Source of the DNA: an uncultured virus (IMG/VR IMGVR_UViG_3300045940_000149)
Taxonomy: Duplodnaviria; Heunggongvirae; Uroviricota; Caudoviricetes
IMG/VR virus record: IMGVR_UViG_3300045940_000149
Direction: 5' to 3' (one strand)
Length of the DNA: 64,000 nucleotides
Below the pieces are notes generated by a model. It was not told where the DNA came from, did no database searches, and saw only the letters and a list, made by a program, of their open reading frames with translations. Positions 1-64,000 of this stretch are shown here, one piece after another. Numbering within the stretch: position 1 is the first letter of the stretch; the number at the start of each line of letters is the position of its first letter. A program made the position numbers and the translations under genes.

Positions 1-971
1 AAGACGTACGGCGATGCGCGGATCGGCTTCTGCTGTGGCGCTTGCTTGCCGCCGTTGGTGTAGGTTTGCTGCTCGCCCCCGCCGTTGGTTGTCACCGGCG
101 CGTCAACAAAATCGGGTATGTCCTCCACGTACTCGTACAGCTCGTCGGCGGTGACACCGAGCGCTGCAATGAGATCGGAAATGTCGCCCTTGGGCGGGCA
201 CTCGGGCCACATCTTGGTGAGGTCGAGGTAGCGCACCCGCTGTGCGACCGGTGCCAGCTCGCGACACACCTGCCGGGCGTGGTCCTGTCCGGGCAAGATC
301 GGGCGGCCGTCCGGGTGGAACATCGGCTCGTTGGTCTTGGGATGGCGCTTCTGCGGATCGTTGTCGGCAATGACGACTACGTCCGCGCCGTGGAAGAACT
401 TGGTGAGCGCCGGTTTCCACTTGCCAGCACCGCCCGCGTTGCAGGTTGCCGGGACGCCTATGTCCCACAGGCGATCGACATCCTTCTCGCCTTCCGGAAC
501 GAAGACCACCCGGTCCATGTGCTCCAGCAGATCGGGGAGCCGATAGGGCACCTGTCGGACGCCCTTGACAGACCATGTCCACTCGCCGTTCTCGCCCGGC
601 CTTCGTTGCCGGAAGTCCTTGGGCTCGAAGCGGACCACCTGAAAGAGCAGATTGCGGTTCTCGTCCGGGTAGTCGTAGGTGGCGACGATGGTGCCTGCAG
701 ACTGGCGGTCGCGACCGTTGGGCGCAGTGTGGCCGTGCTGCTCCAGCCACTGCATGCGCTCGTCGCCCTGCAATCCGGTCTCGCGCGTGATCAGATCGAG
801 GACGCCGCCGCCCTGCCCCAGCTCATGGTCGTGCCAGATTCCCTTCTTGAGATCGATGGCGAGCGATCCGCGGCTGCCGTAGCGCAGCTCGCTCTTCGTT
901 GACAGCTTCTTGTTGGGTTCACCGAGCAGTTCTCGCGCGACCGGCTCGATCAACCCGGAGAGATCGATCAT
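1..971 (-). CDS. Phage primase, TOPRIM domain (runs off window edge)
   Basis: Manual translation MIDLSGLIEPVARELLG...VFVPEGEKDVD...VVVIADND; absent from the ORF track because it has no stop in the window. Confidence 0.8.
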   Translation of the reverse strand, partial: MIDLSGLIEPVARELLGEPNKKLSTKSELRYGSRGSLAIDLKKGIWHDHELGQGGGVLDLITRETGLQGDERMQWLEQHGHTAPNGRDRQSAGTIVATYDYPDENRNLLFQVVRFEPKDFRQRRPGENGEWTWSVKGVRQVPYRLPDLLEHMDRVVFVPEGEKDVDRLWDIGVPATCNAGGAGKWKPALTKFFHGADVVVIADNDPQKRHPKTNEPMFHPDGRPILPGQDHARQVCRELAPVAQRVRYLDLTKMWPECPPKGDISDLIAALGVTADELYEYVEDIPDFVDAPVTTNGGGEQQTYTNGGKQAPQQKPIRASPYV

Positions 972-1503
972 CAATTACTCCGGACCGAAACATTGGCGTC
1001 ACTTCGAGTGCCATCTTGGGCTCGAACAGCGAGCAGGTGTAATGCCAGAGCGCGAGCGCATCGCCAGCATTGTCGTCATGCGGCGACCAGCCCAGCATCC
1101 GGCACATCTGCATGACTTCCTGCTTCGCTTCCGCGCGCTTGCACGTGCGATCGTTGATGAAATGTCCGCGCACGTCGCCGGTGCTGGCCTCGCGGATATC
1201 GACCACATTGCGGCAGCGTGCCACCGCCTTGAAGATCGCCGGTAGGCCATAGAGCACATCGAGCGTATGCTTGGTGGTCTTCCCGCGCACGAAGGTCGGC
1301 GGCAGCTTGGCCTCCATGGTGATCAAGGTGATGCCGGGCTGCGCCTTCAGGAAATTCGAGAACCACACCAGCCCGTGCATGAAGATCGACTCGTGCGAGC
1401 ATCCTGCAGAGCCGAAGGTGGTCGAGCCATAGATCGGAGCATCGCCCGGTGTGCCGATCGCCCAGCCGGTGGTCTTGGCGGGATCGAGGGCGAGGATGAT
1501 CAC
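919..1503 (-). CDS. RuvC-like Holliday junction resolvase
   Basis: IILALDPAKTTGWA, ITMEAK and DDNAGDALAL acidic motifs; GTG start inferred. Confidence 0.7.
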   Translation of the reverse strand: MIILALDPAKTTGWAIGTPGDAPIYGSTTFGSAGCSHESIFMHGLVWFSNFLKAQPGITLITMEAKLPPTFVRGKTTKHTLDVLYGLPAIFKAVARCRNVVDIREASTGDVRGHFINDRTCKRAEAKQEVMQMCRMLGWSPHDDNAGDALALWHYTCSLFEPKMALEVTPMFRSGVIDDRSLRVDRAGRARTAR

Positions 1504-1543
1504 GCCTTGCTTGCAAGCACTGCTTGATGGCATGTTATCGGGC

Positions 1544-1852
1544 ATGACGATTCTCGACACGCTCGCCATCGCCCGCGGTCTGCGGGATGCCGGTTTCGAC
1601 GAGAAGCAGGCGGAAGCGCTCACCAACGCCGTGCGTCAGGCCAGCGGCATTCCGGACATCTCGCATCTGGCCACCAAGGCCGATCTCGACAATCTGCGGA
1701 TAGCAACCAAGGCCGACCTCGCCGCCGGTCTCGCCGAATTGAAGGCCGACCTGCAGCGCTGGACAATCTCGCTCATTCTGCCCGCACTCGGCATCAATGC
1801 CGTGATCGTGCTCGGCGCGATGTACGGGCTGGCGAAGCTGCTCGGACATTAG
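1544..1852 (+). CDS. DUF1640/CCDC90-like coiled-coil membrane-anchored protein
   Basis: DTLAIARGLRDAGFDEKQAEAL, ATKADL twice, C-terminal hydrophobic helix. Confidence 0.7.
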   Translation: MTILDTLAIARGLRDAGFDEKQAEALTNAVRQASGIPDISHLATKADLDNLRIATKADLAAGLAELKADLQRWTISLILPALGINAVIVLGAMYGLAKLLGH

Positions 1853-2458
1853 CCGTCCTTCCCCTGCTTGATCGCCATCTCGTTCAGCAGATATTCGCGC
1901 TGGCCGGGCTCGATCGCGGGGCGTGCGTTCAACCTCTGCAGCTCGGCCTGAAGCTGCGCATAGGACATCGACTTGTAGAACGGCTCCCACCAGCGCCGGT
2001 CACTTGCGCTCACAGTGCTTCTCCCATTCCGCCACCAGCCGCTCGGCCATGCTGCGCGGCAGCAGGATCGAGCCCAGCGGTGCGCCGCTGTTCGGCAACC
2101 GGTAGGCCAGATCGGCCTTCACCTTCTCGATCACCAGCGGCTGATCGGTCATGCCGACAAATCCTCAAGCTCGTTTACTCGCTTGGTAAGCTCTGCGGCT
2201 GCATCGCCATCAGCAGGAAAGAGATGCACGTAGCCACCATGAATATCGAGCAGGTCTTCCGCCCAACGCACCAGCCGCGGCATGTTCTCGTCGGTGAGCG
2301 TGATTGGTCCAATGAAGTCCACGCCGTACTTCAAATCGGGGCCACCAAAATGCACGGCCACAACACGTTCCGAATCGCCAGCGAAGTCAACGCCAAATCC
2401 CCATGCGCCCGGCCATGGATTATCTGGAATTCGGTCTGGAAAATTGCGTGACATGGTT

Positions 2459-3706
2459 CTACTCCGCAGCCTCTTGAAGCTCATTGCCCCATGCGTCCCA
2501 TCCCTCGAACCGCTCGCGAGCAAACAACTCGATCCGCGGCAAGGTCGGGAACATGGTCTCGATCATTTCGTGGACAGCAAACGGCTTGGCGCTGTGCTTC
2601 CCACGCGGTGCCGTGAATGCCGATTCGTATTGCTCGCCCGGTGCCGGTGCTGGAATGCTGCCGCGCACGCCGATCAACAGATGTTCGTGCTTGTTCTTGT
2701 TCCAGAAGCCGGTCCCGGCCTTGTCCTTGGTCCAGACGAAATTGCTCTTGTAGGTAAAACCCCACGCCTTGAGCACGTCGATCGCCACGTCGAGCATCGG
2801 CACCGTCGCCCATAAGAAGAGAACACAGTCGCTCGCTGCGGGCACCGCCAGTCGCTTGATCGCTTCGGTGTCCATGGTCGGGTAGTGATTGTCTGCAGCC
2901 CGATCCATGCCAGTATCGTCGCTGTACGGCTCGAACTTCCATGGCGGGTCGGCGTAGATCACGCCGTACCGCTTCTCTGGCAATGCTGTGATCTTGTCGC
3001 CCAATTCGAGTTCACGTTGCTGACGCTTCCGCTTCTTTGACGCACTCTTCGCATCAACCTTCTCCCCAGCCTTGGCTCGCTCGGCGAGCTGGCGCTGCTC
3101 GTCGTGAGGCAACTTCGCCAGCGCGTCGAGCTGTTCGCTAGTGTCGAGGCACGTACCGGTGATCTCCGGCAGAACGACAATGTTCTCGCCGCGGTGAACG
3201 TCGCGAGCGACACTGCTTCGACCCCGACGCGTCTTCTTGGCGGTGTCGGCGACGAAGGTTGAAGTCTCATTTTGAGATTTATACTTGCCGCCCTTGCCGG
3301 TGCGCTTGCCGGGTCTGCCGCCCCGCTTCGTCTCCGGGTGCAGCTTTTCGTACAGCGGCTTGCGTGCCGCGACATGAGCCGCGCGTTCCGCCAGCGTCAG
3401 ATCAGCCCGGATCAGGTTCTCGTCGATCTCGGCGAGTAGCGCAGCATCTGCTTCGAGACCGTTGACGATCGAGCAGCGGATCGAATCCCACTTGAGCTTC
3501 CGTGCCGCTTCGAGACGATGACGACCGGCGATCAGATAGTGCCCGATGCTCTCCGCTGGCCGTATGACGATCGGCTGCAACAAGCCGTTGGCGGCCATCG
3601 ATTTAGCAAGCTCGTCGATGACTTCCGGCCGTAGTCCGCGCATACGGCGGGGAAGCACCGCGATGCCGGACAAGCCGACATCGCGGGTTTCGGGGCCTTT
3701 AGACAA
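2459..3706 (-). CDS. ParB N-terminal domain fused to MT-A70-family adenine methyltransferase
   Basis: GLLQPIVIR..LIAGRHRLEA..ENLIRADL; IYADPPW..HYPTM..LFLWAT..HSAKP..RIELFAR. Confidence 0.85.
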   Translation of the reverse strand: MSKGPETRDVGLSGIAVLPRRMRGLRPEVIDELAKSMAANGLLQPIVIRPAESIGHYLIAGRHRLEAARKLKWDSIRCSIVNGLEADAALLAEIDENLIRADLTLAERAAHVAARKPLYEKLHPETKRGGRPGKRTGKGGKYKSQNETSTFVADTAKKTRRGRSSVARDVHRGENIVVLPEITGTCLDTSEQLDALAKLPHDEQRQLAERAKAGEKVDAKSASKKRKRQQRELELGDKITALPEKRYGVIYADPPWKFEPYSDDTGMDRAADNHYPTMDTEAIKRLAVPAASDCVLFLWATVPMLDVAIDVLKAWGFTYKSNFVWTKDKAGTGFWNKNKHEHLLIGVRGSIPAPAPGEQYESAFTAPRGKHSAKPFAVHEMIETMFPTLPRIELFARERFEGWDAWGNELQEAAE

Positions 3707-4586
3707 CCGGGAAATCCTTGCCGTCGGTCCAATTGAGTCGCTGTGCCGTCACGGTCTGCCCCGCGCGGTAACAGTTGAACGCCTGAATGATCAACGCATG
3801 AGTCTGCAGCTCATGCAGCCGTCCCATCTGTTGCTTGCGCAGATTGTTCAGGCGATCGGCCAGCTTGCGCCCGCCGCGCTCGCGCTTTTCGAGATCCAGC
3901 GCGAACTTCTTCGTTGTGCGATGGTCCGTCGCTTCGAAGCGATAGAACAGTGCCGCCAGCGCACCAATCGGAAACGGCTTGCCCATTACCATGGCGCGCT
4001 CGACCGCCTCATCTAGTTTTGCTCGGTCGATGCGGTTCCGCAAATAATCGAGCAAGGCGGCATTGTCGATCGCTGTGCCGCGCTCGGGGGGTGCGGGATC
4101 GTTCTCGTAAATCATGATCCAGCGCACCGCCGGGGCGGATACTCTGGCGTGAGCAACACCCTCGATCTTGAAGGCATCTGCCCCCGTACGCGTCGCGCCA
4201 GTGTCAATCACCATGAAGGCACGATCATCAACACCGAAGACTACATGCGTCCGAAACGGCTTGTCGGCATGGACGCAGGCGAACAGGCGGTTCTGCCCGT
4301 CCTTGAGCGCTTCCGATTTGCCGAACTTGATCGTATCACCGGTCAATCGCCAGCAATCGTTCGCCATGAATTCGGCGAATCGCCGGATCTTCGCAGGTCT
4401 CTTGCCGCGATTGTTGCCATTGAGTTCGTCCAGAATCTTCTGCGCAATCCCGGGAACGATCGTGATGATCCGGCTGTTCTCGGGTGGATTGTGAATCAGC
4501 GACTCAAGCACCGACCATTGCTTCGCCAATGAAGCATTGGGGTCTATGATTCGCGGCTCCTGCTTCAGTAGAGTTGGTTGCGCCAT
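3699..4586 (-). CDS. ParB/Srx-fold-like protein
   Basis: GDTIKF..LKDGQNRL motif resembling DGQHR. Confidence 0.5.
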   Translation of the reverse strand: MAQPTLLKQEPRIIDPNASLAKQWSVLESLIHNPPENSRIITIVPGIAQKILDELNGNNRGKRPAKIRRFAEFMANDCWRLTGDTIKFGKSEALKDGQNRLFACVHADKPFRTHVVFGVDDRAFMVIDTGATRTGADAFKIEGVAHARVSAPAVRWIMIYENDPAPPERGTAIDNAALLDYLRNRIDRAKLDEAVERAMVMGKPFPIGALAALFYRFEATDHRTTKKFALDLEKRERGGRKLADRLNNLRKQQMGRLHELQTHALIIQAFNCYRAGQTVTAQRLNWTDGKDFPVV

Positions 4587-4725
4587 GACGGCTTCTCCGT
4601 TGATGCTGCCATCTGCGCCCCGGCAGCGTAGGGCTCGCACCGCCTTTTGAGCGGTGTTCCATCAATCGATCATGCTTGGCAGTGCGGGCACCGCATCTCA
4701 CCCGCCCCGACGATTGAAAGAAGTT

Positions 4726-5100
4726 CTAGCTGTGCAGGCTGTCGAGCGCTTCGCCGTGCCGGGCACTATCAAGCGCAGCTTGCCCCAGCGGCGTGTTGCC
4801 GAAATCGCCGAGCGCTTCCTCCAGCATGGTGAGCGTCATGCGCTCGTCGGCTTCGAGGTCAGCTTTCGTCTGCTCAATCTTGCGCTCAAGCTCGCGAGTT
4901 CGAATCAAGGCGCGCAATTCTTTCTTGGGGATGCTGGCATCCTTGGCGCGCTCGTAAGCTGCGGTTATCCCTTCGCGAATGCCGCGACAGCGTTGCATGT
5001 ACGATCCCCTTTCGGACAGCAGATCGGCCATACAACTCTCGATTTGCCCGACGATGCTCTTCAGCATCTCTTCGTCGTAGCCGTTGCCCTTGGTGGTCAT
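4726..5100 (-). CDS. GapR-like (DUF2312) nucleoid-associated protein
   Basis: LKSIVGQIE..AYERAKDASIPKKELRALIRTR..LEEALG..TPLG pattern. Confidence 0.6.
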   Translation of the reverse strand: MTTKGNGYDEEMLKSIVGQIESCMADLLSERGSYMQRCRGIREGITAAYERAKDASIPKKELRALIRTRELERKIEQTKADLEADERMTLTMLEEALGDFGNTPLGQAALDSARHGEALDSLHS

Positions 5101-5221
5101 GCTCGAACCCTCCATACGCATTTGTGATGAGGCGATCGCTGTAAGCACTCCTTGACGGCATCCGCTGAATTGATGTACGCCGTGGGCAACTAGGACAAAA
5201 TGACCGATGGGGCGTTATGTC

Positions 5222-5473
5222 CTAATCGGCAGGGAATACGTCAGGACGCACTTGGTGAAGCGAGAGGCCGAGTACCCGCGCGACAATCGCAGCGCGCTTG
5301 GCCGGAACACCACCAAGACGATTCTTCCAATCGAAGACCGCCTGCGAGGTCAGCGGTTGTCCTGCTTCCTCGCAGGCGGCGACGATGGCCCGCCGCACCT
5401 TCGGGTTCGTCATGATCAGGTCCATGACCGGATTGGTTACGGTTTTTTTAGGCTTCTTCCGCTTGCTGGCCAT
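5222..5473 (-). CDS. cro: Cro/YdaS-like regulator
   Basis: 83 aa, LTSQAVFDW..VPAKRA..VRPDVF; divergent from the repressor. Confidence 0.7.
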   Translation of the reverse strand: MASKRKKPKKTVTNPVMDLIMTNPKVRRAIVAACEEAGQPLTSQAVFDWKNRLGGVPAKRAAIVARVLGLSLHQVRPDVFPAD

Positions 5474-5480
5474 CGCTGCT

Positions 5481-5509
5481 CGGTCCCCGGAGATTGCCTT
5501 GCGGGACCG
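5481..5509. promoter_or_regulatory. Candidate operator in cro-cI intergenic region
   Basis: Inverted repeat CGGTCCC-N15-GGGACCG. Confidence 0.35.
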
Positions 5510-5533
5510 TAAGCTCGCCTATCGGGTTTCGCA

Positions 5534-6157
5534 ATGACCAGCGTCCAGATCAACGGAGAACGCTTTGGATCGCGCCTGCGTCGGCTGCGCGAAGCCCACA
5601 AGGCTTCCCAGCATGACCTCGCCAAGGAAGTCGGCTGCACCCGCGCGGCAATCAGCCAGTACGAGAACAATCAATACTTCCCGAACAAAGAAACGCTGGC
5701 GAAGATCCTGAACGTCTACGGCGCGACCTACGAATGGTTGGTCAATGGCCGTGGCCCACTACCGGAAATACTGGAGAGCGCCGCCAAGCTGGAGGTCGGC
5801 GTCGAGGCCACACCCGCCAAGCTGCGCTGGATCACCGGCAGGGACGTGAGCATCATCGTCGCCCCCAACACCATCGACCCGATCCTCGAAGGCGACGTGC
5901 TGTTTGTCGATATGGCCCAGCGGCAAATCAACGGGCAGGGCTGGTGGATTATCGAGATCAAGGAGACCGGACGCGTGGTCACCCGCGCCCGGCTCACCCA
6001 AACCGAGACCGGCGATGCCTCACTGCAGTTGGCCATCGCCGACAATTGGATCGTGCCCGCCGGTGCCGGGCGCACCGTCATCGGCCGAATCATCGGCATG
6101 TTCCGGGCGATCGACCAGTCGATGATGACTATCCACAGCCAAGCCAAGCCCCTGTGA
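5534..6157 (+). CDS. cI: CI-like XRE HTH repressor with degenerate S24-like C-terminal domain
   Basis: RLRRLREAHKASQHDLAKEVGCTRAAISQYE..YEWLVNG; PILEGDVLFVD..VIGRIIG. Confidence 0.75.
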   Translation: MTSVQINGERFGSRLRRLREAHKASQHDLAKEVGCTRAAISQYENNQYFPNKETLAKILNVYGATYEWLVNGRGPLPEILESAAKLEVGVEATPAKLRWITGRDVSIIVAPNTIDPILEGDVLFVDMAQRQINGQGWWIIEIKETGRVVTRARLTQTETGDASLQLAIADNWIVPAGAGRTVIGRIIGMFRAIDQSMMTIHSQAKPL

Positions 6158-6722
6158 ATTTTTTTTGACTGATCGATGACGGCCGGACCCATGGGTTCCG
6201 GCATGCAACCCGTTGTTTACGCCAACATTATACAAGTTGCCAACAGCAACTAACGCAACCCATTACCGCCGCAAGGTTCCATTAAGCACACCTTGACAGA
6301 ACCCCGTGGCGGGTTCAGTCTGGCGCGTCAAGTCGAAATCAACGGCAAGTTCATCGTTTTCGCAGCCCCGCCTGCGAGAACGGCCGGAAGCCATTCGGGC
6401 CTCCGGTGGCCCGGCGATGGGGCGCGAGGCTGGTCTGGATTACCGCGCGCCGCTGTCGCCGGGCTTTCGTTGTGTCTGTTATGTAAGAGTGGCTGACCAA
6501 TGCCAGCGTATCATCGGCCATTGCAGCAGCGCGAGCACGCCCGGCGGACCTTCTCGCGCGCCTCCGAAGCCCAGCCGCACGACGTGTGGACCGCGACCTC
6601 CGATCGCGAAGAGCTGGTCGAGATCACCGACAAATTCCTGAAGCGGCTGAGCGCCGAGCGCTGCCCGGCGATCGTCGAGCGCGAGCGACGAAGGAAGGCA
6701 TCATAGAAGGAGATCCAATCCG

Positions 6723-7559
6723 ATGACGACGTTCGACTCCGTTGCTGAGCCAGCCACCATTGAACCGCCACCGGTGCGCCGCAGCCGAAAAAAGTCAAAA
6801 CCAGATCCTGTTTTCGAGCTGCTGAACAGTCACGCCCACCGGGAATTCATGGAGATCGACAAGCGCATGCTGCTTGTGCCGGTCGAGGACTACCAACGCA
6901 ACGAAGCCGATGGACGGATCTCAACCGAAATTGCCATGCACTACGACCTTGTTGCGTTCTCTTGTCTGCTGGTCATCAAGCGGACGAACGGTGATCTGAT
7001 GGTTGCCGATGGCGGTACGCGCCTGTCCGGAGCACTGAAGCGATCGGACATCACGACTGTGCCGTGCTTGGTATTTTCCGGTCTCACCGAAAAAGAAGAA
7101 GCCGATGTATTCCTGCGCATCAACAACAACCGACGCCGCCTGCAGGTCGAGCAGTTGCATCACGCCGAGTTATTTTCCGATCACGATCTTGCGATACGGT
7201 CACAGCGATTGATCGACCGTCTGCGCAATCACGGGATCGGGTTCGACTCGTTGTCCGGCATGCGATACTGCGTGCGATCGAATATGTCCGCGATCGACAC
7301 GGTCGTCATGATCCTGACTCAGACCATCACCGATCGGCACGTTACCGCACGGGTGATGAAAGGGCTGTTCACCTTGGAAGTCACCATGCGTCGCCAAGAC
7401 AAGACGCTGGCCAAGCGTTCGACAATGAACCGGATCGCCAATACGTTCGGGACGTTCGATGCGGTAGTCAACGCCGTGATCAAACCTCGCACCGCCGGAC
7501 ACGGTGCCGATATGGCCAAAGCGCTGGCTAAGACGCTGCGCATTACCGGAGTGTTCTGA
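6723..7559 (+). CDS. ParB/Srx-like protein (DUF6551-like)
   Basis: DYQR..VADGGTRL..VPCLVF..EEADVFLRIN. Confidence 0.55.
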   Translation: MTTFDSVAEPATIEPPPVRRSRKKSKPDPVFELLNSHAHREFMEIDKRMLLVPVEDYQRNEADGRISTEIAMHYDLVAFSCLLVIKRTNGDLMVADGGTRLSGALKRSDITTVPCLVFSGLTEKEEADVFLRINNNRRRLQVEQLHHAELFSDHDLAIRSQRLIDRLRNHGIGFDSLSGMRYCVRSNMSAIDTVVMILTQTITDRHVTARVMKGLFTLEVTMRRQDKTLAKRSTMNRIANTFGTFDAVVNAVIKPRTAGHGADMAKALAKTLRITGVF

Positions 7560-8260
7560 TGCAGTGCGAGCGGACCATCGATATCAAAGTGCATTCTGTC
7601 AGTTGCAGCGACGAGGATCGTCACCTGCCGCCGACCAAGGAAGCAATCGAAGCGATGAAAGAGTCGCTGACAGCGCACGGCCAGATTCTACCGATCGGTG
7701 TCTATCCAGTTGCCCGCAACAGCTATCGGCTGATCGTCGGCGCGACCAGATTCCGTGCGGCTTCCGAACTAGGATGGGAGAACATCCGCGCTTCCATCTG
7801 GATCGGCACTACGCTCGAATTCCAATTGTATGAGCTGGTCGAAAACGTCAATCGTCGCGAGCTGACCGGCAAACAACGCAGGGAAATGCGTGCCAAGATC
7901 AAGGATCTTCAACGCCAGCGGCTCGCTAATGTCGAACCGTCGAAGGGCGGACGTGGACATAGGGGTGGAGTGAGCGAGGCGGCAAGGCAAGCCGGTGTTT
8001 CTGAAACAACTGCCCGACGCCGTAGAACCGAAACACAGACCGAAACCAAACCTCGCCAGAATACAACGAGTGGCGAGGTTTCCGCCGTCGCCAAGTCACG
8101 ACAACAAAGGGAACAAAAGATTACATCCAGTCTGCCGATCGAGGAATTCAGTCGCTTCAAAGCCCTATGCGACCAGCTCAAGCTGAATATTGCTGATGGA
8201 GTTCGTTATTGCATTCGCGCCGAGCTTGATCATCGCATCCCACGGCAAGCTGCAGAATGA
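7559..8260 (+). CDS. ParB-like protein with HTH
   Basis: HGQILPIGV..YRLIVGATRFRA..ELVENVNRRELT; VSEAARQAGVSETTARR. Confidence 0.7.
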   Translation: MQCERTIDIKVHSVSCSDEDRHLPPTKEAIEAMKESLTAHGQILPIGVYPVARNSYRLIVGATRFRAASELGWENIRASIWIGTTLEFQLYELVENVNRRELTGKQRREMRAKIKDLQRQRLANVEPSKGGRGHRGGVSEAARQAGVSETTARRRRTETQTETKPRQNTTSGEVSAVAKSRQQREQKITSSLPIEEFSRFKALCDQLKLNIADGVRYCIRAELDHRIPRQAAE

Positions 8261-9204
8261 GCAAACGTCGCCACCGTCCCAAGATCGAGAAGCGCCCGAT
8301 CGTGTCGCGGGACGAGTGGCTGGCGTGGCACAAGCAGGACATCACTGCCAGCGTGGTCTCGGCCTTGTGGGGGCTGCATCCGCGCGAGACCGCCGCCGGA
8401 CTGTGGGCCAAGCTCACCGGCGTCGATCTCGGACCGGACGACGAGAACTCCGAGCTGCTGGAGCGCGGTCAGGATCTCGAAGTGGTGGTCGGCCGGAAAT
8501 TCCTGCACCGCCACCCCGGCTGGAAGGTGTTCGCCGCCAAGCACTACTACCGGATCGCAGCGCTGCGTCTCGGCGCGACCCCGGACTTCCACGTGATCAA
8601 GCCGGACGGGAAGAAGGGCGTGCTGCAGGCCAAGACCGTGAACCCGAGCACCTTCCGCACCAAGTGGACAGACGAGACGCCCCCGATGTGGATCATGCTG
8701 CAGACCCTGACCGAGATGATGCTGACCAGAAGCGAATTCGGGATCATCGCAGCGCTGGAGATCGGCGACTTCCGCTACCGGCTGCACACCTACGAAGTGC
8801 CGCGGCACGAAGGGGCCGAGCGCCGGATCGAGGACGCGGTGCGCGAGTTCTGGCTGCACGTCGATGCAGGCAACGAGCCAGTGATCGACTACCAGCGCGA
8901 TAGCGCATTGATCGCCGCCATGTACCCGCGGCATGCGCCCGACAAGATCGCCGACCTGCGCTACGACAACTCGCTGCCCGGCCTGCTCGACGAGCGCGAG
9001 GCGTTGAAGGCCACGCTCGACCGCGCCGGTGAGCGCAAGGATGAGATCGATACCGAGCTGAAGGCCAAGATGAAGGACGCCGAGATCGCGCTGGTCAACG
9101 GCTGGCGGATCTCCAACAAGACCATCGACAAGAAGGAACACACCGTCAGGGCAACCAGCTATCGGCAGTTGCGGGTGGTGCGCGAGCAGGGAGAAGCAGC
9201 GTGA
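8257..9204 (+). CDS. YqaJ/lambda-Exo-like exonuclease
   Basis: EWLAWHKQDITAS, ERGQDLE, LGATPDF, LQAKT. Confidence 0.8.
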   Translation: MSKRRHRPKIEKRPIVSRDEWLAWHKQDITASVVSALWGLHPRETAAGLWAKLTGVDLGPDDENSELLERGQDLEVVVGRKFLHRHPGWKVFAAKHYYRIAALRLGATPDFHVIKPDGKKGVLQAKTVNPSTFRTKWTDETPPMWIMLQTLTEMMLTRSEFGIIAALEIGDFRYRLHTYEVPRHEGAERRIEDAVREFWLHVDAGNEPVIDYQRDSALIAAMYPRHAPDKIADLRYDNSLPGLLDEREALKATLDRAGERKDEIDTELKAKMKDAEIALVNGWRISNKTIDKKEHTVRATSYRQLRVVREQGEAA

Positions 9205-9615
9205 GAGCGATCGACAAGCTGCATTGCGTTCAGCGTGAGCTGCGCTGGCGGTACAAGGTGTTCCCCAAGCGCGTCAACGACAAAAAGATGACGCAGGCGC
9301 AAGCCGACCGCGAGATCAAGCTGATGGAAGAGATCGCCGCCGACTATCGCAAACAGGTCGAGGAAGAGACCCCGGGGTTGCCGGTATGAGCAAGGACGAT
9401 CCCCGCTACGGCCCGCAGATCGTGCCCGGCCGCGCCACCCGGATCGGCGTCGCATACTGCGGAGGCCCGGAATGCGGACTGCCGCACATCGTGCTCTACG
9501 ACGAGAACGGGCACGGTTACGCCGACGCCGTCATCGACGAGGCGATCATGCGCTCGCTGGTCAAGGAGCTGGAGAAAGCATTCGAGCGCGGACTGAAACA
9601 CTGAGAGAGGTCAGT

Positions 9616-10653
9616 ATGAGTACGCAGGAAATCACCGTTGTCAACGCGGGCGCAATCAAGGCACTGCGCGAAAATCTCCACAAGATGACAGACCAGTTTC
9701 GGTTTGCTCTGCCCGCGCACATCCCGCCCGAGCGGTTCATTCGGGTCGTGCTCACCGCGGTGCAGAACAATCCGAAACTGCTCAAGTGCTCGCACCAGAG
9801 CCTGTTCAACGCATGCATGAAGGCGGCACAGGACGGCTTGCTGCCGGACGGTCGCGAGGGTGCGATCGTGCCCTATGGCGACGACGGTCCAGATCAGGCG
9901 CAGTGGCTCCCGATGGTGTACGGCATCCGCAAGAAGGTGAGGAATTCCGGCGCGCTGTCCGATTGGAATTGTCAGGTCGTGCAGGAAGGTGACGCGTTCG
10001 ATTATCAGCTCGGCGATTCGCCCTACATCCATCACAAGCCTGCAGCAAAGGGTGGCCGCACGCGTCCGGTGCTGTTCGCTTACTCGGTGGCGAAGTTCCC
10101 CGATGGCTCGCTCAGTCGCGAGGTCATGAACATCGACCAGATCCGCGACATCCAGAGCAAGAGCAAGGCCAAGCGCGGACCGTGGAGCGATCCCATTTTT
10201 TTCCCTGAAATGTGCCGCAAGACGGTGGCCAAGCTGCACGCCAAGCAGCTCCCCATGTCCACCGATCTCGATCGCCTGCTCCACCGCGACGACGAGCTGT
10301 ACGATCTCAAGGCCGCCAAGGCCGATCGCCGCGACGCCAAACCGCCGTCGTCGGTGGCCGAGATGTTCGACAGCTTCGCCGCCGGTGCCGACGAGTCGGA
10401 CGAGCCCAAGAAGATCGAGGAAGCGCCGCCCAAGGAAGTGCCCAAGGCGGAAGCGCCGAAAGAAGCTGCTGAGCCGGAAGCCAAGGCCGCAGAGCCGGTC
10501 GAGCCGACCGACGCCGAACTCGCCGCCTACCAAGCTGGGACCGACGCCCGCCGCCGGGGCGTCCTTCGCAAGGCGCTGCCCGGCGATCTGCGCACGGCGG
10601 ACAAGACACGCGAGGCGCTGGCGTGGACCAAGGGCTGGGACGAGGCGCAATGA
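9616..10653 (+). CDS. recT: RecT single-strand annealing protein
   Basis: ALPAHIPPERFIRV..AAQDGLLPDGREGAIVPY..EMCRKTV. Confidence 0.88.
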   Translation: MSTQEITVVNAGAIKALRENLHKMTDQFRFALPAHIPPERFIRVVLTAVQNNPKLLKCSHQSLFNACMKAAQDGLLPDGREGAIVPYGDDGPDQAQWLPMVYGIRKKVRNSGALSDWNCQVVQEGDAFDYQLGDSPYIHHKPAAKGGRTRPVLFAYSVAKFPDGSLSREVMNIDQIRDIQSKSKAKRGPWSDPIFFPEMCRKTVAKLHAKQLPMSTDLDRLLHRDDELYDLKAAKADRRDAKPPSSVAEMFDSFAAGADESDEPKKIEEAPPKEVPKAEAPKEAAEPEAKAAEPVEPTDAELAAYQAGTDARRRGVLRKALPGDLRTADKTREALAWTKGWDEAQ

Positions 10654-10661
10654 TGCCGAAC

Positions 10662-11179
10662 GCGGGCCGCCTTGCACTGCTTGAAGCCCATGGGACGAGT
10701 GCTGCCCGCTGGAGCCCGGCCGGTCAGCCATTGAAAGCCAGCGGTCGCGTGCCGGGCTCACTTCTTGCGGTCGCCAGAAAATCTATGAAGCCCAAGGCGT
10801 CCCTGCGACCGCGGAGCCCGGCCATCACGTCGATGACATCCGAGTCGCCGCTGCCGGGCTCACCCATTCCCGTTGCGGTCGCCGCACATCGCTTGAAGCC
10901 CCTGTGGCAAATGCGACCGCCGAGCCCGGCCATCCGCGGGGTGAAACCCAAACAAGAATTGCCGGGCTCACTCTTCACCAATGCGGTCGCCATTCCGCCC
11001 TTGAAGCCCATTCCGCCAGTGCGACCGCGGAGCCCGGCCGGAAGCTCGATGAAACCCACATCACGATTGCCGGGCTCACCCGTTGCGGTCGCCACGCGCA
11101 GGCTGAAGCCCATGGAGCTGGTGCGACCGCGGAGCCCGGCCAGAGCTGCGTTGAACCCCACAGATGGCGTGCCGGGCTC
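10662..11179 (+). ncRNA. TIGR-like guide array 1 (10 units, first degenerate)
   Basis: Alternating TGCGGTCGC-CA-N9-TGANNNCCN-N9-TGCGACCGC and GAGCCCGGC-CA-N9-TGANNNCCN-N9-TGCCGGGCTC units. Confidence 0.88.
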
Positions 11180-11199
11180 ACCCTTTCTGCGAGGCCGAC

Positions 11200-11814
11200 A
11201 TGAAAGCTGACCTGCGAACGATCGCCGCCGACCTGTTGCGGACGCACAAGACGATTGCCGCTGCCGCCGCCGAGCTGGTGACGATGATGATGGCGGACGA
11301 CAAGTTGCAGCTCGCAGTCGCCACCGAGTTCTTGCGCAGTCTCGCCAACACCAAGTCCGCCCCGCATGTGGTTCGCTCCCGCCGCCGTCCTGGTCCGCAC
11401 AAGAGCCCCAAGCAACCGACCGCGGCACAGAAGGCAGGCGCGCTGCGGGCCGAGAAGCAGTACATCGCCTCAATCTTCGACCACCGCCTGCGCGGCGGCC
11501 AGCGGCTCGGTCAGATCCGGGTGCATGAGCTGCGAGCCATCGCCGAAGCGAGCGCCAGCACCGCGACCAGCTTCCTCACCCGCGGCTACGAGGACGCGGT
11601 GGAAGCCATCGCCTGCACGCGCATGACGCAGCACTGCGTCGCCGTCGATCCGTTCGCGCTGGTCAAGGACGTGATCAAGGCGACGATCGCCAAGGACATC
11701 TTCGAGCAAGCAAAGATCGATGCCGCCGAAGTGATCCGCGACGGGTCCGCCAAGCTGGCACGCGACCTGATCGCGCGGGCGCAGAAGCCCGAGCCGCCAC
11801 AGGTCACACAATGA
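11200..11814 (+). CDS. Hypothetical 204-aa protein between arrays 1 and 2
   Basis: GAGG RBS then ATG at 11200; no recognised domain. Confidence 0.7.
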   Translation: MKADLRTIAADLLRTHKTIAAAAAELVTMMMADDKLQLAVATEFLRSLANTKSAPHVVRSRRRPGPHKSPKQPTAAQKAGALRAEKQYIASIFDHRLRGGQRLGQIRVHELRAIAEASASTATSFLTRGYEDAVEAIACTRMTQHCVAVDPFALVKDVIKATIAKDIFEQAKIDAAEVIRDGSAKLARDLIARAQKPEPPQVTQ

Positions 11815-11815
11815 T

Positions 11816-12116
11816 TGCGGTCGCCAGCACATCGCTGAAAACCACCAGCTCAGTGCGACCGCCGAGCCCGGCCGAAGCCGTTGTGAAGCCCACCAACAGA
11901 CTGCCGGGCTCACCTATTGCGGTCGCCACCACTGCTCTGAAGCCCAAGGGACGCGTGCGACCGCCGAGCCCGGCCAATTTCCATATGAAACCCGAACCGG
12001 ACTTGCCGGGCTCACCCCTTTGCGGTCGCCACTTGAGGCTTGAAGCCCATGATCTCAATGCGACCGCGGAGCCCGGCCATTCGATGAATGAAACCCAAGC
12101 CGGGCTTGCCGGGCTC
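11816..12116 (+). ncRNA. TIGR-like guide array 2 (6 units)
   Basis: Same alternating units with 9-nt spacers. Confidence 0.9.
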
Positions 12117-12133
12117 GCCCTTCTGGAGGCCAC

Positions 12134-12997
12134 ATGACCGCCATCACTGACACCATCGCTGAAATGCGCCGCCATCATCGCCGCCGCCGGTTTGCGATGA
12201 AGGAGCAGCAGCGATCGGAACGGTCGCTCGAATCGTTCCTGCGCGAGAACGCGACCGACTGGTCGCCGAGCATGAGCGAGGCCGAGCGCGAAATCAGGAA
12301 CAAGATGGTTCACGCCATCATCAAGACCGTCCGCGACGGCGACACCGCCTCCCCGTTCGCCGACATGGTGCTGATGAGCGATCAGAGCCGCGAGCCGTGG
12401 ACGCGCACACGCGACGTGTCGGAGAAGGCCATGGGCAAGCTGGCGATGACCCTGCCGGTCTATCCATGGATCGAATCGATCCGCGGTGCCGGTGCGCTGG
12501 GTCTCGCCACCATCGTCGCCGAGACCGGTGATCTCGCCAACTATCCCAACCCCGCCAAGGTCTGGTCGCGGCTCGGCTTCGCACCCTACGACGGCTTCGC
12601 CGGTTCGAGCTGGAAGAGGGAGACGTGGCGTCCGCGGGCGCTAACGAAGGAAGAGTGGATCGAGCACCCGTTCTCCGGATCTCGGTACGCGCTCATGCAC
12701 CAGATCGCGGTCTGGCTGGTCAATGCGCAATGGATCGGCAAGGCCAAGAGCGAGAGCGGCGAAGGTGAGCCCAACGGTCCCTACGGCGATGTGTATGCCG
12801 CCCGGCGCAAGCACGCGATGAAGACGCACGCCGATTGGACGGACGGACACCGCCGAATGGATGCTTTGCGTATAACGATGAAGGCGTTCCTCAAGGATCT
12901 TTGGGTCGAGTGGCACCGCGCGGCCGAACAGGTTGCGGAGCCGCCGCCGAAGAAGAAGCGCTCGCGCAAGTCGGACGAGCCGCGCATTGGAGCGTGA
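12134..12997 (+). CDS. tasA: IS110/Nop-domain RNA-binding protein without nuclease domain (TasA-like)
   Basis: WIESIRGAGALGLATIVAETGDLANYPNPAKVWSRLGFAP resembles the IS110 Transposase_20/Nop region; no DEDD RuvC or HNH seen; flanked by dual-spacer arrays. Confidence 0.8.
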   Translation: MTAITDTIAEMRRHHRRRRFAMKEQQRSERSLESFLRENATDWSPSMSEAEREIRNKMVHAIIKTVRDGDTASPFADMVLMSDQSREPWTRTRDVSEKAMGKLAMTLPVYPWIESIRGAGALGLATIVAETGDLANYPNPAKVWSRLGFAPYDGFAGSSWKRETWRPRALTKEEWIEHPFSGSRYALMHQIAVWLVNAQWIGKAKSESGEGEPNGPYGDVYAARRKHAMKTHADWTDGHRRMDALRITMKAFLKDLWVEWHRAAEQVAEPPPKKKRSRKSDEPRIGA

Positions 12998-13004
12998 TCA
13001 TGAA

Positions 13005-13208
13005 TGCGGTCGCCACCACTGCTCTGAAGCCCACCGACTTCGTGCGACCGCGGAGCCCGGCCATCGGCGGCCTGATGCCCTATGAAACCCTGCCGGGCTC
13101 ACCCTTCCTGTTTGCGGTCGCCAGTAGATCGTTGAAGACCGTCTTGGTCGTGCGACCGCCGAGCCCGGCCAACCCGTGGTTGATATCCAGAAAACGTATG
13201 CCGGGCTC
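13005..13208 (+). ncRNA. TIGR-like guide array 3 (4 units)
   Basis: Same alternating units. Confidence 0.88.
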
Positions 13209-13223
13209 ACTTTTCCTAGGGGG

Positions 13224-13610
13224 ATGAACATGCGTACGTACCACGGTTGGCGCGACGCCGACCACACTGCCAAGGTGATCGTGATCGAGGACAGCGGGAA
13301 GGAACACCCGCTCAATCTTCGACTGGATCTGCGCAATCACAGTCCCACCGGCCCGGAGTGGGGTTACGCCGGATCGGGACCGGCGCAGCTCGCGCTCGCC
13401 ATCCTGTGCGATGCGCTGGGAGATGACGAGCGCGCCCAGCGGCTCTACCAGATGTTCAAGTTTAAGGTGATCGCTGGTCTCGACCGCGATCAACCATGGA
13501 CGATGAAGGCGCATGCCGTGAGGATGATGGCCCACATCATCGAGCAGGAACGCAACAGCCATGAGCCATTCAGACACGCGCGGTCGCAGGCGGATCGAGA
13601 TAGCGCATGA
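13224..13610 (+). CDS. DUF6166-like protein
   Basis: RNHSPTGPEWGYAGSGPAQLALAIL. Confidence 0.7.
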   Translation: MNMRTYHGWRDADHTAKVIVIEDSGKEHPLNLRLDLRNHSPTGPEWGYAGSGPAQLALAILCDALGDDERAQRLYQMFKFKVIAGLDRDQPWTMKAHAVRMMAHIIEQERNSHEPFRHARSQADRDSA

Positions 13611-16610
13611 GATTGGAGTGACGTTCCACGATGGATCACCGCACATCGTCATGCGCGATGCCAAGGGCGAAATCTTTGCGGTGGCCATTCTCGAACCGCC
13701 GCACCTGATCGAGATGCTGCAAATACTGATCAAAGCGTCTCACCAGATCCTCGACAACGAAATGCAGAAACGAACCGGAAATCGCCAACGATGCAGTGAA
13801 CGGGGAGAACGACCAATGGGGTTCGCCATGGCCTATGGGATCTGTGTGTGTTGTGGCCAGACATTCGGCTTCAATCCGGTGCGGGTGCCGAGCTGCCGGA
13901 TCAACGGCAACCGCGAGCCGATCTGCGGGATCTGTATTCCGCAGATCAACATTCGCCGCCGGGCCAAGGGGCTGGCCGAGATCATCCCGCTGCCGGACGC
14001 CTATCAAGCCTGCGAGGAATCGGAGCTGCTGATCCTATGAGCATTCCGTGGCGACGGCCGCTCGCGCTCACGCTTAACGCGGACAGTGCGAGAGTCCTTT
14101 GGGCGATGGCGTGGGAGTCAATCAAGCCGACTCCGCTTTGGTTTTGGGAATTGCCATGACCGACCTGACCCCGCGCGAACTGGACCTGTCCGAGCCGGTG
14201 GCGGTTGTCGTAGGTCGCCTGCGCGCCGATCTCGCGGGGGCGAGGAGCGAAATACAGCAGCTTCGGACGGCACTGCGGCGTTTGATAAACGACATCCACG
14301 AGTACGAGCGGGTCAACAATCTATCTCCCAATCCGCCGCGCATGGAATGCTGGGACAGCGTTTTAGAGGCTCGGCATATTCTCGCTGATGGGGACGGAGC
14401 GCCCAAGCCAACCGACCTGACCCCGCGCGAGCTGGACCTGCTGAAGTGGTTGGGCGAGAGCGAGTACAGCCAATATGGGGAATGCTACGGCAAGGATCTC
14501 GACACGCTGGTCGCCAAGAAGCTGGCGCAGATCCATCTGCCGGGAGAGCACCAGAACTTCATCGCCAACGACTTCGCCGGGACCAGAGGCATCATGTACC
14601 AAGCCGTGTCGCTCACCGAAAACGGGCGAGCGCTGCTGGTGGGGATCGAGGGATCTGACGAGTAACCAGTTGTGTGGAGTGCGTCATGTTGGATAGCCGC
14701 AAACTGCTCAAGCGCAAGGGCGACAGCGGACGGAACCAGCAAGTTTTCAAGGCACTGCAGTACGCCGACGAGGACGAGCGCCGCTACACCATCGAGGACA
14801 ACAAGCGCAATTACAGCCACCGCGGCAGCGAAGCGATGGCGCGGCGCGGTGACCATGACACCGCTGACGAAGCCGCCCGCTCGCTGTCGCGGGCCGAAGT
14901 GACCCGAATCGAAGGCGTGGTCGAGCGTGCGCTGCAGGCCCGGCGCTTCAGCGGCGGCACATGGGACGAGCTGGAAGGGCTTACCGGCCTACCCAAGGCC
15001 AGCATCAGCCCGCGGTTCAAGCCGCTGCGACGGCAACTGCGGATCTGCTTTGCGCTCGAACCGGATGTGGCCCAACCGGAGCTGGTATTCGGAGCAGCCC
15101 CCCGCGCTCTTGGGGATAAAGCGTCATGACTGACGCCAACCAATGTCCGACATGCGCGCTTCTGCGCGCCGAAAACGAGGCTCTTTTAGAGCGCATAGCG
15201 GAGCTTTATCGCGCGCAGAAAAGCCGAATATTGTCGGCGCGCTCCGCTGAATACAACGCACTCACCTCTAACGAGAGCAACAATGACTGACATTGAAGGC
15301 GACCAAAGCAAGCGACCGCCAGAATGCAACACCGCACAGCGACCAACGTCCTGTCCGCATATCAAATGCACGTACGAGGGCTACGACGGAGAGCGATGGA
15401 ATTGCAACACTTGTGGACAGTCCTTCTATCTCGACTACGACGAAATGCGATGACCGCACTCAAGCCCGACACGTACGAGCCAACGAAATGAAAACCGATC
15501 TGATGCGCTTCCGGGCCGACATCCCGCTGCTGCTGGAGATCGAGATCGACACGTCGCTGGAGGGCGTGCAGGCGCTGGAAGCGGTGATGCGAGCGTTCGA
15601 GAGCAAGGTGGCGACGGTCACGGTTCAACTGCCGCCGCGCACCGCCTTCGGAGCCCGCGGGATCACTGCCACGCTGAACGGCCGGGTTCGCTTGGAGAAG
15701 ATTGATGCCGATTGACGAAGGCCAGCTCGGCGACGCGCCGATCGAGCAGCGCTACCACGCGCTGATGAACGAGCTTGGCCGGTTCCTCGACAAGATGCTC
15801 AACGGCGAGCTGCCGGAACGCAAGCACGGCTTCGTCCTGATGATGTTCCCGTTCGAGGACACGCACGGTCACTGCAACTACATCTCGAACGCCCGGCGGT
15901 CCGATGTGCTGGTCATGCTCAAGAAGCAGGTGGAACGGTTCGAGGCGCAGAATGAGGTACGGCCTAGTTGATCCTGAACGCCGCAAGTTCGCGGTGGTGG
16001 ATTGTCCCACGATCGAGGACGCCTACGCCCGCGTCGGGCTGGCCGTGGGCGAGGTCGATCACGGCACGGTCTGCCGGTTGGATGGCGGCGGCTCGATCGG
16101 GATCATCGTCTTTCAGTATTCGTTCTACGTCGAGGTCGCCAAGCAGCACTACTTCGCGCTCGGCAGCAAGCTCTATGCCGGGGCCGCGGTGCTCTATCAG
16201 GCCAACCGGTACGGCCAGACCGCCCCGTACGCGACTGCCAATCCGCTGGCACCGCGCTGGTTCCGCAATGCAGCCGAGATCGAAGAAGCGATCCGCGCGG
16301 GCGAGATCACCCGGCCGCAGATCGTCCTGAACGGCAACCTGATCTGGCGCTGGCCGGAACCAAGGCGGCACTGAATGAGCGAGGTATTCCACTTCAACAC
16401 GGTGATCGCGCGGGTGTTCGAGCGCTCGCTGGCCAAGCGCGCGATCAAGGGGCCCAACTACGAGCACGATAAGAGCGACGTGGTGGTCGAGCGCGATCCC
16501 CCGCAATGGTACCTCCAGATCGGTGATGTGTCGTTCATGACCGGACCGGACAAGCCCGATTTCAAGGACGGCGATCTGGTGACGGTCACCATCAGGAAGC
16601 GTGAGAAGCC

Positions 16611-16952
16611 ATGACGACCTACGCAACCTTGCGAGAGGCGAACGAGGCCCGCCAGCGGGAGTGGGACGCCGATAACCGCATCACCCTCGCCTATCGTGGG
16701 AACGAGCTTGCGGGCGAGGTTGGCGAGGCGTGCAACGTCATCAAGAAGATCGAGCGCGAGCGCATCGGCATTCGCGGATCGCGGGCGAGCGCGGGCGCGC
16801 TGGCCGAAGAATTAGCCGATGTTGTGATCTGCGCAGACCTCATCGCAATGGACGCGGGCATCGATTTGGAGGCCGCCGTGCGGCGCAAGTTCAACGCCAC
16901 GTCCGAGAAGTATGGTCTGCAAACGCGGGTCTCACTGCGCGAGGCGACATGA
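16611..16952 (+). CDS. MazG-like NTP pyrophosphohydrolase
   Basis: ELAGEVGEACNVIKK..LAEELADVVI..VRRKFN. Confidence 0.8.
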   Translation: MTTYATLREANEARQREWDADNRITLAYRGNELAGEVGEACNVIKKIERERIGIRGSRASAGALAEELADVVICADLIAMDAGIDLEAAVRRKFNATSEKYGLQTRVSLREAT

Positions 16953-17730
16953 AGCACCCGCGTGGCCACCTGATCGAGCTGTTCAAGGAGCTGGAGGAAG
17001 TGATCGGCTACCCGACGCTGTGGGAATGGACCAAGGACTGGATTCGGACCGGCAACCGGTCGCCGACCCTGAGCGAATACCTGCGGAAGCGGATGAATGA
17101 CGAACAATGCGGAGCTGATCGTAAGCCTGCTGCGTGAGGCGATCGGCTGTCTCCATAGCGGCGAGCACAAGCGTGCTGCATGGCGGATCGCCGACGCTGG
17201 CGGCCGATTGCGCAAGCTGCTCGATCAGGATCTCGGGAACGAGCGGGTCGCTGGCTACACCGAGCCGACCGGAATCGGCTGCAAGCTGCCGAGCATGGAC
17301 CCATGACCCGACCCGACTTCGACGACGCCTCGCACGACCGCATCACCGAGATGACGGAAGCGATCCTGACCATCGTCCAACAGCACTACCAGCGCGGGCC
17401 GACCCACCGCGACCGCGTGCTCGAAGCGGTCAACGCGCTCGCCATCGCCAGCGCCGTCGCCATCAAGGGCACCGAGTCCGAGCAGGTCATGCGATTCTTC
17501 CAAGAGGCGTTCAACAAGCAGATGGACGCGAGGGTGCAATGATGGTGATCAACGAGCTGCGATGCGACTTCAAGGAAACCGGCGTGACCAACGCCGCGGT
17601 GTGGGTCCACTGCTACTCCGAGCAGGACATCGACGACCTGATCGTCTGGCTGGTCGGAGCCAAGCTCGCCATGCGCCATTGGCGCAAGATCAAAGACAAG
17701 GTGAAGGCCAACGTGATTCCGATCGGCGAG

Positions 17731-17756
17731 AAAAAAGGGCCGCCCGCAGGCGGCCC
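17731..17756 (-). terminator. Rho-independent terminator
   Basis: GGGCCGCC-4-GGCGGCCC hairpin followed by T6 on the minus strand. Confidence 0.7.
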
Positions 17757-17789
17757 GAAAGTCGGTGGGCACAAATGAACTCGACCCGA

Positions 17790-17930
17790 CTACCTGCATC
17801 CGCAGATCATCTTGCCGTTGAACCCCTGATAACACGAGTAGCTGGTACCGGGCGGGCACTTGGCCCATGCCACCGAGCTGCCGATCGCCGCCATCACGGC
17901 CAGCACTGCAATGAGAATTCGGACTCGCAT
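17790..17930 (-). CDS. Small secreted 4-Cys peptide, paralog 2
   Basis: Signal peptide ending AWA, then KCPPGTSYSCYQGFNGKMICGCR. Confidence 0.7.
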   Translation of the reverse strand: MRVRILIAVLAVMAAIGSSVAWAKCPPGTSYSCYQGFNGKMICGCR

Positions 17931-17968
17931 TCTGGTCTTCTCCCGTTGTCTTTGCTGCTCGCGCCGGA

Positions 17969-18100
17969 TCACCGGCAGGAACAGATCACCTTGCCGCTGA
18001 AGCTCTGCTCGCACGAATACCGCGTCCCGGGCGGACACGCTGCCCAAGCTGCCGTGCCGAAAGCCACTACCGCCATTGTCGCCAAGATCAATCGACGCAT
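17969..18100 (-). CDS. Small secreted 4-Cys peptide, paralog 1
   Basis: GGAG RBS; signal peptide ending AWA, then ACPPGTRYSCEQSFSGKVICSCR. Confidence 0.7.
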   Translation of the reverse strand: MRRLILATMAVVAFGTAAWAACPPGTRYSCEQSFSGKVICSCR

Positions 18101-19188
18101 CGCCTGCTCCCCTTTCCATGGGCTGAAGTTCCAACAAGCAATGCTTTCACAACCAATGCGGCAGAAATGAGGGCGCAATGGCCTATAGGTCGAAAAGTCC
18201 GTTCCACCTTTGTCCAACTTGTCGTGCAGTGCAGCAATGCCGATGGCATCGGCACTTCCGCAATCGGGCGCGTCGATCGACGGACAATATGGCCTACATC
18301 CATCGCACCAAAAAGTAGAAGTGCAATGCGGAAACGCCTGCGGCACAGGCACTTCTCGTATCCGACTCGGGTCGAGTCGGCATTCTCCGGAGTCGCGATG
18401 ATTATATTCGTAGTGCGGGGTGAGAGACCGCGCGGGCCAGACCGGCCCGGGTTGTTTGACACTGTGAATAGGAAGGAGAGAAGGCCATGGCGAAAGCCAT
18501 AGCAAAGCGCAAGCGCAAGCTCGACTGGCGTCACTATCCCAACGAGTACAAGTACCGTGGCGGCTGCAAGGTCGCTTGGCACATCTACGAGACCCGCAAG
18601 GAAGCGGAAGAGTGTGCAGAGGCGGCCCGGCACAACGCCGTCATCAAAGAGTCGCTCGGCTACGACTTCGGCTACTGCTCGCCGGGGTCAATCACCGTGC
18701 TGCCGGACGGCAAGTTCGAAGTCTGCGTACCCTGACAACAAGACGGCCCGGGGAGGCCAATCCCCGGGCCGCACGAAGGAGCATTAGGCGAAACATGACC
18801 AACACACTGACACTGAAGAAGCTGGAGCGGTTCGTCAAGACCCGGAACAAGTCCGGGTTCCGTTCCAATCTCCAATTCAATTGGGACGCCAGCGCCTGCG
18901 GCATCTCGATCGATGAATTCGGAGATCCCGAGAAGTTCGTGCTCGACGGCTTCACCGGCTACCGATGGAAGCCGGTGATGAAGACCGGCGAGACGGTGAC
19001 CATGGTGGAGTTCGGCCGCACGATCTATCTCGATCGCAACATCGACAAGGACAAGGACACCAAGTCGATGTTCGAGCTGATGGACAGGCTGGCGAACTTC
19101 GTCGAGATCACGACCTGAAAATGATCCGGCCGCCGGGAGGGTTTCTCGGCGGCCGGGGTGCGGCAGAATGGAAGGAAGGAAGAGGCCA

Positions 19189-19632
19189 ATGCGAATCTTC
19201 TCTACCAAGACCGGGGCGGAACTTCAAGCGCTGCGTCGCGCCGCCGCGGAACGGTTCACAGCAATCGCGATGCAGTACGTCCCGCCGACCTACGCGATCC
19301 AGTACCGCAAGAGCCTGAGCGGGCGACATTACCCGAAGAGGAAGATGATCGCCGCACCGCGGCCGGTCACCCGGCGAGCGCTCTACATCTTCCTGCATGA
19401 GTGCGCGCACATCTATCTCCATGGGCCCGGCTCGAAGCGCGTGCCCGCCCACGTGCGCGAGCTGCAGGCCGAGCAATGGGCGCACGCGAAAATGCGCGAG
19501 CACGGCGTCCCGGTCCCGCGCGTCGAGACCCACCGCGCCAAGCGCTACGTCCGGCGCAAGATCCGCCAAGCACTCGCGCACGGCGCCAAGCGAATCGACC
19601 CGGCGGCCAAGCGGTACGCAGAGGGAGCGTGA
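19189..19632 (+). CDS. HEXXH zinc-metallopeptidase-like protein
   Basis: FLHECAHIYLH..ELQAEQWA. Confidence 0.55.
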   Translation: MRIFSTKTGAELQALRRAAAERFTAIAMQYVPPTYAIQYRKSLSGRHYPKRKMIAAPRPVTRRALYIFLHECAHIYLHGPGSKRVPAHVRELQAEQWAHAKMREHGVPVPRVETHRAKRYVRRKIRQALAHGAKRIDPAAKRYAEGA

Positions 19633-20425
19633 TGTTGAAGAAGGTCGGCCCGGTGCCGGACACCTACGCCACACCGCCGCGCAAATGCCTGTGGTGCAGA
19701 AAGCATCTCGACAAGGCGACCAACGTGACCGATGTGACCGGGCCGCAGGACGGCGACATCACCATCTGCGCTGGCTGCGGCCACGTGATGGTCTTCACTG
19801 CCGATCTCGACCTGCGCAAGCCGACCAAGGAAGAGCTGGATGCGCTGCAAGCCGATTCGAGGTTTTGCACAATCATGCAGGTGAGCACCCACCTGATCGG
19901 ACCGAAGCGGGAGCGGCCGACATGATCGAGACCCTGATCGTCGTCGCCCAGCTCTCCACCATCGACTGCCGGGAGCATTATCCCGGGCCCGAGCGCGAGC
20001 GCTGGACGTGGCGCACGATCGACGGCCGCCGCTGCTGGTACAAGGGGCGCAAGCTGCCCAAGGACCGGCTGCGCTGGCCGGACCCGCCGACGCCGCCGTT
20101 CAATTGGGCGCGCGACGAGCCGGACGATCCACCAGCCGAGACCGAGCTGCCGAAGACCGACAGCTTCAAGGCGCGCTGGCCGCAGTACTGAGTTGGGGTC
20201 GCCTCCGGATGAAACCCGGTCGGCGAAGGATGACCCCAAGGGAGCTGGCCCGATGACCTGAACAGCCGCAGGTAGGGTCAGCTCCCACCGACGTGAAGCG
20301 CCCGGGGTTTGGGCTTGGACCACGGGTGGACCGCCCAGCGGGAAGTTGGTGGTCGAAAGGAAACAACGTCCCGCAGTCGGGGCCCCCGGTTGTTCCTTGC
20401 CGGGGGTGACCCGGCCAAAGCAGTG

Positions 20426-20454
20426 CTTGATGTGTAGGCCATGAAGCCCTATAT
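20426..20454 (+). promoter_or_regulatory. Repeated phage promoter/operator, copy 1
   Basis: CTTG-N4-GTAGGCC-N6-CCCTATAT. Confidence 0.7.
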
Positions 20455-20456
20455 GT

Positions 20457-20822
20457 ATGGAGCGTAGCGTGCGCGCGTCGAAGACCCCCCGGGAACGGGT
20501 CACCATCGAGGATGCCGTTCCGATCACCGGCTTGTCGGCCCGGACCATGCAAGAGATGGCCGCCCGCGGACTGATCCCCGGAGCGGCCAAGCTGGGACGG
20601 CGGTGGACCTTCGACCTGCACAAGCTCCGCAAGATGATTGAAGCGAAGGAGCAGGAAACGTGGCAGCGGGCAAACGTGGTAAACTTCCTCCGGGCCTCTT
20701 CTGGCGCGGCACAGTCATTTGGGGCCGCAAGCAAGTTGGCGGTCGGCGACAATCATACCCGCTGGGAACAGATAACCCGAAGATCGCGCAAACGCGTTTT
20801 GAAAAACTTGAAGCAAGACTGA
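20457..20822 (+). CDS. xis: Excisionase (HTH_17-like); start uncertain
   Basis: VTIEDAVPITGLSARTMQEMAARGLIPGAAKLGRRWTF; overlaps int. Confidence 0.75.
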   Translation: MERSVRASKTPRERVTIEDAVPITGLSARTMQEMAARGLIPGAAKLGRRWTFDLHKLRKMIEAKEQETWQRANVVNFLRASSGAAQSFGAASKLAVGDNHTRWEQITRRSRKRVLKNLKQD

Positions 20823-21730
20823 ACGCAGCCAAGTTCGGTGAAGAGCGCGTCTCGGTGCTGGAAGCCTACGATGCATGGAGCCAGCAGATCGACCGCTTGG
20901 TCAAATCCGAGAAGACGGCAATGCGGTACATCGTATCGATGGGCCAGCTCAAGCCGTACCTCACCAGCATCATGCTCGACGAAGTCAACGCCAAGCTGCT
21001 GTCGTCGATCGTCGAGGACCGGCGCAAGAAGGTCACCGATGCGACCATCAAGCGCGATCTCTTGGCGCTGTCGTCGGTGATCAAGTATGCCGGTGGCAAA
21101 GGATGGATCGATAGCAACCCGGTGCTGAGCTGGCTGGCACTCGATCAGGTCAACGAAAAAGAAACGCTGATCGTGCTGCCGCGGGCGGAAGACATTGCGT
21201 TGGTCAAGCAGCGCGCCGCGGCGATGATTGGTCACCTGATCGACGCCGCGATCGTCACCGGCGCACGGCAGGACGAGCTGGCGACGGCGGAACGCGCCAA
21301 CATCGACCACAAGCACAAGACGTTTACCGTGGTCGGCAAGCGCAACAAGAGGCGGACCATCCCGCTCGATCGGTTTGACGCCTACCGGGTGCTCACCGAC
21401 GTTCCGACTTATGTCGGATCACCGGTTCTGTTTTGGCACGACAAGGGCGAGGCATACTCGACCCTCTCGGGGCAATTCTATCGAGTGGTCGAAGAGACCG
21501 CAAAGTGGGCGAAGCGCGAGAAGGTGGACTTCAAGAAGTTCACGTTCCACAGCCTGCGCCACCTGTACGCCATCAACAGCCTCAAGGACGGCATGTCGAT
21601 CTACACGCTGCAGTCCCGGCTCGGGCACACCAGCGTGGCGACCACCGAGCGCTACCTGCGAGCAGAGTCCGGTTACCTGACCGCGGAAGAGATCCACGCC
21701 GCGAAGTTCGGGAAGGCGGTGAATTCGTGA
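20660..21730 (+). CDS. int: Tyrosine integrase
   Basis: TGARQDE, GKRNK, FHSLRH, LGHTSVATTERY. Confidence 0.93.
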   Translation: MAAGKRGKLPPGLFWRGTVIWGRKQVGGRRQSYPLGTDNPKIAQTRFEKLEARLNAAKFGEERVSVLEAYDAWSQQIDRLVKSEKTAMRYIVSMGQLKPYLTSIMLDEVNAKLLSSIVEDRRKKVTDATIKRDLLALSSVIKYAGGKGWIDSNPVLSWLALDQVNEKETLIVLPRAEDIALVKQRAAAMIGHLIDAAIVTGARQDELATAERANIDHKHKTFTVVGKRNKRRTIPLDRFDAYRVLTDVPTYVGSPVLFWHDKGEAYSTLSGQFYRVVEETAKWAKREKVDFKKFTFHSLRHLYAINSLKDGMSIYTLQSRLGHTSVATTERYLRAESGYLTAEEIHAAKFGKAVNS

Positions 21731-22062
21731 TCTGCCCGGACTGCAAGCGCGAGATGGAGCTGTACGATCCGGCGGTACCGTTAGCTCCGATATACGAATG
21801 CTTCCATTGCCGGTGCGCGGTCATTGGGTTTCCGGTTAACGATGACGAGATCACCGCGCTCGATGAAGTGATCAAGCGCATGACCGATCCGGAGCCGCCG
21901 CACGAAAAGGCCACGCTCGACGAGCTGGAACGGGTTTGTACGGCAGTAAGCCAAGCTGGCGGCAAAGCGTTCGTAGACTTCACTGATGGCCCCGGTCGGG
22001 TGGAACGGCGTGGCAATTTCCTGATCCTGCGGCGCAGGCCGCGGAATTGAGTCGTTGAAGAA

Positions 22063-22321
22063 AGTGGCTACAAAAGTGGCTACAGTCGATCCGAAGGCAA
22101 AGCGAAAAGACCTCTCAAGTGACTGAAGTTAAAAGAGATTGCCGGGTTAGCTCAGCGGTAGAGCAGCGGTTTTGTAATTCGATTGAGGGTTTTTTCATTC
22201 AGCCGCAAAACATCGAAGAAACATCGATGGCATCGGCACTTCTTGCTTGTTCTGACTCGCGCGCCAACCGCACAAAACGAGACCAAAAACGGACAGAGTG
22301 GCTACAAAAGTGGCTACAGTC
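22063..22321. other. attP site with arm-type direct repeats
   Basis: Exact 25-nt AGTGGCTACAAAAGTGGCTACAGTC at 22063-22087 and 22297-22321, flanking a tRNA fragment just downstream of int. Confidence 0.8.
22141..22177 (+). tRNA. 5' half of tRNA-Thr(UGU), att core; not a complete tRNA
   Basis: GCCGGGTTAGCTCAGCGGTAGAGCAGCGGTTTTGTAA ends after the anticodon loop; no T-arm. Confidence 0.8.
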
Positions 22322-22848
22322 CGGAAGGCTCGAAGACAGCAATGTTCCTGCTCTGATCGCATGCGGAACCCGGACGCAAATAGGTATCGGGAACCATCAA
22401 GCATTCCTTTACGGACCGATAGGCGAGTCCTACACTCCCGAAAGCCTGAAGGGAGCCAGACCATGTTCCGCATCGCATTCATCTGTGACGACAAGAAGCT
22501 CGCGCAGATCCTGCGCGGGCTGCAGGGCCAGACCTACGATCTGACCGTCGTGCCGGTCGCCAACGCCGAGAAGGCCAACGGCAAACTCAAGGAGCAAACG
22601 CCGAACGGCAACGCCACCGAGCTGTTCCTGCATCACATCAAGAAGCACCGGATCACCGAAGTGACGCCGCGCGACGTGCAGAACATGCTGCAGGAGAACG
22701 GGTTCAGCGCACGGTCATACTCGTACGCGATGCGCTCGCTGCAGGACAAGAAGATACTCTCGAAGACCAAGAGCGCCCGCGGCACCTACGCGGTGCTCGG
22801 GTCCAAGAAGTCCAAGGCGAAACCGGCAACAGCAAAGGCGGCAGCGAC

Positions 22849-23160
22849 ATGAAGCGGAAGCCATTCAAGCTCAAGCCCTACAAAACCTACAGGTTCAAGG
22901 GCCAAGACCCGATCGTGGATCGGGTGTTCGACGCCACCGATGGCTACAAGCTCTCGCAGCTCTCGGCCAAGTCCGGGGTGAGTGTCAGCACCATCAGCAA
23001 CTGGTTCAAGGGCAAGACCAAGCGCCCGCAGTTTGCGACCATCAACGCGGTGCTGATCGCCAGCGGTCATGAGCTGAAGGTGGCGAAGACGATCGCCGCC
23101 CGTCGCCGCGAAGCGCGTGAGCAAGAGACCCGTCCGGTCGTGCAGACGGTGATGCATTAA
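22849..23160 (+). CDS. XRE HTH protein
   Basis: LSQLSAKSGVSVSTISNWFKGKTKRPQFATI. Confidence 0.75.
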   Translation: MKRKPFKLKPYKTYRFKGQDPIVDRVFDATDGYKLSQLSAKSGVSVSTISNWFKGKTKRPQFATINAVLIASGHELKVAKTIAARRREAREQETRPVVQTVMH

Positions 23161-23373
23161 GCTGATGACCCGGACCAAGCTGTTCATGCGGGCGCAGATG
23201 CCGACCGCGCTGGTTCACGCGTTCCTGCAGCACATTCGCGACTTCGACAGTCAGCACTTGGACTGCCACTTCGAGATGGGCGCGGACATCGACAAGCCGA
23301 TCGCCGAGATCATCGAGATGTTGCGCATCCATCCCGAGCTAACCATCACCAAGGTATTCGAGCGGGAGCAGTC

Positions 23374-23694
23374 GTGAACGGCACCATGCTGATCTTCCGG
23401 CCGGGCGAGGATCTGGAAGTCCGGACGTTGGACGCGACGCCCGAGATCGAAACGCTGCATGAGCTGGTCGGCGGCTACATCGAAGCGGTGCCGGGGTTCG
23501 ATCGGGTCGCGCATGCCGGGACCGAGCAGCGATGCGTGGCGTTCTGCAACGAAGAGGGCAAATTGAATGGCCTGCCGCCCAACACGGTCGCCACCGTGCT
23601 TTGGCGAATAGCGCTGGGCCGCCCGCAATCCGACTGGCTGGTCGGCCCGGTGGTGGTGCTGTATGGCGATCGGGAATTCATGGAAGACTTGTAG
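23374..23694 (+). CDS. DUF3846-like protein
   Basis: LVGGYIEAV..CNEEGKLNGLPPN..LVGPVVV. Confidence 0.7.
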   Translation: MNGTMLIFRPGEDLEVRTLDATPEIETLHELVGGYIEAVPGFDRVAHAGTEQRCVAFCNEEGKLNGLPPNTVATVLWRIALGRPQSDWLVGPVVVLYGDREFMEDL

Positions 23695-23941
23695 GGAGGC
23701 GCAGATGGGACTCGCCGACGACCACTTCGAGATCGAATGGATCGATGGTCACCGCGAGCCGCGCCACCCGCCCAACCCCGAGTACCCCAAGGGCATAGAC
23801 CTCGACCTGTCGCTCGGGGCCGCGATGGCCTGCACGGTGCAGCTCCCCTACCCGGCCAAGCGCTGCGGCATGTATTTGGTGACCTGCACCGACTGCCACC
23901 ATCTCACCGCGATCTCGACCGCCGGGCGGCCGGACGATCCT

Positions 23942-24131
23942 CGCTCCGTCAAGCTGGCCTGCAAGCTGTGGCCACCACGCCCTAGGTCCAGCCGCGGGTG
24001 CTGGCGTAGGTGATGTTCTCGGTCTCGCCCTTCTCCCAAGCGGGTCCGGGTGGTCACGAAGCCCCGCGGCAAGGCGACCAAGCGCCCGCGCCACATCCTG
24101 TTGCCGCTCCGTCAAGCTGGCCTGCAAGCTG
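23942..24131. repeat. Mosaic of locally copied fragments
   Basis: 27-nt direct repeat enclosing a promoter piece plus an inverted and a direct copy of parts of ORF 24213-24794. Confidence 0.85.
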
Positions 24132-24156
24132 GTGCAACATTAACTCGAAAGCGCCC

Positions 24157-24185
24157 CTTGCGCAGTAGGCCACCACGCCCTATAT
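24157..24185 (+). promoter_or_regulatory. Repeated promoter/operator, copy 2
   Basis: CTTGCGCAGTAGGCCACCACGCCCTATAT. Confidence 0.75.
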
Positions 24186-25653
24186 CAAGGGTGAGGGAAA
24201 AGCGAGGAAAAGATGGCGATCGTCATGATGTGCGCTGCGACCGACCCCGGTGCGGTGCGCGACGACTACTGGAGCAAGAACGGCCACGAAATCTGGACGC
24301 GCGAGACCCACAAGGGTCTGGTGCTCGAAACGCGCGAGATCAACGGCTACGACGACAGCGACTTCTACGCGGTGGTCTGGAATTGGGAAAAGGGTGACAC
24401 CGAGAACGTCACCTACGCCAGCACCCGCGGCTGGACCTACCCCAACGGCGCGGCGGTGGACGCCACCGAAGAGGTCGTGGCGGCCTACAAGGCCCTGCTC
24501 GCCAAGCGCGAGGCCGAGCGGAAGGCCGCAGCGCTCGCCCGCGAGGCGGCGACACCCCGCCGGGGCAAGCGGGTCCGGGTGATCACGAAGCTCCGCGGCA
24601 AGGCGACCAAGCACGTCGAGGTCGGTGCCGAAGGCACGGTCTTCTGGACCGGCGAGGATGCCTACAAAAAGCGGCCGGTGTTCGGTTGGGCCGACCCCCG
24701 CGAGGCAATCCGGGTCGGCGTCAAGCTCGACAACGGCGGCGAGCACGTCTTTCTCGCCGGGATGATGGTGGAAGTGATCGAGGAAGTGGCCTGATGGACG
24801 AACTCAAGAGAGCCGATCGCGACGCGAGGTACGAGTACGAGATCAACTTCAAGCGCCGGGTCGCTGCGGTGCGCGCCGGTCGCCTGTGGGCCGAGCGCAA
24901 CGCCTACGCCGAGCCGGAAGAGTACAAGGCGCGGATCGAAGCCTACACCAAGAAGTACGGCGAAGAGCTGGGCAAGCTGTACGCCGAAGGTCTGGTCGCC
25001 GAGATGTACTACCCGGCGGCCGAGAAGAGGACGAGGGATCTGTGACTTCATAAGGCGAATGCGCGGCTTTCCAACTGAGGCCGCGATAGGCGGTGGGATG
25101 GGTGAGAGCAGTTGGCGACCCTCCCACCGCCGCACAAGGAAATGGCTGAAGGAAACCCGTATGCATCGTGAGTGACACCGCCGCGATGCTGCTCGCGCCC
25201 ACGTTTTATGTCTGCTGGCGGCCATTTTGGATGAAGAACCTTCGCACCTACACGATGACCATCGAAGAGCAAGCGAACTTCGATCCGGCCGCGTTCACCG
25301 AGAAGCTGAAAGCTGCCGGGTTCAAGCTCGACAGCGAGCAATGCCCGGTCAAGATCACGCGCCCGTTCGATCGAGTGGCCACCCCTGACGGCGTCGTGAT
25401 CTGGCGGCAATGGGACGGAGACCAGTGATGACCGCGCTCCCCAACGTCACCGAAGAGATCGAGGCGCTGATCGACAAGGTTGGCTTGCTCCACGTCATGA
25501 CCGCGATCGAGACGGTGTGCGGCGAGAAGGCCGATCACATCATCTACGCGTGGCAGGACAAGACCACCGCCAAGCCGTGGCGATCGGCCGAGCGCACGCT
25601 GGGCGCGACCGTCCGCAAGATCGACAAGCTGGGAATTTGAGAAAGGAGAAGGA

Positions 25654-25971
25654 ATGGGTTTCAGGTTTCGCAAGAGCGTCGGCCTCGGCAAGCTGGCGCG
25701 AGTCAATCTCTCGAAGTCGGGTCTCGGCCTGTCGGTCGGGGTGCGCGGAGCGCGGGTGAACCTGCCGTCGCGCGGCAAGCCGAATGCCACGATCGGAATT
25801 CCCGGCACCGGGCTCTACTACCAGACGCCGATCGCCGACAGCATGCCCAAGGCCGGATCATCCTCGGCACGGTTCTGGTCGTGGTTCGCCATCGGATGGG
25901 TGGTCGCCAGTTTCACCGCCGGTCCGCTGTTCATCCTGTTCCTGATCCTGCTCGGGATGATCCTTCCATGA
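25654..25971 (+). CDS. DUF4236 membrane protein
   Basis: MGFRFRKSV..RVNLSKSG..GIPGTGLYY plus hydrophobic C-terminus. Confidence 0.8.
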   Translation: MGFRFRKSVGLGKLARVNLSKSGLGLSVGVRGARVNLPSRGKPNATIGIPGTGLYYQTPIADSMPKAGSSSARFWSWFAIGWVVASFTAGPLFILFLILLGMILP

Positions 25972-26312
25972 TGAAGTGGTTTGCCATGATGCTTGCGCTC
26001 GCTGCGAGCACTGTCGCCGTCGAAGCGCAAGCGCCGCCGCCCGAGCCGATCGGCTGGGTCTACAGCCGGTACCTCTTCTGTCCCGAGCTGTACACCTGCC
26101 CGGTGCCCATCGTCGGGGTCGCCGCGGACGGGCTCAATGTCAGGATCGCCCCGGACGGCCCGCCGATCGTGGCTCTCGTCAACGGGACACCGCTGCTCCC
26201 GCTCGATCGCGTCGGAGCTTGGACGCTGGTCGCGCCCGCCTGCGATCTCGTGCCGACCTTCGCTTGGTCTTGGACGGCGGGCGTCCCGCTCTTGCGGTGC
26301 TGGGTTTGGTGA
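25968..26312 (+). CDS. Secreted SH3b-like protein
   Basis: Signal peptide; DGLNVRIAP..LVNGT..GAWTLV. Confidence 0.5.
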   Translation: MMKWFAMMLALAASTVAVEAQAPPPEPIGWVYSRYLFCPELYTCPVPIVGVAADGLNVRIAPDGPPIVALVNGTPLLPLDRVGAWTLVAPACDLVPTFAWSWTAGVPLLRCWVW

Positions 26313-26475
26313 TGGAGGTACGATGACTGAAGACCAGATCGAACGAAAGGTCGAGATCCTGTTCAACCGGATCGACGCCAAGCTGATGCGCGGCGAGATC
26401 ACGCAGGAAATCTACGACACGCTGGCGGCCGACATTCACAAGTGGGCGGGCGATCAAGCTGCCCGCCGCCGACCT

Positions 26476-26504
26476 CTTGCACGGTAGGCCACCACGCCCT
26501 ATAT
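26476..26504 (+). promoter_or_regulatory. Repeated promoter/operator, copy 3
   Basis: CTTGCACGGTAGGCCACCACGCCCTATAT. Confidence 0.75.
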
Positions 26505-28428
26505 GAAGGGTGAGGAAGTTTGGAGGGACAATGATCACGGTGACCTACTCTTCGATCGACGGCGTGCGCAAGCGGCGCAAGTTCAAGACGCTGGCCGGTG
26601 CGCGCAAGTTCGCCACCCATTGGGTCGGCGACAATCCGGATCTCGGTTCGAGCTACGCGGTCTCGTTCGACGGCGTCGGCAAGATCACGGTGGACGGCGT
26701 CCCGCTCAAGAAGCTGTTCGGTAAGGACGACGAGCGCCCGGACGGCCGGTTCTGGCTGGTGGTCACCAACGACGGCCACAGCGGCGGCACGTGGTACGCC
26801 ACGCTGGCGGCGGCTGAAGCCGAAGCCCGTGCCATGAACGCCGATGGCGAAGCCTGCCACGTCGAGGCTTGGGACTACGACGAGAACGGCGACCCGGTGC
26901 CGGTACCGCTGCCCGCCAAGCTGCGACCCCTGCGCACGATCGAAGAGGACGAGGTTCCGTTCTGATGATCGACACCAGCCTGACCGGCGACATGCTCATG
27001 GAGCAAGCCTGCATGACCGCCGAGCATTACATGATCGAGGCCATCAAGCGGATCGACGTGCAATTCGGCAACGGCACTGCCAAGCAGCACCCCGAGCTGG
27101 TCGCCGCATTCATGCAGGCCGCCGCCTTCGATTGCGGCACCGCGCTGATCGGCCAGCAACTTCGCTCGATCGCCGTGCTCATGGAGGAACACCGATGAAG
27201 AAGCTGACCAAGGAACAGGAAAAGACCCGCGCGGATCTGGTCGCCCGGCTGACGATCGCCGCGGCCGATATCGACAAGAAGCTGGTCGAGGTCAACGCGA
27301 TGATCAGCGACCTACTGAACCCAGCGATCGAAACCTACAACGCGGTGGTCTCCGATATCGAGAGCTTCCGCGACGAGATCGTCGGCGAGATGGACACCTA
27401 CATCGGCGAGCGATCGGAGAAGTGGACCGAGAGCGACGCCGGTCAGAACTACGAGAGCTGGAAGAGCGATTGGGAGAGCTACGACACCACCGCGCTCGAC
27501 ACCATCGACGAGATCGAGTCGCCCGAGACCGAGCATGGCAACGAGTTGGAGCAGCTTAACCCGGAGCCTGATTCGTGACGAGAACCGAAAGGAACCTTCT
27601 GTTCGGATTCGCCGGTCGCGAGGATGCGACGCGCCGCATCAAGTGGCGATATCACGTGGCCATCAAGCGACTGAGGGAACGCGGTCTCGTCGAGGCCGAG
27701 CTTGACATAGAGCCGGACGCCCTGCGCGGCAGGCACCGCACCATCTGGCAACTGAAGCTGACGCCAACCGGAAAGGATTTCATCCGTGACGCCAGAACAG
27801 ATTGAATTGCGCCGCCTTGGTCAGGATCTCAAGCTGTTCCTGCGCTTGGCCGCCCATCATTTTCCGCACGCAAAGGACAGGGAAGTTCTGAGTCGCCTGC
27901 ACGATCTGGCGACCGAGTACGCCAACGGCGTGGACATTTCCGCGGCAGCACCGAAGGAACCGGTGGAATGAAGCACCCGCTTTCAGAGATATCCAAGAAG
28001 ACCCGGTTCAAGCTGAACCCCACCACGCACGAACTCATGAGCGGCGAGATCGACTACGCGATTCTCTGCCGCAACGACGGATACATGGCGTGGTCCAAGA
28101 CCCGCGAGGGACCGATCCGGCCGGACTTCGCCGCTGCGGTCGCCGACGTGAAGGACATGAAGGTGCAGGATGAACATCAATCCACTCTCCGATCTTGAAT
28201 TTCGCGACGCCGTAACCTTCGTCGCCTACCAGCTCGAAAAGGGCGAAATCTCCCGCACGCTGGCTGCATCCGACTTGCGCCGGTTCATCGCTGGCCGGGC
28301 CTTGGGCGAGAACCGAGACCGGCGACGCAAGGTGTTCAACGAATTGTCGCCAGTCGCCAAGACGCCGCTGGATCTCGGTGTGGCGCGGTTTGCAGCCGAC
28401 GTTGCCGAGCTGCTTGGCGAAAGCACCC

Positions 28429-28457
28429 CTTGAAACGTAGGCCGCCAAGCCCTATAT
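28429..28457 (+). promoter_or_regulatory. Repeated promoter/operator, copy 4
   Basis: CTTGAAACGTAGGCCGCCAAGCCCTATAT. Confidence 0.75.
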
Positions 28458-29145
28458 CAGGGATGGAGGAACTTTCATGACCTACTACGAATGGCGCGAA
28501 GCGGTTCTGGCCGATCTGGCCACATCCGGCATCGCCGAGAAGGCGCTGAAGGCCGCCTACATCCGCGGAGAGACGGTCGCGGAGGCGGTCACCAACATGC
28601 TGATCGCCATCGGCAACAAGGCGACCGAGAACGAGCGCCGGGCCGCGAAGTACCGCACCAATCGAGGTATGCGATGACCGAGATCAGTCTGGAATTTCTA
28701 GCGCAACAGAATGAGCGGATCATCGCTGGGATCAACGCTATCCGCGACGATATCAACGTGCTGACCGCGATGGTGCTGCGGCAGGACAACACTCTGCGCG
28801 GGCTGGTCGATGAAGTCCGCGCGATGCACAAGCAGCACAATCGCTTCGGCGAGCGTTTGCGCAAGCTGGAGACGCCATGACCCGCGAGCAGGCCCTGCCC
28901 TACGTTGCCTACTGCGTCGATGACGCGCTGGCGGAACGCGAGCTGAAGGACATGCCGCCGCACGCCGTTCTCGTCGGCTGGCAGGTCGGCTTCGAGCCGC
29001 TGTTCGTGGCGTGCTGGTCCTATCTCGGCGGCGAGGAATGCAACCCGGACTACGCCGAAGCCTGCGAGCTGGCCACCGATCTCTTGGTCGAGAAGAAGTG
29101 GTTCGCCGACAACGACAACCCGCCGGACCCGGATTTCGTGATCAC

Positions 29146-29685
29146 ATGACCCGCGCCTGCGGCGACTGCCAACTCTGTTGCAAGCTGATGCCGCTGCCCG
29201 AGCTGCGCAAGGGTGCCAATACCCGCTGCGAGCATCAGCGGCGCGGCAAGGGCTGCATGATCTACCGCCGCCGTCCGCAGCCCTGCGCGCTGTGGTCCTG
29301 CCGATGGCTGACCGGTGCCGATACGTACGACCAGCAGCGCCCCGACCGGTCGCACGTGGTCATCGACATGATTCCCGACTCGATCGAAGTCCGCCGCGAC
29401 GATACCGGCGCGAGCGTCGCGGTCGTGGAAGTGGTGCAGATGTGGGTCGATCCGGATTACCGCGACGCGTGGCGCACCGATGCCGTGCGTGCCTTCATCA
29501 CCCGCCGGGCCGCCGAAGGAATCGGAACGATCGTGCGCTGGGGCACCGATGACGGCATGGTGGTGCTCGCCCCGCCGATGACCCCCGAGTGGGTCGAAGA
29601 ACGCGGGACGGCGATCCCGAGCAGAACATCGGCTGAAGTGTTTCGAATGGTGCAGATGGCCAGAGAACAGAGAGGCGCAGCGTGA
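29146..29685 (+). CDS. CxxCxxCC (YkgJ-like) cysteine-cluster protein
   Basis: CGDCQLCC..C..GCMIYRRRPQPC..C. Confidence 0.6.
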   Translation: MTRACGDCQLCCKLMPLPELRKGANTRCEHQRRGKGCMIYRRRPQPCALWSCRWLTGADTYDQQRPDRSHVVIDMIPDSIEVRRDDTGASVAVVEVVQMWVDPDYRDAWRTDAVRAFITRRAAEGIGTIVRWGTDDGMVVLAPPMTPEWVEERGTAIPSRTSAEVFRMVQMAREQRGAA

Positions 29686-30567
29686 CCTACCGCTACATCG
29701 TCATCTGCCGCGACGATCGCAAGGACGAAGACACCCCGGGCGATTACGTGATGGCCACGCATGGGACGTTCATCACCCGCGAGGCCGCGGAGCACTACGC
29801 CAAGGGCGTGAGCCCGTCGCGCGAGGCGATCGTGGTCGAGATGGGCAAGCCGCTGTACGAGCGCCCGGTCGTCTGCGACGTGTGCATCGGCACCGGCTGG
29901 ATCAGGGCCGGTAGGTTTCAGCGCATAGCTGGCACCGCATTCATCGGTCCGGACACTGTGCCCACGCGGGTCGCGTGTTGGAAATGTGGAGGCAACAAGA
30001 ATGCCGAAGAAGCTGCAGAGCAAGGCGGCGCGTGACCGGTCCTATCACGTGATGATGGCCGCGCTGGCCGAAGAGATGCGCGTCTGCAAGCTGAGCCGGG
30101 AAGAGCGATCACGGCGCAGCCGGGAGATTTGGCAAGACTGCTACGGCGACATGAAGGAAGGGAAGAGGGATGACGGAACCGTTGACCAAGATGCGCCCGC
30201 CGACCGCGACCGAGCGGCTGGATGACCAAATCACCGAGCTGTCGGCCAAGACCCGGCTGAAATCATGGAACGAGTTCGTCGAGGCGCTGGCCGTACCGCA
30301 GGATCTGCTGCCGGGCATGCTGACCAACCGCCCGGAGTTACTGAAGCTGGCGCAGCCGCGAGCGATGACCGAAGCGGAAGTCGCGGTGCTCTACAAGCTG
30401 ATCATCGGCCTGATCGAGACCAATCAGGCATTGCGCGAGCACGCCGAGCAGGTCGCCCATCAGGTCACTCTGTGGGAGGCATCGTTCAAGCAACTGGAAT
30501 CGGTCGGCCGCCGTATCAAGGCGTTCGCCAATTTCAAACGCACTGACAACCTTGAGGATGAAGACGA

Positions 30568-30810
30568 ATGAAGACCCTGCTGTTCCTGCTCGCCCTTGTC
30601 GCCACTGCCAACGCCGAGAGCTTCTACGACGCCCGCGGCAACAAGACCGGGTCGGCGACCACGCTGTCGCCGTCGTCGGCCGGAACCACCACCAACGTCT
30701 ACGATGCCCGCGGCAACAAGACAGGATCGGCAACGACGATCGGCGGGACGACCACCTTCTACGACTCGCGGGGCAACAAGACCGGATCGTCAAGCCTGAA
30801 GCCGAGATGA
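30568..30810 (+). CDS. Small secreted repeat protein
   Basis: Signal peptide and three YD(A/S)RGNKTGS repeats. Confidence 0.6.
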   Translation: MKTLLFLLALVATANAESFYDARGNKTGSATTLSPSSAGTTTNVYDARGNKTGSATTIGGTTTFYDSRGNKTGSSSLKPR

Positions 30811-32615
30811 CCAACCAATCCGGCCTGTCGGCCACCGCGACAACGCCGGTTCTTCAAAACGTGGTGGAACCAGAGGGAGAGCTGAACAGTGAGACTGCTT
30901 GCTACCATCGCCTTCGTCCTTGTCGCCGTGTCCGGCGCAGAGGCGCAGTACGTCAACGACCACCCCGGGCTCCAGCCGCGGCTCATGTCGCGACCGGACG
31001 GCTACTACTACCAGAAGATGCCGATTCAACCGGCACCAGTCGCGTCCGCGCCGACCCCGCGCGCCGCATCACGCAAGAAGACCAACAACGGTCGATGACC
31101 ATCAGGGGCGGCGATCCCCGCCGCCCAACCTTTTCGAGAGTGCCATGGACAAGACGAAGCAGGTTGAAGAGATCGCGACCGGTGTGACCAAGAAGCTGGC
31201 CGACGAAGGCAAGCTGATCGAGGCGGGCTTCGCGGCGTTCGCCCACTTCGTCATCCCCAAGAATGCGCCGCTGGTGCAGTACACCGAGATGCGACTGGCC
31301 TACATGGCCGGTGCCGAGCACACCTTTGCGAGCATCATGAACATGCTCGACCCCGGCGAAGACCCGACCACCGCCGATCTGCGCCGCATGGATCTGATCG
31401 CGCAAGAGCTGGACGTATGGCGCAGCAAGCTCGCCGAGCGCATGCCAACGAAAGGAAGCGCATGAAAAAGATCACCTACAGCAAGTCCGAGCCGTTCAAG
31501 AGTGGCTGGCGCGGCTGGTCCGATTACGTCGATGTGCATGTGGATGGCGAGAAGATCGGACAGCTTGTGGCCTTTAGCTGCGATCATCGAAAATATCTGA
31601 ACTACGAATTCCACAGCGAGCACCCGGCCGCCGCCCTGTACCCGCGAATTGGCATGATCGGCCTGCGAGCCGCCAAGGAAAAGGTGCGCTCGGCGCTGGA
31701 GCAGACACCGTGAATTGGAACGATCCTGTTGCCCGAGCTGCGCTGATCGATCGCGTCGGGCCGCAAGAGTACAACCGGCTGCAGGAAGAGCACTTCAAGT
31801 CCACCGCGGTCGCGGTGGTCAACGGCCGCCGGATCAGGCGCGTGGGCTCCCGGTTTGGCCCGCTGTACGCGGTCGAGGGCACCGGCCGGGCGTTCAAGAC
31901 GCTGGAGCAGGCCACCGACTTCGCCATGGACGAAGCATGACCCGCCTGATCCTGCGCGCCATCGGCGATATTTTCTACGTGCTGATGTGGAACGTGATGC
32001 CGGAAGCGATCTGTTTGCTGATGTGGTTGGCATCATGATCCGTCACCTGTTCGCCGCCGCACTGGCGCTGATCTGCTCGACCGCCGCCACGGCTCAAATC
32101 CAGCCCGGACCCAACCTCGGCCGGTTCGGCATGTTTACCTACGCACCGCGGGCTGGCTACCTCGGCCCGCCGGTGCCGTTCGTGCGGGTTCAGCCGCCGG
32201 GCCCGGGCTGGCCTGATCTCATGCCCGCGCCCCCGGAGTTCTGGTTCTGGCAACGCGAGCTGCGGCAGAACTCGGTCGCGCCGTGGTACCGGTGGCCGGG
32301 TGGCCGCCCGCCGCCACCCCCACGCGTGCGTCCGGACGTGCTGGATGACGTAGAACCGAATCCGCGAGGGATCACCCGGAAGGAAGTGGAAGACGCACTG
32401 GTGACGTTCTGTCGCGATCGGCCGAACGAAGAGCTGTGCCGCAAGCTGACGGTGAAGCCGTGACCGAGAAAGTCTACCTCACCGTCACCGTCCAAGACGG
32501 CAAGGATACCCTGCACGCCGTGGTCGTCCCGTTCGACCCGGCCAAGCGCGACCAGCTCGCACTGGAGATCGCCCGAGCGATCGTCACCCTGTACGGCGAG
32601 CGTCCCAAAGCACCC

Positions 32616-32643
32616 CTTGAAAGTAGGCCATAAAGACCTATAT
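32616..32643 (+). promoter_or_regulatory. Repeated promoter/operator, copy 5
   Basis: CTTGAAAGTAGGCCATAAAGACCTATAT. Confidence 0.7.
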
Positions 32644-32760
32644 ATAGGGTGGAGGGAGAAGCGATGAAAAAGACGGCTGTGGCTGTGATGACGGCTGCGG
32701 GCTTCGACAATGCGTTCTGGTTCGTTGCCGCCGTCACGATGGCACTCTGGTTGTGGTGAA

Positions 32761-33276
32761 ATGGACCTCGTAAACAGAGCACTTCGGTTCGCGACGGAAG
32801 CCCACGCGGGACACGTCCGGAAGTACACCGAAGAGCCCTACGTGAACCACCTGATCCGGGTGGCCGGGCTGGTCGCCGAGCGGACCGACGACGCCGAGAT
32901 GGTCGCCGCCGCCTTCCTGCACGACACCCTCGAAGACACCAACGTCACCTACGCCGAGCTGGTTCACGGCTTCGGCAACCGGGTGGCCAATCTGGTGCTC
33001 TGGCTGACCAGGATCTCGAAGACCGGGGTTGACGGCAACCGGGCGCGGCGGAAGCGGCTCGACCTGATGAACCTCGCCGGTGCCGACGCCGCCGCCCACA
33101 CCATCAAGTACGCCGACCTGCTCGACAACGCCAAGGACATCGTCGAGCACGACCCCGGCTTCGCCGCGGTCTTCCTGCCCGAGAAGGCCGAGCTGCTGGC
33201 GGTCATGACGCGCGGCGACGCCGAGCTGCGGGCGCGGGCACTGGCGGTCTACGGAGAGGGAAAGGAAGCGGCATGA
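32761..33276 (+). CDS. Stand-alone RelA/SpoT-type HD hydrolase
   Basis: AHAGHVRK..EPYVNH..AAFLHDTLED..IKYADLLDN. Confidence 0.82.
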   Translation: MDLVNRALRFATEAHAGHVRKYTEEPYVNHLIRVAGLVAERTDDAEMVAAAFLHDTLEDTNVTYAELVHGFGNRVANLVLWLTRISKTGVDGNRARRKRLDLMNLAGADAAAHTIKYADLLDNAKDIVEHDPGFAAVFLPEKAELLAVMTRGDAELRARALAVYGEGKEAA

Positions 33277-33705
33277 CCGAGAAGAAGACATGGCGCGAGC
33301 TGGAAGCGGAAGGCGTCAAGCGCTGCTGCGCGATGTTCAACAACGGCAAGCAGTGCAGACGCCGGGCGGTCCGCGATGGATGGTGCGGCAAGCACGGCCC
33401 GGTGATGGAGAGGATCACCAAAGAGACCAACGACATGCTCGAACGGACGAAGGGAGGTAACGCTTGAAGCTGAAATGGATCAACCTCGCTCCGGGCGCTG
33501 TCGCGGACGAACGTGGATACTGGCGAAGCGTGGAAGGGCGCTTCGAGATCAGCCCGAACTACCGGAGCACGGTCTACCCTGACACCTACTCGGTGCGCGA
33601 CCGCCTGCGGGGCGTACAGGGCGGGCACGGCAGGCTCACATTCGATACCGTGCGCGAGTGCAAGACGTGGGCGACCAATCGGATACTGGACGAGCTGGAG
33701 ACCGC

Positions 33706-34214
33706 GTGACCGAGATCCCGGCTCGCATGCTCGCCCGCCCGCGCGATCGGCGCGGCTACCCGATCACCTTCGTCACCTTGGTGGACAAGGACGGGGTGCC
33801 GGACTTCCGCACGGTCGGATCAGGAACGGCTGGCCAAGTGCATCCGCAACCGGCTGTGCGGCATGTGCGGCGAGCGGCTGGGCAAAGCACATCCACTTCG
33901 TCGGCGGCCCGCTGTGCGTCGAGAACGGACTGTTCATCGACCCGCCGATGCATCGCGAATGCGCGGTATACGCGCTGCAGACCTGCCCGCATCTGGCGTC
34001 GTCCAAGGGGAGGTTCGCGCCGGTCGGCAACGGCCACGGCCTGCACGTGATCGAGATCGCCAGCGACGAGAAGGCCCCATGGTTCGCCCTGATGCACACC
34101 ACCGGCTACGGGCTGGTCCAGCACATCAGCGGCACCATGCTGATCAAGGCGGCCCGGCCGTGGATCTCGGTCGAGCGTTGGCGCGATGGGGAGCCGATGG
34201 AGGCCGGGGCGTGA
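33706..34214 (+). pseudogene. Cys-rich phage protein with two apparent +1 insertions
   Basis: PDFRTV, CGMCGERLG and HFVGGPLC..PPMHRECA lie in three different frames. Confidence 0.6.
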
Positions 34215-34599
34215 TCGAGCAGCATGAGTATGCCGAACTCCACGAAGCGGTCGAGGCTTCCTACGACTGGCTCGAACGGGTCGCCGCCGAGCACCATCGA
34301 CCGAACCGCTCAAAGTTCGAGCCCGGCGGCTGGGCGTGCGGGCTGTCGGTGCGCTCGCTGTGGCACGCCAACCGCCCCTACGCGCTGGCGATCATCCAGC
34401 GCTTCGACGAAAATGAGCCCTACGTTCTGACGCTGGTGACCTCATGACCGAAAAACCGAAACGCTGCGTGATCTGCCGCGAGACCTATGAGGGATATGGC
34501 CACAACGCCGATCCGGTGAAGCCCGGCAAGCGGTGCTGTGAACTCTGCAACAGTCTGGTCGTTGTCCCGAAAAGACTCTCTCACATCTTCGCCCACCGG

Positions 34600-34630
34600 A
34601 AAAACAAAAGCCCCGGGAACCGCCCGGGGC
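34600..34630 (-). terminator. Terminator between convergent modules
   Basis: GCCCCGGG-5-CCCGGGGC with T-tract on the minus strand. Confidence 0.7.
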
Positions 34631-34843
34631 AAGGTGGGGAGTAGGCTCCTTAGAACGGTCTAAAGACCGTCCATCTCGTCGAGCGCCGCCGCCGCCTTCG
34701 CGTGGCGGCGGATCGCTTTATCCAGTCCGCTCTTGAAGTGCTCCACCAGCTCGCCGTCGTCGGCCCCGGTGCTGGTGATCAGCACTTCCGCCAGCTTGGC
34801 GACGTAGTTCTTCAGGCCGAGATCGAGCCCTTCGCGCAGAGCG

Positions 34844-35617
34844 TCACGAGTCGCCATGGTACGGCTCCGCAGGCGGCGGCTCGTTGCGCTTGATGTTGTA
34901 CGGCTTCAAGGCGCTGACCATGTCCGGCCGCATCTGCGTGGTGAGCTGTTCGAGCACGACCTCGGTCGGCACCGGGACTGTCGGGTCGATCGGCACCCCG
35001 CCGCCGCCCGACCAGCTCGATCGCAGCTCGTCGTCGGTGCCGTTCCATGAGTTGACATCAACGCCGCCAGTGACGCCGGGACAGCCCTGCGGCGGTGGCC
35101 CGGCAGTCCCGTCGCCGTACTGCCACAAATACCATTGCGGCCACGTCGAGGTCGGCCAGCTCGGGGTGTTGGAGTAGTGGCAGAGCCACAGCCGCCACGT
35201 GGCGAGATAGTCGTCCCTGCCCGAGAGCTGTTCCTTGATGACGTGGCCGCTGTAGAGCGCGCCGGTGCGGCCGGTCAATCTTTCGATCTCTCTGCAGAAC
35301 TCCTTGAGATCCGACAGGCTGACGCCGTCGTCCTCATGGTCCGGGCAGTAGAGATACGACGGATCGCTGCCCGCCACGTCGAGGAAGAAGCGCGCCTGCT
35401 CGACCATGTTCCCGGGCCGCAGGAAGTGGTACGCGCCCCACAGGAATCCACGCTTGATGAACTCCTTGCGGCGCGGCTCGTAGTCGTCGTCGATGAAGTG
35501 ATCGCTCTCCGTCGCCTTGTGGATGATGCCGATGATCCCGGCGTCCTTGATGGCGTCGTAATCGCTGATCGAATTGTGGTGGCTGATATCGAGCACTCTT
35601 CGATTGATCGTTGCCAT
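34844..35617 (-). CDS. GH25 muramidase endolysin
   Basis: LDISHHN, HKATE, GAYHF, DHE, LWQY, VDVN. Confidence 0.85.
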   Translation of the reverse strand: MATINRRVLDISHHNSISDYDAIKDAGIIGIIHKATESDHFIDDDYEPRRKEFIKRGFLWGAYHFLRPGNMVEQARFFLDVAGSDPSYLYCPDHEDDGVSLSDLKEFCREIERLTGRTGALYSGHVIKEQLSGRDDYLATWRLWLCHYSNTPSWPTSTWPQWYLWQYGDGTAGPPPQGCPGVTGGVDVNSWNGTDDELRSSWSGGGGVPIDPTVPVPTEVVLEQLTTQMRPDMVSALKPYNIKRNEPPPAEPYHGDS

Positions 35618-35621
35618 CGGA

Positions 35622-36548
35622 CTACTCCATCGTGAACGTGTACTTGTTCAAAATCTCGGTCATCACCGGCTCGATCGCCGTCATGATCTCGCTGACGACC
35701 TCTTCGGCGGTGACCGTGTCCGGGTCGGGCGGCAGGATCACGCCCGCGGCCAACGCCTTCCACGTATCCGGACCGATGACCCCATCGACGGTGAGATCGC
35801 TTTCACGCTGGAACTCGCGGGTGGCGGTGTCGGTCGCCGGACCGAAGTCACTGTCCACGTCGAGCACCGGCGTTGCGCCGTTGGCATTGAGCAGCTTCTG
35901 CGCAATCCCGACCCACCGTCCGGTATCACCCTTTTCGAGCATCGGCGGCTTGACCGGCACCGGCGGCCGGTAGCCGGGCGGCCAGACCGCGCCGAGCAGA
36001 CCGGACGTGTACGTTGCGACGTTCACCATGTCGCTTTGGTTTCCGCCGCGGCACTTCCACGCGCCCGAGCTGGTGATCTCTTCCAGCAGCGTGACGTGGC
36101 CGCCGCCTTCTCTCGTGAAGATCATCACGCAGCCCGGCGTCGGCTCGATCGGGAAGCCCCAATCGATCCACGCCTGCGCCCAAAGGAATTTATCGGTGTC
36201 GGTCGGGCCGAACACCGGCCGGATATCGTTCTCCGACATGCAATAGGCGACGGTCAGACCGCACCACGGAGTCGAGTCGTGCTGGTACTGATCGCAGTAC
36301 GACTCCATCTCTGGAAAATTCTGTGCGATCGACTCGGCCATACCGACGATCTTCGGGTTGTCGGCTTCGCCGGGCACTTCGGTCCATCCGCTGATCGCCC
36401 TCATGGTCGATAGCCACGGTGGCGTGCTCGAAGCGGGCACCTTCAACTTCGGCAAGTGTCCTAATCTCGATACGGGCATGGCTTGCGCCTCCCTCGGTTT
36501 GGTTTTCGGTTTAGGCTTGCGCTTGGGCGGCTTGCGTTTCGACGCCAT
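35622..36548 (-). CDS. TIGR02594/NlpC-like cysteine peptidase with PG-binding domain (second lysin)
   Basis: TPWCG..GGHVT..GGNQSD; DSDFGPATDTATREFQ..VDGVIGPDTW. Confidence 0.8.
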   Translation of the reverse strand: MASKRKPPKRKPKPKTKPREAQAMPVSRLGHLPKLKVPASSTPPWLSTMRAISGWTEVPGEADNPKIVGMAESIAQNFPEMESYCDQYQHDSTPWCGLTVAYCMSENDIRPVFGPTDTDKFLWAQAWIDWGFPIEPTPGCVMIFTREGGGHVTLLEEITSSGAWKCRGGNQSDMVNVATYTSGLLGAVWPPGYRPPVPVKPPMLEKGDTGRWVGIAQKLLNANGATPVLDVDSDFGPATDTATREFQRESDLTVDGVIGPDTWKALAAGVILPPDPDTVTAEEVVSEIMTAIEPVMTEILNKYTFTME

Positions 36549-36551
36549 AGA

Positions 36552-36848
36552 TCACTCCGTTGGTACCGGCGGCAGCGGCGCGGACGCGATTTCAGGCGGC
36601 TTGGGGATCGGCAATGGGATCTCGGTGCTGCTGACGCTCTTCGGCAAGCAGCGTTCAATGAGCATATCCATCCGCTGACCGGCTCCTGCCCGCAGCTCAT
36701 GCAGGAACCAACCACCTGTCGCGATGAAGATGATGTTCAGGACTATCAGGCCGAGCAGAACCGGCTGCTGACCCAAGCCTTGCACAACCTCGCTTGCAGT
36801 CTGCCCTGCGGCTCCGACCAGAGTGTTTGGCGATCGATCCTCGCTCAT
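36552..36848 (-). CDS. Single-TM protein, holin/spanin candidate
   Basis: VLLGLIVLNIIFIATGGWFL directly upstream of the lysins. Confidence 0.4.
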   Translation of the reverse strand: MSEDRSPNTLVGAAGQTASEVVQGLGQQPVLLGLIVLNIIFIATGGWFLHELRAGAGQRMDMLIERCLPKSVSSTEIPLPIPKPPEIASAPLPPVPTE

Positions 36849-37252
36849 TGACTTTCTCCGTGCATGTCCGGGCAAATCGGCGGGTCCCATGCGGACATCA
36901 AGTAGCGAGACCCGACGTAGGCGCGGATCGCTTGGTCCAGCCCGCGCTGTGCGCGCCGCGGCTGATCGGCGTCGTCCTTCATCCAACTGTCGAACAGCTT
37001 GTCCATCCGGTTCTTGAGCGCTTGATCGAGCCCGTCGAGGGTCAGGCCGCGAACCTTGTCACGCATCGGGGCGCTGATGCAGGTCGGCATCTTGATCTTC
37101 GGGAAGGTGGTCAGCGGCGTCAGTGATTGCTGTTCAGCATCGACCTCATTGACGACGACCCACGTGAACATCATGGCCGTGGCCGAGACGATCGTGAGGA
37201 AGACGTTCCTGATCGCACGCGCTTGGCGCACGCTGGTCACCAAATGGTTCAA
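36845..37252 (-). CDS. Membrane-anchored hypothetical protein
   Basis: N-terminal hydrophobic segment, located in the lysis cluster. Confidence 0.4.
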   Translation of the reverse strand: MNHLVTSVRQARAIRNVFLTIVSATAMMFTWVVVNEVDAEQQSLTPLTTFPKIKMPTCISAPMRDKVRGLTLDGLDQALKNRMDKLFDSWMKDDADQPRRAQRGLDQAIRAYVGSRYLMSAWDPPICPDMHGESQ

Positions 37253-37426
37253 TGTGTCGATGCTTGTTTAGCGCGGCGGCCAGCGGCGAGGCCGCACGTT
37301 GACCGTGGTCGGCTTGGCGCGCGTCGGCACCGGCGGACGCGTCTTCTGTTGCCGCCGGACGTTGATCCGCCGCCAGACGCTGGCGATCACCCGGCGCGTT
37401 TCCTCACAGGCTCGGCAAGCCATGGC

Positions 37427-38893
37427 CTACCTCTTCTTCTTGGCCTTCTTCGTTTCCGGTGCGGTTGCTTCCGTCGCTTCCGGTGCAGTGCCGCTCTCCA
37501 GCCCCTGCACCCGCGCGTCCAGCTCCTTGACGGCATTCAAGAGCGCGAAGATCAGCGGCGTGGTGTCCATGACCCGCAGGTCGCCGATCAGTGCGCCGTC
37601 GATGTAGCCAGATATTTTCCTGACCAGCTCGGGAAGCGCCTGCTCGGTATCCTGCGCAATCAGACCGACGAATTCCCTGCCTGCCACGGCTGGTTGATAG
37701 TTGGGCGAATTTTTGTACGGCACTTCGCCCTGCGGGATTTCGAGCGTGTCGTTGCCCTTGTACGTGTAGACGACCGGCTGCAGCTCCCGCAGCTCGACCA
37801 TGCCGTGCTGGTATTCGCCGGTGACGGTCTTGACGCGCTCGTCGGAAGGAGCCGACCAGCTTCCGCCACCCGGCTTCACGCCGTCACCGGAGACCGCGAG
37901 GACGCCGCTGGCGTTGACGCTGAACAGGATTGCCCCGGCGTAATCGAAGTACTCCAGCCTGCCGGTGCCGATGACCCACTGCAGGCCCCAATCGTTGAAG
38001 CGCATCTGGTAGGAAAACGGCGCGGTGGTGCCAGCGACTTGCAGCCCGAAGCAGTTGGTCGTCAGTTGTGGCGACGATGCCGCGGCCTGATTGAGCGTGA
38101 TCGGTCCTGCGGATGCGTGGAGCTGCCCGCCGACAGTGACCGCCCCGGTGATCGTGACCGGGTAGTTGAAGGTGATCGCGCCGGTGCTGCGCACCACCTT
38201 CATGACATCGAGGCCGAGTGGTGCCCCGGCATCGGTGTAGCGATTGATGGTGAAGTCAGATCCAGTATTCCCGCCGCTCTCGACCGCGGCATCGCCGAAT
38301 TGAACGATCCAGCGATTGAGCCCGGTGGCATCGCGGCCCCGGATTCCTCGGCTCTGATTTTGCCCACCGCCGAACGGCGCTTGCAGCGAGATTCGCGGCG
38401 TTGCCTTGTCGATCGTCAGATCGCCGGTGATCGTCCCTCCGTTGAACCCGGATGGCCCGGTTGGGCCGATTGGTCCCTGCGGTCCCGTTGCGCCCTGCGG
38501 TCCGGTCGGCCCGGTTGCTCCGATATGCCCCGGCTCGCCGGTGACCCCGATCGCCCACTCGGCATATTCGCCAGCGCCAAACATGAGATCGACATCGATC
38601 GTCAGCCGCCGCTCGTTGCTGAGCCATTCGGTGACGACGCCTTCCATCCAGACATCGCTAACGCCGACCGCGCTGGCGCGCACCCGCTGGCCGACGACAA
38701 ACACCCGGCCGAGTTCATTGATGATGAATGCTTTGGCCCCGATCTCGACCATGACCGGCGTGGTGCTGGTACCTCCTACCATTGGCCCGGGCGTGCCGTA
38801 CGGCGCGGCAACGCCAATAGCTGACGGCACCAGCAGACCGTCACCGGCAACCGCCGGGTTGCGGGAAACAGTCGCGATACTGAGGATCGTCAT
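37427..38893 (-). CDS. Tail fibre with collagen repeat and Peptidase_S74 chaperone domain
   Basis: G-x-x run GATGPTGPQG; SDERVK..LQPVVYTY..GLIAQD..PELV. Confidence 0.82.
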   Translation of the reverse strand: MTILSIATVSRNPAVAGDGLLVPSAIGVAAPYGTPGPMVGGTSTTPVMVEIGAKAFIINELGRVFVVGQRVRASAVGVSDVWMEGVVTEWLSNERRLTIDVDLMFGAGEYAEWAIGVTGEPGHIGATGPTGPQGATGPQGPIGPTGPSGFNGGTITGDLTIDKATPRISLQAPFGGGQNQSRGIRGRDATGLNRWIVQFGDAAVESGGNTGSDFTINRYTDAGAPLGLDVMKVVRSTGAITFNYPVTITGAVTVGGQLHASAGPITLNQAAASSPQLTTNCFGLQVAGTTAPFSYQMRFNDWGLQWVIGTGRLEYFDYAGAILFSVNASGVLAVSGDGVKPGGGSWSAPSDERVKTVTGEYQHGMVELRELQPVVYTYKGNDTLEIPQGEVPYKNSPNYQPAVAGREFVGLIAQDTEQALPELVRKISGYIDGALIGDLRVMDTTPLIFALLNAVKELDARVQGLESGTAPEATEATAPETKKAKKKR

Positions 38894-39315
38894 GTTTCCG
38901 GTCCTTGCACGACAATGCGCTTGTTCACCGGCTTCTTGGTAACCCCTTCGAGAATGACCAGCTCGATCTGCGCGACCGCGCGGGTGAACTCGCCGTCCAT
39001 GCCGACGATATCGGCGACGTACTTCCCGGCCTTCTTGTCCTTCATGTCGGCTAAGGGAACCTGAATGATCAGGAAGCCGGTATCGGGCGCGTCGCCGATC
39101 ATCAGCGTGCCGTTGGCGGTCGAGGCGGCGAGGATCACTTCCACGTCGTCCGGCGTGCGACGAACCTCCATCTCGAAATCGATCCCGGTAAGATCGAGCT
39201 GTGGTTGTGGATCTTCATCGACATCGATCACGAACTTGATGCTGTCGATCCAGTCCTCGTTGTTGCCGGTCTCGATCACCAGCGAGCACAACGGCATGGC
39301 GAGCAGGTTGGACAT
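38890..39315 (-). CDS. BppU-like fibre adaptor
   Basis: LDLTGIDFEMEVR..GKYVADI; position among fibre genes. Confidence 0.45.
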   Translation of the reverse strand: MSNLLAMPLCSLVIETGNNEDWIDSIKFVIDVDEDPQPQLDLTGIDFEMEVRRTPDDVEVILAASTANGTLMIGDAPDTGFLIIQVPLADMKDKKAGKYVADIVGMDGEFTRAVAQIELVILEGVTKKPVNKRIVVQGPET

Positions 39316-39618
39316 TCGTTAGTCCTCGGACGACGCCTCGGCCTCTGGCACCGGTGCCGCTTTCTTCTTGAATTGTTGCTGCACCGGCGGCTCCAGCTCG
39401 AAATCCCGCCAGTTTTCGACCAAGAACATTCGCCCTTCTGTGCCGGACCCCATCTCCAGCGGTTTGACGAACACCGCCTGATCCGCAACGTAAAGCACGG
39501 TCATTCCTATACCGTGAGCGTCGTCCGGAACGACGGCTCCCAGCGGATAGGTTGCGCCTACTCGCGGATTGATATCGGTGATCGTCGCAGCGTAGACGTA
39601 CACTTTCATGCCACTCTC

Positions 39619-41328
39619 CTAGTAAATTCGGATCAGCGACCCGAAATTGCCGACCACGCCGGTCGCTGGAGTCGTTGTGGTCCACGTGTTGCCGACCGAG
39701 CTGTTGATGGTGATGGAAGAAATGTCGGTCGCGTTGATATCGAAATAAGAACCACTGTTGTTGATGACGCCATTTTGGTTCTTCAGCAGTGCGGTGCTAC
39801 CTGCCCACGCCGACAGTCCATTCCAGAGATTCCTCATGCTCTCGTTGTTCTGGTAGAGATAGAGCATCGAGCCGACACCGGACTGCATCCCGTCCTGCGC
39901 ATTGCCGTACGCCCCACAATCGTAGAGCGACATTGTGCTGCCGCCGTAGCAGTAGAAGCCGCTGCCCCAACTGTTGGCCGAAAAGCATTTGCTGCAGTCG
40001 AGAGTGCCCTGCGCAACCGCGAACGCATTGTAGCCACCGCCCCACACGCTGACGCCGTCGCAGATCATGCCGCAGCCATGCTCCGGACCGATCGCACCGA
40101 GCGTGCCAGATATGCCGCCATAGGAATTCGCGCCGGTGATCAGAATATTCTTGATGGTGATCTTGCCGGGGCCGGTGTGATTGATTGCCACCAGTCCGGA
40201 CCCGCCGGTCAGGATTGACGCCGCGTTGGTGAACTGGATCTCGGTGCCGTAGCGACCGCGCAGCATCGCGAGATTGTTGCTGGTGTCGCTCGGATTGCCG
40301 GTCTTGTAGAAGTCATTCTTGGTCGGCACCGCCCCGTTCATCGTGCCTTCGACTACGATGCGATCGGCATTGGTGTGATATGTCGTGAACGGCGTGAAGA
40401 TTTTCGGGTTTGGGGCTGCCGCGCCAGCGAGCTTGATCGTCACCGTGATGTTCGGCGGAATGCGCTTGCGGCCGAGATTTCTGAAGGCGTTGTCGAGGTC
40501 GGTATTGTTGGCGACGTTGATCGTGCAATTCGCGGTGATCGTGATGTTGGGAGAGATCCAGAATTGCGTGCCGTCGTAGATGAACAAGCAGGTATCGCCT
40601 GCTACCACATCGGATGGCAGCAGCGCCCCGCCACCCTGCGCGAACACCGGCCTCGCACCCAAGCCGTTGATATTGAGCGTGGTCGGCCCGGTGTTGGTGT
40701 TGTTGATCTTGATCAGGATCGCCAGACCGGCGGCCAGCGAGATTGCTGGCGCACCGGCGGGTGGTGAATAGCTGACCGTCACGGTGTTCGCCGCACCGGA
40801 ATCGACCGCGTACGGAATGTAGACGAAGTAGTTATTGGTGGTGCCAGCGCCGCCGGTGCCGCCGAAATTGATCAGGATGAAGCTGGTGCCGTCGTAGACC
40901 AGCTCGGCCAGACCGCCAGCGGTGAGATCGCCAGCCGAGAGCTGCGATCCATTCGGACGCTTGACCTGCGCGCTCCCGGCACCGGCATTGATGGTGACCG
41001 CGCCAGTGTTGGTGACCTTGATCTTGACGCGCAGCGGCAGGCCGACCGTGTAGCTGGTGATCGGTGGAGCGAACGAGCATGAGATGGTGTTGGCCGACCC
41101 GGTATCCTCCGCATAATTCATCCGCTGCGAGCGGATCGATTTCGCCACCTGTTCGAGATCGGTATCGCTGGGCGTGACGAAACTTCTGGTGATGATCGCC
41201 ACCAGCTCGCGCATCGGGTGCTCGAACGCGGCAGCAGGCGGAATGCTGCCCTGCCGTCCGATCGACGGGTCGCCATTGATGTAGGGCGCGTTCGGATCGG
41301 AGATGCCGTAGGGCTGCACGTATTTCAT
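39619..41328 (-). CDS. Tail fibre/spike with probable beta-helix
   Basis: Follows the YmfQ-like gene; GSIPPAAAFE N-terminus; G/N/S-rich C-terminus. Confidence 0.7.
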   Translation of the reverse strand: MKYVQPYGISDPNAPYINGDPSIGRQGSIPPAAAFEHPMRELVAIITRSFVTPSDTDLEQVAKSIRSQRMNYAEDTGSANTISCSFAPPITSYTVGLPLRVKIKVTNTGAVTINAGAGSAQVKRPNGSQLSAGDLTAGGLAELVYDGTSFILINFGGTGGAGTTNNYFVYIPYAVDSGAANTVTVSYSPPAGAPAISLAAGLAILIKINNTNTGPTTLNINGLGARPVFAQGGGALLPSDVVAGDTCLFIYDGTQFWISPNITITANCTINVANNTDLDNAFRNLGRKRIPPNITVTIKLAGAAAPNPKIFTPFTTYHTNADRIVVEGTMNGAVPTKNDFYKTGNPSDTSNNLAMLRGRYGTEIQFTNAASILTGGSGLVAINHTGPGKITIKNILITGANSYGGISGTLGAIGPEHGCGMICDGVSVWGGGYNAFAVAQGTLDCSKCFSANSWGSGFYCYGGSTMSLYDCGAYGNAQDGMQSGVGSMLYLYQNNESMRNLWNGLSAWAGSTALLKNQNGVINNSGSYFDINATDISSITINSSVGNTWTTTTPATGVVGNFGSLIRIY

Positions 41329-41386
41329 GGCTTCAGTCCCGTCGTTGATAGGTTTAGATTTACAGCCAGCCGTTCGCCGGAACGGT

Positions 41387-41423
41387 CAGGACCGATGAAA
41401 CCCAATGATCAGATGCCGGGCTC
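41387..41423 (+). repeat. Orphan partial TIGR-like unit
   Basis: N9-TGAAACCCA-ATGATCAGA-TGCCGGGCTC; 5' stem arm missing. Confidence 0.75.
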
Positions 41424-41426
41424 CCG

Positions 41427-42161
41427 CTACGGCGTACCCTGCATGGGTCCACCGAACGCCATCTGCGAGAAGTCCATGATGAGGTCGGTGTGTGCGGGCT
41501 TCCACCGATTGAGCAGGCACTCCAACTCTTCGGGAACGGCGAACTCAAGGTGATGATCGACGCCCGCCTGTCCCGAGCCCGCGCGGAACCATCGCAGGCC
41601 AACCGTGCCGGGGCGGATGTACCAGTAGAAACGCTGCTCGGGCGGGCCGATGTACCAGCGGAAATTCTGGTTCTTGGTCGGATCTTGCGTCGGCCGCGTG
41701 TCGCCTACCTGCGAGATCCCGGCCATGAACGGCGCGTACTCGCCGAAGTCCGCGATCTCGATATCCTCGTAGCCGACCCACTCCATCACCTTCTTGTAGT
41801 ATTCGCGCGACTGGCCGCCGAGCCACGTCATCACCATGACGAGCATCTTGCGACGCGATTCGATATCGGTGGTGGACGGGAAGCATGGATCGGGCAGGCC
41901 CCATGCGCGCTCCCACTCGGGAAGCAGCTCGGTGGTCAGACGCGGATCGCTCTCGCGTTCCAGAAGGTCGGCGGCGCGGCCATCGACATATTCCCAAAAC
42001 CACGCGAGGCCGCGGCAGACGCCGTAGATGGTCGAGCCGGGCGAGCGGGACCATATCTTGCCGCGCGGCAGAAGATCGACGAATGCGTCGGTGTAGTCCT
42101 CGCCGTAGCGACGGATGTGCCGATCGCGCTCAATGACGACTGGCGTCTGGTTATGTGCCAT
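41427..42161 (-). CDS. Baseplate protein YmfQ/DUF2313 (Mu gp48-like)
   Basis: LLPRG.IW, ESDP..ELLPEWERAWGLPD, WKPAHT. Confidence 0.85.
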   Translation of the reverse strand: MAHNQTPVVIERDRHIRRYGEDYTDAFVDLLPRGKIWSRSPGSTIYGVCRGLAWFWEYVDGRAADLLERESDPRLTTELLPEWERAWGLPDPCFPSTTDIESRRKMLVMVMTWLGGQSREYYKKVMEWVGYEDIEIADFGEYAPFMAGISQVGDTRPTQDPTKNQNFRWYIGPPEQRFYWYIRPGTVGLRWFRAGSGQAGVDHHLEFAVPEELECLLNRWKPAHTDLIMDFSQMAFGGPMQGTP

Positions 42162-43239
42162 AGACGATATCGCCGAGCACGGCCATGTGCCCGGGGCTCG
42201 GCATCACGTCATCGGCCGATGTTGGGAATGAGAACGACACCACGTTGGGCGATTCCATGATCGCGCAGTATTTCCATGCCGCGTAGATCGTCTGGCCGGG
42301 CTTGGCCTTGTCGAACAGCATCTGCTCGATCGAGTTCTTGATCTCGGCCTTCACCGCGTCGGTGCTCGGATTAAGGTTGTTGATCAGAATGTCGATGCGC
42401 TGTTTGAGCGGTGCCACGACGAAGAAGTCCTTCACGGCCACCGGACGCTGCGTGTCGATGTACTCTGCGACCGTCTCGCAATCGCTCTCGAACGGGAAGC
42501 CGTCGTTGTCGGCGCGCAGCTCGTCCATCATGAAGCGCACGGTGACGGTGCCGATTCCCATCTCCAGCGGCTCGCACCACGCGCGGGTGACGCCCGGCAC
42601 CGCCTTCGCCCATCGCACGTAGTCGTGCGCGGCACCGCCCTGCGGCGGCTGGCGGATGCGCTCCAGAACCCGGATGCGCAGGTCGTCGTCGCTCTCTTCA
42701 TCGACGCCGCCGTCCACATCGATCGCCACCGCGGTGCCGTCCACCCCGGCGACGGTGGTGGAGATCGCCAGCGAATCGCCGGGGACGAGGTTGCCGATGA
42801 CCCCGGGATCGAGCGCGCGGATCTCGCCCGGGGTCGGCACCTGACCCGACGCCACCACAAACTCTTGGATGGTCTCGTACTCGACGTTGCCGTGGATCAG
42901 CCGCGTCCCGGCCGGAACGATGATGCCGCCGTCGATGCTGGTGAAGGTGGCGGTCCCTTGCGCCAAGGTGGCGACCTTGCGGCCGGTACTGCCATCGGAA
43001 TTGACCAGCCAGATATCGCCGTGCCGATCGAGCCATTCGGTCTCGGCGGTGTCAGGCAAGAGCTGCAGCGACAGCCAGTCGATGTACTGCAAAACCAAGT
43101 GGCAGAGCGCGCCCTGATTGTCGGACATGACGCGCAGCACCGAGTTCGGGATCGCTGCGTCAGCGCCCGGCAACGATCCGCGGATCTGGTCACGAACCAG
43201 CTCACGAACTTGGGTAAGAGTTGGGGTTGCCCATGGCAT
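42151..43239 (-). CDS. Baseplate J-like (Mu gp47)
   Basis: LLPDTAE..GGVDEESDDDLR..PPQGGAAHDYVRWA. Confidence 0.9.
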   Translation of the reverse strand: MPWATPTLTQVRELVRDQIRGSLPGADAAIPNSVLRVMSDNQGALCHLVLQYIDWLSLQLLPDTAETEWLDRHGDIWLVNSDGSTGRKVATLAQGTATFTSIDGGIIVPAGTRLIHGNVEYETIQEFVVASGQVPTPGEIRALDPGVIGNLVPGDSLAISTTVAGVDGTAVAIDVDGGVDEESDDDLRIRVLERIRQPPQGGAAHDYVRWAKAVPGVTRAWCEPLEMGIGTVTVRFMMDELRADNDGFPFESDCETVAEYIDTQRPVAVKDFFVVAPLKQRIDILINNLNPSTDAVKAEIKNSIEQMLFDKAKPGQTIYAAWKYCAIMESPNVVSFSFPTSADDVMPSPGHMAVLGDIVYGT

Positions 43240-43245
43240 GGCCGA

Positions 43246-43749
43246 TCATTCCATTATGTCTTCCCACAGGATCTGATAGCGCAGCTCGATCTCGATATCC
43301 GGACCGCGGTACATCCGGATCAGTGCGTCGATGCGTTCCTGATTGACGCGCGTGACGCGCACTTCCAACTGCGAGGCGACGCGGCGATCGATGAACGGCT
43401 GCAGCGCTTCGCGGATGTAGTGCTCGACCCGGGTGATGGTCGCGCCTTGGTAGGCTTCCGCCCCGGTGATCTTCTCGCGCATGAGCAGCCACAGCCGCGA
43501 GCCGATCGGCCAGCCGTCCCATATCTGCTCGGCGTCGAGGTCGCCCCACCAGCCGCGCCGATCGACCGAGTCCGGATCTGGCAGGCGTTCGCCGGGCTCG
43601 GCCAGCCGGTCGGTGCCGAGCGCCACGATCACCGCGGTGGCCAGCGCCTCGGTCTCGTCGAGTGAGCCGTCGCCGAGCAGCAGCCAATCGACGCTGACCG
43701 CGGTGACGGTCGGGAAGGTTCCCGACTGAACGAACCGAATGTCAGGCAT
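43246..43749 (-). CDS. Mu gp46-like baseplate protein
   Basis: LGTDRLA..RRGWWGD..IGSRLWLL. Confidence 0.88.
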   Translation of the reverse strand: MPDIRFVQSGTFPTVTAVSVDWLLLGDGSLDETEALATAVIVALGTDRLAEPGERLPDPDSVDRRGWWGDLDAEQIWDGWPIGSRLWLLMREKITGAEAYQGATITRVEHYIREALQPFIDRRVASQLEVRVTRVNQERIDALIRMYRGPDIEIELRYQILWEDIME

Positions 43750-44590
43750 GGTCCATCGGGTCTTGCTTCACTTGGATCGGGATCGTGCTCCAGATGCCGG
43801 TCTCGTCGATCCACACCCGGAATTGCTTGAAGCGAATGTGGATGTGCCTGTCGGTGACCTGATAGGAGTGGGTCTCGTCCTTCCAGTAGCCTTGGATCTT
43901 GTTGTCCTCGGTCTTCTGGTGCCCCTCGCCGCGCTTGGCCAGAATGTTGTTGTCGCCGTCGAGTTCGAGGTAGGTCTTCGATTCTTCCTTGTACTGCGCC
44001 TGCTGGCCTTCGAGCTTTTCCTGCTGGAAGTCCTCGCTCTCGCTCTGGCCACCGCTGCTGCTGCCGCCACCACCGCTGCCGCCGCCACCGCCACCATTGG
44101 CAAGCGCGCTCACGGTTGGCTGGCTTTGTGGGCCGCCCTGTTCCTGTTTCTCTTTTTTCTTGACCATCTGGATGCGGGTCTTGCGGTCGTTGCGGTTCGA
44201 CCAGAAGCCGCCGTCCTCGTTCAGGTGAATCTGGTTCTGATCGTCCTTGCCGCGGAAGAGCGCCACGTCGCCTTCCTTGAGATCGCGCAGGCGATGCCGC
44301 CGATCGTCCATCACGGTGATCACCGGGAACGACCGACTGCTGCCCATAAACGAGACGAAGCCTTCGGCGCTGCCGGTGATCCGGCCCTGCTTGTCCTTGG
44401 TGGCCTTGGCGACCACCGACGTGAAGCCGTAGTTCTGCGGCGACTCGATCTTCGATCGCTGCTCGCCGCGCATGAATGTGCTTTTCGACTCCTGCATGAA
44501 ATGGCCATCGTCGGCGGTGTCGATCAGGCACCGCGCGCCGCCGCCGTTGTAGGCGTAGAAACCGCTGGTCAATGGGGTCTGTCGAAACAT
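43742..44590 (-). CDS. Mu gp45-like baseplate spike
   Basis: PQNYGFTS..DDRRHRLRDLKEGDVAL. Confidence 0.75.
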   Translation of the reverse strand: MFRQTPLTSGFYAYNGGGARCLIDTADDGHFMQESKSTFMRGEQRSKIESPQNYGFTSVVAKATKDKQGRITGSAEGFVSFMGSSRSFPVITVMDDRRHRLRDLKEGDVALFRGKDDQNQIHLNEDGGFWSNRNDRKTRIQMVKKKEKQEQGGPQSQPTVSALANGGGGGGSGGGGSSSGGQSESEDFQQEKLEGQQAQYKEESKTYLELDGDNNILAKRGEGHQKTEDNKIQGYWKDETHSYQVTDRHIHIRFKQFRVWIDETGIWSTIPIQVKQDPMDHA

Positions 44591-44606
44591 GCTGCCTCCG
44601 TTGGGT

Positions 44607-45998
44607 TTATGGAGCGCCGCCCATACCGCCGATGCCGGGCGTGCCCGGTATGCTCTCGCCGGGCAGCGGCTGGTTTGGATCGGGCTGGTTCGGTGCCGGG
44701 ACCGGCTCGATCGGCGTCGGCGGCGCTGGATCGTTGGTGGTGCCGGTCGAAGTGCCGGGCTTTCGCACTCCGGTCTTGCCGGGGTCGGCGGCAATCTGAT
44801 TGTTCAGAAGGCCCGGCTGCACCAGCTCCAGCGTGGTGGTCGTACCGGCGTTGGTGTCCTGCGAGAACGTGACGGTCTTGATGCCCATGAGCTGGTCGAT
44901 CATCGCCATCGGCGACCAGACGTAGACGTAGTCACCGGCCTTCCACAGTCCGGTGGCGCGATTGCGCAGCCATCCGGCGACGGTCACGTTGGCTTCGAAG
45001 ATCGCGTAGTCGCGAAGATCCCGCTCTTGGTTGACGCGCTTCTGGAGCTGGCCATCGTTCGCTACCGGCATCTCGGCCGGAATGAGCAGGGGCGAATAGC
45101 ATGGCAGCACGCCATCGGCGCGGGCTCCCATCTCGGACGCCTTCCTGCCGTTCTTCTCGTCGTTACCGTTGCTCCCGCCTTCGGCGTAGTACGGATTGAA
45201 CATATCGTTGATCTTGATGGTGCACTGGCAGCGCAGAATGTTCTCGCCCTCGATCAACCCAATGTCGCTCTTCTGGATATGCGGCCAGAACGCCACGTAG
45301 TTTTTACCGGCGGGGTCGTTTGGATCGACACCTAGGATCACATCGCGGAAGCGAGCGAGCCGTTCAATGAAGTCAGCGGTCACTTCGCCCCGGCCCGCTT
45401 GCGCTTCCTCGTATGGCTCCATATCCGGCTGGCCTCTCGGAATGAACTTGCTGCCGAACGGGGCGAATACTTCGTTCGCGATCGTCATGAAATCCTTGTT
45501 GTCGAAATTGCCATCCTTGTGAATGATCGAAGCACGCGAGCCACACCACTGGTGACCTACTCCGATCAGCAGCACCTGATGATTGTCGGCGTCGTAGGCC
45601 GTCTGCCGGACAAGGATGCGGCCTGCCAACGCCAAGTAGCCGCCGAGCCAAATCTTGCAGGTGTCGCCCGGCTTGAATTGCAGTTGCGGCCACGCTGGTG
45701 GCACCGGCGAATATTCAGCGCACGTGAACCGGAAAAGCGGCCACCATTCCATCATGCGGTGCTGCACCCACACCGAAGTCCAATTTTCATACCTGACATT
45801 GTTGACTTCGAGCACCGCCACTTCATCGCGGCTCGGCCAATCCTGCTGGCCGCCAATGCCTTCTGCTCTGCCGCTGCTGTTGGGTATGGACGACGACGTT
45901 TGCTGCCGCGGGTTGCCGGGCGTGCCTTCGTCCTGCAGACGCGACGGATCGTCGCCGGTGACGACGACCTCGTCGAGATCGAGCCTGAAATCGGACAT
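44607..45998 (-). CDS. Mu gpP/gp44-like baseplate hub
   Basis: YENWTSV..KPGDTC..TVAGW..LWKAG..GTTTTLEL. Confidence 0.75.
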   Translation of the reverse strand: MSDFRLDLDEVVVTGDDPSRLQDEGTPGNPRQQTSSSIPNSSGRAEGIGGQQDWPSRDEVAVLEVNNVRYENWTSVWVQHRMMEWWPLFRFTCAEYSPVPPAWPQLQFKPGDTCKIWLGGYLALAGRILVRQTAYDADNHQVLLIGVGHQWCGSRASIIHKDGNFDNKDFMTIANEVFAPFGSKFIPRGQPDMEPYEEAQAGRGEVTADFIERLARFRDVILGVDPNDPAGKNYVAFWPHIQKSDIGLIEGENILRCQCTIKINDMFNPYYAEGGSNGNDEKNGRKASEMGARADGVLPCYSPLLIPAEMPVANDGQLQKRVNQERDLRDYAIFEANVTVAGWLRNRATGLWKAGDYVYVWSPMAMIDQLMGIKTVTFSQDTNAGTTTTLELVQPGLLNNQIAADPGKTGVRKPGTSTGTTNDPAPPTPIEPVPAPNQPDPNQPLPGESIPGTPGIGGMGGAP

Positions 45999-48900
45999 TA
46001 CAGCGACAAGCCTCTTCCGTAGTTGCGCATGAATGCGGGGTGGACGACCTTGTTCTCACGCCGCAGCTCGTCGGCGCGGGCGGCGTCGTAGTACAGCCGC
46101 TGAGCGACGATGCGGGTGGACATCGGCTTGCCGAACCGCCACGCCACCACTCGCGGCAAGGGCCGCGCGGTCTCGATCAGGTGGAAGGTGAGTGCCGCGT
46201 GCAGCTTGACCAGCGCCATGTAGCTCGCTTCGTCCATCTGGTCGGCGGCGATGATCTCGGCCTCGTTGAAGGCGGCGTTCATATCGTCCTTCAGCTTGAC
46301 CGCGTCCTCGCGGCTGAAGAACCGCATGTCGGCGATCACCCGGCACTCGGCCGCCATGATCATCCACGTCAGATGGTGCTTCACGGTGACTGCACCGACG
46401 CTGACCGCCGTGTCGGCCACCACCGTCTTGCGCACGTGCGCGAGCTTCTTTTGCGTGATGCCAGCGGTGACCGCCAGATCGAAGCATTCGGCCAGCGGCT
46501 CGCCGATCAGGTTCTTCTGGATCAGCAGCGCGGCGTGGGTGATCACGTCGCCGCATTGCGTCCGAAGGTCCGATCCCGGCCGCCCGCGGGTGGGCGAAAC
46601 CCACAGCAGCTCGCGCAAGGCCCGCTGCACGATGCGGGCTGCTTCCTGTGCTTGGCTCTTGACCATGTGCGTCCACTCGATCGGTTCGAGGATATCGATG
46701 TGACCGACGATGAAGATGCCGTCCGGCGCTTCGCTGGCCTGCAGGATGCCGGGCAGCGGCGGGGATTCGGAGAACGCGGCAACGTCCCGAGCTTCGGTCG
46801 CAGCCAGCGTGCCGGTGAGGACATCGAGCGCCAACCCGCTGAAGGCCGCCTGATCGGGCGCGTCGGTTGCCGCCAGCACACCGGTCGAGATCGGGACGAG
46901 ATTGCCGACGAAGGCAGCGGTATCGATCGCCTCGCTTGCGGCCAGCGTACCGGTAGCGACGATCGTGCCGGAAAACGCGGCAACGTCGGGGGCGTCGGTG
47001 GCCGCCAATGTGCCGGTGGCGACCGCCTTTCCAGAGAACGCCGCCACGTCCGGCGCGTCGGTGGCAGCGAGAGCACCAGTCGCAACCGCCGTGCTGGTGA
47101 ACGCCACGACATCGGGAGCATCGGTGGCCGCCAGCACACCGGTCGCAACGATCGTGCCCGAGAAGGCTGCGCTGTCCACAGCCTCGGTGGCGGCGAGGGT
47201 GCCGGTGGCGACGATCGTTCCAGAGAATGCGGCAGTGTCCGGTGCCTCTGTGACCTGCAGGTGGCCCGGCCAGTAGACGCTGCCGGTGCCCGCCGCGGTG
47301 TCCGCCGCCTCGACTACATTCAGTATGCCGCCGGGCGAGACAACGTCGGCGGTCATGAAGAGCGTATCGGCCGCCTCGCTGGCGGCGAGCGTCAGACCCC
47401 AATAGACAGAACCAGCAAGCGCGGCGGTATCGAGCGCGGTCTCGGTGGCCGCGAGGGTCGCCGTCCAGTGGACGGTGCCAGCCAGAGCCGCAACATCCAG
47501 CGCCTCGGTCGCCGCCAGCGTGGCGTTCCATGCAACGGAACCGGCCAGAGCTGCAACATCCGGCGTATCGGATGCAACCAGCGTCGCCAGCCACTCGATC
47601 TGCCCGGCAAGCGCCGCACCGTCTGCCTGTTCGACCGCAGCGAGGGTGCCGCTGCTCTCAAGCGCCACGCCCTCGCCGATGAAGGACGCCTGATCGATGG
47701 CTTCGGTTGCGGCCAGTGTGCCGGTGGCAACCGCTGTTCCGGAGAAGGCGGCAACGTCGTACTGTTCCGTAGCGGCGAGCGTTCCTTGTGCGACGCTCTG
47801 GCCGGTAAAGGCCGCGGTATCCAGCACCTGCTCAGTAGCGGCCAGTATTCCTTGCGCAACGCTCTGACCGACAAAGGCGGCGGTATCGAGCGCGGTCTCG
47901 GTGGCCGCCAGTGTTGCAATCCACTCGACCTTTCCGGCCAGAGCCGCAACATCCAGCGCTTCAGTCGCCGCCAGTACCGCCCGCCATTCAGCGTTCCCGG
48001 CGAATGCGGCAGTGTCAGGTGCCTCGGTGACGGCCAGCGAGCATGAGAAATACACGCTTGCGGACAGCGCCGCGGTATCGAGCACGTCGCTCGCCGCCAG
48101 CGTACCAGTGGCCACAATGCCGCCTGAGAAGGCCGCGGTGTCCAGCGCCTGCTCAGTTGCCGCCAGTGTTGCGGCCCAATAAACCGATCCGGCAAGAGCT
48201 GCGGTGTCCGCCTGCTCGGTCGCGGCCAGTGTGCCATTGTTGACTGCTGTTCCGGAGAAGGCGGCAACGTCCGGAGCATCGGTGGCCGCCAGCGTTCCTT
48301 GTGCAACGCTCTGGCCAGAGAATGCGACCACGTCCGGCGCTTCGCTGGCCGCCAGCACTGCATTCCATGCAGCCGATCCATTGAGAGCGGCAACATCGGG
48401 AGCGTCAGTCGCCGCCAGCGTGCCATCGATGATACCCGCCGTAACGTCGCCTGCGAACGAAGCAGTGTCCGGCGCATCGGTCGCTGCCAGCGCCGCGAGA
48501 ATCCCGCCGCCGCTCTCGCTGGCAATTGCTGCGACCGCGATAGCCGTGGTTGCAATGCCGAGATCGTCGGCGGTCTCGGCGAGAACAATGGGGCTGGTGA
48601 CATCGCCATCGAACTCGGCAGTGTCGGGATCATCGGTTGCGCCGAGAACGGCATTGAAGATGCTTTCGCCAGCGAACGAAGCAGTGTCCGGATCGTCGGT
48701 CGCGGCAAGGTCGCCCTCGACCGCTGGCGTCGTGACCTCACCGTCGAAGGACGCAACATCTTGGTCATCGGTTGCATCTAGGTCGCCACTGATGATCTCT
48801 TGGAAAGCGACGTAGGCGTTGGCAATGTCGCACGCGACCCAAGTCGGGTTCGACGCCCCGCTGGTGCCGGTGACGATCCGGCTTTCCGCCCGGGCACACA

Positions 48901-49498
48901 TCTCGGCGATCGTGCCGGATGTTGCGCTGTTGCCATTTGCCCATGCTGTCCAGTTGGTGGTCGGCGTCAGCGATGTGTTGTTGCCGACCTCGCCCGCAAT
49001 ACCGCGGACGCGAAGGTGTTCAAGGTTCGGAGTCGTCGCGTCGAGCGATCCGGGCTGTCCAGCACTGACAACGCCGGTGTTGGTGGCAACGACCCCGATC
49101 GGGCCGCCAGTCCCGAACCGTCGCGCCGTCAGGCCGGTCGCATCGGACGTGCCGCTGCTGGTAAAGCTCGCGGTGATCGTCCGCCCGGTCGGGAGCGCGG
49201 TTTTGAGGACCGAATACCAGATCGCGACCGCCGCGCCGCCCTGCACCGCCGGGCTCGCGCCGCCGTAGCTCCAGCCGACCGCCTTCGACCATACGTTCTC
49301 ACTACCGACCGCATTGTCGGCGACACCCGACACTTCGTCGTCGTCAGCCGGTGTAGTACCGAGTCGGTTATCAACCGCGACGACAACGACGACGAGATCG
49401 CCGACCGAGCACGCCTGCGTCGTCGTAAGCGCAAGCGAAGCCTGATTGTTGCCGGTGCTGCCGGTCGCGCCGAGCGAACCGAGATCGGTGATTGACAT
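45998..49498 (-). CDS. Large repeat protein (~31 x ~21 aa) fused to Mu gpN-like C-terminal domain
   Basis: GTLAATDAPDVAAFSG repeats; C-terminal VAQRLYYDAARADELRRENKVVHPAFM. Confidence 0.7.
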   Translation of the reverse strand: MSITDLGSLGATGSTGNNQASLALTTTQACSVGDLVVVVVAVDNRLGTTPADDDEVSGVADNAVGSENVWSKAVGWSYGGASPAVQGGAAVAIWYSVLKTALPTGRTITASFTSSGTSDATGLTARRFGTGGPIGVVATNTGVVSAGQPGSLDATTPNLEHLRVRGIAGEVGNNTSLTPTTNWTAWANGNSATSGTIAEMCARAESRIVTGTSGASNPTWVACDIANAYVAFQEIISGDLDATDDQDVASFDGEVTTPAVEGDLAATDDPDTASFAGESIFNAVLGATDDPDTAEFDGDVTSPIVLAETADDLGIATTAIAVAAIASESGGGILAALAATDAPDTASFAGDVTAGIIDGTLAATDAPDVAALNGSAAWNAVLAASEAPDVVAFSGQSVAQGTLAATDAPDVAAFSGTAVNNGTLAATEQADTAALAGSVYWAATLAATEQALDTAAFSGGIVATGTLAASDVLDTAALSASVYFSCSLAVTEAPDTAAFAGNAEWRAVLAATEALDVAALAGKVEWIATLAATETALDTAAFVGQSVAQGILAATEQVLDTAAFTGQSVAQGTLAATEQYDVAAFSGTAVATGTLAATEAIDQASFIGEGVALESSGTLAAVEQADGAALAGQIEWLATLVASDTPDVAALAGSVAWNATLAATEALDVAALAGTVHWTATLAATETALDTAALAGSVYWGLTLAASEAADTLFMTADVVSPGGILNVVEAADTAAGTGSVYWPGHLQVTEAPDTAAFSGTIVATGTLAATEAVDSAAFSGTIVATGVLAATDAPDVVAFTSTAVATGALAATDAPDVAAFSGKAVATGTLAATDAPDVAAFSGTIVATGTLAASEAIDTAAFVGNLVPISTGVLAATDAPDQAAFSGLALDVLTGTLAATEARDVAAFSESPPLPGILQASEAPDGIFIVGHIDILEPIEWTHMVKSQAQEAARIVQRALRELLWVSPTRGRPGSDLRTQCGDVITHAALLIQKNLIGEPLAECFDLAVTAGITQKKLAHVRKTVVADTAVSVGAVTVKHHLTWMIMAAECRVIADMRFFSREDAVKLKDDMNAAFNEAEIIAADQMDEASYMALVKLHAALTFHLIETARPLPRVVAWRFGKPMSTRIVAQRLYYDAARADELRRENKVVHPAFMRNYGRGLSL

Positions 49499-49509
49499 CG
49501 AGCGTTCTT

Positions 49510-49833
49510 TTAACGCTTCGTCTTCGACTTCACCGTTGTCTGCGCCGTCGCCCTCTGCGCTTCCACACCAGCCGCAACCAAACTCTCCTGCCAATTCGTA
49601 TAGACGTTAGAAATCTCAGTCATCTGCGCCGCCGACATTGGCGACCAGCCCATTGATTGGAGATGCGCGTTGACCGAATCATAGGTGCCCTGCACGTCTG
49701 CTTCGCTGTCAAGAGCGAACCGGTGGTACTGTTCGCTCAATTTGTTCTCGCCATCCATAATCGTCAGATGCAACCGGACTTGGACGGCATTGGCCGTCAA
49801 CTCGATCTGCCCGATCAGCGTCAACTTTTCCAT
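49510..49833 (-). CDS. Small protein, possible fibre chaperone
   Basis: Directly downstream of a fibre gene. Confidence 0.4.
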   Translation of the reverse strand: MEKLTLIGQIELTANAVQVRLHLTIMDGENKLSEQYHRFALDSEADVQGTYDSVNAHLQSMGWSPMSAAQMTEISNVYTNWQESLVAAGVEAQRATAQTTVKSKTKR

Positions 49834-49836
49834 CGC

Positions 49837-51834
49837 TCACACCCTGTAGGTCATGGTCCATCTGAAATCGAAGGCCCTGCCGTTCGGCAAGTTCGTAACT
49901 GAGCACGGCGTGATGGCCTTATTGTTCGCCGGATCGCTTGCATAAAATTCTGCGTATGTGTTGCTCCCCTGCAGCATCAGTTGGACGTGCGTGTAGCCGG
50001 TGATCGTCATCCCGCCGTTCAAGATCGTTCCGATCGCCGTCTGGCTCGGCGTGAACGGGAAGGTCTGCAGGCGTATGTTTCCACCCGACGTTGTGTAATT
50101 CATTGTGCCGGACACCTGACCACCGGCCATCACCATTCCGCCGACCTTGACGTACCAGCCGACGATTCCTGGGCTTGCGATGCTCCTATCGCCTTGGGTC
50201 GCAAACGTGACGGTCGGCGTCCATGTCCCTTCTTCATAGTCGTCGAGCGTGTTCGCGCCCGCGCTCGCGACCTGTGATGCCGGAAAGACAATCTGACCGT
50301 TTGACAACGTGATCGACGCGAACGTCGGAGTGCCAGTCGTCGATACATCCTGATTCGAAGTGACGTTGCCGGTGAGCGTCAACGTGCGATCAACATCGCC
50401 AGTGACAACCGTGAACGTGCGATCAGCGGTTAGATTCGAGCCCGGCTTGACGATCAGGTCATGCGAGGCATCCGTGTCGAATAGATGCAGCCCGGTATTC
50501 GGGATCGTAATGTCGGTGGTGATCACCGGCGACGTGCCGAACATCAGCGCTCCGGTGCCGGTCTCGCCGGTGACCAAAGCCGCAAGATTGGCGGACGACG
50601 GCGTCGCCACGAATGTGTCGAAACCGGCTGCGCGCGTGATGCCCGCCCACGACACCAGATCGGCATCGAGGTTGATGGTGGCGCTGGCACCAGCTCCACC
50701 GTCCGTCAGCGATATCCCGGTGCCGAACGCCAACAACCGCTCATCAGTCAGCGTCGCATCGAGCGCCAGCACAACATACTGAGCATTCGTTGGCGCTCCA
50801 CCGCCACCGGCGGTCGAGTTCAGTACGCCTCCCGCGAACGTCATGTTGCCGCCGATGGTCACGGCGCTCCACGCATCCGCTCCCGACCGGTAGTAGATCG
50901 TGTTCGTTCCCGCCAGCGCCTCCAACGCCGCGAGATCGTTGGCCAGTGCCAGCGTCGGGTTGCCGCTGACGCCATCCGCATTGGAGACCGTGATGCCTGC
51001 CGCCGGTCCAGCGATCGAGCGCGCGGCAGCGGTACCGGCTCCCGTCCTCGCCATCAGGCCGTTCGATGACAATCCGGCGACCGCCGTCAGCTCTGCATCG
51101 AGCGGCTGGTAGTTTGCCAAGTCAGTGTCCAACGCATAGGGCGTCAGATCACTCGACACCAAATAGCCTTGCGCCTTGACGAAGGCGGTGGTCGCGATGC
51201 TCGTGTCGTTGTCCGCCGTCGTCGGCGTGGGCGCTTTCGGATCGCCAGTGAATATCGGGCTGGCGAGATCGGCCTTCCCCGTAATGTCGCTGGAGACGAG
51301 ATACCCCTGCGCCTTCACAAATGCAGTGGTCGCAACGCTCGTGTCGTTGTCGGCCGTCGCAGGCGTCGGGGCCCGCGGATCGCCGGTGAAGACCGGTGAC
51401 GCCAGATCGGCCTTGCCAGCGATATCGCTGCCGATCAGCAAGTCCAAGCCCTCGACCGACACCCTACCGGCGGCACTTCGCGCAAGCGTCGTGTCGGTCG
51501 GGTGGCCGAGTTCGATGGTGTTGGCGTGCGTCGGGTTGGAAGTGAAGACCAGCGCCATGTCCTTGTCGCCCGACGAAAAGTCCACCGGCGTGCCGGGGTT
51601 CGGCGCATAGATAATGGTGCGGGCGTAGACGTTGGCCGACACGCGGGTCGCGAGACCAGTTTCCCACTCGTTCGCAGTCCGATGGACGATCACGTACGGG
51701 AACGTGTCGCCATCAGCCGTGGCCACAGCACTGAACGTGCGATGACGTATCGGCGCGGTGCCGCTGACCGTGACGGCACCGACGCCGTTCGTCGTGGTGG
51801 TGTCGCGGACGCGATCCGCGAGGATGTGAGCCAT
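49837..51834 (-). CDS. Tail fibre-like protein
   Basis: Two KADLASP.FTGDP.APTP..DNDTS.ATTAFV repeats; LDDYEEGTWTP. Confidence 0.75.
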   Translation of the reverse strand: MAHILADRVRDTTTTNGVGAVTVSGTAPIRHRTFSAVATADGDTFPYVIVHRTANEWETGLATRVSANVYARTIIYAPNPGTPVDFSSGDKDMALVFTSNPTHANTIELGHPTDTTLARSAAGRVSVEGLDLLIGSDIAGKADLASPVFTGDPRAPTPATADNDTSVATTAFVKAQGYLVSSDITGKADLASPIFTGDPKAPTPTTADNDTSIATTAFVKAQGYLVSSDLTPYALDTDLANYQPLDAELTAVAGLSSNGLMARTGAGTAAARSIAGPAAGITVSNADGVSGNPTLALANDLAALEALAGTNTIYYRSGADAWSAVTIGGNMTFAGGVLNSTAGGGGAPTNAQYVVLALDATLTDERLLAFGTGISLTDGGAGASATINLDADLVSWAGITRAAGFDTFVATPSSANLAALVTGETGTGALMFGTSPVITTDITIPNTGLHLFDTDASHDLIVKPGSNLTADRTFTVVTGDVDRTLTLTGNVTSNQDVSTTGTPTFASITLSNGQIVFPASQVASAGANTLDDYEEGTWTPTVTFATQGDRSIASPGIVGWYVKVGGMVMAGGQVSGTMNYTTSGGNIRLQTFPFTPSQTAIGTILNGGMTITGYTHVQLMLQGSNTYAEFYASDPANNKAITPCSVTNLPNGRAFDFRWTMTYRV

Positions 51835-51850
51835 GGCTCAGGGGCCTCGA

Positions 51851-52228
51851 TCAGGCGTGAGTGATCGTTCCCGACGTGATGGTAATGGTTTGGCCCGCCG
51901 TGATCGTTGTGCTGTTCAGGATGATATCGCTCGCGGCAGTGCCGACCGTGAGCCCGTCAACCACCACGCTGGTCCCATCGCCCTTGAGGATCTTGGCAAG
52001 ATTGGCGGTGCCGCTGGCGTCGGCCGATGTGTCGGATCGTGGTGTGCCCGCCATGGTGAGCACCGAGCCAGAACGGGTGAACGACGGATCGGACAAGGTG
52101 ATGACCGCCAGCACGGTGCTGGGGCTCTGCAGGATCTGCAGGATGGCGGGGCTCGCGTGCGAGTCGATCTCGTCGAGCACCGCCTGCATGCGGTTGCCTT
52201 TGAGCGTGGTTGAATAGTTGACGGCCAT
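51851..52228 (-). CDS. Small virion structural protein
   Basis: T/G-rich; GGAGG RBS; located in the fibre cluster. Confidence 0.5.
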   Translation of the reverse strand: MAVNYSTTLKGNRMQAVLDEIDSHASPAILQILQSPSTVLAVITLSDPSFTRSGSVLTMAGTPRSDTSADASGTANLAKILKGDGTSVVVDGLTVGTAASDIILNSTTITAGQTITITSGTITHA

Positions 52229-52284
52229 GGTGACCTCCCATGTTGTGTGGCCAGAGATGAAAAGATGCGAAGGAAGGACGAGCT

Positions 52285-52932
52285 TTAGGGACCGGGACCG
52301 GGGATCGTTGGCCCGATCGGAATGATCTCCGAGATCGGCACGCTCGGACCCGCAGGGGTCGGCGTCGTCTTGCGGCCCAGCAGCTCGGTGTCGTAGTTGG
52401 CGAGCGCTTGGATGGTCCGCGCCTTCAGTGCATCGGATTGCGCCTTGAGCTGCGCGTCGCTCATCGGCGGCCCGGCGAGCGGCGGCTTGCCGAACTCGAC
52501 GAACTCCATGTCGAACACGCAATAGCCGCCGAGCTTTTCTTCCTCGGTGACGCGGTAGCGCTGGCACATCACCGTCATCGGCGGCAGCAGCGGAAGCTGC
52601 AGCGGGCCATACCCGTCCTGCTCCAGCGCAGCGATCACCTTCTCGCGCTGGAGCGTGTAGTCTCGCCGGTAGAGTTCGCTTTCGGTGTCATCGACGAAGC
52701 AGATCAGATAGCCGCGCACACTCCACTCGACTGCACGCCTACCCATGTCCTCCGCATAAGGGACGTTGCGCTTGGGGAATTCATGGACGACGGTTCTTCT
52801 TCCGGACGACTTGCCGCCAGCTTCGACATGGAACATCGCGCCGCGGAAATGTGCCGGTACCAGCTTGTCGCGCCAATAGGATTTAAGACGATGCGGCCCA
52901 CGGCCCCTGCCAGCTTCAATGATGGTGGCCAT
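52285..52932 (-). CDS. DNA circularisation protein N-terminal domain (Mu gpN-like)
   Basis: AHFRGAMFHV..GRRTVVHEFPKRNVPYAEDMGR. Confidence 0.85.
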   Translation of the reverse strand: MATIIEAGRGRGPHRLKSYWRDKLVPAHFRGAMFHVEAGGKSSGRRTVVHEFPKRNVPYAEDMGRRAVEWSVRGYLICFVDDTESELYRRDYTLQREKVIAALEQDGYGPLQLPLLPPMTVMCQRYRVTEEEKLGGYCVFDMEFVEFGKPPLAGPPMSDAQLKAQSDALKARTIQALANYDTELLGRKTTPTPAGPSVPISEIIPIGPTIPGPGP

Positions 52933-52935
52933 GCA

Positions 52936-55857
52936 TCACTCCTGCCACTCTGGCTCTGCCATGGAAGCGTTCTCGCTCTGGCGAGCGCTCTGACGTGGTG
53001 TCGTTGGCATTGTCGTCTGACGGTCCAGCTCGGTCTTGGCGAACACGCCAGAGCCCTTGACGCCGACGCGCGTCCGTTTCGGAGCGCGCACGGTAACATC
53101 CAATTTGCCGGTGGCGTTGACCTTGGAAGTGATCTCACGGCCTTGCGCACGATCGAGCACCGCGCGATCCGGAATGGCTATCTTGCCTTCCCGAATCATT
53201 TGGGCAGTCGAGCCTTCGTTGCGTTCCTTGTGCGGATTTATTTCGCCGTGACCGAAAACACCTGTTTTGGGATCGTAGCCGTGCCTTGCAGCACGTTCGG
53301 CAAGCAGACGGGCAACGGCCTCGCGCTGAATTGGCAAAACATCTTTTTCGTTTCTTGCGATGACCTCGACGCCCTCCAAATTCCAATTGCCGAGTCCCTT
53401 GCCAATGCCCTGTCCGGGTTTGACATGCGCGCCGCTCGCACCTTCCGGCAGATAGCGGACAATGTTGCCCTCGCGATCGATGATGAATTGCGCTGGGTAG
53501 CCGCGCTGCTGAAACGTCGTCGCGACACCTTCGGGCGTCCCGCGACCGGAAGTGTGATGAACGACCAGCCCCTTCACAGCTTGATTGAATGCTCCGACGT
53601 TGGCCTGACCTTGCGAGAGATGACTGATATCGCGATTGATGACATCACCGCCGCCAGCGCCGCCTGCAGTCGATGGTGTCCACGGGAACGGCTTGGCTGG
53701 ATCAGCGGTGACGGGGCCACGGCCGCCTGTTGCCGTTACGCCCACACGTCCAGCCAATGGCAAACTTCTTATTGCGCGCTCGGGATGGTTGCCAATAGTC
53801 GAAAACCGCCGAGCCAGTAGACTTCTGCCGCCCTTGCCACCGCGAGCATCGCGAATGCCTCCTTCTCTCACCGAAGTTTCAGCATCCCTGACAAACGCAC
53901 TAATCGACGCATCTACATTGAATGCATTTCCTCCCGGCACTTGCGAGTGATCGTACTGGAAGATTCCATAGGAGCGCTCCCCGTACTCGTTCTTAGTCCA
54001 CGGCTTGAAACTCGACTCCTCGTTGGCAATTGAAGTAGCGAACCGCGCCCACTCTTCGGCAGATCCTGTCGTGATCCCAAACCGCGCACCATCAGGCGGC
54101 ACGACGCCGACCAATTTCGAATTCTGAAATGCTGTGAGCAGCTTGTTGTAAATACCCGGCGCGTCCGTACCGGGAGGCGCGTCACCGCGGCGCATACCCT
54201 CACCACCGCCACCACCGCCGCCGCCCTTCGGTGGTTGGGTCACGCTTCCAGCAGGCGGCTTCGGCGCTAACGTCCCGGGATCGATCGCCAGCGGCTGACC
54301 GGTGGTCGGATCAAAGCCGAACACGCCTTTCTGCGGTTCGGTGACGCCCACCGCGCTGGGCTTCGCTGGATCGACGAAGTGGCTCGGATCGAGCGCCCCG
54401 GGTGGACGCCCACCGCCGCCGCCTCCACCGCCTCCACCACCGCCGCCGCCGCCGCCGCCGCCAAACCCGCCACCGCCGCCGCCGCCACCGCCGCCACCAA
54501 ACCCACCACCGCCGCCGCCCATCGGCGAAGCAACACCACCGCCGGTGCCGAAGCCTTTGCCGAGCCCGCCCATCTCCGTCGAGAGCAGGCCGAGCCCTTT
54601 GCCCTGTGGCACCAGCAGCATCAGGTACTCGTTCAAGCGCCTGAATTGCTCGGTGAGCTGCTGGGTCACATCGCCCTGCTCGCCTGCCGGTGCGCCCATG
54701 CCGGTGCGTCGATCCTCGATCCGCGAGCGCCCGAGATCGCGGTACTCTTTCAGCGCGTCGAACAACGTGCCGGGTCCGGTACCGCCGGGGATCTCGTTGC
54801 CACCGACATCCGGCAGCGGCTCCCCCATGCCAGCACTCATGAACCGTACCGGCTTGCCCTCATCGGGCCTGCCCTCATTGCCGCCGCCGCCGAGCCATTT
54901 CCAGTTGCGAACCACCCGGTCAATCCGCTCGACCAGATTGGCGACCTTTTCCAGCCCGGTGTTCATGCCAGTGATGAGCGGGGCCCAAACATCGACCGCC
55001 AATCTCAGCGCGACCTCTTCCGCTCGCTTTGCAGCGGCTTCCGTCTCCTTGTTGGCCTGCGAAATCTTTTGGGAGTTTTTGAAGGCTTCTTCCTGCGCCT
55101 TTTTTTGAGCTTCGGTCAGCGGCTTGATTCTTCCGGAGGGATCGAGCCCGGCTATCGCCGCCCCCATGCCGCCGGTCAGAAAGTCGAGGAATTGACGATG
55201 GAATCTTGCCGCCGCCTCTGAGCCGAATTGATCCTCGATTTTTTTGCGGATGCTCAGCCCGGACTCCATCATCATGTTGAACGCTTCCGGGCGGTCGGAC
55301 ATGCTGATGAAGGTTTCGATGAACTGCCGCATGTTGTGCGTTGCGCCGGGAATACCCTTGGTCATCTCCATCAGTTGTTGGTGAAGCTCGTTGCCCCTTT
55401 CCATGAGCTTGCCGCGCGCTTCGGCGAATCCGGCAGCGGCTTTCTGCGAGGTCTCCAGCGACAATCCCAAACGCTGGAGGTTGTCGGTCAGAGTCTTGAA
55501 ATGGACCGAATCCATTCCGACCGAACGGGCGGTGCGAGCGATGCCGGACAGCTCGGAGGCAAATGCCGACGCCGCTTCTCTGGTATTGATGATCCAGCGG
55601 GCGAGCAAGGTGAGCCCGACCACCGGCAGAGCAAAGCGAACACCCAGCGTACGCAACTCGGTGCCCAGCGACTTGGCGTTCTCGGCGAAATCCTTGACCT
55701 TGGTGCCGAGATCCGCCCACGACTTGCCGAACGAATCCTGCTTCTTCAGGACTTCACCCGATGCCAACGATGCGATCTCCGACCGCAGCCGGACCAACCC
55801 GGGCGATGCGTTATCGACCAGTTGGACAGAAATCCGCAGCTCTTCGAATTCAGGCAA
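52936..55857 (-). CDS. Tape-measure-like protein 2 with lysozyme/SLT-like and amidase_2-like domains
   Basis: IANEESSF..SYGIFQY; VVHHTSG..FIIDREG..GVEV..VFGHGE; poly-Gly linker. Confidence 0.7.
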   Translation of the reverse strand: MPEFEELRISVQLVDNASPGLVRLRSEIASLASGEVLKKQDSFGKSWADLGTKVKDFAENAKSLGTELRTLGVRFALPVVGLTLLARWIINTREAASAFASELSGIARTARSVGMDSVHFKTLTDNLQRLGLSLETSQKAAAGFAEARGKLMERGNELHQQLMEMTKGIPGATHNMRQFIETFISMSDRPEAFNMMMESGLSIRKKIEDQFGSEAAARFHRQFLDFLTGGMGAAIAGLDPSGRIKPLTEAQKKAQEEAFKNSQKISQANKETEAAAKRAEEVALRLAVDVWAPLITGMNTGLEKVANLVERIDRVVRNWKWLGGGGNEGRPDEGKPVRFMSAGMGEPLPDVGGNEIPGGTGPGTLFDALKEYRDLGRSRIEDRRTGMGAPAGEQGDVTQQLTEQFRRLNEYLMLLVPQGKGLGLLSTEMGGLGKGFGTGGGVASPMGGGGGGFGGGGGGGGGGGFGGGGGGGGGGGGGGGGGGRPPGALDPSHFVDPAKPSAVGVTEPQKGVFGFDPTTGQPLAIDPGTLAPKPPAGSVTQPPKGGGGGGGGEGMRRGDAPPGTDAPGIYNKLLTAFQNSKLVGVVPPDGARFGITTGSAEEWARFATSIANEESSFKPWTKNEYGERSYGIFQYDHSQVPGGNAFNVDASISAFVRDAETSVREGGIRDARGGKGGRSLLARRFSTIGNHPERAIRSLPLAGRVGVTATGGRGPVTADPAKPFPWTPSTAGGAGGGDVINRDISHLSQGQANVGAFNQAVKGLVVHHTSGRGTPEGVATTFQQRGYPAQFIIDREGNIVRYLPEGASGAHVKPGQGIGKGLGNWNLEGVEVIARNEKDVLPIQREAVARLLAERAARHGYDPKTGVFGHGEINPHKERNEGSTAQMIREGKIAIPDRAVLDRAQGREITSKVNATGKLDVTVRAPKRTRVGVKGSGVFAKTELDRQTTMPTTPRQSARQSENASMAEPEWQE

Positions 55858-58755
55858 CTATTCAGCCTCGGGAATCTGTGAAGGCCGCCCTCTCGGCGTC
55901 TGATCCATCATGGTCTGCCGGTTCAACGGCACCGGAGAGAACAGGTTCTGCGACGCAGGTGCGCCAACACCCGGCGGGATCTCAACATCGACATTGCCAC
56001 CAGCCTCAACCTCGCCGCCGTCGATCTCGGTGCCCATGTCGCGGTCCAGCTCACGCCGCATCTCTTCGGCCATCTCTTCGTGCTCTTTGGCCATCCTTCT
56101 TTCAAAATCGGCGCGTAGCCGCTCTTCGGTGCTCCATCCTCCGCGCGCCATCAGACCTTTGCGTAGAAATGGATTGGTGACATTTGAATACGGTCTCAGA
56201 TCGATCACGTTGGCCGAGCGCGGCAGGACATCGCTGATTTTCTGCATGCGTTGCTGCTGCTCGGGTGACGGAGTGTATGTCCCGCTTCCGCCCTCGCTCG
56301 CCATGAAGCGGGTCGCCGCCATCTGCTGACGTTCTGATGCAATCTCGGACGCGCGTGCTGAGATGCCGCGTGGACCAGCGCGGGACAATTCAAGCCCGGT
56401 CGTACCACCTTCGTCGAACCCACCACTGCGACTGGCCTGAGCCGTAACTTCCGAAGTTTCGCCGATGATCGCGCGCCCGCTCGGATCAAGATTGATCGAC
56501 AATGGCCCTTTCTTCGCCTCTTCCAAGAGCGCGGCTTTGAAGTCTGGCCACTGTGCCCGCGCCACCGCAAAGCATCCCTCGCTATACAATCGATCGAGAG
56601 TTGCGCTGCTTGACGCGTGGATCTGAACTCCGGTCCGCGGTGCACCGGGATAGCGTGGGTCGTTGATGATCCCGTTCAAACCTCCGAGAGTCGCAACCGA
56701 GCCAAGTTTCCTACCCTTCCGCCCAATGTCATTGGCACCGATATTGATCGGGTAGGTTCCCCATGGAACAGCGCCACGACCAATGTTACCGGTGCCGTAG
56801 TCGAACTCCTTCCCGCCGATCGTGACCTTGCCGCGATAGTAGCGTGGCGTCTGCCGCGCCTCCCAAGAGGCACCGCCACCGGGATGGGATGAATTCCACG
56901 GCAGAACCATCGGATCGCTTTCGCCCTCCGCGCCGCCCTGCGGCGCATTGTGACCTTTCTGGTTCGCAGCCGTGATACTCGAAGTCGGCCCGATCCTCGC
57001 GCTCCCGCTTCGATCAAGATTTATCGACAATGGCCCCTTCTTGGATTCCTCCAAGAGCGCTTGCTTGAAGGCTGGCCACTGCGACTTCGGCACCGCGAAA
57101 CATCCGGCGGTATACAATCGATCGAGGTCTTGGCTGCTTGATGCGTGAATCTGAATCCCTTGTCGCGGTGCGCCCGGATAGCGCGGGTCGTTGACGACGC
57201 CGCCCAAGCCGCCGATGGTAGCGACCGAGCCGAGCCGTGATCTGCCGAGCGGCCCAATGTCGCCGGTGCCGATGTTGACCGAGTAAGTCCCGTACGGGAG
57301 TGCACCGCGCCCACCGCCGCCGGTGCCATAATTGAATTCTTTGTCGCCGATCGTGACCTTGCCGCCATAGTAGTACGGCGTCCCGCCACCAGAAGCGCCG
57401 CCGGACGATGCCTGCTCGCGGCTCCCCGGCGCGGCCCCCGAGTGCGGCGTCGGTGGTCCACCGCCACCATAGCCAGCGCCAGCTCCGGTGCCGGTGCGGC
57501 CACCACCGCCACCGCCACCGCCGCCGAAGCCGTCGCCGCCGCCGAGCCCAGCGCCCAGCCCGCCCATCTGTGTTGACAGCAGACCGAGTGCCCTGCGGCG
57601 CGGATCGTTGGTTATGATCTGAAAGTAGTCGGCGCTCTCCTTCACCTGATCGTGCAGCTCGATCAGCTTCTTATTCTCGTCGGCGAGTCCCATGAAGCGC
57701 CACGGCATCCCACCGCGCGGTGCCCCCGGTGGTCGCTGCGGTCGCTGCTGCTGCGTGCGCTCGCGCAACTTCTCACCGAACCGCTCTTCGAGCTTCTTTC
57801 TTTCCTCTGGTGATAGCTCCAACGTGAGCCATTCCAGCAGATCGGCCGTCTTCTCGTAGGCTTTGGCATTCCATTCCTCGGGTATCACGAAGATCGCCAA
57901 TTTGAGGCGCATGAACACATCGGAGATCCGTTGCGTCTGGTACTCCAGATTGTGCATCACCTTCATGTATTTCTCGGCTTCGACGACCATCCGCCCCATG
58001 TTGTCCAGATACTCTCTGGAGTGCTCGACGAGCAGCCTGCTCATGCCGACCACTTCTGGACCAACACCCCACGCCTGCTCGGCGAATACCCTCGCTGCTC
58101 TCGCTGCCGTTTCCGGGGCCATGCCCGGCTGTTTCAAGAGATTGTCGCGGACCGCTTGCACCGACCGGATGATGACGTTGGCTTTTTTCTCGTAGGTGTC
58201 AGCGATCTCGTACTCGTCGAGCAAGTCCTTCAGCTTGTTGAACAGCTCCACGTTCGTGCCAGCGAACGAGAGCATCTTCGTTCTGATCTCGTTGAATTGC
58301 GGACTGTATTTGATCTTGTCCGTTATGCTGGCCATCTGCGCCATGAATTCCTTAGCCTGCGGCGACGTGAAGCCTTGCAGGATCAGTTGATCATGCACGG
58401 CCTTGAACTCGCCCTGATGCACGCCAAGTCGTCTGGCCAGTTGCGCAAAGTCGGACATGCCCTCGGCCCAGCTCCGCAACTTGCTGGTATTAGCGACCAG
58501 ATCCACCGCCTTCTTTTTGAATTCATCGAGCGCGCCCCAGATCACGTTGGTTGCGTAGCCGAGCGCAAACCCCAGCAGACCGGTGTGATGCGTCAGGCTC
58601 TTCACTTGCTCGCCGGTCTTCCTCGCTTCCTCGCCCAGCTTGTCATGTCCCTTGACATGCTGCATTTCGGCAATGTGCTTCTTGATCTCAGCCAGCACGG
58701 CGCTGAGATTGTCCTGCAGCGAGACGGTGATCTTCAGCTCTTGGAATTCAGGCAT
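55858..58755 (-). CDS. Tape-measure-like protein 1 with two tandem L,D-transpeptidase/Tlde1-like domains
   Basis: Follows the tail chaperone; duplicated P.GTY..QIHASS..LY..GCFAV. Confidence 0.7.
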   Translation of the reverse strand: MPEFQELKITVSLQDNLSAVLAEIKKHIAEMQHVKGHDKLGEEARKTGEQVKSLTHHTGLLGFALGYATNVIWGALDEFKKKAVDLVANTSKLRSWAEGMSDFAQLARRLGVHQGEFKAVHDQLILQGFTSPQAKEFMAQMASITDKIKYSPQFNEIRTKMLSFAGTNVELFNKLKDLLDEYEIADTYEKKANVIIRSVQAVRDNLLKQPGMAPETAARAARVFAEQAWGVGPEVVGMSRLLVEHSREYLDNMGRMVVEAEKYMKVMHNLEYQTQRISDVFMRLKLAIFVIPEEWNAKAYEKTADLLEWLTLELSPEERKKLEERFGEKLRERTQQQRPQRPPGAPRGGMPWRFMGLADENKKLIELHDQVKESADYFQIITNDPRRRALGLLSTQMGGLGAGLGGGDGFGGGGGGGGGRTGTGAGAGYGGGGPPTPHSGAAPGSREQASSGGASGGGTPYYYGGKVTIGDKEFNYGTGGGGRGALPYGTYSVNIGTGDIGPLGRSRLGSVATIGGLGGVVNDPRYPGAPRQGIQIHASSSQDLDRLYTAGCFAVPKSQWPAFKQALLEESKKGPLSINLDRSGSARIGPTSSITAANQKGHNAPQGGAEGESDPMVLPWNSSHPGGGASWEARQTPRYYRGKVTIGGKEFDYGTGNIGRGAVPWGTYPINIGANDIGRKGRKLGSVATLGGLNGIINDPRYPGAPRTGVQIHASSSATLDRLYSEGCFAVARAQWPDFKAALLEEAKKGPLSINLDPSGRAIIGETSEVTAQASRSGGFDEGGTTGLELSRAGPRGISARASEIASERQQMAATRFMASEGGSGTYTPSPEQQQRMQKISDVLPRSANVIDLRPYSNVTNPFLRKGLMARGGWSTEERLRADFERRMAKEHEEMAEEMRRELDRDMGTEIDGGEVEAGGNVDVEIPPGVGAPASQNLFSPVPLNRQTMMDQTPRGRPSQIPEAE

Positions 58756-58917
58756 TGTCTTCGCTGTCCGCTGCCTCGCGTCGCATGATCCGCGCGAGCT
58801 GGATCGTGCGCAGCAAGTGCAGCCGCACCGTACTCACAGGCATGTTCAGGAAAAGATCCGGAGGCTGGTGATACCAGCGCGCTAGACGATAGCAGTCGAT
58901 AATGATGTTCTCGTCGT

Positions 58918-59319
58918 CTAGAGCCACGCCTGTGGATCTGGAAGAAAAAAACCGCGTAACCGATACGCGCACGAATTCCAGTCGCGCGGGTCCATGCGTT
59001 CGATGAGCGGTTGCAGCACGCCCGACAGGGCGGCCATGATGGTGGTCATCTTGCGCTCGTCGATGACCACGTCGCCTTCCTGATTGACCCGCACCGGGTT
59101 GCCGTAGCGATTGATATCGCCGCCGGTCGGCTCGCGGAACGAAAGCTCGCGGGTTTCCTCGCCACTGTTGTTGCGAATGGCGCGGTGCATCAGCTTGACC
59201 TTGACCGGCCACACTTCTGCGGGAAGCGGCTCGATGACCGGCTCCCGCTCCAGTGTCTGCAGATCGACCTGCGTCGGCTCGTCGGCGACGAAGCCCTCGC
59301 GTGGTTGCGGCTTGTTCAT
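58918..59319 (-). CDS. Tail assembly chaperone; probable -1 frameshift extension to 58748
   Basis: LSFREPTGGD..MDPRDW; T7 run (minus strand) at 58945-58951. Confidence 0.8.
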   Translation of the reverse strand: MNKPQPREGFVADEPTQVDLQTLEREPVIEPLPAEVWPVKVKLMHRAIRNNSGEETRELSFREPTGGDINRYGNPVRVNQEGDVVIDERKMTTIMAALSGVLQPLIERMDPRDWNSCAYRLRGFFLPDPQAWL

Positions 59320-59329
59320 GACGCCTCCT

Positions 59330-59716
59330 TTACGCCGCGCCCGCGGTCGGGCCTAGGTCGATCTCGTCGCAGATCAAGCCTTCCCAGCGCACGCGCATCT
59401 GCCCGTCGCGGGTGTTGGCTTCGAGTGCGGCTTTGCACGTCCCGCCGAACAGCGTGTACTGCTTGTTGTTGGCGAGCTGCGCGATCACGGTCACGTCGGT
59501 CTGTCCATCGAGGTCTTCGATGTTCAGCTCGGGCACCGTGGAAACGTCGCCCTCGATGTAGGGCACGCGCGGCAATTCCTGATAGCCGTGAACCCGGTCC
59601 TGACCGGCGATCATAGTGCGCTCGATCGGCGACGGGCTCACGGTGAAGTTGCCGCGAAGTGCAAGTTGGACGCCGTCCACGAACAGGAAGGCGATCCCGG
59701 CAAATCTCTGTGCCAT
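59330..59716 (-). CDS. Tail tube (Mu gpM-like)
   Basis: AGQDRVHGYQELPRVPYIE; follows the sheath gene. Confidence 0.85.
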   Translation of the reverse strand: MAQRFAGIAFLFVDGVQLALRGNFTVSPSPIERTMIAGQDRVHGYQELPRVPYIEGDVSTVPELNIEDLDGQTDVTVIAQLANNKQYTLFGGTCKAALEANTRDGQMRVRWEGLICDEIDLGPTAGAA

Positions 59717-59774
59717 GGTTCGTTACTCCGACAGTATTTGAGTGGTGAGGGAAGTTTTCCGATGACCGGAAAAC

Positions 59775-61385
59775 TTAGAGCCGACCGGTGATCGCGGTCG
59801 AAGTCAGCGGGCCGATGATCTCGACATCGATGCCGCGGTCGTACTGCAGGCGGAATTGCGCCAGCACCGCGAAGATCCGGAGCTGGTTGATCAAGTCAGG
59901 CGGATACAGTACATTTACCCGGTTGGGGTTATTCGGGTCTCTTTCCACCAGAAGATGACGCTTGAAATTGCGTGTATCTTCTACAAGACCATTGTATTCG
60001 TCCTGCCTATACTGTGCGATCAACTCGCCCTTGATTATTCCCGGCGTCACGATTGCTTGGCCGGGCCCAAATCTAGTGCCATCGTTGGCCAATTTGTGTC
60101 GCGGGAACTTGGTGGTGATTGCGTGCCGCTGATTGCGTAGCAGCTTCGCCAAGGTGGCCAACGTGGTGACCAGCTCGTAGGCGTCGTCGCCCTGACCGTA
60201 CAAGTTCCATTGGTACGTCGTCTGCTCCCGGGCGATCATCGGATAGCCGTCCGATCCCGCCTTCTGAATTGCGAACCCGCTGCCCGCGAGCGAGTTCAGC
60301 TCCACGAAGCTGAACCGGTCGTGCAACGGTGCAGGCTTGACGGCAGTGAGCGACAGCGTTTGCAGCGGTCGCGCCGGGTCGTTGATCAGCGCACGCTGTG
60401 CCTTGGCGGTGTAAGCCGCGGCCCACTCGTACACCGGCGTCGGGCTCTTCGTCTCGACCGCCATCGTCGAGATCACGCCCGAGTTACGGCCCATCGCAGG
60501 GTTCAAGCCCCACGTAATCAGATCGGAGTAGAGGCCACGCTTGGCCGTGAAGATGTGGCCGAAGAGCTGACGACGCCAGCCCCACCGGCCGTTGTCGGTG
60601 AAGCCGTACTCCAGATCCCACGCCTGCAGCGTTTCGGTGTCGGTCCACGCGAGCGCGACATACTCGAATTCCTGCTCGCCCATATTGTCGATCACGGTGG
60701 GATCGGCCGGGGGTGGTCCGGGGTTCCAATCCGGAACGCCGTTGCCACCAGTGAGGTAGCCAGTCGCAGGCATGGTGAGCACCAGCCCCTGCGGACCTTC
60801 CTGTCCGCCGATCGCACCGAAGTAGTTCAGCATCAGCGAGATATCGTTGCCGGTGATGCCCTTCCACAGGCACGTCACCGTCACCGTCGCAGTCGCGACA
60901 GTCGCCGACACCGGCAGATTGAGATCGTCGTTGATCGCTTCCGCGATGAAGGCTGCGATGGCATCGATCGTGTCTGACGGACCGCAGTTGATCGGGATGT
61001 GCTCACCCGCGACGTACAAGTGGATCGTTCCGGCTGCGGTCGGCGGCGCGGTGACGACGATCGTTCCACTCGCCGCTTGAAGCGTACCGGCACCCAGCGA
61101 GGTCTCGGGAACGCCAGCTCCCCATACCTCTCCGGAGAACTGGTTGTGGAAGAAGCTCTTGAACATATTGGCCAGCTCGGAGCCTTGTCCGAAGCGGTCG
61201 TCGGCCTGCGCCTGCGTGCCGATCGCAATCGGCTGGTTCGGCGGTGCCGTGCCGGTCGAGAGCATCGAGCCGACCAAGAGCGCGGGCTGGCGGATGGTCG
61301 GAAGCCCCGCCTTGCTCGGATCGACCTCGACCCAATAGAGCGGGACTTTGATTTCCTGTGGGATCTGAGCAAATGAGATAGGCAT
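59775..61385 (-). CDS. Tail sheath (Mu gpL-like)
   Basis: ISFAQIP..VPLYWVE, DPARPLQTL, PPDLINQLRIFA. Confidence 0.92.
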   Translation of the reverse strand: MPISFAQIPQEIKVPLYWVEVDPSKAGLPTIRQPALLVGSMLSTGTAPPNQPIAIGTQAQADDRFGQGSELANMFKSFFHNQFSGEVWGAGVPETSLGAGTLQAASGTIVVTAPPTAAGTIHLYVAGEHIPINCGPSDTIDAIAAFIAEAINDDLNLPVSATVATATVTVTCLWKGITGNDISLMLNYFGAIGGQEGPQGLVLTMPATGYLTGGNGVPDWNPGPPPADPTVIDNMGEQEFEYVALAWTDTETLQAWDLEYGFTDNGRWGWRRQLFGHIFTAKRGLYSDLITWGLNPAMGRNSGVISTMAVETKSPTPVYEWAAAYTAKAQRALINDPARPLQTLSLTAVKPAPLHDRFSFVELNSLAGSGFAIQKAGSDGYPMIAREQTTYQWNLYGQGDDAYELVTTLATLAKLLRNQRHAITTKFPRHKLANDGTRFGPGQAIVTPGIIKGELIAQYRQDEYNGLVEDTRNFKRHLLVERDPNNPNRVNVLYPPDLINQLRIFAVLAQFRLQYDRGIDVEIIGPLTSTAITGRL

Positions 61386-61425
61386 TCATGCCTCCTGTTC
61401 TATTCGTGCTTGTTTCCCGTTCCGT

Positions 61426-61725
61426 TTAGCTGGCGCGCGGCGCACGCTTCTCGGCCGCTGCCTTCGCCGGTTCGCCTTCGAGCTTGACCGCGCCCTCCCG
61501 AATCCGTTTTCGGGTGAAGCCGTCCATCGGCCATTCCGCCGGTCCCGACTTGCCGAACTTGATGCCGGTCGGATGCTTCACGTACTTGCGGATTTCGTCG
61601 GTGGCCGGGATGACCTTCACCCGCTGAATCTGGCTCACCCGGGTCATCTCCTTCAGCCGCTCGCGACGACGGACTTCACGTTCGCGCACCATCTTGCTGT
61701 GCTCGTCCTGTGCCTGCTCGGGCAT
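61426..61725 (-). CDS. Small pre-sheath protein (DUF2635-like)
   Basis: HPTG..WPMDGFTRKRIREG; position upstream of sheath. Confidence 0.45.
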   Translation of the reverse strand: MPEQAQDEHSKMVREREVRRRERLKEMTRVSQIQRVKVIPATDEIRKYVKHPTGIKFGKSGPAEWPMDGFTRKRIREGAVKLEGEPAKAAAEKRAPRAS

Positions 61726-61736
61726 GACGCTGCCTC

Positions 61737-62441
61737 CTATGTGCTGCCTGAGAACGCGGCGCTGTCAGGTTGCTCGACCGCCACCAGCGCCACGGAATCG
61801 GTGCCGATCGGAGAGAACTCGTACTTGGCGATGACCTGCTGGACCGCGGCGATCTCGTCGGGCGTGCCGCCGGACGGGAACGCGGTTTCGACGTGGATCA
61901 AGAGCAGATCGTCGGTGATCACCGGCGCAAAGATGGTCCGGTAGAAGATCGAAACGTCGTACTGCAGCTCGCCGATCGGCATCTCGTTGTTCAGACCGGC
62001 GTTGCCGAATACGTGCTTGCGACTGCCGCGGGTGACGCCTTCAAGCCGGGTGTTGTCGGGATTGCTCGGATGCGTCTGCCCGTAGCGCGTGGTGTCGAGC
62101 ATGTTGGTGAGCCACGGGTCTTTCCAGACACCATTCATGATCGCCCAAAAAGCAGCATCCAGTTTGGTTTCGAGAACGACCTGATCATTGTTGGCCATGA
62201 TCACCGAGAAGCCGATGCGCGCGGTGTGATTGAAGCGGATGTTCCCGGCGTTGAAGTCGCCGTCCGGCACCATGCTCTCGTCGATGATGTAGACCCCGAG
62301 ATAGGGCAGCAGATGCGGCTGCACCGGCACCATCTTGGTGCGCCGCTTGGTGAAGGTGGCGAACGGCGGCAACACCGCGACCTTGGCGAACAACACGTCG
62401 CGCAGAATCAACGTGTAGCTCTGATCGTCGCTGATGCTCAC
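61737..62441 (-). CDS. Putative tail terminator
   Basis: Synteny; LPYLGVY motif. Confidence 0.5.
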   Translation of the reverse strand: MSISDDQSYTLILRDVLFAKVAVLPPFATFTKRRTKMVPVQPHLLPYLGVYIIDESMVPDGDFNAGNIRFNHTARIGFSVIMANNDQVVLETKLDAAFWAIMNGVWKDPWLTNMLDTTRYGQTHPSNPDNTRLEGVTRGSRKHVFGNAGLNNEMPIGELQYDVSIFYRTIFAPVITDDLLLIHVETAFPSGGTPDEIAAVQQVIAKYEFSPIGTDSVALVAVEQPDSAAFSGST

Positions 62442-62800
62442 GGCGACTGGCGAACCATCACTTCCTTCAGCGTGAGCGTGGTTTCGCCGCCTGCGTTGTA
62501 GGACGCGTCGGTGATCTCGAACATGCCGTGGACTTGGTGATTACTGTCGGTCGGGATATCGACTCGGTCGCCCTGCATCGGGATGACGGAGAATTCCGAG
62601 TTCAGGATATCGAGGATGGTGCGCTGCTCCGACACGATCGATCCGTCGAGCGCCAGCACGTCGAGCTGCCGGGTGTCGAAGATCCCGCGGGCGGCGTAGC
62701 TGCCCTGCAGTGGGATCGAGACGATCGGATAGAACGTCACCGGGATCGCCCACATATCGAAATTGGGCGCATAGATCAGCGTTCCGAAATCTACCGCCAT
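62438..62800 (-). CDS. Head-tail joining protein
   Basis: ARGIFD..PMQGDRV..GGETTLTL. Confidence 0.6.
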   Translation of the reverse strand: MAVDFGTLIYAPNFDMWAIPVTFYPIVSIPLQGSYAARGIFDTRQLDVLALDGSIVSEQRTILDILNSEFSVIPMQGDRVDIPTDSNHQVHGMFEITDASYNAGGETTLTLKEVMVRQSP

Positions 62801-63252
62801 GCGAGATCAATCGTCTTGCTGAGCAATGTCCGCATGCGATCGACCAGCATGTCCCACATCTGCGGTCGCAGGATCGGTCGGCGTATGCCAACGCGCTGGC
62901 GGACACGTGGGCGGAACTTGCTGCCGCGGGCCCGCAATAAGTCCTTGCGCGAGCGCGGCCAGACGCGCGTCTGATATTGGCGGGGCGGAACGAAATCCCC
63001 GCCTCCCGTTTCCCCATGACCGACGCTCGCCATCCGCGGCGTCAGGACCGGGACTGAGGCTTCCTGCCCGGCCAACATTTCCGAGTTCGGATACTGCCGG
63101 TTCATGTCCTCGGTTTCCCACGTCCGCATTTCGCGCACGATGCCTTCCGGCAATTCATAGTTCAGGTAGTTGATCAGGTCGGTGACCTGCTCGCCGACCG
63201 GAGCGTTATCGACCACGATCAGAATGCCCGGGACCGGGATGCCGTCAGCCAT
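62791..63252 (-). CDS. Putative neck protein
   Basis: Synteny; RRPILRP motif. Confidence 0.4.
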   Translation of the reverse strand: MADGIPVPGILIVVDNAPVGEQVTDLINYLNYELPEGIVREMRTWETEDMNRQYPNSEMLAGQEASVPVLTPRMASVGHGETGGGDFVPPRQYQTRVWPRSRKDLLRARGSKFRPRVRQRVGIRRPILRPQMWDMLVDRMRTLLSKTIDLAWR

Positions 63253-63905
63253 CAGACCGGATACCGCATGTAGTGGCTGAGCAGGCTCTTCACTGAACTC
63301 ATCTGCTGCGTGGTCAAGCCGCCGCCGGTCGCCCCACTGCCGCCACGGGCGTTCGGGTCGAAGAACATCACCCGCGCTTCCTTGTGGCTGAGCGAGCGGA
63401 TACCGGCGACCGCGGCCTGCGCGGCTTCGGTGCGGGCGCTGCGCAGCGCGATGCCGAGCGCTTGCTTGAGTGCCGCCGGGGCCTCGATCGGCAGCAGATA
63501 TCCGCCCCAATAGGTGATAACGGTCGGCGATTCCCACATGCCGTCGAGGATGGTGATCTTGCCGCTCTCTTCCTCGATCTCGTACATGCTGGGATCGAGC
63601 ACCACGCCTTCCGGCGACTCGACGCTCTCGATATCGTCCTCCTTGACCGGCCAGTGCGTGAGATAGATGCGCGGGCTCTGCGGCGGGCAATCGATCCAGC
63701 GCCACGTCTCGCGCACGTGCTCGTAGGCGAATTGCCGGTTGGCCTCGGTGGCGAGCCACGCCGACTGCTGGTCGATCAGCATCTGGAGCTGGGCGTCGCC
63801 GCTGGTATCGACCGCCGGAATGCCGAGAAAGGTCTTGGCCTCTTCCAGCGTCATGAACGCGTAGGAGCTGGCCGCCTGCAGGATCTTGACGGTTACGTCG
63901 GCCAT
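63252..63905 (-). CDS. Head-tail connector (gp6-like)
   Basis: TLEEAKTFLGI..DAQLQMLI..ITYWGGY..PAALKQA. Confidence 0.75.
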   Translation of the reverse strand: MADVTVKILQAASSYAFMTLEEAKTFLGIPAVDTSGDAQLQMLIDQQSAWLATEANRQFAYEHVRETWRWIDCPPQSPRIYLTHWPVKEDDIESVESPEGVVLDPSMYEIEEESGKITILDGMWESPTVITYWGGYLLPIEAPAALKQALGIALRSARTEAAQAAVAGIRSLSHKEARVMFFDPNARGGSGATGGGLTTQQMSSVKSLLSHYMRYPV

Positions 63906-64000
63906 CAGCGCTTCTTTCGCCAAGTGAACCGGAAGCCGAGAACGACGATGCTCGGTACCAGCCCATACCGTTCGGAGAACATCACGGTCGCGGTCTCGCG

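Follow-up and report, generated by a model that had tools for sequence, protein, structure and literature searches.

Stem-loop TIGR arrays in a phage recombination operon

The window, a 64-kb stretch of soil phage DNA (62% G+C), contains a stem-loop TIGR array at positions 10650-13227, divided into three sub-arrays of 10, 6 and 4 hairpins around the gene for a nuclease-less Tas protein. The arrays sit in a phage recombination operon on the plus strand. Its upstream members encode a ParB N-terminal domain protein (7559-8260; Pfam ParB_N, 1.4e-09), a YqaJ-type exonuclease (8257-9204; Pfam YqaJ, 3.6e-10) and the recombinase RecT (9616-10653; Pfam RecT, 4e-35). Array 1 follows in an ORF of 186 codons (10650-11210) with 10 tigRNA hairpin units at 10663-11178, and a 204-aa ORF for which no Pfam family matched (orf204, 11200-11814) separates it from array 2, an ORF of 108 codons (11811-12137) with 6 units at 11817-12115. 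The co-oriented tas gene (12134-12997) lies between arrays 2 and 3. Array 3 (12994-13227) has 4 units at 13006-13207 and is followed by a DUF6166 gene (13224-13610; Pfam DUF6166, 1.5e-27). Between 6000 and 16000 we found no promoter-like sites on the plus strand, and terminator-like sites were no commoner than in shuffles. RNA-library contigs from two runs, which are strand-blind and may include DNA carry-over, span the gene/array junctions; this cover consists of assembled contigs only, and its gaps and depth differences carry no meaning.

Each hairpin unit consists of an 8-9 bp stem, CC-N10-TG, AAGC, a second CC-N10-TG and the closing stem, so that two spacers of about 10 nt are flanked by box C/D-like letters. 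Every one of the 20 units contains two CC-N10-TG elements, and columns C10, C11, T22, G23, C28, C29, T40 and G41 are invariant. These letters agree with the published stem-loop motif set; the TIGRFinder criteria, in the accessible text of a 2026 preprint (Xu et al., bioRxiv 10.64898/2026.09.09.750476), are two 8-12 nt spacers per unit, a box C of CCA, CGA, CTA or CAA and a box D of TG or CG. Stem cells are paired in 97.2% of cases over the 20 units, compared to only 28-44% in slid controls, and both sides have changed in 7 of 9 stem pairs. Additionally, the centroid fold of array 3 is four hairpins, and 70/70 covariance-model matches fall on detected units. In 7 of 10 unit pairs a CTT follows the second hairpin on its 3' side, at most about 10 nt away; CUU at the stem base is the processing mark of stem-loop TIGR arrays.

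The AF2 model of the 287-aa Tas protein (TasA type) is almost wholly helical with a pLDDT of 90. Its 10 best Foldseek matches are all TasR or TasH chains (probability 1.00, TM 0.46-0.64), headed by TIGR-TasR 9mty and the TasH structures 21kl, 9vzx and 9w0x, with IS621 coming after them. A Tas profile also matched 9mty in the PDB (5.8e-05), and the sole Pfam match was the Transposase_20 HhH (3.1e-05). By its model, Tas shares the Nop-domain and coiled-coil fold of the solved Tas proteins; neither Pfam nor the AF2 model revealed a RuvC or HNH domain.

We searched the 64-kb window outside the arrays for places where both halves of a spacer pair match within 40 nt of each other with at most 1 mismatch each. 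None of the 20 pairs has such a place, bar one same-strand pair of halves 31 nt apart that looks like chance. Regulation of this phage stretch by its own spacers thus finds no support.

Reading frames and junctions in the window

A preliminary description of this DNA had claimed that the three arrays are stop-free sense ORFs overlapping the stops and starts of their neighbors, which the sequence, the ORF list and frame counts confirm. From ATG 10650, which forms an ATGA overlap with the recT stop (TGA 10651-10653), array 1 has no stop until TGA 11208-11210, and the ATG of the next gene (11200) lies 8 nt ahead of that stop. Array 2 is open from ATG 11811 to TGA 12135-12137 and has ATGA overlaps at both ends, one with the upstream stop at 11812-11814 and one with the tas ATG at 12134. 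Plausible Shine-Dalgarno sequences accompany these starts: GAGG lies 4 nt 5' of the array 1 ATG, GAGG 11191-11194 in the tail of the array 1 ORF serves ATG 11200, and GGAGG 12125-12129 serves the tas ATG. Array 3 is open from GTG 12994, over the tas stop at 12995-12997, to TGA 13225-13227, over ATG 13224 of the DUF6166 gene. Its edges overlap as claimed if these two starts are used, but Shine-Dalgarno spacing prefers ATG 13000 (GGAG 7 nt upstream), the probable start of the array, and ATG 13230 for DUF6166. If so, 2-nt gaps would take the place of the 4-nt overlaps at two of the six junctions.

Distances from TG to TG are 50, 54, 48, 60, 48, 60, 48, 54 and 48 nt in array 1, 48, 54, 48, 55 and 48 nt in array 2, and 48, 60 and 48 nt in array 3. 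From them we recovered the inter-pair linkers of the preliminary description: 6, 12, 12 and 6 nt in array 1, 6 and 7 nt in array 2, and 12 nt in array 3. Its spacing of 48 nt between units holds for every pair except the first, where it is 50 nt. A TGA, composed of box D (TG) and the first base of the inter-spacer linker, is present in the loops of 20/20 units and in none of them is it in the ORF frame, as had been stated; however, it lies in the middle of the 30-nt loop, not at its beginning. The TGA of the first unit pair occupies the third frame, which is also not the ORF frame, and the 7-nt linker of array 2 does place the last pair in the other TGA-free phase (a linker difference of 8/9 nt).

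The chance of finding all three arrays open is P = 0.0002 with linkers jittered by 0-2 nt, 0.016 with spacer bases shuffled and 0.069 with spacers rotated. Other frames are nearly open as well: the second plus frame of array 1 has 2 stops and one of its minus frames has 1, array 2 has 0 stops in one minus frame, and long ORFs on the minus strand span each of the three arrays. Taken by itself, the window is thus no more than suggestive, and the weight of the argument rests on its relatives.

Frame preservation and stop avoidance among related arrays

Relatives were gathered by profile searches, as searches for the locus with single proteins returned 0 in genome contigs and 2 in viral contigs. 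We detected units by motif plus stem, having dropped a generic hairpin-cluster detector that gave too many false clusters in GC-rich DNA. In 107 loci, this detector found 1218 units on the tas strand and 33 on the opposite strand. The comparative set comprises 71 non-redundant loci with 87 non-redundant arrays of at least 4 units; the loci have common ancestry, and counts of their architectures are not fully independent.

Random linker phases and in-frame stops in homologous arrays would speak against the dual-coding guide arrays inferred in the preliminary description. The relatives instead support that inference through their periods modulo 3, their openness and a frame-specific depletion of stops. 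Of 406 two-unit periods, 291 are divisible by 3, and among the 177 distinct combinations of locus and period the figure is 99 (p = 6e-10); the histogram has maxima at 102, 105, 108, 111, 114 and 117. When the first of the two distances is not divisible by 3, the second restores a total that is in 65 of the 127 distinct cases (p = 2.5e-5), through compensating pairs such as 49+59, 49+62, 47+61 and 52+65. A stop-free sense frame runs through 68 of the 87 arrays, compared to expectations of 41.4±3.0 under spacer rotation, 29.1±4.0 under spacer shuffling, 24.9±3.8 under linker jitter and 12.9±3.0 under shuffling plus jitter. No replicate of any null reached 68, the rotation maximum being 51, and among windows of 6 consecutive units 133 of 164 are open against 28 expected. 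For stops we used the 49 arrays whose frame could be fixed from conserved parts alone, setting aside counts by phase relative to box D alone, which are confounded by variable spacer lengths. In-frame stops touching spacers are halved (20, compared to 42.5±5.8 expected; 0/500 replicates as low), whereas off-frame stops show no depletion (101, compared to 99.8 expected). The antisense strand showed no stop avoidance in a comparable earlier test (15/43).

An open sense frame is lacking in 19 of the 87; among the 13 arrays that have 10 units or more, this applies to 9. One such broken array (L046) has 22 units, an intact tas and periods that are random modulo 3. A gene lies downstream of 15/18 broken and 52/63 open arrays, so ribosome transit is not essential for downstream expression; by the same figures we rejected the presence of a downstream gene as the explanation of broken arrays. 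Position relative to tas was rejected as well, since 41 of 50 upstream arrays and 27 of 37 downstream arrays are open. The array of the closest Tas relative (L054) is also not open, but its tas gene is itself split over two frames. This locus, which we kept in every count, is either decayed or an assembly with indel errors, and it offers no clean counter-example.

At their edges, array ORFs use NTGA overlaps with their neighbors as often as ordinary genes do. A start at -1 of the preceding stop occurs for the array ORF in 25 of 45 determinable cases, for the gene downstream of the array in 26 of 49, and for ordinary frames in the same loci in 130 of 251. Inside the arrays, the T of box D is the second base of a codon in 188 units and the third base in 144. 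The encoded peptide is not conserved because the units are read in two phases, and the array ORFs lack the amino-acid-level conservation expected of an ordinary protein gene; no Pfam family matched the ORFs of arrays 1, 2 or 3.

Could these patterns arise from chance and composition? Long open frames are common at 62% G+C, and duplication of whole units would pass on both period and openness with no selection for translation. The nearly open other frames and minus-strand ORFs of the window fit this explanation, as do its rotation null taken alone and the antisense frames of the relatives, which are open in 57 of the 87 arrays compared to 41.3±3.0 under rotation. Because antisense frames are also open to excess, part of the signal must be strand-symmetric, arising either from the period or as a side effect of codon-position composition. 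Duplication alone is insufficient, however, for histogram peaks in steps of 3 that are built from compensating unit and linker lengths. Furthermore, spacers differ between loci, yet their stops are depleted two-fold in one frame and at expectation in the others. With 68 open arrays against at most 51 in any rotation replicate, this explanation is largely refuted, and we rank it as the least probable of those considered.

Of the 68 open arrays, 17 extend tas in frame at its N- or C-terminus, while the other 51 are free-standing and coupled to other genes. The extensions would suit a functional repeat protein, disordered, rich in Ala, Pro and Ser and carrying variable inserts, that is itself under selection, as would the start codons, Shine-Dalgarno sequences and gene-like junctions of the array ORFs. 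We nevertheless regard such a protein as very improbable: identical RNA motifs fall in two different phases, and 33 of 58 arrays, as well as array 2 of the window, contain both; a search of 2274 candidates with the array 1 peptide returned no homologue at E <= 1e-3; and spacer positions have only the compositional skew that stop avoidance predicts. The tas extensions are also what one would expect if arrays were born inside the tas coding sequence and new stop and start codons subsequently detached them from it, leaving open frames as unused relics, and the published intragenic cases, in the accessible text of Xu et al., do concern arrays inside tas. This history appears improbable, as in-frame stops remain depleted despite spacer turnover between loci, arrays far from tas, next to recT, DUF6166 and other genes, are open too, and NTGA junctions occur at the rate of real genes when those of relics would drift to the null.

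Proposed translation of guide arrays and comparison with known systems

Taken together, these results lead us to a probability of roughly 70% that the arrays are kept as translatable reading frames, by way of pair-plus-linker lengths divisible by 3, avoidance of stops in spacers and edges that share codons with neighboring genes, such that ribosomes transit the array and guides are cut from the same transcript. The same RNA seems to be both a message and a guide precursor, most likely because selection favors the passage of ribosomes along a polycistronic phage operon. Judging from sequence, the specific benefits may lie in preventing Rho polarity, in coupling or in the timing of RNA processing. 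Ribosomes ending the upstream gene would re-initiate at the array ORF, traverse it and pass translation on to the next gene, so that a guide precursor that is long, structured and rich in C would stay under ribosome cover. The gain would be translational coupling, together with a transcript that is neither terminated by a Rho-type mechanism nor degraded prematurely. On this view the repetitive Ala/Pro/Ser-rich peptide would be incidental, and guides would be excised from the same transcript. As a counterpoint to transit, GC-rich stems of 8-9 bp recur every ~50 nt and obstruct ribosomes.

A bolder proposal, which we think unlikely, is that translation is a working part of guide biogenesis, in which transit melts the hairpins in turn and decides between message and folded, Tas-bound, cut guides. 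There would then be a trade-off between guide dosage and expression of the operon. If true, the stop-free rule would limit which spacers the system can ever carry, and 'array-less' Tas lineages in dense viral genomes may conceal guides inside annotated ORFs; the available text of Xu et al. describes a Tas branch in packed viral genomes without room for an array.

Guide-RNA arrays are usually regarded as non-coding, and here a phage clade of TIGR arrays obeys a modulo-3 period and avoids in-frame stops in its spacers. Constrained spacer content bears on spacer acquisition and target prediction. Array finders restricted to intergenic regions will overlook such arrays, and gene callers will output spurious repeat 'proteins'.

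The phenomenon is partly known. In the accessible portion of their preprint, Xu et al. report stem-loop tigRNAs within tas coding sequences that leave the frame undisrupted and suggest a link between tigRNA maturation and translation. Our related arrays share with these cases TIGR units within an undisturbed frame, including the tas extensions. The window arrays differ in lying outside tas, with their own start and stop codons and coupling to recT, a gene without Pfam match, tas and DUF6166: the array 2 stop is in a different frame from tas, and the tas stop precedes array 3. That portion of the preprint tested neither modulo-3 periods nor stop avoidance in spacers and did not mention free-standing array ORFs, and we found no published report of free-standing array ORFs coupled to other genes in the literature text accessible to us.

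Another known system is the stem-loop TIGR array with TasA on a Peromyscus leucopus gut contig (Faure et al. 2025, PMC12045711), whose available description includes a parB-like gene in operons with tasA. Both systems combine a TasA that lacks a nuclease with hairpin units whose two 8-12 nt spacers lie in box C/D letters, and both have three sub-arrays and a parB-like neighbor. The gut sub-arrays are described with an intergenic region of about 450 nt between them, whereas in the window the arrays form open frames that adjoin their neighboring genes, with overlapping codons.

Translational coupling of overlapping genes in prokaryotic operons, as covered in the accessible part of a review (PMC12548453), offers a further parallel, as array ORFs have NTGA overlaps at both ends at the rate of ordinary genes in the same phages. 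Unlike coupled operon genes, the coupled 'gene' here is a guide-RNA array, and the sequence of its product is not conserved. CRISPR arrays are reportedly protected from Rho termination by boxA/Nus antitermination. By analogy only, both cases involve a long guide array that, if untranslated, risks early Rho termination and needs a device for full transcription. The CRISPR device is an RNA element that modifies RNA polymerase, whereas the device proposed for the window would be translation of the array itself. Ribosome transit would be a testable answer to the polarity problem posed by placing a long, structured guide precursor mid-operon, and one that differs from CRISPR antitermination.

Guide arrays in the window and their reading frames

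Twenty hairpin units lie between the genes of this row, in three blocks of ten, six and four (arrays 1, 2 and 3). Each has an 8-9 bp stem, CC-N10-TG, AAGC, a second CC-N10-TG and a closing stem, the N10 stretches being the spacers and TG being box D. Two kinds of stem sequence alternate, GCGGTCGC/GCGACCGC and GAGCCCGGC/GCCGGGCTC. When the 20 units are aligned, 97.2% of the stem cells are paired, as against 28-44% when the partner is slid, and both sides change in 7 of 9 pairs. This layout agrees with the stem-loop TIGR arrays in the text we consulted of Faure et al. (PMC12045711) and with the TIGRFinder motif set as described in the consulted text of Xu et al. (bioRxiv 10.64898/2026.09.09.750476). 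Two spacer pairs stand out. In array 1 unit 7 (10983-11028) the first eight letters are common to both spacers; because spacers A and B pair with opposite DNA strands, these letters imply an inverted-repeat, operator-like target. Array 2 unit 3 (11919-11964) and array 3 unit 1 (13006-13051) have an identical spacer A and different spacers B.

A stop-free sense frame runs through each of the three arrays (10650-11210, 11811-12137 and 12994-13227), starting on the stop codons of recT, the 204-aa gene orf204 and tas, respectively, and ending on or over the start codon of the next gene. The preliminary description had reported these frames, and all of its coordinates hold against the sequence, the ORF list and the frame counts. 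Its observations that the central TGA is in frame in none of the 20 units, and that the sole 7-nt linker shifts the frame to the other TGA-free phase, are likewise correct. Two details needed amending: the first unit pair is spaced by 50 nt rather than 48, and the TGA said to begin each loop lies in mid-loop and consists of box D and one further base. At array 3 the overlapping start codons exist as described, while Shine-Dalgarno spacing favours ATG 13000 over GTG 12994 and ATG 13230 over ATG 13224.

Other frames, including those of the minus strand, are nearly open across the arrays, and the DNA of the window is 62% G+C. The probability that all three arrays are open is 0.0002 with random linker phase and 0.069 with spacer rotation. 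Judged from the window alone, the open frames are only suggestive. Long minus-strand ORFs also lie over all three arrays, at 10724-11473 (249 aa), 11804-12313 (169 aa) and 12998-13336 (112 aa).

The genes around 10650-13227 all point the same way, on the + strand. Upstream lie a ParB_N protein (7559-8260; ParB N-terminal domain, 1.4e-09), a YqaJ exonuclease (8257-9204; Pfam, 3.6e-10) and RecT (9616-10653; Pfam, 4e-35), followed by orf204 (11200-11814), a gene of unknown family, tas (12134-12997) and a DUF6166 gene (13224-13610; Pfam). The gene adjacent to that for ParB_N, both within 6723-8260 and upstream of the recombination genes, has a weak, below-cutoff match to DUF6551. The 287-aa product of 12134-12997 is a Tas: the AlphaFold model has a pLDDT of 90, its best ten Foldseek matches are all solved TasR/TasH chains, with the IS621 bridge recombinase next, and a profile built from 43 relatives matches the TasR entry 9mty at 5.8e-05. 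Neither a Pfam search nor the model revealed a nuclease domain, which makes this protein a TasA type, shown by Xu et al. (bioRxiv 10.64898/2026.09.09.750476) to function as an RNA-guided repressor. The ParB-domain gene upstream recalls the parB-like gene reported beside tasA.

Frame preservation in related arrays

Searching metagenome, viral and genome collections with a Tas-homologue profile yielded 105 loci, to which a single-protein search added two. Units were located with a motif-plus-stem detector that recovers 20/20 units of the window and makes two false calls on each strand over its 64 kb. In the 107 loci together, 1218 of the units detected lie on the tas strand and 33 on the other; an independent covariance model gave 70 hits, every one of them at a detector unit. 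Removing loci that shared at least 30% identical units left 71 loci, holding 168 arrays (742 units) in all; their Tas proteins are 28-80% identical to that of the window (median 58%). The closest Tas relative (80% in the best segment), L054 4001-4775, has its tas split over two reading frames and a ten-unit array that lacks an open frame; either the locus has decayed or its assembly contains indel errors.

The preliminary description had proposed that homologous arrays be inspected for frame preservation, and this they display. The two-unit distance is a multiple of three in 291 of 406 cases, whichever landmark is used (the start of the stem, its end or box D), and the histogram peaks at 102, 105, 108, 111, 114 and 117. 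Of 127 distinct cases in which a first distance is not a multiple of three, the next one makes up for it in 65 (p = 2.5e-5), as in 49+59, 49+62, 47+61, 51+63 and 52+65. A stop-free sense frame spans 68 of the 87 arrays with at least four units: 40/48 with 4-5 units, 24/26 with 6-9 and 4/13 with ten or more. The longest open array is a 441-codon ORF (L083, 1923-3248) that consists of 24 tigRNA units and nothing else and starts 4 nt before the preceding ORF's stop.

Pure chance, or duplication of units, would be a very improbable source of this pattern (at best a slim prospect, in our estimate). With each combination of locus and period counted once, 99 of 177 are still multiples of three (p = 6e-10). 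The open arrays expected number 41.4±3.0 when spacers are rotated by 1-2 nt, 29.1±4.0 when spacer bases are shuffled, 24.9±3.8 when linkers are randomly lengthened by 0-2 nt and 12.9±3.0 with shuffle and linker jitter together; no replicate reached 68. Windows of six consecutive units are open in 133 of 164 cases, versus 28 expected. Weighing against the ribosome-transit reading proposed below are the 19 broken arrays, which include nine of the 13 longest. Some (such as that in L089) are tiled by two long ORFs, and others (such as that in L046) have periods that are random mod 3 beside an intact tas. A gene follows 15/18 broken arrays versus 52/63 open ones, and among the 87 arrays there is no excess of broken ones downstream versus upstream of tas.

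Spacers themselves avoid stops in the array frame. In 49 related arrays just one frame is open across the conserved parts, and it is thus fixed independently of the spacers. In that frame 20 stops touch spacer positions, against 42.5±5.8 expected (0/500 replicates as low); the other two frames have 101 against 99.8. Stop avoidance is therefore frame-specific, and a comparable earlier version of the test found no stop depletion on the antisense strand (15/43). A further point against the transit reading is that antisense frames are open in 57/87 arrays, versus 41.3 under rotation, so part of the openness signal is common to both strands or follows from codon-position composition (T at position 1, 0.153; A at position 3, 0.22); antisense openness probably just mirrors the constraints on the sense frame. 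Spacer positions of 58 related arrays are A-rich, with just 49-56% G+C versus 62% for the window; the DNA they target may be poorer in G+C than that of the phage.

Gene-like junctions and a possible role for ribosome transit

Junctions were scored in 71 open arrays, those of the window among them. The array frame begins at -1 of an upstream long-frame stop (NTGA) in 25 of the 45 cases that could be determined, and a following gene has its start at -1 of the array's stop codon in 26 of 49. Ordinary long frames of the same loci give 130/251 by the same measure; arrays thus share the punctuation of genes. Many soil DNA runs contain the stretch, as do three metatranscriptome libraries. Contigs assembled from two RNA libraries bridge array 1 to orf204 (11018-11243), orf204 to array 2 (11522-11871), array 2 to tas (12056-12879), tas to array 3 (12863-13109) and array 3 to DUF6166 (13124-13543), which fits co-transcription of arrays and neighbour genes, though these contigs carry no strand information and DNA carry-over is possible. 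No promoter-like site was found on the + strand within 6000-16000, and terminator-like sites show no excess over shuffles. A single soil DNA contig, an anecdote only, carries an array 2 variant (11757-11951) with substitutions and one 3-nt deletion whose frame is still stop-free. The deletion is at the array start (11815), and the substitutions fall mostly in spacers and linkers.

Taken together, these comparisons of sequence lead us to propose, with a probability of roughly 0.7, that ribosomes move through the arrays in the course of translating a tightly coupled polycistronic operon; the reading frame and stop-free spacers would be maintained for this transit, and the array peptide would be its by-product. 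That the arrays instead encode a functional repeat protein seems to us highly unlikely: the T of box D falls at the second codon position in 188 units and at the third in 144, both phases are mixed in 33/58 arrays and in array 2 of the window, and a homologue search with the array-1 peptide gave nothing at E <= 1e-3. The object of selection is not a particular protein sequence. Ribosome transit could avoid Rho-type polarity on C-rich RNA (34.8% C and 28.7% G), could couple translation to the downstream genes, whose Shine-Dalgarno sequences are located in the array tails, or could time guide maturation.

In the portions covered of Xu, Faure, Guan et al. and the tigRNA/reading-frame literature, we found no published free-standing array ORFs coupled to other genes, no 3-periodicity of arrays and no stop avoidance in spacers. 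According to the consulted text of Xu et al. (bioRxiv 10.64898/2026.09.09.750476), stem-loop arrays can sit inside the tas coding sequence with its frame undisrupted. We give little credence to the idea that open frames are a relic of such an intragenic origin. Relative to the tas frame, the 68 open related arrays comprise nine N-terminal and eight C-terminal in-frame extensions and 51 separate frames. In the intragenic arrangement, the same text suggests, arrays may tie maturation to translation of Tas.

Follow-up and report, generated by a model that had tools for sequence, protein, structure and literature searches.

The locus at positions 10662-13208 of the window (the whole stretch of DNA that was analyzed, 64 kb in length) is very probably a stem-loop TIGR-TasA system, and it lies within the early recombination operon of a temperate myophage. 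The explanation proposed here as a whole, in which a temperate myophage carries such a system and directs it against related phages, is considered likely. Taken by itself, the locus is an ordinary and well-formed representative of a system that was published in 2025-26. Statistics on the guides of related loci suggest that the sites of its clade are 17 bp long and read 5′-B(1-9) followed by rc(A)(2-9)-3′, with the ninth bases of the two spacers A and B sharing the central base pair. For the most part, these guides appear to target protein-coding sequences of related phages other than their own, tasA among them.

The locus and its direct neighborhood comprise the following features:

9472..10653, + strand: gene for a RecT-like annealing protein (Pfam RecT, E 5.5e-35; PHROG phrog_148, E 4.9e-58)
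10662..11179, + strand: TIGR array 1, 10 units (unit tables), at 10662-10709, 10712-10759, 10767-10812, 10814-10861, 10875-10920, 10922-10969, 10983-11028, 11030-11077, 11085-11130 and 11132-11179
11200..11814, + strand: companion gene, 204 aa, all-helical, with a conserved RRRxGPH motif in a basic linker (38 homologs)
11817..12116, + strand: TIGR array 2, 6 units (unit tables), at 11817-11862, 11864-11911, 11919-11964, 11966-12013, 12022-12067 and 12069-12116
12134..12997, + strand: tasA, 287 aa, Nop-domain protein with an N-terminal coiled coil and without nuclease domain (Pfam, PHROG, profile, AlphaFold, Foldseek)
13006..13208, + strand: TIGR array 3, 4 units (unit tables), at 13006-13051, 13053-13100, 13114-13159 and 13161-13208
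13230..13610, + strand: next open reading frame of the operon, 127 aa from an ATG at 13230 with GGGGGA before it, sharing the frame of ORF 13176-13610

From head to tail, the order is ParB-like genes, RecE, RecT, array 1, companion gene, array 2, tasA and array 3. The RecT-like gene immediately precedes array 1 and has the same orientation, and in 10 of 25 related loci a RecT homolog occurs near tasA. Gene and array ends are separated by 2-20 nt, a search for promoter-like and terminator-like sites on the + strand between 9000 and 13300 found none, and arrays, companion gene and tasA are probably transcribed as one RNA. The open reading frame at 13230..13610 had no match in PHROG. The phage, which has its own repressor and integrase, is known from metagenome contigs only; a megablast search of positions 9000-14000 against GenBank phages yielded no match, and a tRNA search of the 64-kb window for a clue to the host found none. 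A single relative of the locus was seen in a bacterial assembly, on a 4.6-kb contig.

The window contains 20 hairpin units in three arrays (10+6+4) that flank the companion gene and tasA, so that all units claimed in a preliminary description of this DNA are present. All 20 units share the consensus stem-CCA-N9-UGAnnnCCA-N9-UG-stem. Their variable segments, A and B, are exactly 9 nt each in 20 of 20 units and framed by CC(A) and TG, again as that description had it, the first unit (10662-10709) being degenerate and its register set by eye. Stems consist of 8-9 perfect pairs in 19 units and contain a single mismatch in one, the degenerate first unit. The unit at 13053 may be degenerate as well, because its spacer B resembles a second copy of the loop motif. 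Two unit types alternate along the arrays: T1 (46 nt) reads GCGGTCGC-CA-N9-TGAAGCCCA-N9-T-GCGACCGC and T2 (48 nt) reads GAGCCCGGC-C[A/G]-N9-TGAAACCCA-N9-T-GCCGGGCTC. The T1-T2 junction measures 1 nt, and a pyrimidine-rich linker of 7-13 nt leads from T2 to the next T1; this alternation accounts for the period of 102-108 nt found by a repeat search (family D1, 9 copies). The motif CTT is present in 7 of the 10 linkers 3′ of T2 units, the T1-T2 junction having only one base. The idea that alternating stems guard against mispairing of neighboring units found no support, since in a naive folding of a four-unit stretch the minimum-energy structure pairs T1 arms across units and not within them.

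Application of a unit detector to 25 related loci yielded 397 units on the tas strand vs. 22 on the other strand, and to 105 sources 978 vs. 46, i.e., the abundance of units is far above chance. Among 417 units, the first base of the motif preceding the spacer is C in 403 and the second base of this motif A in 363, the loop ends in CCA at its 3′ side in 369-410, and the base 3′ of spacer B is U in 400; the UGA at the start of the loop is built into the detector and hence present in 417 of 417. The detector sets no requirement on stem pairs 7, 8 and 9, and in 366 distinct units these positions form pairs in 98%, 90% and 65%, respectively, with several pair types per position. Stems also covary among loci (e.g., GAGCCCGGC, GCGCCCGGC and TGATCTCGGC, each with a matching 3′ arm).

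In CRISPR arrays, one direct repeat of 25-36 nt alternates with single spacers that are about as long, and cas genes usually accompany the array. The window has hairpin units of two alternating stem types, each unit with two variable segments of 9 nt, and a CRISPR array was rejected as identity of the locus. The same applies to a box C/D sRNP. Such particles are characterized by RUGAUGA and CUGA boxes forming K-turns and by fibrillarin and L7Ae as partners; the boxes found here are CCA and UG, and a search of the arrays against Rfam matched no family.

For the 287-aa protein, the preliminary description had noted an IS110 C-terminal signature without RuvC or HNH. In line with this, the sole Pfam match above the curated cut-off is Transposase_20 (IS110 C-terminal domain, E 3.1e-5, aa 113-163), neither a RuvC nor an HNH family was found, and the N-terminal IS110 transposase domain (the DEDD/RuvC part) had no match in the protein. 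PHROG also labels it an IS110-family transposase. A comparison of the protein profile with solved structures revealed similarity to TaTasR (9mty_A, E 7e-4). The AlphaFold model (pLDDT 88.2) shows an N-terminus that is helical only, with helices at 3-40, 49-67 and 76-104. In a Foldseek search with this model, ranks 1-10 are all TasR or TasH chains (E 7e-5 to 2e-3, TM 0.46-0.56), followed by IS110 recombinases (E 0.05-0.1). An IS110 transposase with a bridge RNA was thus rejected, as its N-terminal DEDD/RuvC-like domain was not found and IS110 proteins rank below all Tas chains. Structure prediction and HMM comparison, which had been proposed as checks, both place Nop-type Tas proteins on top among solved structures, and together with the motifs CCA (box C) and UG (box D) flanking both spacers, as in the published definition (Faure 2025, PMC12045711, section 8), they uphold the earlier assignment to TIGR-Tas systems with a nuclease-less TasA. 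The protein family is large (2,545 representative clusters at E<=1e-3), and the protein is conserved across hundreds of loci.

The companion gene was found beside tasA in 22 of the 25 loci with an HMM built from alignment A2, and with the same HMM in 68 of 105 sources, many of which are short fragments. For its product, searches revealed no Pfam or PHROG family, no PDB sequence match, no Foldseek match at E<=1e-3 and no usable match in the ESM Atlas; the best VIA-align result (Z 6.5) concerns generic helices. A complex prediction of TasA with the companion protein scored 0.00, which is evidence neither way.

As to how the system might work, the early operon including the three arrays, the companion gene and tasA would be transcribed as one RNA, from which a host RNase would cut the 46-48-nt hairpins at the pyrimidine-rich linkers, by analogy with the systems of Xu 2026 (bioRxiv 10.64898/2026.09.09.750476). 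Homology suggests that a TasA dimer would hold each hairpin via box C and box D. Each of the spacers A and B would then pair with a different strand of one short DNA site. As TasA has no nuclease, its complex would stay there without cutting and obstruct transcription or replication, in the way reported for other TasA proteins.

The clade set used to examine the target site comprises 105 related loci with 690 distinct guides, and three independent signals concur on a single 17-bp geometry. The ninth bases of the spacers, A9 and B9, form a Watson-Crick pair in 47% of the 690 guides vs. 25% expected (z 14), and in 479 of 690 (69%) when the likewise enriched G.U pairs are included, whereas no other pair of A and B positions showed covariation in these guides. 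In the window, A9:B9 is Watson-Crick in 11 of 20 units and G.U in 6 of 20. The three-base periodicity of GC content is coherent between B and rc(A) at an offset of 2 mod 3 only (z 3.1 in the first set, 4.06 in 325 new guides, 5.07 in all, and 4.64 without position 9); comparison of the GC phase of A and B on the same strand gave no signal. Finally, when 12 geometries were tested against 614 kb of related DNA, only B(1-8)-N-rc(A)(2-9) was enriched at <=1 mismatch, with 70 matches from 34 guides, five of them perfect. Ten shuffled-pair controls gave 19-35 matches from 12-21 guides, and none of the matches was perfect in the three shuffles where these were counted; the surplus over controls is small, at about 17 of 690 guides. 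In 52 confident matches from 16 guides, the central base, which was not scored, pairs with A9 in 85% and with B9 in 75%, vs. random expectations of 42% and 40%, respectively.

In the structure of PlTasA, box C and the 5′ ends of the spacers are located at the outer unwinding junctions (Guan 2026, bioRxiv 10.64898/2026.08.11.744272), and the spacer 3′ ends are therefore central, as the order B-rc(A) requires. The published 18-bp rule, applied to 417 guides against 270 kb, yielded 1 match vs. 1-10 in controls. An RNA-RNA pair between A9 and B9 was also considered and may occur, because G.U pairs are enriched. As sole cause of the covariation, it would leave the phase offset, the matches and the agreement at the central base unexplained.

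Matches of the relatives' guides sit, where found, in phage genes. Eight guides match tasA of other loci, whereas shuffles average 2.65 with a maximum of 5 in 20 runs; the DNA searched is centered on tasA loci, which favors tasA as a found target. At the best-matching place in their own tasA, all eight of these guides (8/8) have 2-4 mismatches, and in 6/8 this is the orthologous site. The companion gene is matched by 3 guides vs. 1.4 expected, which is not significant. About 95% of the guides are without a match in the related phage DNA searched, and spacers differ completely among phages whose TasA proteins are 52-73% identical. Since the targets appear to be mostly coding DNA of related phages including tasA, interference of phage against phage, i.e., the silencing of rivals, would be the most likely role, to which these sequence comparisons lead us to give about an even chance. 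The earlier suggestion that the guides are aimed at competing elements thus gains support from the guides of relatives, but not from the 20 guides of the window.

Silencing of chromosomal genes of the host during infection or lysogeny is named as one possibility in the discussion of Xu 2026 (bioRxiv 10.64898/2026.09.09.750476). The codon-like periodicity of the spacers would suit any high-GC coding DNA, that of the host included, and the large share of guides without a match in phage DNA would fit as well. However, the matches that were found are phage genes, and the complete turnover of spacers at the TasA identities given above is better suited to fast-changing rivals than to conserved host genes. 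We therefore regard host silencing as rather unlikely.

For the guides of the window itself, the searches of phage DNA revealed no convincing natural target. By the 17-bp rule, the 20 guides had no match at <=1 mismatch in the 90.7 kb of their own phage; with 2 and 3 mismatches there were 2 and 25 matches vs. 2.7 and 40.6 in controls, respectively. The search for 18-mers composed of A and the reverse complement of B in both orders, which had been recommended at the outset, was run on the 64-kb window with gaps of 0-2 according to the published 18-bp rule and came out negative: there was no match at <=1 mismatch, and counts at 2-3 mismatches equaled those of controls. Against 1.06 Mb of related phage DNA, four matches with 1 mismatch were obtained where about 1 is expected, which is a weak signal, and ten full related phage contigs showed no enrichment of window guides (best G004, 6 vs. 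3.2 in controls). In IMG/VR, seven window guides gave 1, 9, 16, 4, 20, 1 and 4 exact matches; these fall in unrelated genes, none of them in tasA, the companion gene or homologs of genes of the window phage. Three of the four matches of guide 11919 represent one 743-aa ORF on near-identical contigs, and this ORF has no homolog in the related phage DNA searched.

These counts also bear on the idea that the guides regulate genes of their own phage, be it TasA autoregulation or a lysis-lysogeny switch. Such a function would be in line with the position in the early operon of a temperate phage having its own repressor and integrase, and one of the matches with 2 mismatches falls into the companion gene of this phage, at position 11527. 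Nevertheless, no match at <=1 mismatch was found in the phage itself, counts at 2-3 mismatches were below controls, 18-bp geometries gave no match in the window either, and within the clade only 3 of 51 guides with matches hit their own contig, all of which makes self-regulation very improbable.

A role in which box C/D-like guides take TasA to RNA, for modification or binding, is less credible still. The Nop fold and the two-spacer layout are indeed common to box C/D sRNPs (Faure 2025, PMC12045711), but the motifs are CCA and UG instead of RUGAUGA and CUGA. TasA and TasR act on DNA in the published work available, TasR being inactive on RNA substrates, and the phase ties B to rc(A), i.e., to the two strands of a duplex, which is unexpected for a single RNA target. 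A decayed IS110-type element, or mere structured intergenic repeats without guide function, can practically be dismissed: the Pfam and PHROG labels would fit, but only the C-terminal domain matches and the DEDD/RuvC part was not found, the protein is kept in hundreds of loci, exact 9-nt segments, boxes and compensated stems persist while spacers change, and near-perfect matches exceed controls for a subset of the relatives' guides.

The full combination, namely a clade of soil alphaproteobacterial-type phages using TasA as a weapon at 17-bp sites with a shared center, with guides against coding motifs of rivals including tasA and with the companion as a conserved partner, is put forward tentatively, with its chances slightly short of even. 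The natural targets of TIGR-TasA were described as not yet determinable by Xu 2026, and targets and role are stated as open in the discussion of Faure 2025. With many related phages, long arrays, one agreed geometry and a handful of guide-target pairs in rival tasA genes, the clade offers a way into both. Because the 17-bp geometry is agreed and such pairs exist, role and targeting rule are experimentally testable. If true, the proposed explanation would give TasA a biological role and its first natural targets, under a rule unlike the published 18-bp rule, and the corrected site rule would be relevant to guide design for TasA tools from the same branch.

Virus-borne mini-CRISPR arrays and plasmid type IV CRISPR systems target close relatives and interfere without needing to cut. 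The likeness of the present system to them would lie in its proposed role only, i.e., a mobile element with guides against close relatives, whereas neither the protein family nor the guide architecture is related. The discussion of Faure 2025 (PMC12045711) mentions types IV and V-M. IS110 bridge-RNA recombinases (IS621, 8wt6/8wt9; ISCro4, 9t56) share the RNA-binding Nop-like domain and gave the Pfam family its name, but differ by their DEDD catalytic domain, by one bridge RNA instead of many short guides, and by transposon ends, which are absent here. TaTasR (PDB 9mty) and SpTasH (9w02, 9vzx and others), the best sequence and fold matches, are alike in their CCA and UG motifs and in the opposite-strand rule for the two spacers; in contrast to the window protein they carry RuvC or HNH domains, and their 36-nt tigRNAs are of the dual-repeat kind without a long stem. 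Faure 2025 reported the absence of covariation between spacers A and B, and the half-sites were concluded there to be non-overlapping, whereas A9 and B9 covary strongly in the clade of the window.

Stem-loop TIGR-TasA systems were first described in 2025 (Faure 2025, PMC12045711), and both the kind of system and the three-array architecture, which the preliminary description thought perhaps undescribed, have already been published: section 9 of that paper presents a TasA whose 13 stem-loop units are divided among three sub-arrays, and 2,559 stem-loop arrays located upstream, downstream or around tas are catalogued by Xu 2026, where TasA is shown to act as a reversible RNA-guided repressor. MbTasA, BlTasA and the TIGRFinder catalogue of the latter study share these array positions and the 9-nt loop between spacers, and the CUU-type pyrimidine motif at their stem base can be set beside the CTT in the T2-to-T1 linkers of the window; the main text of that study, taken without its supplements, holds nothing on companion genes, alternating stems or spacer covariation. 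PlTasA from a Peromyscus leucopus gut contig (Faure 2025; Guan 2026) was compared by description, no PlTasA chain being among the matches of the PDB searches with the window protein. Both systems have a nuclease-less TasA, hairpins with two 9-nt spacers bracketed by box C/D, three sub-arrays around the gene and a viral or mobile element as carrier. The system described here differs by two alternating stems, conserved across phages with TasA proteins only 52-65% identical, and by the conserved 204-aa companion gene between its arrays. Moreover, the structures and designed targets of PlTasA involve nine pairs per spacer, whereas the clade statistics obtained here suggest sites of 17 bp in which both spacers share one central base pair.

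The locus in the window is a genuine and complete stem-loop TIGR-TasA locus. Twenty hairpin units lie on the + strand between 10662 and 13208 in three arrays of ten, six and four, and both variable segments (spacers A and B, together the guide of a unit) are 9 nt long in all of them, as the preliminary description had stated. Two unit types, T1 and T2, alternate; a single base separates T1 from the following T2, and a pyrimidine-rich linker of 7-13 nt separates T2 from the next T1, so that the period of the arrays is a double hairpin of 102-108 nt. Gene ends and units are separated by 2-20 nt, and scanning the + strand from 9000 to 13300 revealed no promoter-like or terminator-like site.

Hairpin unit types and genes of the array region
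T1 unit, 46 nt: GCGGTCGC-CA-N9-TGAAGCCCA-N9-T-GCGACCGC
T2 unit, 48 nt: GAGCCCGGC-C[A/G]-N9-TGAAACCCA-N9-T-GCCGGGCTC
9472-10653, same orientation as the arrays: RecT, upstream of array 1
11200-11814, same orientation: companion gene (204-aa ORF), between arrays 1 and 2
12134-12997, same orientation: tasA (287-aa ORF), between arrays 2 and 3
13230-13610, same orientation: next ORF, after array 3

The first unit (10662-10709) contains one stem mismatch, and an Rfam search of the arrays matched no family. The minimum-energy fold of four units (10860-11085) gave the T2 hairpins as drawn, with the identical T1 arms pairing across units and not within them, so correct folding would depend on co-transcriptional order or on the protein. 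Spacer A is identical in the units starting at 11919 and 13006, units 10875 and 11817 have spacer A in common (the same 8-9 letters with a 1-nt shift), and units 10662 and 11919 are similar in both halves. These shared half-guides suggest that units diversify by swapping halves within the conserved loop, or that several of them are directed to variants of a single site. In unit 13053-13100, spacer B (ATGAAACCC) corresponds to the loop consensus with a one-base shift, and the ninth bases of its spacers (A9:B9) are C:C; the unit, possibly a scar left by recombination, appears to contain the loop motif twice and a single genuine spacer. Spacers A (TTCCGCCCT) and B (TTCCGCCAG) of unit 10983-11028 are nearly alike, which makes its predicted site near-palindromic.

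The Pfam match of the tasA product is confined to the C-terminal IS110 domain (aa 113-163, E 3.1e-5), its PHROG matches are 'transposase' families, and the protein is devoid of a nuclease domain. Its homologues number 293 at E<=1e-3 in a word-indexed search and 2,545 representative clusters (1,503 at E<=1e-10) in an exhaustive one. The relationship to Tas proteins proposed earlier for this nuclease-less protein with an IS110-type C-terminus was upheld: profile A1, comprising 33 homologues and searched against all PDB sequences, found TaTasR (9mty_A) at E 7e-4 and TasH weakly (E 0.47), and a Foldseek search of the confident AlphaFold model (pLDDT 88.2, pTM 0.82) against the PDB returned TIGR-TasR or TasH chains at all of ranks 1-10, the IS110 recombinases ISCro4 and IS621 coming next (E 0.05-0.1). 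The N-terminal 100 residues form long helices, which in the model are consistent with a coiled coil.

Related loci were fetched from a Xanthobacteraceae metagenome-assembled genome (1 locus), IMG/VR (24) and JGI metagenomes (79). A unit detector requiring UGA at the loop start, a fixed 2+9+9+9+1 spacing and at least 6 stem pairs reported 978 units on the tas strand versus 46 on the other, yielding 690 distinct guides. Across loci, spacers differ and stem pairing is kept by compensating changes. Alternation of the window's two stem classes, ..CGGTCGC and ..GCCCGGC, was seen in 19/20 of the related loci L002-L021, the exception being the identical pair L017/L018; the TasA proteins of these alternating-stem loci are only 52-65% identical to that of the window, and more distant loci have variable stems.

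The companion protein has 38 homologues. An HMM built from their alignment A2 and run on 25 loci located the companion gene beside tasA in 22 of them (19 upstream, 3 downstream), the three misses being one upstream-truncated locus and one identical pair. In the three loci with the companion downstream (L012, L014 and L015), the pair is kept and the order is not. The protein model is all-helical (pLDDT 87.8), with an invariant RRRxGPH motif within a basic linker; no family, PDB or fold match was found. A term search of the text of Xu et al. (2026, bioRxiv 10.64898/2026.09.09.750476) retrieved nothing on accessory genes.

Judging from PHROG matches, the phage is a temperate myophage.

Phage genes assigned by PHROG matches
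2459-3706, - strand: ParB-methyltransferase fusion
5534: repressor
6723-7559, + strand: ParB-like gene, upstream in the operon of the arrays
7559-8260, + strand: ParB-like gene, upstream in the operon of the arrays
8257: RecE
20660: integrase
34844-36548: lysis genes
up to 61385: baseplate, tail and sheath genes

The two ParB-like genes sit 3-4 kb upstream of the arrays. Virus record G001 (77,254 bp) represents the same phage, window positions 13464-64000 corresponding to G001 77254-26718 at 100% identity, and adds 26.7 kb past the end of the window. This record stops 256 bp past array 3 (window 13464). Ten contigs, the longest of 94,535 bp, encode a protein 99% identical to the companion. Assemblies may tend to break near repeats.

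The preliminary description had proposed a search of this genome with 18-mers; following the published 18-bp rule (both orders, gaps of 0-2), it yielded no self-target in the window, and no cross-target was found among the first 270 kb of related DNA. Three observations converge on a geometry other than this rule. First, the spacers show a three-base GC periodicity, and between B and the reverse complement of A, rc(A), it is coherent solely at offset 2 mod 3 (z 3.1 for the first guide set, 4.06 for 325 independent new guides, 5.07 for all 690 and 4.64 without position 9). The same-strand phase of A versus B gave no signal, and random 18-mers from the window phage's genes, used as control, behaved as expected at each gap. 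This coherence implies that duplex DNA of coding-like character underlies many of the spacer pairs, A and B reading opposite strands and their half-sites being offset by -1 or +2. Second, A9 and B9 are Watson-Crick partners in 47% of the guides versus 25% expected (z 14) and pairable in 69% with G.U included (17 of the 20 units of the window), and no other A/B position pairs covary. Third, when 12 geometries with 16 scored bases each were compared at <=1 mismatch in 614 kb of related DNA, only B(1-8)-N-rc(A)(2-9) showed an excess, with 70 matches from 34 guides (5 perfect) versus 19-35 matches from 12-21 guides in ten shuffled-pair controls and no perfect match in the three shuffles in which these were counted. 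In 1.06 Mb including ten full phage contigs, there were 75 matches from 51 guides (5 perfect) versus 30-39 from 28-34 guides, none perfect, in the controls. Of 52 confident matches (16 guides), 85% have an unscored central base that pairs with A9 and 75% one that pairs with B9, compared to random expectations of 42% and 40%, the level at which single 1-mismatch matches are found.

The window's own 20 guides gave no match with <=1 mismatch in 90.7 kb of their own genome, where 2-mismatch matches equalled the control and 3-mismatch matches were below it (25 vs 40.6). Foreign phage DNA contained four 1-mismatch matches versus about 1 expected, two of them on one 81-kb contig; no contig was clearly enriched, and seven exact scans of IMG/VR returned chance-like matches only. 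The guide of unit 10983-11028 had one IMG/VR match in the 18-bp form and 2-mismatch matches only in the 17-bp form.

Among the 34 guides with matches, 8 match tasA of other loci (shuffle mean 2.65, maximum 5 in 20 runs), 3 the companion gene, which is not significant versus shuffles, and 23 lie elsewhere. Several guides match one conserved site across many phages, namely L004/3924 (the guide at position 3924 of locus L004; 9 loci, one perfect), L043/1229 (9 loci) and L006/3926 (3 loci, all perfect). All 8 tasA-matching guides have 2-4 mismatches to their own tasA at the best place, which is the orthologous site in 6 of 8. With frames read by eye for six guides (from L004, L007, L031, L043, L045 and L076), the mismatched bases are third codon positions of conserved motifs, among them FAMK(V/I)Q, VNAQWI and MKAFLK. 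Own-contig matches were seen for only 3 of the 51 guides with matches. Such a pattern is consistent with guides that target rivals and not self, with the caveats that the related DNA searched is centred on tasA loci and that the excess is small. The earlier suggestion that guides are directed against competing elements gains support from the relatives, whose guides match tasA of other phages; this support does not extend to the window's own guides. Guides of the related loci L023, L033 and L007 match the window phage with one mismatch, at about twice the number expected by chance.

Window phage sites matched by guides of L023, L033 and L007
3058: ParB-methyltransferase
20990: integrase
36312: endolysin
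47433 and 47889: 1,198-aa baseplate or tail gene, internal repeat
about 88731: gene in the extension beyond the window

The leads obtained at clade level are the 17-bp site rule, the tasA genes of rivals as targets, and the companion gene.

With regard to published systems, both repeats in the definition of Faure et al. (2025, PMC12045711; section 8) have box C (CCA) and box D (UG) at their ends, a scheme that the unit pattern ..GC-CA-(A)-UGA..CCA-(B)-U-GC.. fits exactly; section 9 of that paper describes stem-loop arrays with TasA in which 13 units are divided among three sub-arrays. According to Xu et al. (2026), 2,559 stem-loop arrays were catalogued, mostly with 9-nt loops, the stem base carries a CUU motif and TasA was shown to be a reversible RNA-guided repressor. 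The locus is therefore of a described kind and architecture, and the preliminary view that the architecture may be undescribed has to be given up. The literature searched names no natural TIGR-TasA targets and calls them unknown, and term searches of the main text of TIGR-Tas papers retrieved nothing on overlapping or covarying spacers; preprint supplements might bear on this. The only partner named in these papers is the ParB-like one that Faure et al. (2025) report for TasA of dual-repeat loci. The B-rc(A) order agrees with the description of the PlTasA structure, in which box C lies at the outer junctions of unwinding (Guan et al., 2026, bioRxiv 10.64898/2026.08.11.744272), and with the 3' overhangs that TasR leaves on cutting (PMC12045711). 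Dual-repeat arrays were described by Faure et al. (2025) as lacking spacer covariation, and their half-sites were concluded not to overlap; in contrast, the spacers in the clade of the window do covary, at A9/B9.

Follow-up and report, generated by a model that had tools for sequence, protein, structure and literature searches.

Abutted hairpin pairs in a predicted stem-loop TIGR array around a TasA-like gene of a soil phage

Positions 10662 to 13208 of the window (the whole stretch of viral DNA that was analysed, 64,000 nucleotides long) hold, to judge from sequence and a structural model, a stem-loop TIGR array built around a gene for a nuclease-less TasA-like protein. This is a putative phage-borne RNA-guided DNA-binding system, in which the guide role of the hairpin RNAs is predicted. 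These hairpins abut two by two, with a different stem each, and comparison with related loci indicates that this doublet is a conserved architectural unit of the Tas clade. The abutted-pair layout is common to all relatives examined and apparently new to the literature. The phage is a temperate one from soil, and the region, part of its early operon, has the following features.

8257-9204, + strand: YqaJ exonuclease gene (Pfam), same operon, upstream of the arrays
9472-10653, + strand: RecT annealase gene (Pfam), same operon, upstream of the arrays
10650..11210, + strand: sub-array 1 as an open frame, with an ATG that shares ATGA with the recT stop and a stop codon 8 nt past the companion ATG (11200)
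10662..11179, + strand: TIGR sub-array 1, five doublets at 10662-10759 (degenerate), 10767-10861, 10875-10969, 10983-11077 and 11085-11179; stems, 30-nt loops, CCA-N9-UGAAGCCCA-N9-UG
11200..11814, + strand: companion gene between sub-arrays 1 and 2, conserved, 204-216 aa, all-helical product
11811..12137, + strand: sub-array 2 as an open frame, with an ATGA overlap at either end (start codon with the companion stop, stop codon with the tas ATG)
11817..12116, + strand: TIGR sub-array 2, three doublets at 11817-11911, 11919-12013 and 12022-12116
12134..12997, + strand: tas gene, encoding a TasA-like Nop-domain protein of 287 aa without nuclease domain
13000..13227, + strand: sub-array 3 as an open frame, with an ATG 2 nt past the tas stop and a stop codon overlapping the DUF6166 start codon at 13224
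13006..13208, + strand: TIGR sub-array 3, two doublets at 13006-13100 and 13114-13208
13224..13610, + strand: DUF6166 gene (Pfam, E 2.1e-27), directly 3' of sub-array 3

Hairpin pairs, Tas protein and known systems

The three sub-arrays, kept apart by two genes, hold ten hairpin pairs in the strict type 1/type 2 alternation that the earlier note had described. Nine are canonical, starting at 10767, 10875, 10983, 11085, 11817, 11919, 12022, 13006 and 13114. In all nine the type 1 stem is GCGGTCGC/GCGACCGC (8 bp), the type 2 stem is GAGCCCGGC/GCCGGGCTC (9 bp) and the junction from stem 1 to stem 2 is a single G or C. The tenth pair, at 10662-10759, is degenerate and has a 6-bp stem GCGGGC/GCCCGC and, as claimed, a 2-nt junction (TG). 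Canonical loops are 30 nt long in 18 of 18 cases and each hairpin reads CCA, spacer A of 9 nt, UGAAGCCCA, spacer B of 9 nt and UG; the pattern CCA-N9-TG-N4-CCA-N9-TG is matched by all 18 canonical units with at most 2 mismatches. Linkers lie between pairs only, as had also been noted, with lengths of 7, 13, 13 and 7 in sub-array 1, 7 and 8 in sub-array 2, and 13 in sub-array 3. The reported lean of the loop centre by type holds too, weak but real: TGAAGCCCA in 6/9 canonical type 1 units and TGAAACCCA in 3/9 of type 2. Chance does not account for the hairpin pairs, since 10 of the 13 GAGCCCGGC sites and 10 of the 14 GCCGGGCTC sites of the window crowd into these 2.5 kb. Tandem Repeats Finder gives periods of 108 and 103 in the region, while Rfam and tRNA scans of the window returned no match. 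The nearest virus record (G001) overlaps the window at 13465-14100 only and is without arrays.

Tas has a single Pfam match, to Transposase_20 (E 3.1e-5, residues 113-163). NCBIfam gives TIGR_Tas_endo (E 6.7e-16) with 58.9 bits, under the curated cutoff of 100, and IS110 (E 1.3e-8) over model positions 117-263 of 343 only. The best Foldseek matches of its AF2 model (pLDDT 86.6) are the 9mty TIGR-TasR and TasH complexes (probability 1.00), followed by IS621/ISCro4. A Nop-type RNA-binding domain, as expected of TIGR-Tas, is recognised by NCBIfam and Foldseek; a two-spacer UG...CCA array lies beside tas, with the same pattern in 25 related loci, and the palindromic flanks form a stem around each spacer pair, as in the stem-loop class. 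The assignment to TIGR-Tas follows from the profile match, the fold match and the UG...CCA unit with two 9-nt spacers, which is the TIGR pattern in the accessible text of Faure 2025 (PMC12045711).

The stem-loop TIGR-TasA type is represented by PlTasA, from a Peromyscus leucopus gut contig, in the accessible portions of Faure et al. 2025 Science (PMC12045711) and of the preprints of Guan et al. 2026 and Xu et al. 2026. The window shares with this type a nuclease-less Nop-domain Tas encoded among several sub-arrays, phage origin, a 46-nt unit, and hairpins that carry a 9-nt loop repeat and two 9-nt spacers set between box motifs; the stem-loop tigRNA of PlTasA has 46 nt in the available part of the Guan 2026 preprint. 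It differs in that its hairpins abut in pairs, each pair having a single linker, and fall into two fixed stem classes, whereas in the published texts, so far as they are accessible, stems diverge within an array and linkers stand between units. It differs also in that its arrays form their own coupled reading frames. With the dual-repeat TIGR systems (TasR, TasH, FpTasA) the window has in common edge and loop elements of the UG...CCA kind, 9-nt spacers and a conserved loop repeat. Those systems have tigRNAs of 36 nt cut inside the edge repeat; the edge elements of the window, in contrast, are long, of two alternating kinds (21 nt; 27-36 nt) and mutually complementary, and therefore would form stems.

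The earlier note had likened the pairs to the two-loop bridge RNAs of IS110. This likeness stands as kinship at the protein level, given the fold matches to IS621 and ISCro4; the region, however, is a TIGR-Tas array and not an IS110 element. The RNA-binding fold is related and both RNA kinds have two stem-loops, each with two short guide segments. Yet Tas, with 287 aa and an IS110 match starting from model position 117, is without the N-terminal DEDD (RuvC-like) domain, and in place of one two-loop RNA per element end there are ten two-hairpin modules, tandemly repeated in three arrays of a phage operon. The guides of the window lie in hairpin loops, whereas those of the IS110/IS621 bridge RNA lie in internal loops.

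Homologues of the companion gene adjoin tas in L003, L004, L009, L012, L014/L015 and L016 (tblastn), and an ORF cluster of 12 members adds L005-L008, L010, L023 and L025. The companion protein has no match in Pfam, NCBIfam or PHROG, and its AF2 model (pLDDT 79.3) no fold match in the PDB at E<=0.001. YqaJ and RecT genes lie beside tas in 11 of the 25 related loci (L002, L004-L008, L010, L012, L016, L020 and L022).

Doublets across related loci

The layout was counted in 22 non-redundant related loci plus the window, which together hold 177 doublets, 4 triplets and 50 apparent singles; for 19 of these 50, an abutting hairpin with a stem of at least 8 bp had been missed by the motif filter. Cluster size is not strictly two, given the 4 triplets and up to 31 genuine singles. 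In related loci and window alike a short-stem hairpin abuts a longer-stem hairpin across a junction of at most 3 nt, stem 1 being shorter than stem 2 in 161/185. Of 185 junctions, 143 have a loop-to-loop spacing of 18-19 nt inside the doublet, against a range of 18 to 42 nt between doublets; gap lengths alternate between short and long in every related locus. After each doublet comes a pyrimidine-rich linker of 4-25 nt with the shared pattern ACCYWTC..CGAAY, while the junction within the doublet is a single C or an overlap. Stems of the same position are more alike than stems of the other position in nearly all sources, with L024 as exception and L002 holding too few doublets for this comparison. 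Loop repeats are position-specific in L002, L003, L005-L008 and the window. The layout is retained where stem sequences differ, and the arrays of the related loci always flank the Tas gene. The survey of homologous arrays that the earlier note had called for reveals an alternation that is not peculiar to this phage, with doublets found clade-wide.

Across 86 doublets from 23 sources, 99.6% of the cells are paired, a share inflated by the motif-plus-stem filter through which units were found, and 14 of 16 base pairs have changes on both sides; the covariation score was reached by none of 500 shuffles. In thermodynamic folding a lone doublet forms two hairpins. The minimum-energy fold of the whole array is instead a nest of long-range mispairing, and is for this reason uninformative on local structure. 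Another register comes within 1 kcal/mol; there the 3' arm of stem 1 is paired with the 5' arm of the next stem 1. That alternation prevents mispairing between neighbours, a further suggestion of the earlier note, is plausible for the difference between stems, and another Tas-like family alternates its stems without forming pairs; the suggestion leaves the alternating spacing unexplained. The other family, from genomes of the order Hyphomicrobiales (L028, L029), resembles the window in having 30-nt loops and two alternating stems, there GAGAGAGCGTC and GCCCGGCGTC. Its units, however, stand at even distances (22-29 nt in L028) and never abut in pairs, and its loop repeat is CGCAACCCA.

Reading frames and transcription of the arrays

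The doublet period is divisible by 3 in 84 of 104 cases and in-frame stops are avoided by the spacers. By these sequence features the arrays are maintained also as open reading frames, which was unexpected. The array is kept translatable, probably to maintain translational coupling of the operon from one side of it to the other. Since spacers avoid stops and array periods change in threes, the predicted guide sequences are under a second, coding constraint, which limits the spacers that can exist and suggests a coupling of translation and guide maturation.

A promoter and terminator scan of 4500-15000 gave no more sites than shuffled sequence and none on the + strand in 10600-13300. Three soil RNA libraries yielded contigs that cover the arrays and bridge the borders between genes and arrays, which is consistent with co-transcription, DNA carry-over in the libraries being possible. 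These contigs end at scattered positions. One that carries adaptors on both sides begins at 13105, in a linker (ACCC|UUCC), and another, from a second study, ends at 13109, these ends being too few to call a processing site.

Single hairpins or pairs as guides

We hold as the probable explanation a stem-loop TIGR array whose module is the doublet of the Tas clade and in which every hairpin yields one tigRNA. Each hairpin would be a dual-spacer tigRNA with an 8-9 bp stem closing a 30-nt loop made of CA, spacer A (9 nt), the loop repeat UGAAGCCCA, spacer B (9 nt) and U. Inside the stem the loop reads CA ... U, so that the stem would replace the edge repeat (UG at its start, CCA at its end). The doublet would be composed of a shorter-stem hairpin, 0-3 nt, a longer-stem hairpin and then the pyrimidine-rich single-stranded linker. 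The two stems would alternate because the repeating module of the clade is the doublet, and two stem classes would exist because touching hairpins need different arms for unambiguous folding. The linker would be the sole single-stranded cut site, and the primary product may therefore be a two-hairpin RNA of ~95-100 nt. Each loop would load one TasA dimer, and DNA would be bound through 9+9 nt on opposite strands, uncut. We lean towards hairpins acting as independent guides. In the accessible literature stem-loop TasA uses single hairpins and the published arrays have linkers between all units, so that processing at the junction is possible.

From locus to locus the spacers are almost entirely replaced and the layout stays the same. 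Both spacer geometries with gaps of 0-2 gave no self-target with at most 1 mismatch in the 64-kb window, and all units of all loci against all loci and the window gave 0 exact matches and 1 one-mismatch match, which is chance level. Exact scans of IMG/VR with five composite targets hit 1, 5, 4, 14 and 3 stretches, the two hairpins of a doublet never matching on the same contig. Among the 14, which belong to unit 13006, are 7 loci with 5 distinct sequences from a single tape-measure gene family; counted as independent events this makes ~6, near chance. This family is a candidate lead only as target of unit 13006; other units of the window or its relatives gave nothing above the reversed-spacer control in the tape-measure records. 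The earlier note had proposed looking for linked targets of paired units: in this one doublet the first hairpin has matches and its partner has none nearby when the same 5 phage records are scanned with up to 3 mismatches at a gap of 2 nt.

A possible, though doubtful, alternative is that the intact two-hairpin RNA is the working guide. Two TasA dimers set ~18-19 nt of helix apart would engage two 18-bp sites at once, in a bridge-RNA-like manner with no recombination step. The purpose would be DNA looping or tethering, or higher specificity. There is indeed no single-stranded nucleotide for cutting between the hairpins, the loop-to-loop spacing is conserved though the two stems contribute to it in differing shares, the classes of stem and loop repeat are specific to position, and the fold of Tas is akin to IS621 and ISCro4; in the accessible text of Faure 2025 (PMC12045711) bridge RNAs are likened to a fusion of two tigRNAs. 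Such a guide fits poorly with the occurrence of triplets and singles, with the solved stem-loop TasA complex of one dimer on one hairpin (accessible part of the Guan 2026 preprint), with the unmatched partner in the only doublet that has database matches, and with pair spacers that are no more alike than random ones (mean shared word 3.88 in 177 doublets vs 3.89 in 1556 control pairs). The ~96-nt four-spacer, two-hairpin unit of the earlier note stands as a repeating architectural module of ~95 nt kept clade-wide, and the same spacer comparison gives no sign of joint action. Carried further, doublets would be natural tandem bridge-RNA-like molecules by which two TasA dimers join two unrelated 18-bp DNA sites, an intermediate between single tigRNAs and the IS110 bridge RNA, with the same DNA translated and guide production coupled to operon translation; we judge this unlikely.

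That alternation is a passive by-product of the duplication of two-unit blocks, the pair itself not being under selection, would explain why the same two stems recur within close relatives. It is nonetheless very improbable: the abutted short and long layout persists at 46-65% Tas identity with different, variable stems (L001, L017, L022-L025), spacing is far tighter within pairs than between them, and the layout outlasts the spacer turnover. Hardly credible is a proline-rich protein repeat, or REP- or attC-like DNA palindromes, with incidental hairpins. The open frames and periods in multiples of 3 would fit a repeat of this sort; the compensatory changes that keep both stems, the hypervariable spacers between fixed box motifs and the constant presence of arrays on the flanks of the Tas gene do not.

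TIGR-Tas systems were described in 2025, and the abutted pairs bear on how stem-loop arrays are built, processed and expanded. Hairpin pairs at fixed spacing offer a direct test of whether Tas complexes work in twos, like IS110 recombinases with their two-loop bridge RNA, and the paired-hairpin clade provides a test of the proposed evolutionary link between TIGR-Tas and IS110.

The tas gene and its hairpin arrays in an early phage operon

The window is from a temperate tailed phage or prophage (62% G+C) whose genes include a Mu-like baseplate and sheath module, an integrase and lysis genes. The hairpins sit within a + strand early operon ordered HTH regulator, two ParB-like genes, YqaJ, RecT, array 1, companion gene, array 2, tas, array 3, DUF6166. 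The features are as follows.

2459-3706, - strand: fusion of a ParB N-terminal domain and an MT-A70 DNA methyltransferase
6723-8260, + strand: two ParB-like genes, within the tas operon
8257-10653, + strand: YqaJ exonuclease and RecT annealase, upstream of array 1
10662-11179, + strand: array 1 (open frame 10650-11210)
11200-11814, + strand: companion gene (204-216 aa), adjoining tas, arrays in between
11817-12116, + strand: array 2 (open frame 11811-12137)
12134-12997, + strand: tas
13006-13208, + strand: array 3 (open frame 13000-13227)

The 287-aa product of tas is a Tas protein. It matches Pfam Transposase_20 (E 3.1e-5) and NCBIfam TIGR_Tas_endo (E 6.7e-16; 58.9 bits, under the curated cutoff of 100), while its match to the IS110 model is limited to the C-terminal two thirds of that model. 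The AlphaFold model (pLDDT 86.6) has TIGR-TasR (9mty) and TasH complexes as top matches, the IS621 and ISCro4 recombinases being ranked next. The protein has no nuclease domain and is therefore TasA-like. Its residues 154-169 (window 12593-12640) form a near-invariant loop, GxAGSxWKRExWRPR, disordered in the predicted model (pLDDT <50); the catalytic serine of IS110 recombinases sits at roughly this position, and S158 in the loop may be its counterpart.

Protein and array features together show that the region belongs to the TIGR (tandem interspaced guide RNA) family. TIGR-Tas systems and their stem-loop class, which the text of Faure et al. (PMC12045711) describes, are already known. The same text gives UG/CCA box motifs for the edge and loop repeats of TIGR, and the window stems and loop elements carry the same boxes. 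It also places some tasA genes in operons with ParB-like genes. In the text of the Guan et al. 2026 preprint one TasA dimer binds a stem-loop tigRNA (dual-spacer guide RNA) of 46 nt, compared with units of 46 and 48 nt here.

A YqaJ/RecT pair recurrently adjoins the tas-array module, in varying order, in the window and in tas relatives L002, L004-L008, L012, L016, L020 and L022. The companion protein is all-helical with a basic disordered linker and belongs to no known family or fold; its ORF cluster (n=12) comprises the window and 11 loci, one of them a duplicate. Contigs of three soil RNA libraries span arrays and gene/array borders, consistent with co-transcription of genes and arrays on one transcript, DNA carry-over being an alternative source of these contigs.

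Hairpin doublets in the window and its relatives

Within window 10662-13208, nine pairs combine stem 1 (GCGGTCGC/GCGACCGC) and stem 2 (GAGCCCGGC/GCCGGGCTC) across a single nucleotide, G or C, and all 18 of their loops are exactly 30 nt long, giving units of 8+30+8 = 46 nt and 9+30+9 = 48 nt. The strict type 1/type 2 alternation with a 1-nt junction described in the earlier note holds for all nine; in the degenerate tenth pair, first in the region, stem 1 has 6 bp and the junction is 2 nt long. Linkers were said to occur between pairs only, and those of 7, 8 or 13 nt are indeed found nowhere else in the three blocks into which the pairs fall, two genes intervening. Loops read CA, nine variable nucleotides (spacer A), TGAAGCCCA, nine variable nucleotides (spacer B), T. 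With the closing C-G pair included, CCA stands at the stem end before spacer A and UG at the stem start after spacer B; the loop element, too, runs from UG to CCA. The loop-centre bias claimed between the types is real but modest: type 1 leans to TGAAGCCCA (6/9 units) and type 2 to TGAAACCCA (3/9 units). Unit 13053, with a disturbed loop (window 13062-13091) holding two loop-repeat-like elements, TGATGCCCT then ATGAAACCC, is probably decayed or shifted.

Tas relatives at E<=0.001 number 293 among 1656 candidates. Loci fetched from IMG/VR (24) and genome_contigs (one, a Xanthobacteraceae MAG) were scanned on the tas strand for CCA-N9-TG-N4-CCA-N9-TG with <=2 mismatches and a stem of >=6 bp, and duplicates by unit list (L010=L008, L015=L014, L018=L017) were excluded before counting. 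Every fetched locus has an array by this motif-plus-stem scan. The survey of homologous arrays proposed in the earlier note finds short and long gaps between successive hairpins alternating in all of them. Grouping hairpins at gaps <=3 nt in 22 loci and the window gives 177 doublets, 4 triplets (L002, L016) and 50 singles, 19 of which adjoin a hairpin (stem >=8 bp, within 4 nt) that fails the filter. The closing pairs of loops 1 and 2 lie 18 or 19 nt apart in 143/185 junctions (range 16-24), while loop 2 and loop 1 of the following doublet are 29.5 nt apart on average (range 18 to 42). These counts bear out the two-hairpin module as the repeating unit, as had been suspected.

The two hairpins of a doublet are real and their arrangement is conserved. 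In an alignment of 86 doublets, whose units were preselected by the 6-bp stem filter, 99.6% of cells are paired; 14/16 pairs change on both sides, and 0/500 shuffles reach the covariation score. Stem 1 is shorter than stem 2 in 161/185 junctions. Close relatives carry the window's stems or compensated variants (e.g. GAG.../...CTC to GCG.../...CGC); distant ones (L001, L017, L022-L025; 46-55% identity) have different, more variable stems and retain the abutted short-plus-long arrangement. In this clade, persistence of the layout despite such stem divergence speaks against reading the alternation as a by-product of duplication. Stems resemble those at the same position more than those at the other position in nearly all sources (L024 is an exception; L002 has too few doublets for this comparison), and the loop repeat is also position-dependent in the window, L002, L003 and L005-L008. 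Successive doublets are separated by pyrimidine-rich linkers that have the pattern ACCYWTC..CGAAY in common, and the within-doublet junction consists of one C or of an overlap.

A second Tas-like or IS110-like family is found in two same-order genomes (L028:379-750; L029, minus strand 230-2283), with hairpins of 30-nt loops and loop element CGCAACCCA. Its two stems alternate as in the window, yet are evenly spaced (22-29 nt in L028), so that the alternation of stems is a feature distinct from their pairing. We found no account of abutted doublets in the text of Faure 2025, Xu 2026 and Guan 2026, nor by full-text literature search, though figures, bioRxiv supplements and TIGRSafari data may show them; a search on alternating tigRNA stem-loops leads only to Faure 2025 (PMC12045711), which uses "alternating" of dual repeats.

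Predicted guide RNA products and candidate targets

According to the text of the Xu et al. 2026 preprint, stem-loop tigRNAs are cut within linkers, at CUU at the stem base. Because one linker here serves two hairpins, the first product would be an RNA spanning both hairpins (about 95-100 nt), later split or not. Two touching hairpins would need different arms to fold unambiguously. Computed folding is of little help on doublet structure: a single doublet folds into two hairpins, the minimum-energy fold of a whole array is one of nested long-range pairing, and an alternative register lies within 1 kcal/mol (-62.8 vs -63.8).

That this RNA stays intact as a bridge-like guide would agree with the fixed loop-to-loop spacing, the position-specific classes of stem and loop repeat and the absence of a single-stranded junction within the doublet. 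We nevertheless consider it unlikely, since triplets and singles occur, the shared spacer word averages 3.88 in 177 doublets vs 3.89 in 1556 control pairs, and a single dimer sits on a single hairpin in the solved stem-loop TasA complex, in the text of Guan et al. 2026. As to whether paired units target linked loci, a check proposed in the earlier note, the exact IMG/VR matches of doublet partners never lie on the same contig.

A target in which spacer A precedes the reverse complement of spacer B fits the 8-nt 3' overhangs left by cleavage in the text of Faure et al. (PMC12045711). No target is found in the 64-kb window or across loci with both spacer geometries, and five exact IMG/VR scans give 1, 5, 4, 14 and 3 matches. 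The 14 matches are those of unit 13006 (13006-13051) and include a conserved tape-measure gene site in 5 distinct phages (L041, L043, L047, L048, L053), matched at 18/18 positions in this geometry with a 2-nt gap and encoding the peptide ADFAEQW. Counted as independent events these matches are near chance, and other units have no matches above control in the five phages; the site is a lead, not an established target.

Half-spacers recur with different partners in the window, L019 and L006-L008. Units 11919 and 13006 both have CCACTGCTC as spacer A (11929-11937 and 13016-13024) and differ in spacer B, and L019 has units (A1,B1), (A1,B2) and (A2,B2). Such reuse suggests exchange at conserved elements or shared half-site targeting. 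Unit 10983 has 7 nt in common between its spacer A (TTCCGCCCT) and spacer B (TTCCGCCAG) (window 10993-11019); its predicted target is therefore a near-perfect inverted repeat, TTCCGCC..GGCGGAA, resembling an operator.

Open reading frames through the arrays

The text of the Xu et al. 2026 preprint reports arrays within the tas coding sequence, frame unbroken, and does not mention stop avoidance by spacers or separate coupled frames. In the window, the starting ATG of each array frame overlaps the upstream stop or sits 2 nt past it, and the terminal stop overlaps the downstream start or shortly follows it. One frame, AVA-xxx-LKP-xxx-VRPPSPA-xxx-VKP-xxx-LPGSP, is common to all three arrays; at the single 103-nt period of array 2 the frame shifts immediately before a spacer that would otherwise yield an in-frame TGA. 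A unit lies within 80 nt upstream of tas in 16 sources, the array joining tas by an ATGA overlap in 8, in frame in 5 and in neither way in 3. The doublet period is divisible by three (102, 105, 108, 111, 114, 117, 120 or 123) in 84/104 cases (binomial p 4e-23). Among arrays with >=4 units, 35/45 are fully open in some frame, a count that falls to 18.5 +/- 2.7 after within-spacer base shuffling (0/300 shuffles reach 35) and to 16-28 after rotation of spacers by 1-8 nt. Across the window and L001-L025, the arrays are retained as open reading frames whose spacers avoid in-frame stops.

What the first reader, a model, noticed from the sequence alone, without database searches (positions are those of the whole stretch)
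41370..41423. Orphan guide-unit remnant 28 kb away, between baseplate and tail-fibre genes
Seen: TGAAACCCA-N9-TGCCGGGCTC, 19 fixed bases at exact array spacing, in a ~100-nt intergenic gap antisense to the tail operon. The expected 5' arm GAGCCCGGCCA is absent; a CCGTTC-GCCG-GAACGG hairpin sits there instead. Inference: a trace of unit mobility or acquisition, a solo guide or decoy, or a recombination scar at the fibre-swap boundary.
Basis: partly seen in the sequence, partly recalled or inferred. Interest (0 to 1): 0.75.

Follow-up and report, generated by a model that had tools for sequence, protein, structure and literature searches.

The report
Broken solo TIGR guide unit
A lone copy of the phage's TIGR guide-RNA unit lies between a baseplate gene and the tail-fibre gene; a 15-base deletion disables it here, but it is intact in sister strains, where its two spacers spell a silent-site variant of the gene next door.

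Summary
TGAAACCCA-N9-TGCCGGGCTC at 41396-41423 (+) is an exact 19/19 match to the type-2 units of the three arrays at 10.7-13.2 kb, and the only match outside them.

It is not a half-unit by origin. Two of six near-identical public records carry 15 more bases between 41390 and 41391. These restore the 5' arm, a box-C-like triplet and four spacer bases, giving a complete unit that fits the published stem-loop TIGR grammar and folds (z -4.2). The window copy does not fold (z +0.67).

The genome encodes a nuclease-less Tas-like protein (12134-12997) whose best fold matches are TasR and TasH.

The roughly 100-nt module (small hairpin plus unit) is an insertion. In 72 of 74 callable relatives the gp48-fibre gap is 33 nt or less. 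One relative with 66% gp48 identity has a full unit at the same place with different spacers.

The intact allele's two spacers match the adjacent gp48 at 15/18 (41476-41493) in dual-strand geometry. All three mismatches are silent third-codon positions.

Similar solo units sit antisense just after late genes in other phages. Most likely this is a decayed solo guide aimed at a variant gp48 allele. Expression and binding are untested.

The parts
41391..41423 (+). Truncated solo type-2 stem-loop TIGR unit. It keeps the last 5 nt of spacer A (41391-95), box D TG (41396-97), loop AAAC (41398-41401), box C CCA (41402-04), spacer B (41405-13), box D TG (41414-15) and the 3' stem arm CCGGGCTC (41416-23).
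   Evidence: exact match. (full allele in L025 and L027). (published grammar). (no stem forms in the window copy).
41390..41391 (+). Deletion point. Sister strains L025 and L027 carry 15 extra bases here: the 8-nt 5' stem arm, a 3-nt box-C-like triplet and the first 4 nt of spacer A.
41370..41385 (+). Small hairpin (6-bp stem, 4-nt loop) lying 5 nt upstream of the unit. The relative L048 has a hairpin of a different sequence at the same place. Other solo units carry collapsed type-1-like stems in this position.
41329..41426 (.). The whole 98-nt intergenic module between the gp48 stop and the fibre start. It is an insertion relative to the usual junction of 33 nt or less. Apart from the indel it is invariant among strains.
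41476..41493 (-). Near-cognate site of the intact solo guide, in gp48 codons 223-229. It matches 15/18 in the geometry 'spacer A followed by reverse complement of spacer B'. All 3 mismatches are at third codon positions and are silent.
41427..42161 (-). Mu gp48-like baseplate gene. Its stop codon lies 3 nt from the unit's 3' arm.
39619..41328 (-). Tail-fibre-like gene with the conserved N-terminus MKYVQPYG, which is shared with relatives.
10663..11179 (+). TIGR-type stem-loop array 1, with alternating type-1 and type-2 units.
11817..12116 (+). Array 2.
13006..13208 (+). Array 3.
12134..12997 (+). TasA-like protein of 287 aa: coiled-coil helices followed by a Nop/IS110-like RNA-binding domain, with no nuclease domain.
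   Evidence: PF02371, E 3e-5. (9mty_A, E 5e-4). (pLDDT 89.5). (TasR 9mty E 1.4e-4, TasH 9w02 E 8.7e-4, then IS621/ISCro4).

Best explanation
The element is a decayed copy of a solo stem-loop TIGR guide gene. In its intact form (sister strains L025 and L027) the + strand, antisense to the tail operon, encodes a small hairpin followed by one complete type-2 unit. That unit has an 8-11-bp GC stem enclosing box C, a 9-nt spacer A, box D, a 4-nt loop, box C, a 9-nt spacer B and box D. By analogy with characterised stem-loop TIGR systems, this RNA would be bound by a dimer of the phage's nuclease-less Tas protein (12134-12997). [quoted passage not shown] TasA-type proteins bind and block rather than cut. 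The two spacers together spell a silent-site variant of codons 223-229 of the adjacent gp48 gene. The likely natural target is therefore the gp48 allele of a related phage, while the carrier's own allele, 53 nt away, is protected by three silent mismatches. Tight linkage keeps the guide and the immune allele together in a recombining population. In this window a 15-bp deletion has removed the 5' stem arm, the first box C and four spacer-A bases. The RNA can no longer form the stem, so the copy is most likely inactive. Shown here: homology, the polymorphism, the grammar fit, the folding difference, the insertion status, the Tas-like fold and the silent-mismatch match. Inferred: transcription of the + strand, Tas binding, the competitor target and the linkage logic.
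For: Identity:
- The 19/19 exact match is the only one outside the arrays.
- The full unit is present in 2 of 6 near-identical records, L025 and L027, versus L024, L026, L028 and G001.
- The unit fits the stem-loop rules of TIGRFinder as printed in the Xu et al. preprint methods. All 15 window array units found by my grammar scan fit them too.
- The full allele folds into two hairpins at -37.8 kcal/mol, z -4.2, with 0 of 200 shuffles as good. The window allele scores z +0.67.

Effector:
- The 287-aa protein's best solved-structure relatives are TasR and TasH.

Insertion and conservation:
- The gap was 33 nt or less in 72 of 74 relatives where a next ORF could be called. The exceptions are L078 and L081.
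- L048 (gp48 66% identical) has a complete unit at the same site and orientation, with different spacers and a compensating hairpin.

Target:
- The 15/18 match lies 53 nt from the unit. Random spacer pairs give such a hit within +-150 nt in 0.15% of 200,000 trials, and 0 of 200 shuffled spacer pairs did as well.
- The three mismatches are all silent third-codon positions.
- A second case is the solo unit of L135, which matches the adjacent head-tail adaptor gene at 14/18 with three silent changes and one Ser/Thr change.

Geometry:
- Among 169 spacer pairs tested against 0.66 Mb of held phage DNA, 3 had a hit with 1 mismatch or fewer in this geometry. The three other geometries gave 0, 0 and 0, and six re-paired control sets gave 0, 0, 0, 0, 0 and 1.
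- At 2 mismatches or fewer the counts were 14 versus 6, 5 and 5 for the other geometries, and 3-9 for the re-paired sets.
- The hits lie in baseplate and fibre genes of relatives.
Against: - No perfectly matching gp48 allele was found. There was none within 3 mismatches in 80 relatives' loci. Among 53 IMG/VR loci sharing the 15 fixed bases of the site, only the phage's own contigs were gp48.
- Only 2 of 18 solo or mini-array units tested show a near-cognate site in the neighbouring gene. L048's unit at this same junction does not (best 6 mismatches).
- No convincing + strand promoter was found. There is one weak sigma-70-like hit at 41090-41117, against 1.6 expected in the 8.2-kb region scanned.
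- RNA-library contigs cover the region but give no strand, and DNA carry-over cannot be excluded.
- The intact allele's first box C reads CTC, a one-letter variant of the accepted triplets.
- The held DNA is rich in baseplate regions, so the gene class of the hits is biased.
- The deleted allele is the commoner one, so the guide is dispensable.
Confidence: 0.68

Rival explanations
1. Self-regulation. The intact guide directs the nuclease-less Tas protein to the phage's own gp48 3' end despite three mismatches. This throttles transcription into the fibre gene, and the deletion allele is a regulatory variant.
For: TasA and dead TasR act as RNA-guided repressors (Xu et al. preprint, abstract and section list). 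The site lies just upstream of the fibre gene. Another array unit (13053) matches the phage's own intergenic DNA at 20209-20226 at 16/18.
Against: A maintained self-target should match perfectly. The three mismatches are all silent codon positions, which is the pattern of allelic divergence in a coding gene. Passages of the 2026 'Asymmetric targeting' preprint report strong mismatch sensitivity for TasH. Tolerance for TasA is unknown.
Confidence: 0.1
2. Selfish or neutral palindromic relic. A TIGR unit was copied into an intergenic gap by recombination, in the manner of a MITE or REP element. It has no guide function at this place, and the spacer match is a coincidence.
For: The module is an insertion. 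Solo units occur at many junctions. The copy here is broken, and the broken allele is common.
Against: Stem, boxes and loop are kept while the spacers differ between this lineage and L048. The match to the adjacent gene is improbable by chance, respects the dual-strand geometry and has silent mismatches. There is a second example in L135.
Confidence: 0.12
3. Cis-acting structure of the late mRNA. On the minus strand the GC-rich stem just after the gp48 stop codon stabilises, processes or uncouples the gp48-fibre transcript. Its likeness to array units reflects only its origin.
For: In 9 of 10 late-context cases the unit's 3' arm lies 3-12 nt from the stop codon of the converging late gene. The minus strand of the full allele also folds strongly (-42.1 kcal/mol, z -3.2).
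Against: No U-tract or terminator-like site was found. The box and loop letters are conserved in the + strand sense, exactly as in the arrays. The deletion allele, which loses the stem, is common, and the fibre gene is intact in it.
Confidence: 0.07
4. Recombination scar at a tail-fibre swap boundary.
For: It lies at the baseplate-fibre junction, a known mosaic boundary in tailed phages (general knowledge).
Against: All strain records are collinear through the junction at 99.2-100% identity. The fibre N-terminus is conserved in relatives with and without the module.
Confidence: 0.02
5. Chance resemblance.
For: None beyond the high G+C content (62.5%). One exact 19-base match elsewhere in IMG/VR (L008) looks like chance inside coding sequence.
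Against: Shuffle expectation was 0.02 even with 3 mismatches allowed. The missing arm is present at the right place in sister strains.
Confidence: 0.005

Closest known systems
Stem-loop TIGR arrays with TasA (Faure et al. 2025, PMC12045711, sections 4, 6, 9, 10 and 24 read; Xu et al. 2026 bioRxiv 10.64898/2026.09.09.750476, abstract, sections 5 and 11 and method passages read)
   Same: Palindromic stem, two 9-nt spacers each flanked by box C (CCA) and box D (TG), and a 4-nt loop gap. A nuclease-less Nop-domain protein is encoded nearby. The arrays are split into sub-arrays around and between genes, and the system is phage-borne.
   Different: This unit stands alone 28 kb from tas, inside the late structural operon and antisense to it. 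It is preceded by a plain hairpin instead of a second unit. It is polymorphic for a disabling 15-bp deletion. Its spacers are a silent-site variant of the neighbouring gene. The texts I read describe units upstream of, downstream of or within tas, and their searches reached at most 10 kb on either side of tas.
Freestanding homing endonuclease genes of T-even phages (recalled from general knowledge; not looked up here)
   Same: An intergenic insertion between conserved genes that most relatives lack. The recognition site lies in the adjacent conserved gene. The carrier's own site is protected by silent polymorphisms.
   Different: There is no nuclease here. The specificity would come from an RNA guide with a protein encoded 28 kb away, and no gene conversion has been shown.
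Mini-CRISPR arrays and solitary repeat units carried by viruses (recalled from general knowledge; not looked up here)
   Same: Isolated guide units on viral genomes that appear to be aimed at related viruses.
   Different: The guide chemistry and protein family differ: dual-strand TIGR pairing rather than a single crRNA spacer. In addition, the effector here is phage-encoded.
IS110/IS621 bridge RNA (structures 8wt6 and 9t56 appear as weaker fold hits)
   Same: A related RNA-binding domain, and a single structured guide whose loops pair with both DNA strands.
   Different: No DEDD/RuvC or Tnp catalytic domains were detected in the 287-aa protein. No transposon ends were seen. One spacer pair is present rather than target and donor loops.

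Membership tests
Stem-loop TIGR unit (tigRNA gene) | Palindromic stem of at least 5 bp flanking the spacer pair | tested here: not met
   The window copy lacks the 5' arm and forms no stem. The allele in L025 and L027 has it, with 8 bp of core stem extended to 11 bp.
Stem-loop TIGR unit (tigRNA gene) | Two 14-nt intervals (box C C[C/G/T/A]A, 9-nt spacer, box D TG/CG) no more than 15 nt apart (rule quoted) | tested here: inconclusive
   The window copy keeps only the second interval intact. The full allele has CTC as its first box C, a one-letter variant, and a perfect second interval. Array units and L048's solo unit fit perfectly.
TIGR-Tas system | A Tas protein with a Nop-type RNA-binding domain encoded by the same genome | tested here: met
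   ORF 12134-12997: PF02371 E 3e-5; best PDB sequence hit is TasR 9mty_A (9MTY identified as TasR); Foldseek top hits are TasR and TasH at probability 1.00.
TIGR-Tas system | Units arranged in tandem beside or within tas | tested here: not met
   The arrays at 10.7-13.2 kb meet this. The unit under study is single and lies 28 kb away.
TIGR-Tas system | Unit transcribed, processed and loaded on Tas | not testable with these tools
   Only strand-blind contigs from RNA libraries cover the place.
TIGR-Tas system | Spacer A and spacer B complementary to opposite strands of one contiguous target | tested here: inconclusive
   A 15/18 site lies in the adjacent gp48 in a dual-strand geometry. No 18/18 gp48 allele was found.
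Homing-element-like cassette (analogy only) | A nuclease that cuts the insert-free allele | tested here: not met
   Neither Pfam nor the fold search showed a nuclease domain in the 287-aa protein.
Homing-element-like cassette (analogy only) | An insert lying between conserved genes and absent from most relatives | tested here: met

The most novel reading that the evidence does not exclude
Solo TIGR units are RNA-guided homing or marker-exclusion cassettes. Each sits beside the gene whose rival alleles it recognises. During co-infection, Tas binding at the rival allele stalls or opens the DNA. The phage's RecE/RecT-type recombination genes, which lie immediately upstream of the arrays, then repair from the carrier genome. 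This copies the unit together with its linked immune (silent-variant) allele, and perhaps the adjacent fibre gene, into the rival. That would explain four things: why units appear as clean insertions at conserved gene junctions, why guide and near-target are under 110 nt apart in two lineages, why own-site mismatches are silent, and how TIGR units spread and seed new loci.
Probability: 0.15. Interest if true: 0.9.

Novelty: new variant of a known kind. Interest (0 to 1): 0.64.

Why it matters
The founding TIGR-Tas paper states that natural targets are hard to identify, and that how arrays arise and expand is unknown (PMC12045711, Discussion). This locus offers a concrete, testable case for three reasons.

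- It is a single guide outside any array, caught in two states in one natural population: intact and deleted.
- Its spacer pair can be read as a silent-site variant of the neighbouring structural gene.
- Across the related phages held here, spacer pairs match baseplate and fibre genes of relatives in one specific dual-strand geometry more often than controls do.

If this holds, TIGR-TasA in these soil phages works in phage-against-phage conflict, or in allele-specific control of structural genes. It would also mean that guide units disperse through genomes, where array-centred searches that stay within about 10 kb of tas do not look.

Tried and rejected
- **Annotated phage collection:** no similar DNA was found for the junction or the array region.
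- **gp48 in bacterial and archaeal genomes:** none found. The unit pattern in those genomes gave 2 hits, both chance matches in coding DNA whose boxes do not fit.
- **Whole genome:** none is held for this window.
- **Sister record G001:** it ends at about window 13464, beside the arrays. Its lack of arrays and of tas therefore says nothing about array loss.
- **Search for an exact target allele:** a degenerate pattern of the window's own site returned 53 loci. Only the phage's own contigs were gp48, and three exact 18/18 matches lie in unrelated genes, about as expected by chance.
- **Target next to the unit as a general rule:** only 2 of 18 units show it. L113 has a 15/18 hit 50 nt upstream, but in a different geometry, so I did not count it.
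- **Promoter search:** no shared motif was seen upstream of solo units by eye, and there was one weak hit in the scan.
- **Rfam:** no family matched at 40800-42000.
- **Reads:** run X19 laid only a 36-nt piece at 90-95% likeness and says nothing. The RNA-library contigs X21 and X22 give neither strand nor ends.
- **Earlier-findings index:** nothing was returned.
- **Microhomology at the deletion ends:** none found by inspection.
- **Papers not read in full:** I did not read the three TIGR papers whole and saw no supplements. bioRxiv supplements are closed, and Faure table S1 was not opened. Those files may already list this locus.

Full report
**1. The observation**

The + strand reads TGAAACCCA (41396-41404), nine bases, then TGCCGGGCTC (41414-41423). 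A hairpin, CCGTTC-GCCG-GAACGG, lies at 41370-41385.

The 98-nt gap (41329-41426) separates two minus-strand genes. One is a Mu gp48-like baseplate gene (41427-42161; PF10076, E 7e-21). The other is a 569-aa gene (39619-41328) that hits only uncharacterised PHROGs, but it shares the N-terminus MKYVQPYG with the gene that follows gp48 in relatives.

With up to three mismatches the pattern occurs 11 times in the window: 10 times inside three arrays and once here, with no mismatch. Shuffles gave a mean of 0.02, and 0 of 100 reached 11. The window is 62.5% G+C. My arithmetic from those base counts gives about 1e-6 for one exact match by chance.

Half-unit patterns of both unit types find nothing else outside the arrays, apart from weak 3-mismatch hits that I take to be chance.

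**2. What the arrays are**

Arrays at 10663-11179, 11817-12116 and 13006-13208 (+) alternate two hairpin units with a period of about 103-108 nt.

The methods of Xu et al. (bioRxiv 10.64898/2026.09.09.750476; passages seen) define stem-loop TIGR units by three rules:
- box C is CCA, CGA, CTA or CAA, followed by a 9-nt spacer and box D (TG or CG);
- this 14-nt interval occurs twice, no more than 15 nt apart;
- the pair is flanked by a stem of at least 5 bp.

The type-2 unit reads stem GAGCCCGG, CCA, N9, TG, AAAC, CCA, N9, TG, stem CCGGGCTC. The type-1 unit has the same grammar with the stem GCGGTCG/CGACCGC. My grammar scan recovers 15 units in the window, all inside the arrays.

The ORF after array 2 (12134-12997, 287 aa) has these properties:
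- It hits PF02371 (E 3e-5).
- Its best sequence match among solved structures is 9mty_A (E 5e-4). The Science paper names 9MTY as TasR.
- An AlphaFold model built from 31 sequences has mean pLDDT 89.5.
- The model's Foldseek top hits are TasR 9mty (E 1.4e-4), then TasH 9w02/9vzx/9w04/9w03/21kl, then at weaker scores the IS110-family recombinases ISCro4 and IS621.
- The model shows long N-terminal helices followed by the RNA-binding domain. No nuclease domain was detected.

I therefore call it TasA-like.

**3. The orphan is a deleted full unit**

Five IMG/VR contigs encode an identical gp48. Aligned across the gap, L025 and L027 carry 15 extra bases exactly between window 41390 and 41391. L024, L026 and L028 match the window. 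The 77-kb record G001 also has the deleted form, at 100% identity over 41000-41800.

The 15 bases supply the 8-nt 5' arm, a box-C-like triplet (CTC) and the first four bases of a 9-nt spacer A. The result is a complete type-2 unit.

Folded as RNA, the two alleles behave differently:
- The full allele forms the small hairpin plus an 11-bp stem enclosing the spacer region: -37.8 kcal/mol, z -4.2, 0 of 200 shuffles as good.
- The window allele keeps only the small hairpin: z +0.67.

The strains are collinear through the junction at 99.2-100% identity. They differ by scattered SNPs that are shared in mosaic fashion. The module itself is invariant apart from the indel. This is therefore a segregating deletion in a recombining population, not a fibre-swap scar.

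The read data add little:
- A DNA run contig (X16) shows the deleted form.
- A 151-nt record from an RNA library (X21) also shows the deleted form.
- Neither gives strand information, and DNA carry-over cannot be excluded.

**4. The module is an insertion, conserved in one distant relative**

I examined 80 metagenome loci with gp48 relatives at 49-69% identity. A following ORF could be called in 74 of them.
- In 72 the gap is -29 to +33 nt, typically 10-20 nt with a GGAG-type ribosome site before the conserved fibre start.
- The two exceptions, L078 (53 nt) and L081 (72 nt), hold a hairpin after a shared CCTGAC motif but no unit.
- The other six were short or ambiguous.

One of those six, L048 (66% gp48 identity; the contig ends 109 nt after the stop), has a complete, grammar-perfect type-2 unit at the same place and in the same antisense orientation. 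Its spacers are different. It has the same CCTGACC linker and a hairpin of different sequence (CCGCCACG-CG-CGTGGCGG in place of CCGTTC-CGGC-GAACGG on the gp48 strand).

Stem, boxes and loop are thus conserved while the spacers differ. That is what is expected of a guide gene.

G004, a 24-kb contig with large arrays, has a gp48 (54% identity) without a type-2 unit beside it.

**5. Solo units recur**

The full type-2 pattern occurs in 45 loci from 28 IMG/VR contigs. Besides arrays, many loci hold a single match. Flanking ORFs were classified with PHROGs.

Ten distinct late-gene contexts carry a lone unit or a mini-array of one or two double units, always antisense to the late genes:
- after terminase large subunit (L136, L119, L151);
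- after major head protein (L128, duplicated as L134);
- after a tape-measure-like gene (L117, duplicated as L124);
- after head-tail adaptor (L135);
- next to a head gene (L138);
- upstream of a protease/head gene (L140);
- after gp48 (this phage, and L048).

In 9 of the 10, the converging gene's stop codon lies 3-12 nt from the unit's 3' arm.

Units in early-type contexts lie in the sense orientation: L113, L126, L149, and L141/L148 inside a tas-like gene. L125, L127 and L137 could not be classified.

Several solo units are preceded by a short plain hairpin whose stem resembles a collapsed type-1 stem. Others are preceded by a full second unit.

In the texts I read, units are described upstream of, downstream of or within tas, and the searches were confined to the tas neighbourhood. 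The words 'orphan', 'solo' and 'dispersed' do not occur in the Xu preprint. 'Orphan' has 0 occurrences in the three primary TIGR papers listed. I did not read these papers whole or see their supplements.

**6. What the intact guide would recognise**

TIGR spacers A and B pair with opposite strands of one contiguous target (PMC12045711 section 6; passages of bioRxiv 10.64898/2026.08.11.744272).

I took spacer A from L025 and spacer B from the window. The arrangement 'A followed by reverse complement of B' matches the window at 41476-41493 (minus strand) in 15 of 18 positions, 53 nt from the unit's 3' arm.

Chance controls:
- Random spacer pairs drawn from the window give a hit with 3 mismatches or fewer within +-150 nt in 0.15% of 200,000 trials.
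- 0 of 200 shuffled versions of these spacers did as well within +-400 nt.

The site covers gp48 codons 223-229 (AHTDLIM). The three mismatches fall on the third bases of codons 223, 226 and 227, and none changes the amino acid.

The two halves are arranged as TIGR targeting requires: one direct, one inverted and swapped. A simple local duplication therefore cannot explain the match.

A second case is the solo unit of L135. It matches the adjacent adaptor gene at 14 of 18 positions, 106 nt from the unit, with three silent differences and one Ser/Thr difference.

The other 16 units tested show only background (6-8 mismatches). L048 is among them.

**7. Which geometry is real, and what array guides match**

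I took 169 distinct spacer pairs from all held loci and searched them against 0.66 Mb of held phage DNA, with units masked and the loci left out.

| Pairing tested | Units with a hit at 1 mismatch or fewer | Units with a hit at 2 mismatches or fewer |
|---|---|---|
| True pairs, 'A then rc(B)' | 3 | 14 |
| True pairs, the three other geometries | 0, 0, 0 | 6, 5, 5 |
| Six re-paired control sets | 0, 0, 0, 0, 0, 1 | 8, 8, 9, 4, 3, 9 |

The best hits are:
- L147 unit to a fibre gene in L059;
- L140 solo unit to a gp46-like gene in L063 and, at the homologous place, in L076;
- L012 unit to L059;
- the window's own array unit at 11132 to the homologous place of baseplate J in L033 and L079, at 16/18 each.

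The window's own baseplate J has at least 6 mismatches to that last guide.

The held DNA is dominated by baseplate regions, so the gene class of these hits is biased. The excess over controls is the evidence.

**8. Reading**

The best-supported account is a solo guide gene aimed at a variant allele of the neighbouring gp48, disabled in this window by the 15-bp deletion.

Silent-position mismatches indicate that the spacers correspond to a real coding allele of gp48. That allele belongs either to a relative or to an ancestor from which the present gene has escaped.

Close linkage of the guide and the mismatched (immune) allele would keep recombination from creating self-targeting genomes. That logic is inference.

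No exact target allele was found. Transcription of the + strand is not shown; there is one weak promoter-like hit at 41090-41117. Tas binding is untested.

The rivals are self-regulation through the imperfect own site, a selfish palindromic relic, a cis-acting late-mRNA structure, a swap scar and chance. They are set out with their evidence in the Rival explanations section.

**9. Comparison and novelty**

The system is a member of the stem-loop TIGR-TasA kind, as the arrays and the protein show.

The element under study fails two membership features in this window: it has no stem and it is not in an array. It is best described as a decayed solo unit.

Three things appear new relative to the texts I read:
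- guide units dispersed far from tas, inside late operons;
- a natural intact/deleted polymorphism;
- a spacer pair that reads as a silent variant of the adjacent gene.

The boldest reading that the evidence does not exclude is an RNA-guided homing-like cassette working with the RecE/RecT-type genes (8257-9204 and 9472-10653) that lie just upstream of the arrays.

Noticed in passing
window 10663-13230: Each of the three arrays ends a few bases before a ribosome site and the ATG of the next + strand gene. Array 1 is followed by a 216-aa ORF with no family (about 11200-11814), array 2 by the Tas-like gene at 12134, and array 3 by a DUF6166 gene at 13224. The block directly follows a YqaJ-type exonuclease (8257-9204) and RecT (9472-10653). 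The arrays therefore look like spacers of one early operon tied to the recombination module.
   Followed up: partly
window 13053-13100 and 20209-20226: Array unit 13053 has a spacer B that resembles the loop motif. Its spacer pair matches the phage's own intergenic DNA at 20209-20226 in 16/18 positions, in the favoured geometry. The site lies in the 265-nt gap upstream of a 121-aa ORF (20457-20822) that looks like a helix-turn-helix protein by eye. This may be a self-regulatory target.
   Followed up: partly
window 11132-11179; L033:1723-1740; L079:1732-1749: The spacer pair of the window's array unit at 11132 matches the homologous place of the baseplate J gene in two relatives at 16/18 each. 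The window's own baseplate J differs at 6 or more positions.
   Followed up: partly
L078 and L081, just after the gp48 stop: Two relatives have a 53-72-nt gap at the same junction. It holds the CCTGAC motif and a hairpin, which in L081 has a type-1-like stem GGCGACC/GGTCGCC, but no guide unit. This may be a further stage of decay of the same module.
   Followed up: no
L141 and L148 (unit at 1201-1248 of each locus): A type-2 unit lies inside the lysine-rich N-terminal coding region of a 323-aa tas-like gene (phrog_4285). This matches the intragenic tigRNAs described in the Xu et al. preprint.
   Followed up: no
L052:795-841 (minus strand): This is a grammar-perfect unit with a different, perfect 8-bp stem (GCCGCCGA/TCGGCGGC), antisense in the baseplate region of another relative. 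It overlaps a 62-aa + strand ORF, so it is either an embedded unit or a rare coincidence.
   Followed up: partly
window 34610-34630: A strong intrinsic terminator (8 G-C pairs followed by a T-run) sits on the minus strand where the + strand arm (1-34.4 kb) and the minus-strand late arm (34.8-64 kb) converge. Whether + strand transcription reads through it into the late region, which could express the solo unit, is unknown.
   Followed up: no
G001 (77,254 nt) versus window: The nearest public record of this phage ends at about window position 13464, some 250 nt past array 3. The assembly probably broke near the repeats. The record extends about 26.7 kb beyond the window's right end, so the genome is at least about 90 kb.
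   Followed up: partly
L008:3001-3028: This is an exact 19-base match to the half-unit pattern inside coding-looking sequence of an unrelated 64-kb viral contig, with no arm or array around it. It is most likely chance, given the size of the collection.
   Followed up: partly
L113:1151-1168: A solo unit between an unknown gene and a radical-SAM gene has a 15/18 match 50 nt upstream of itself, with spacer B copied 9/9. The geometry is not the favoured one. This is unexplained.
   Followed up: no
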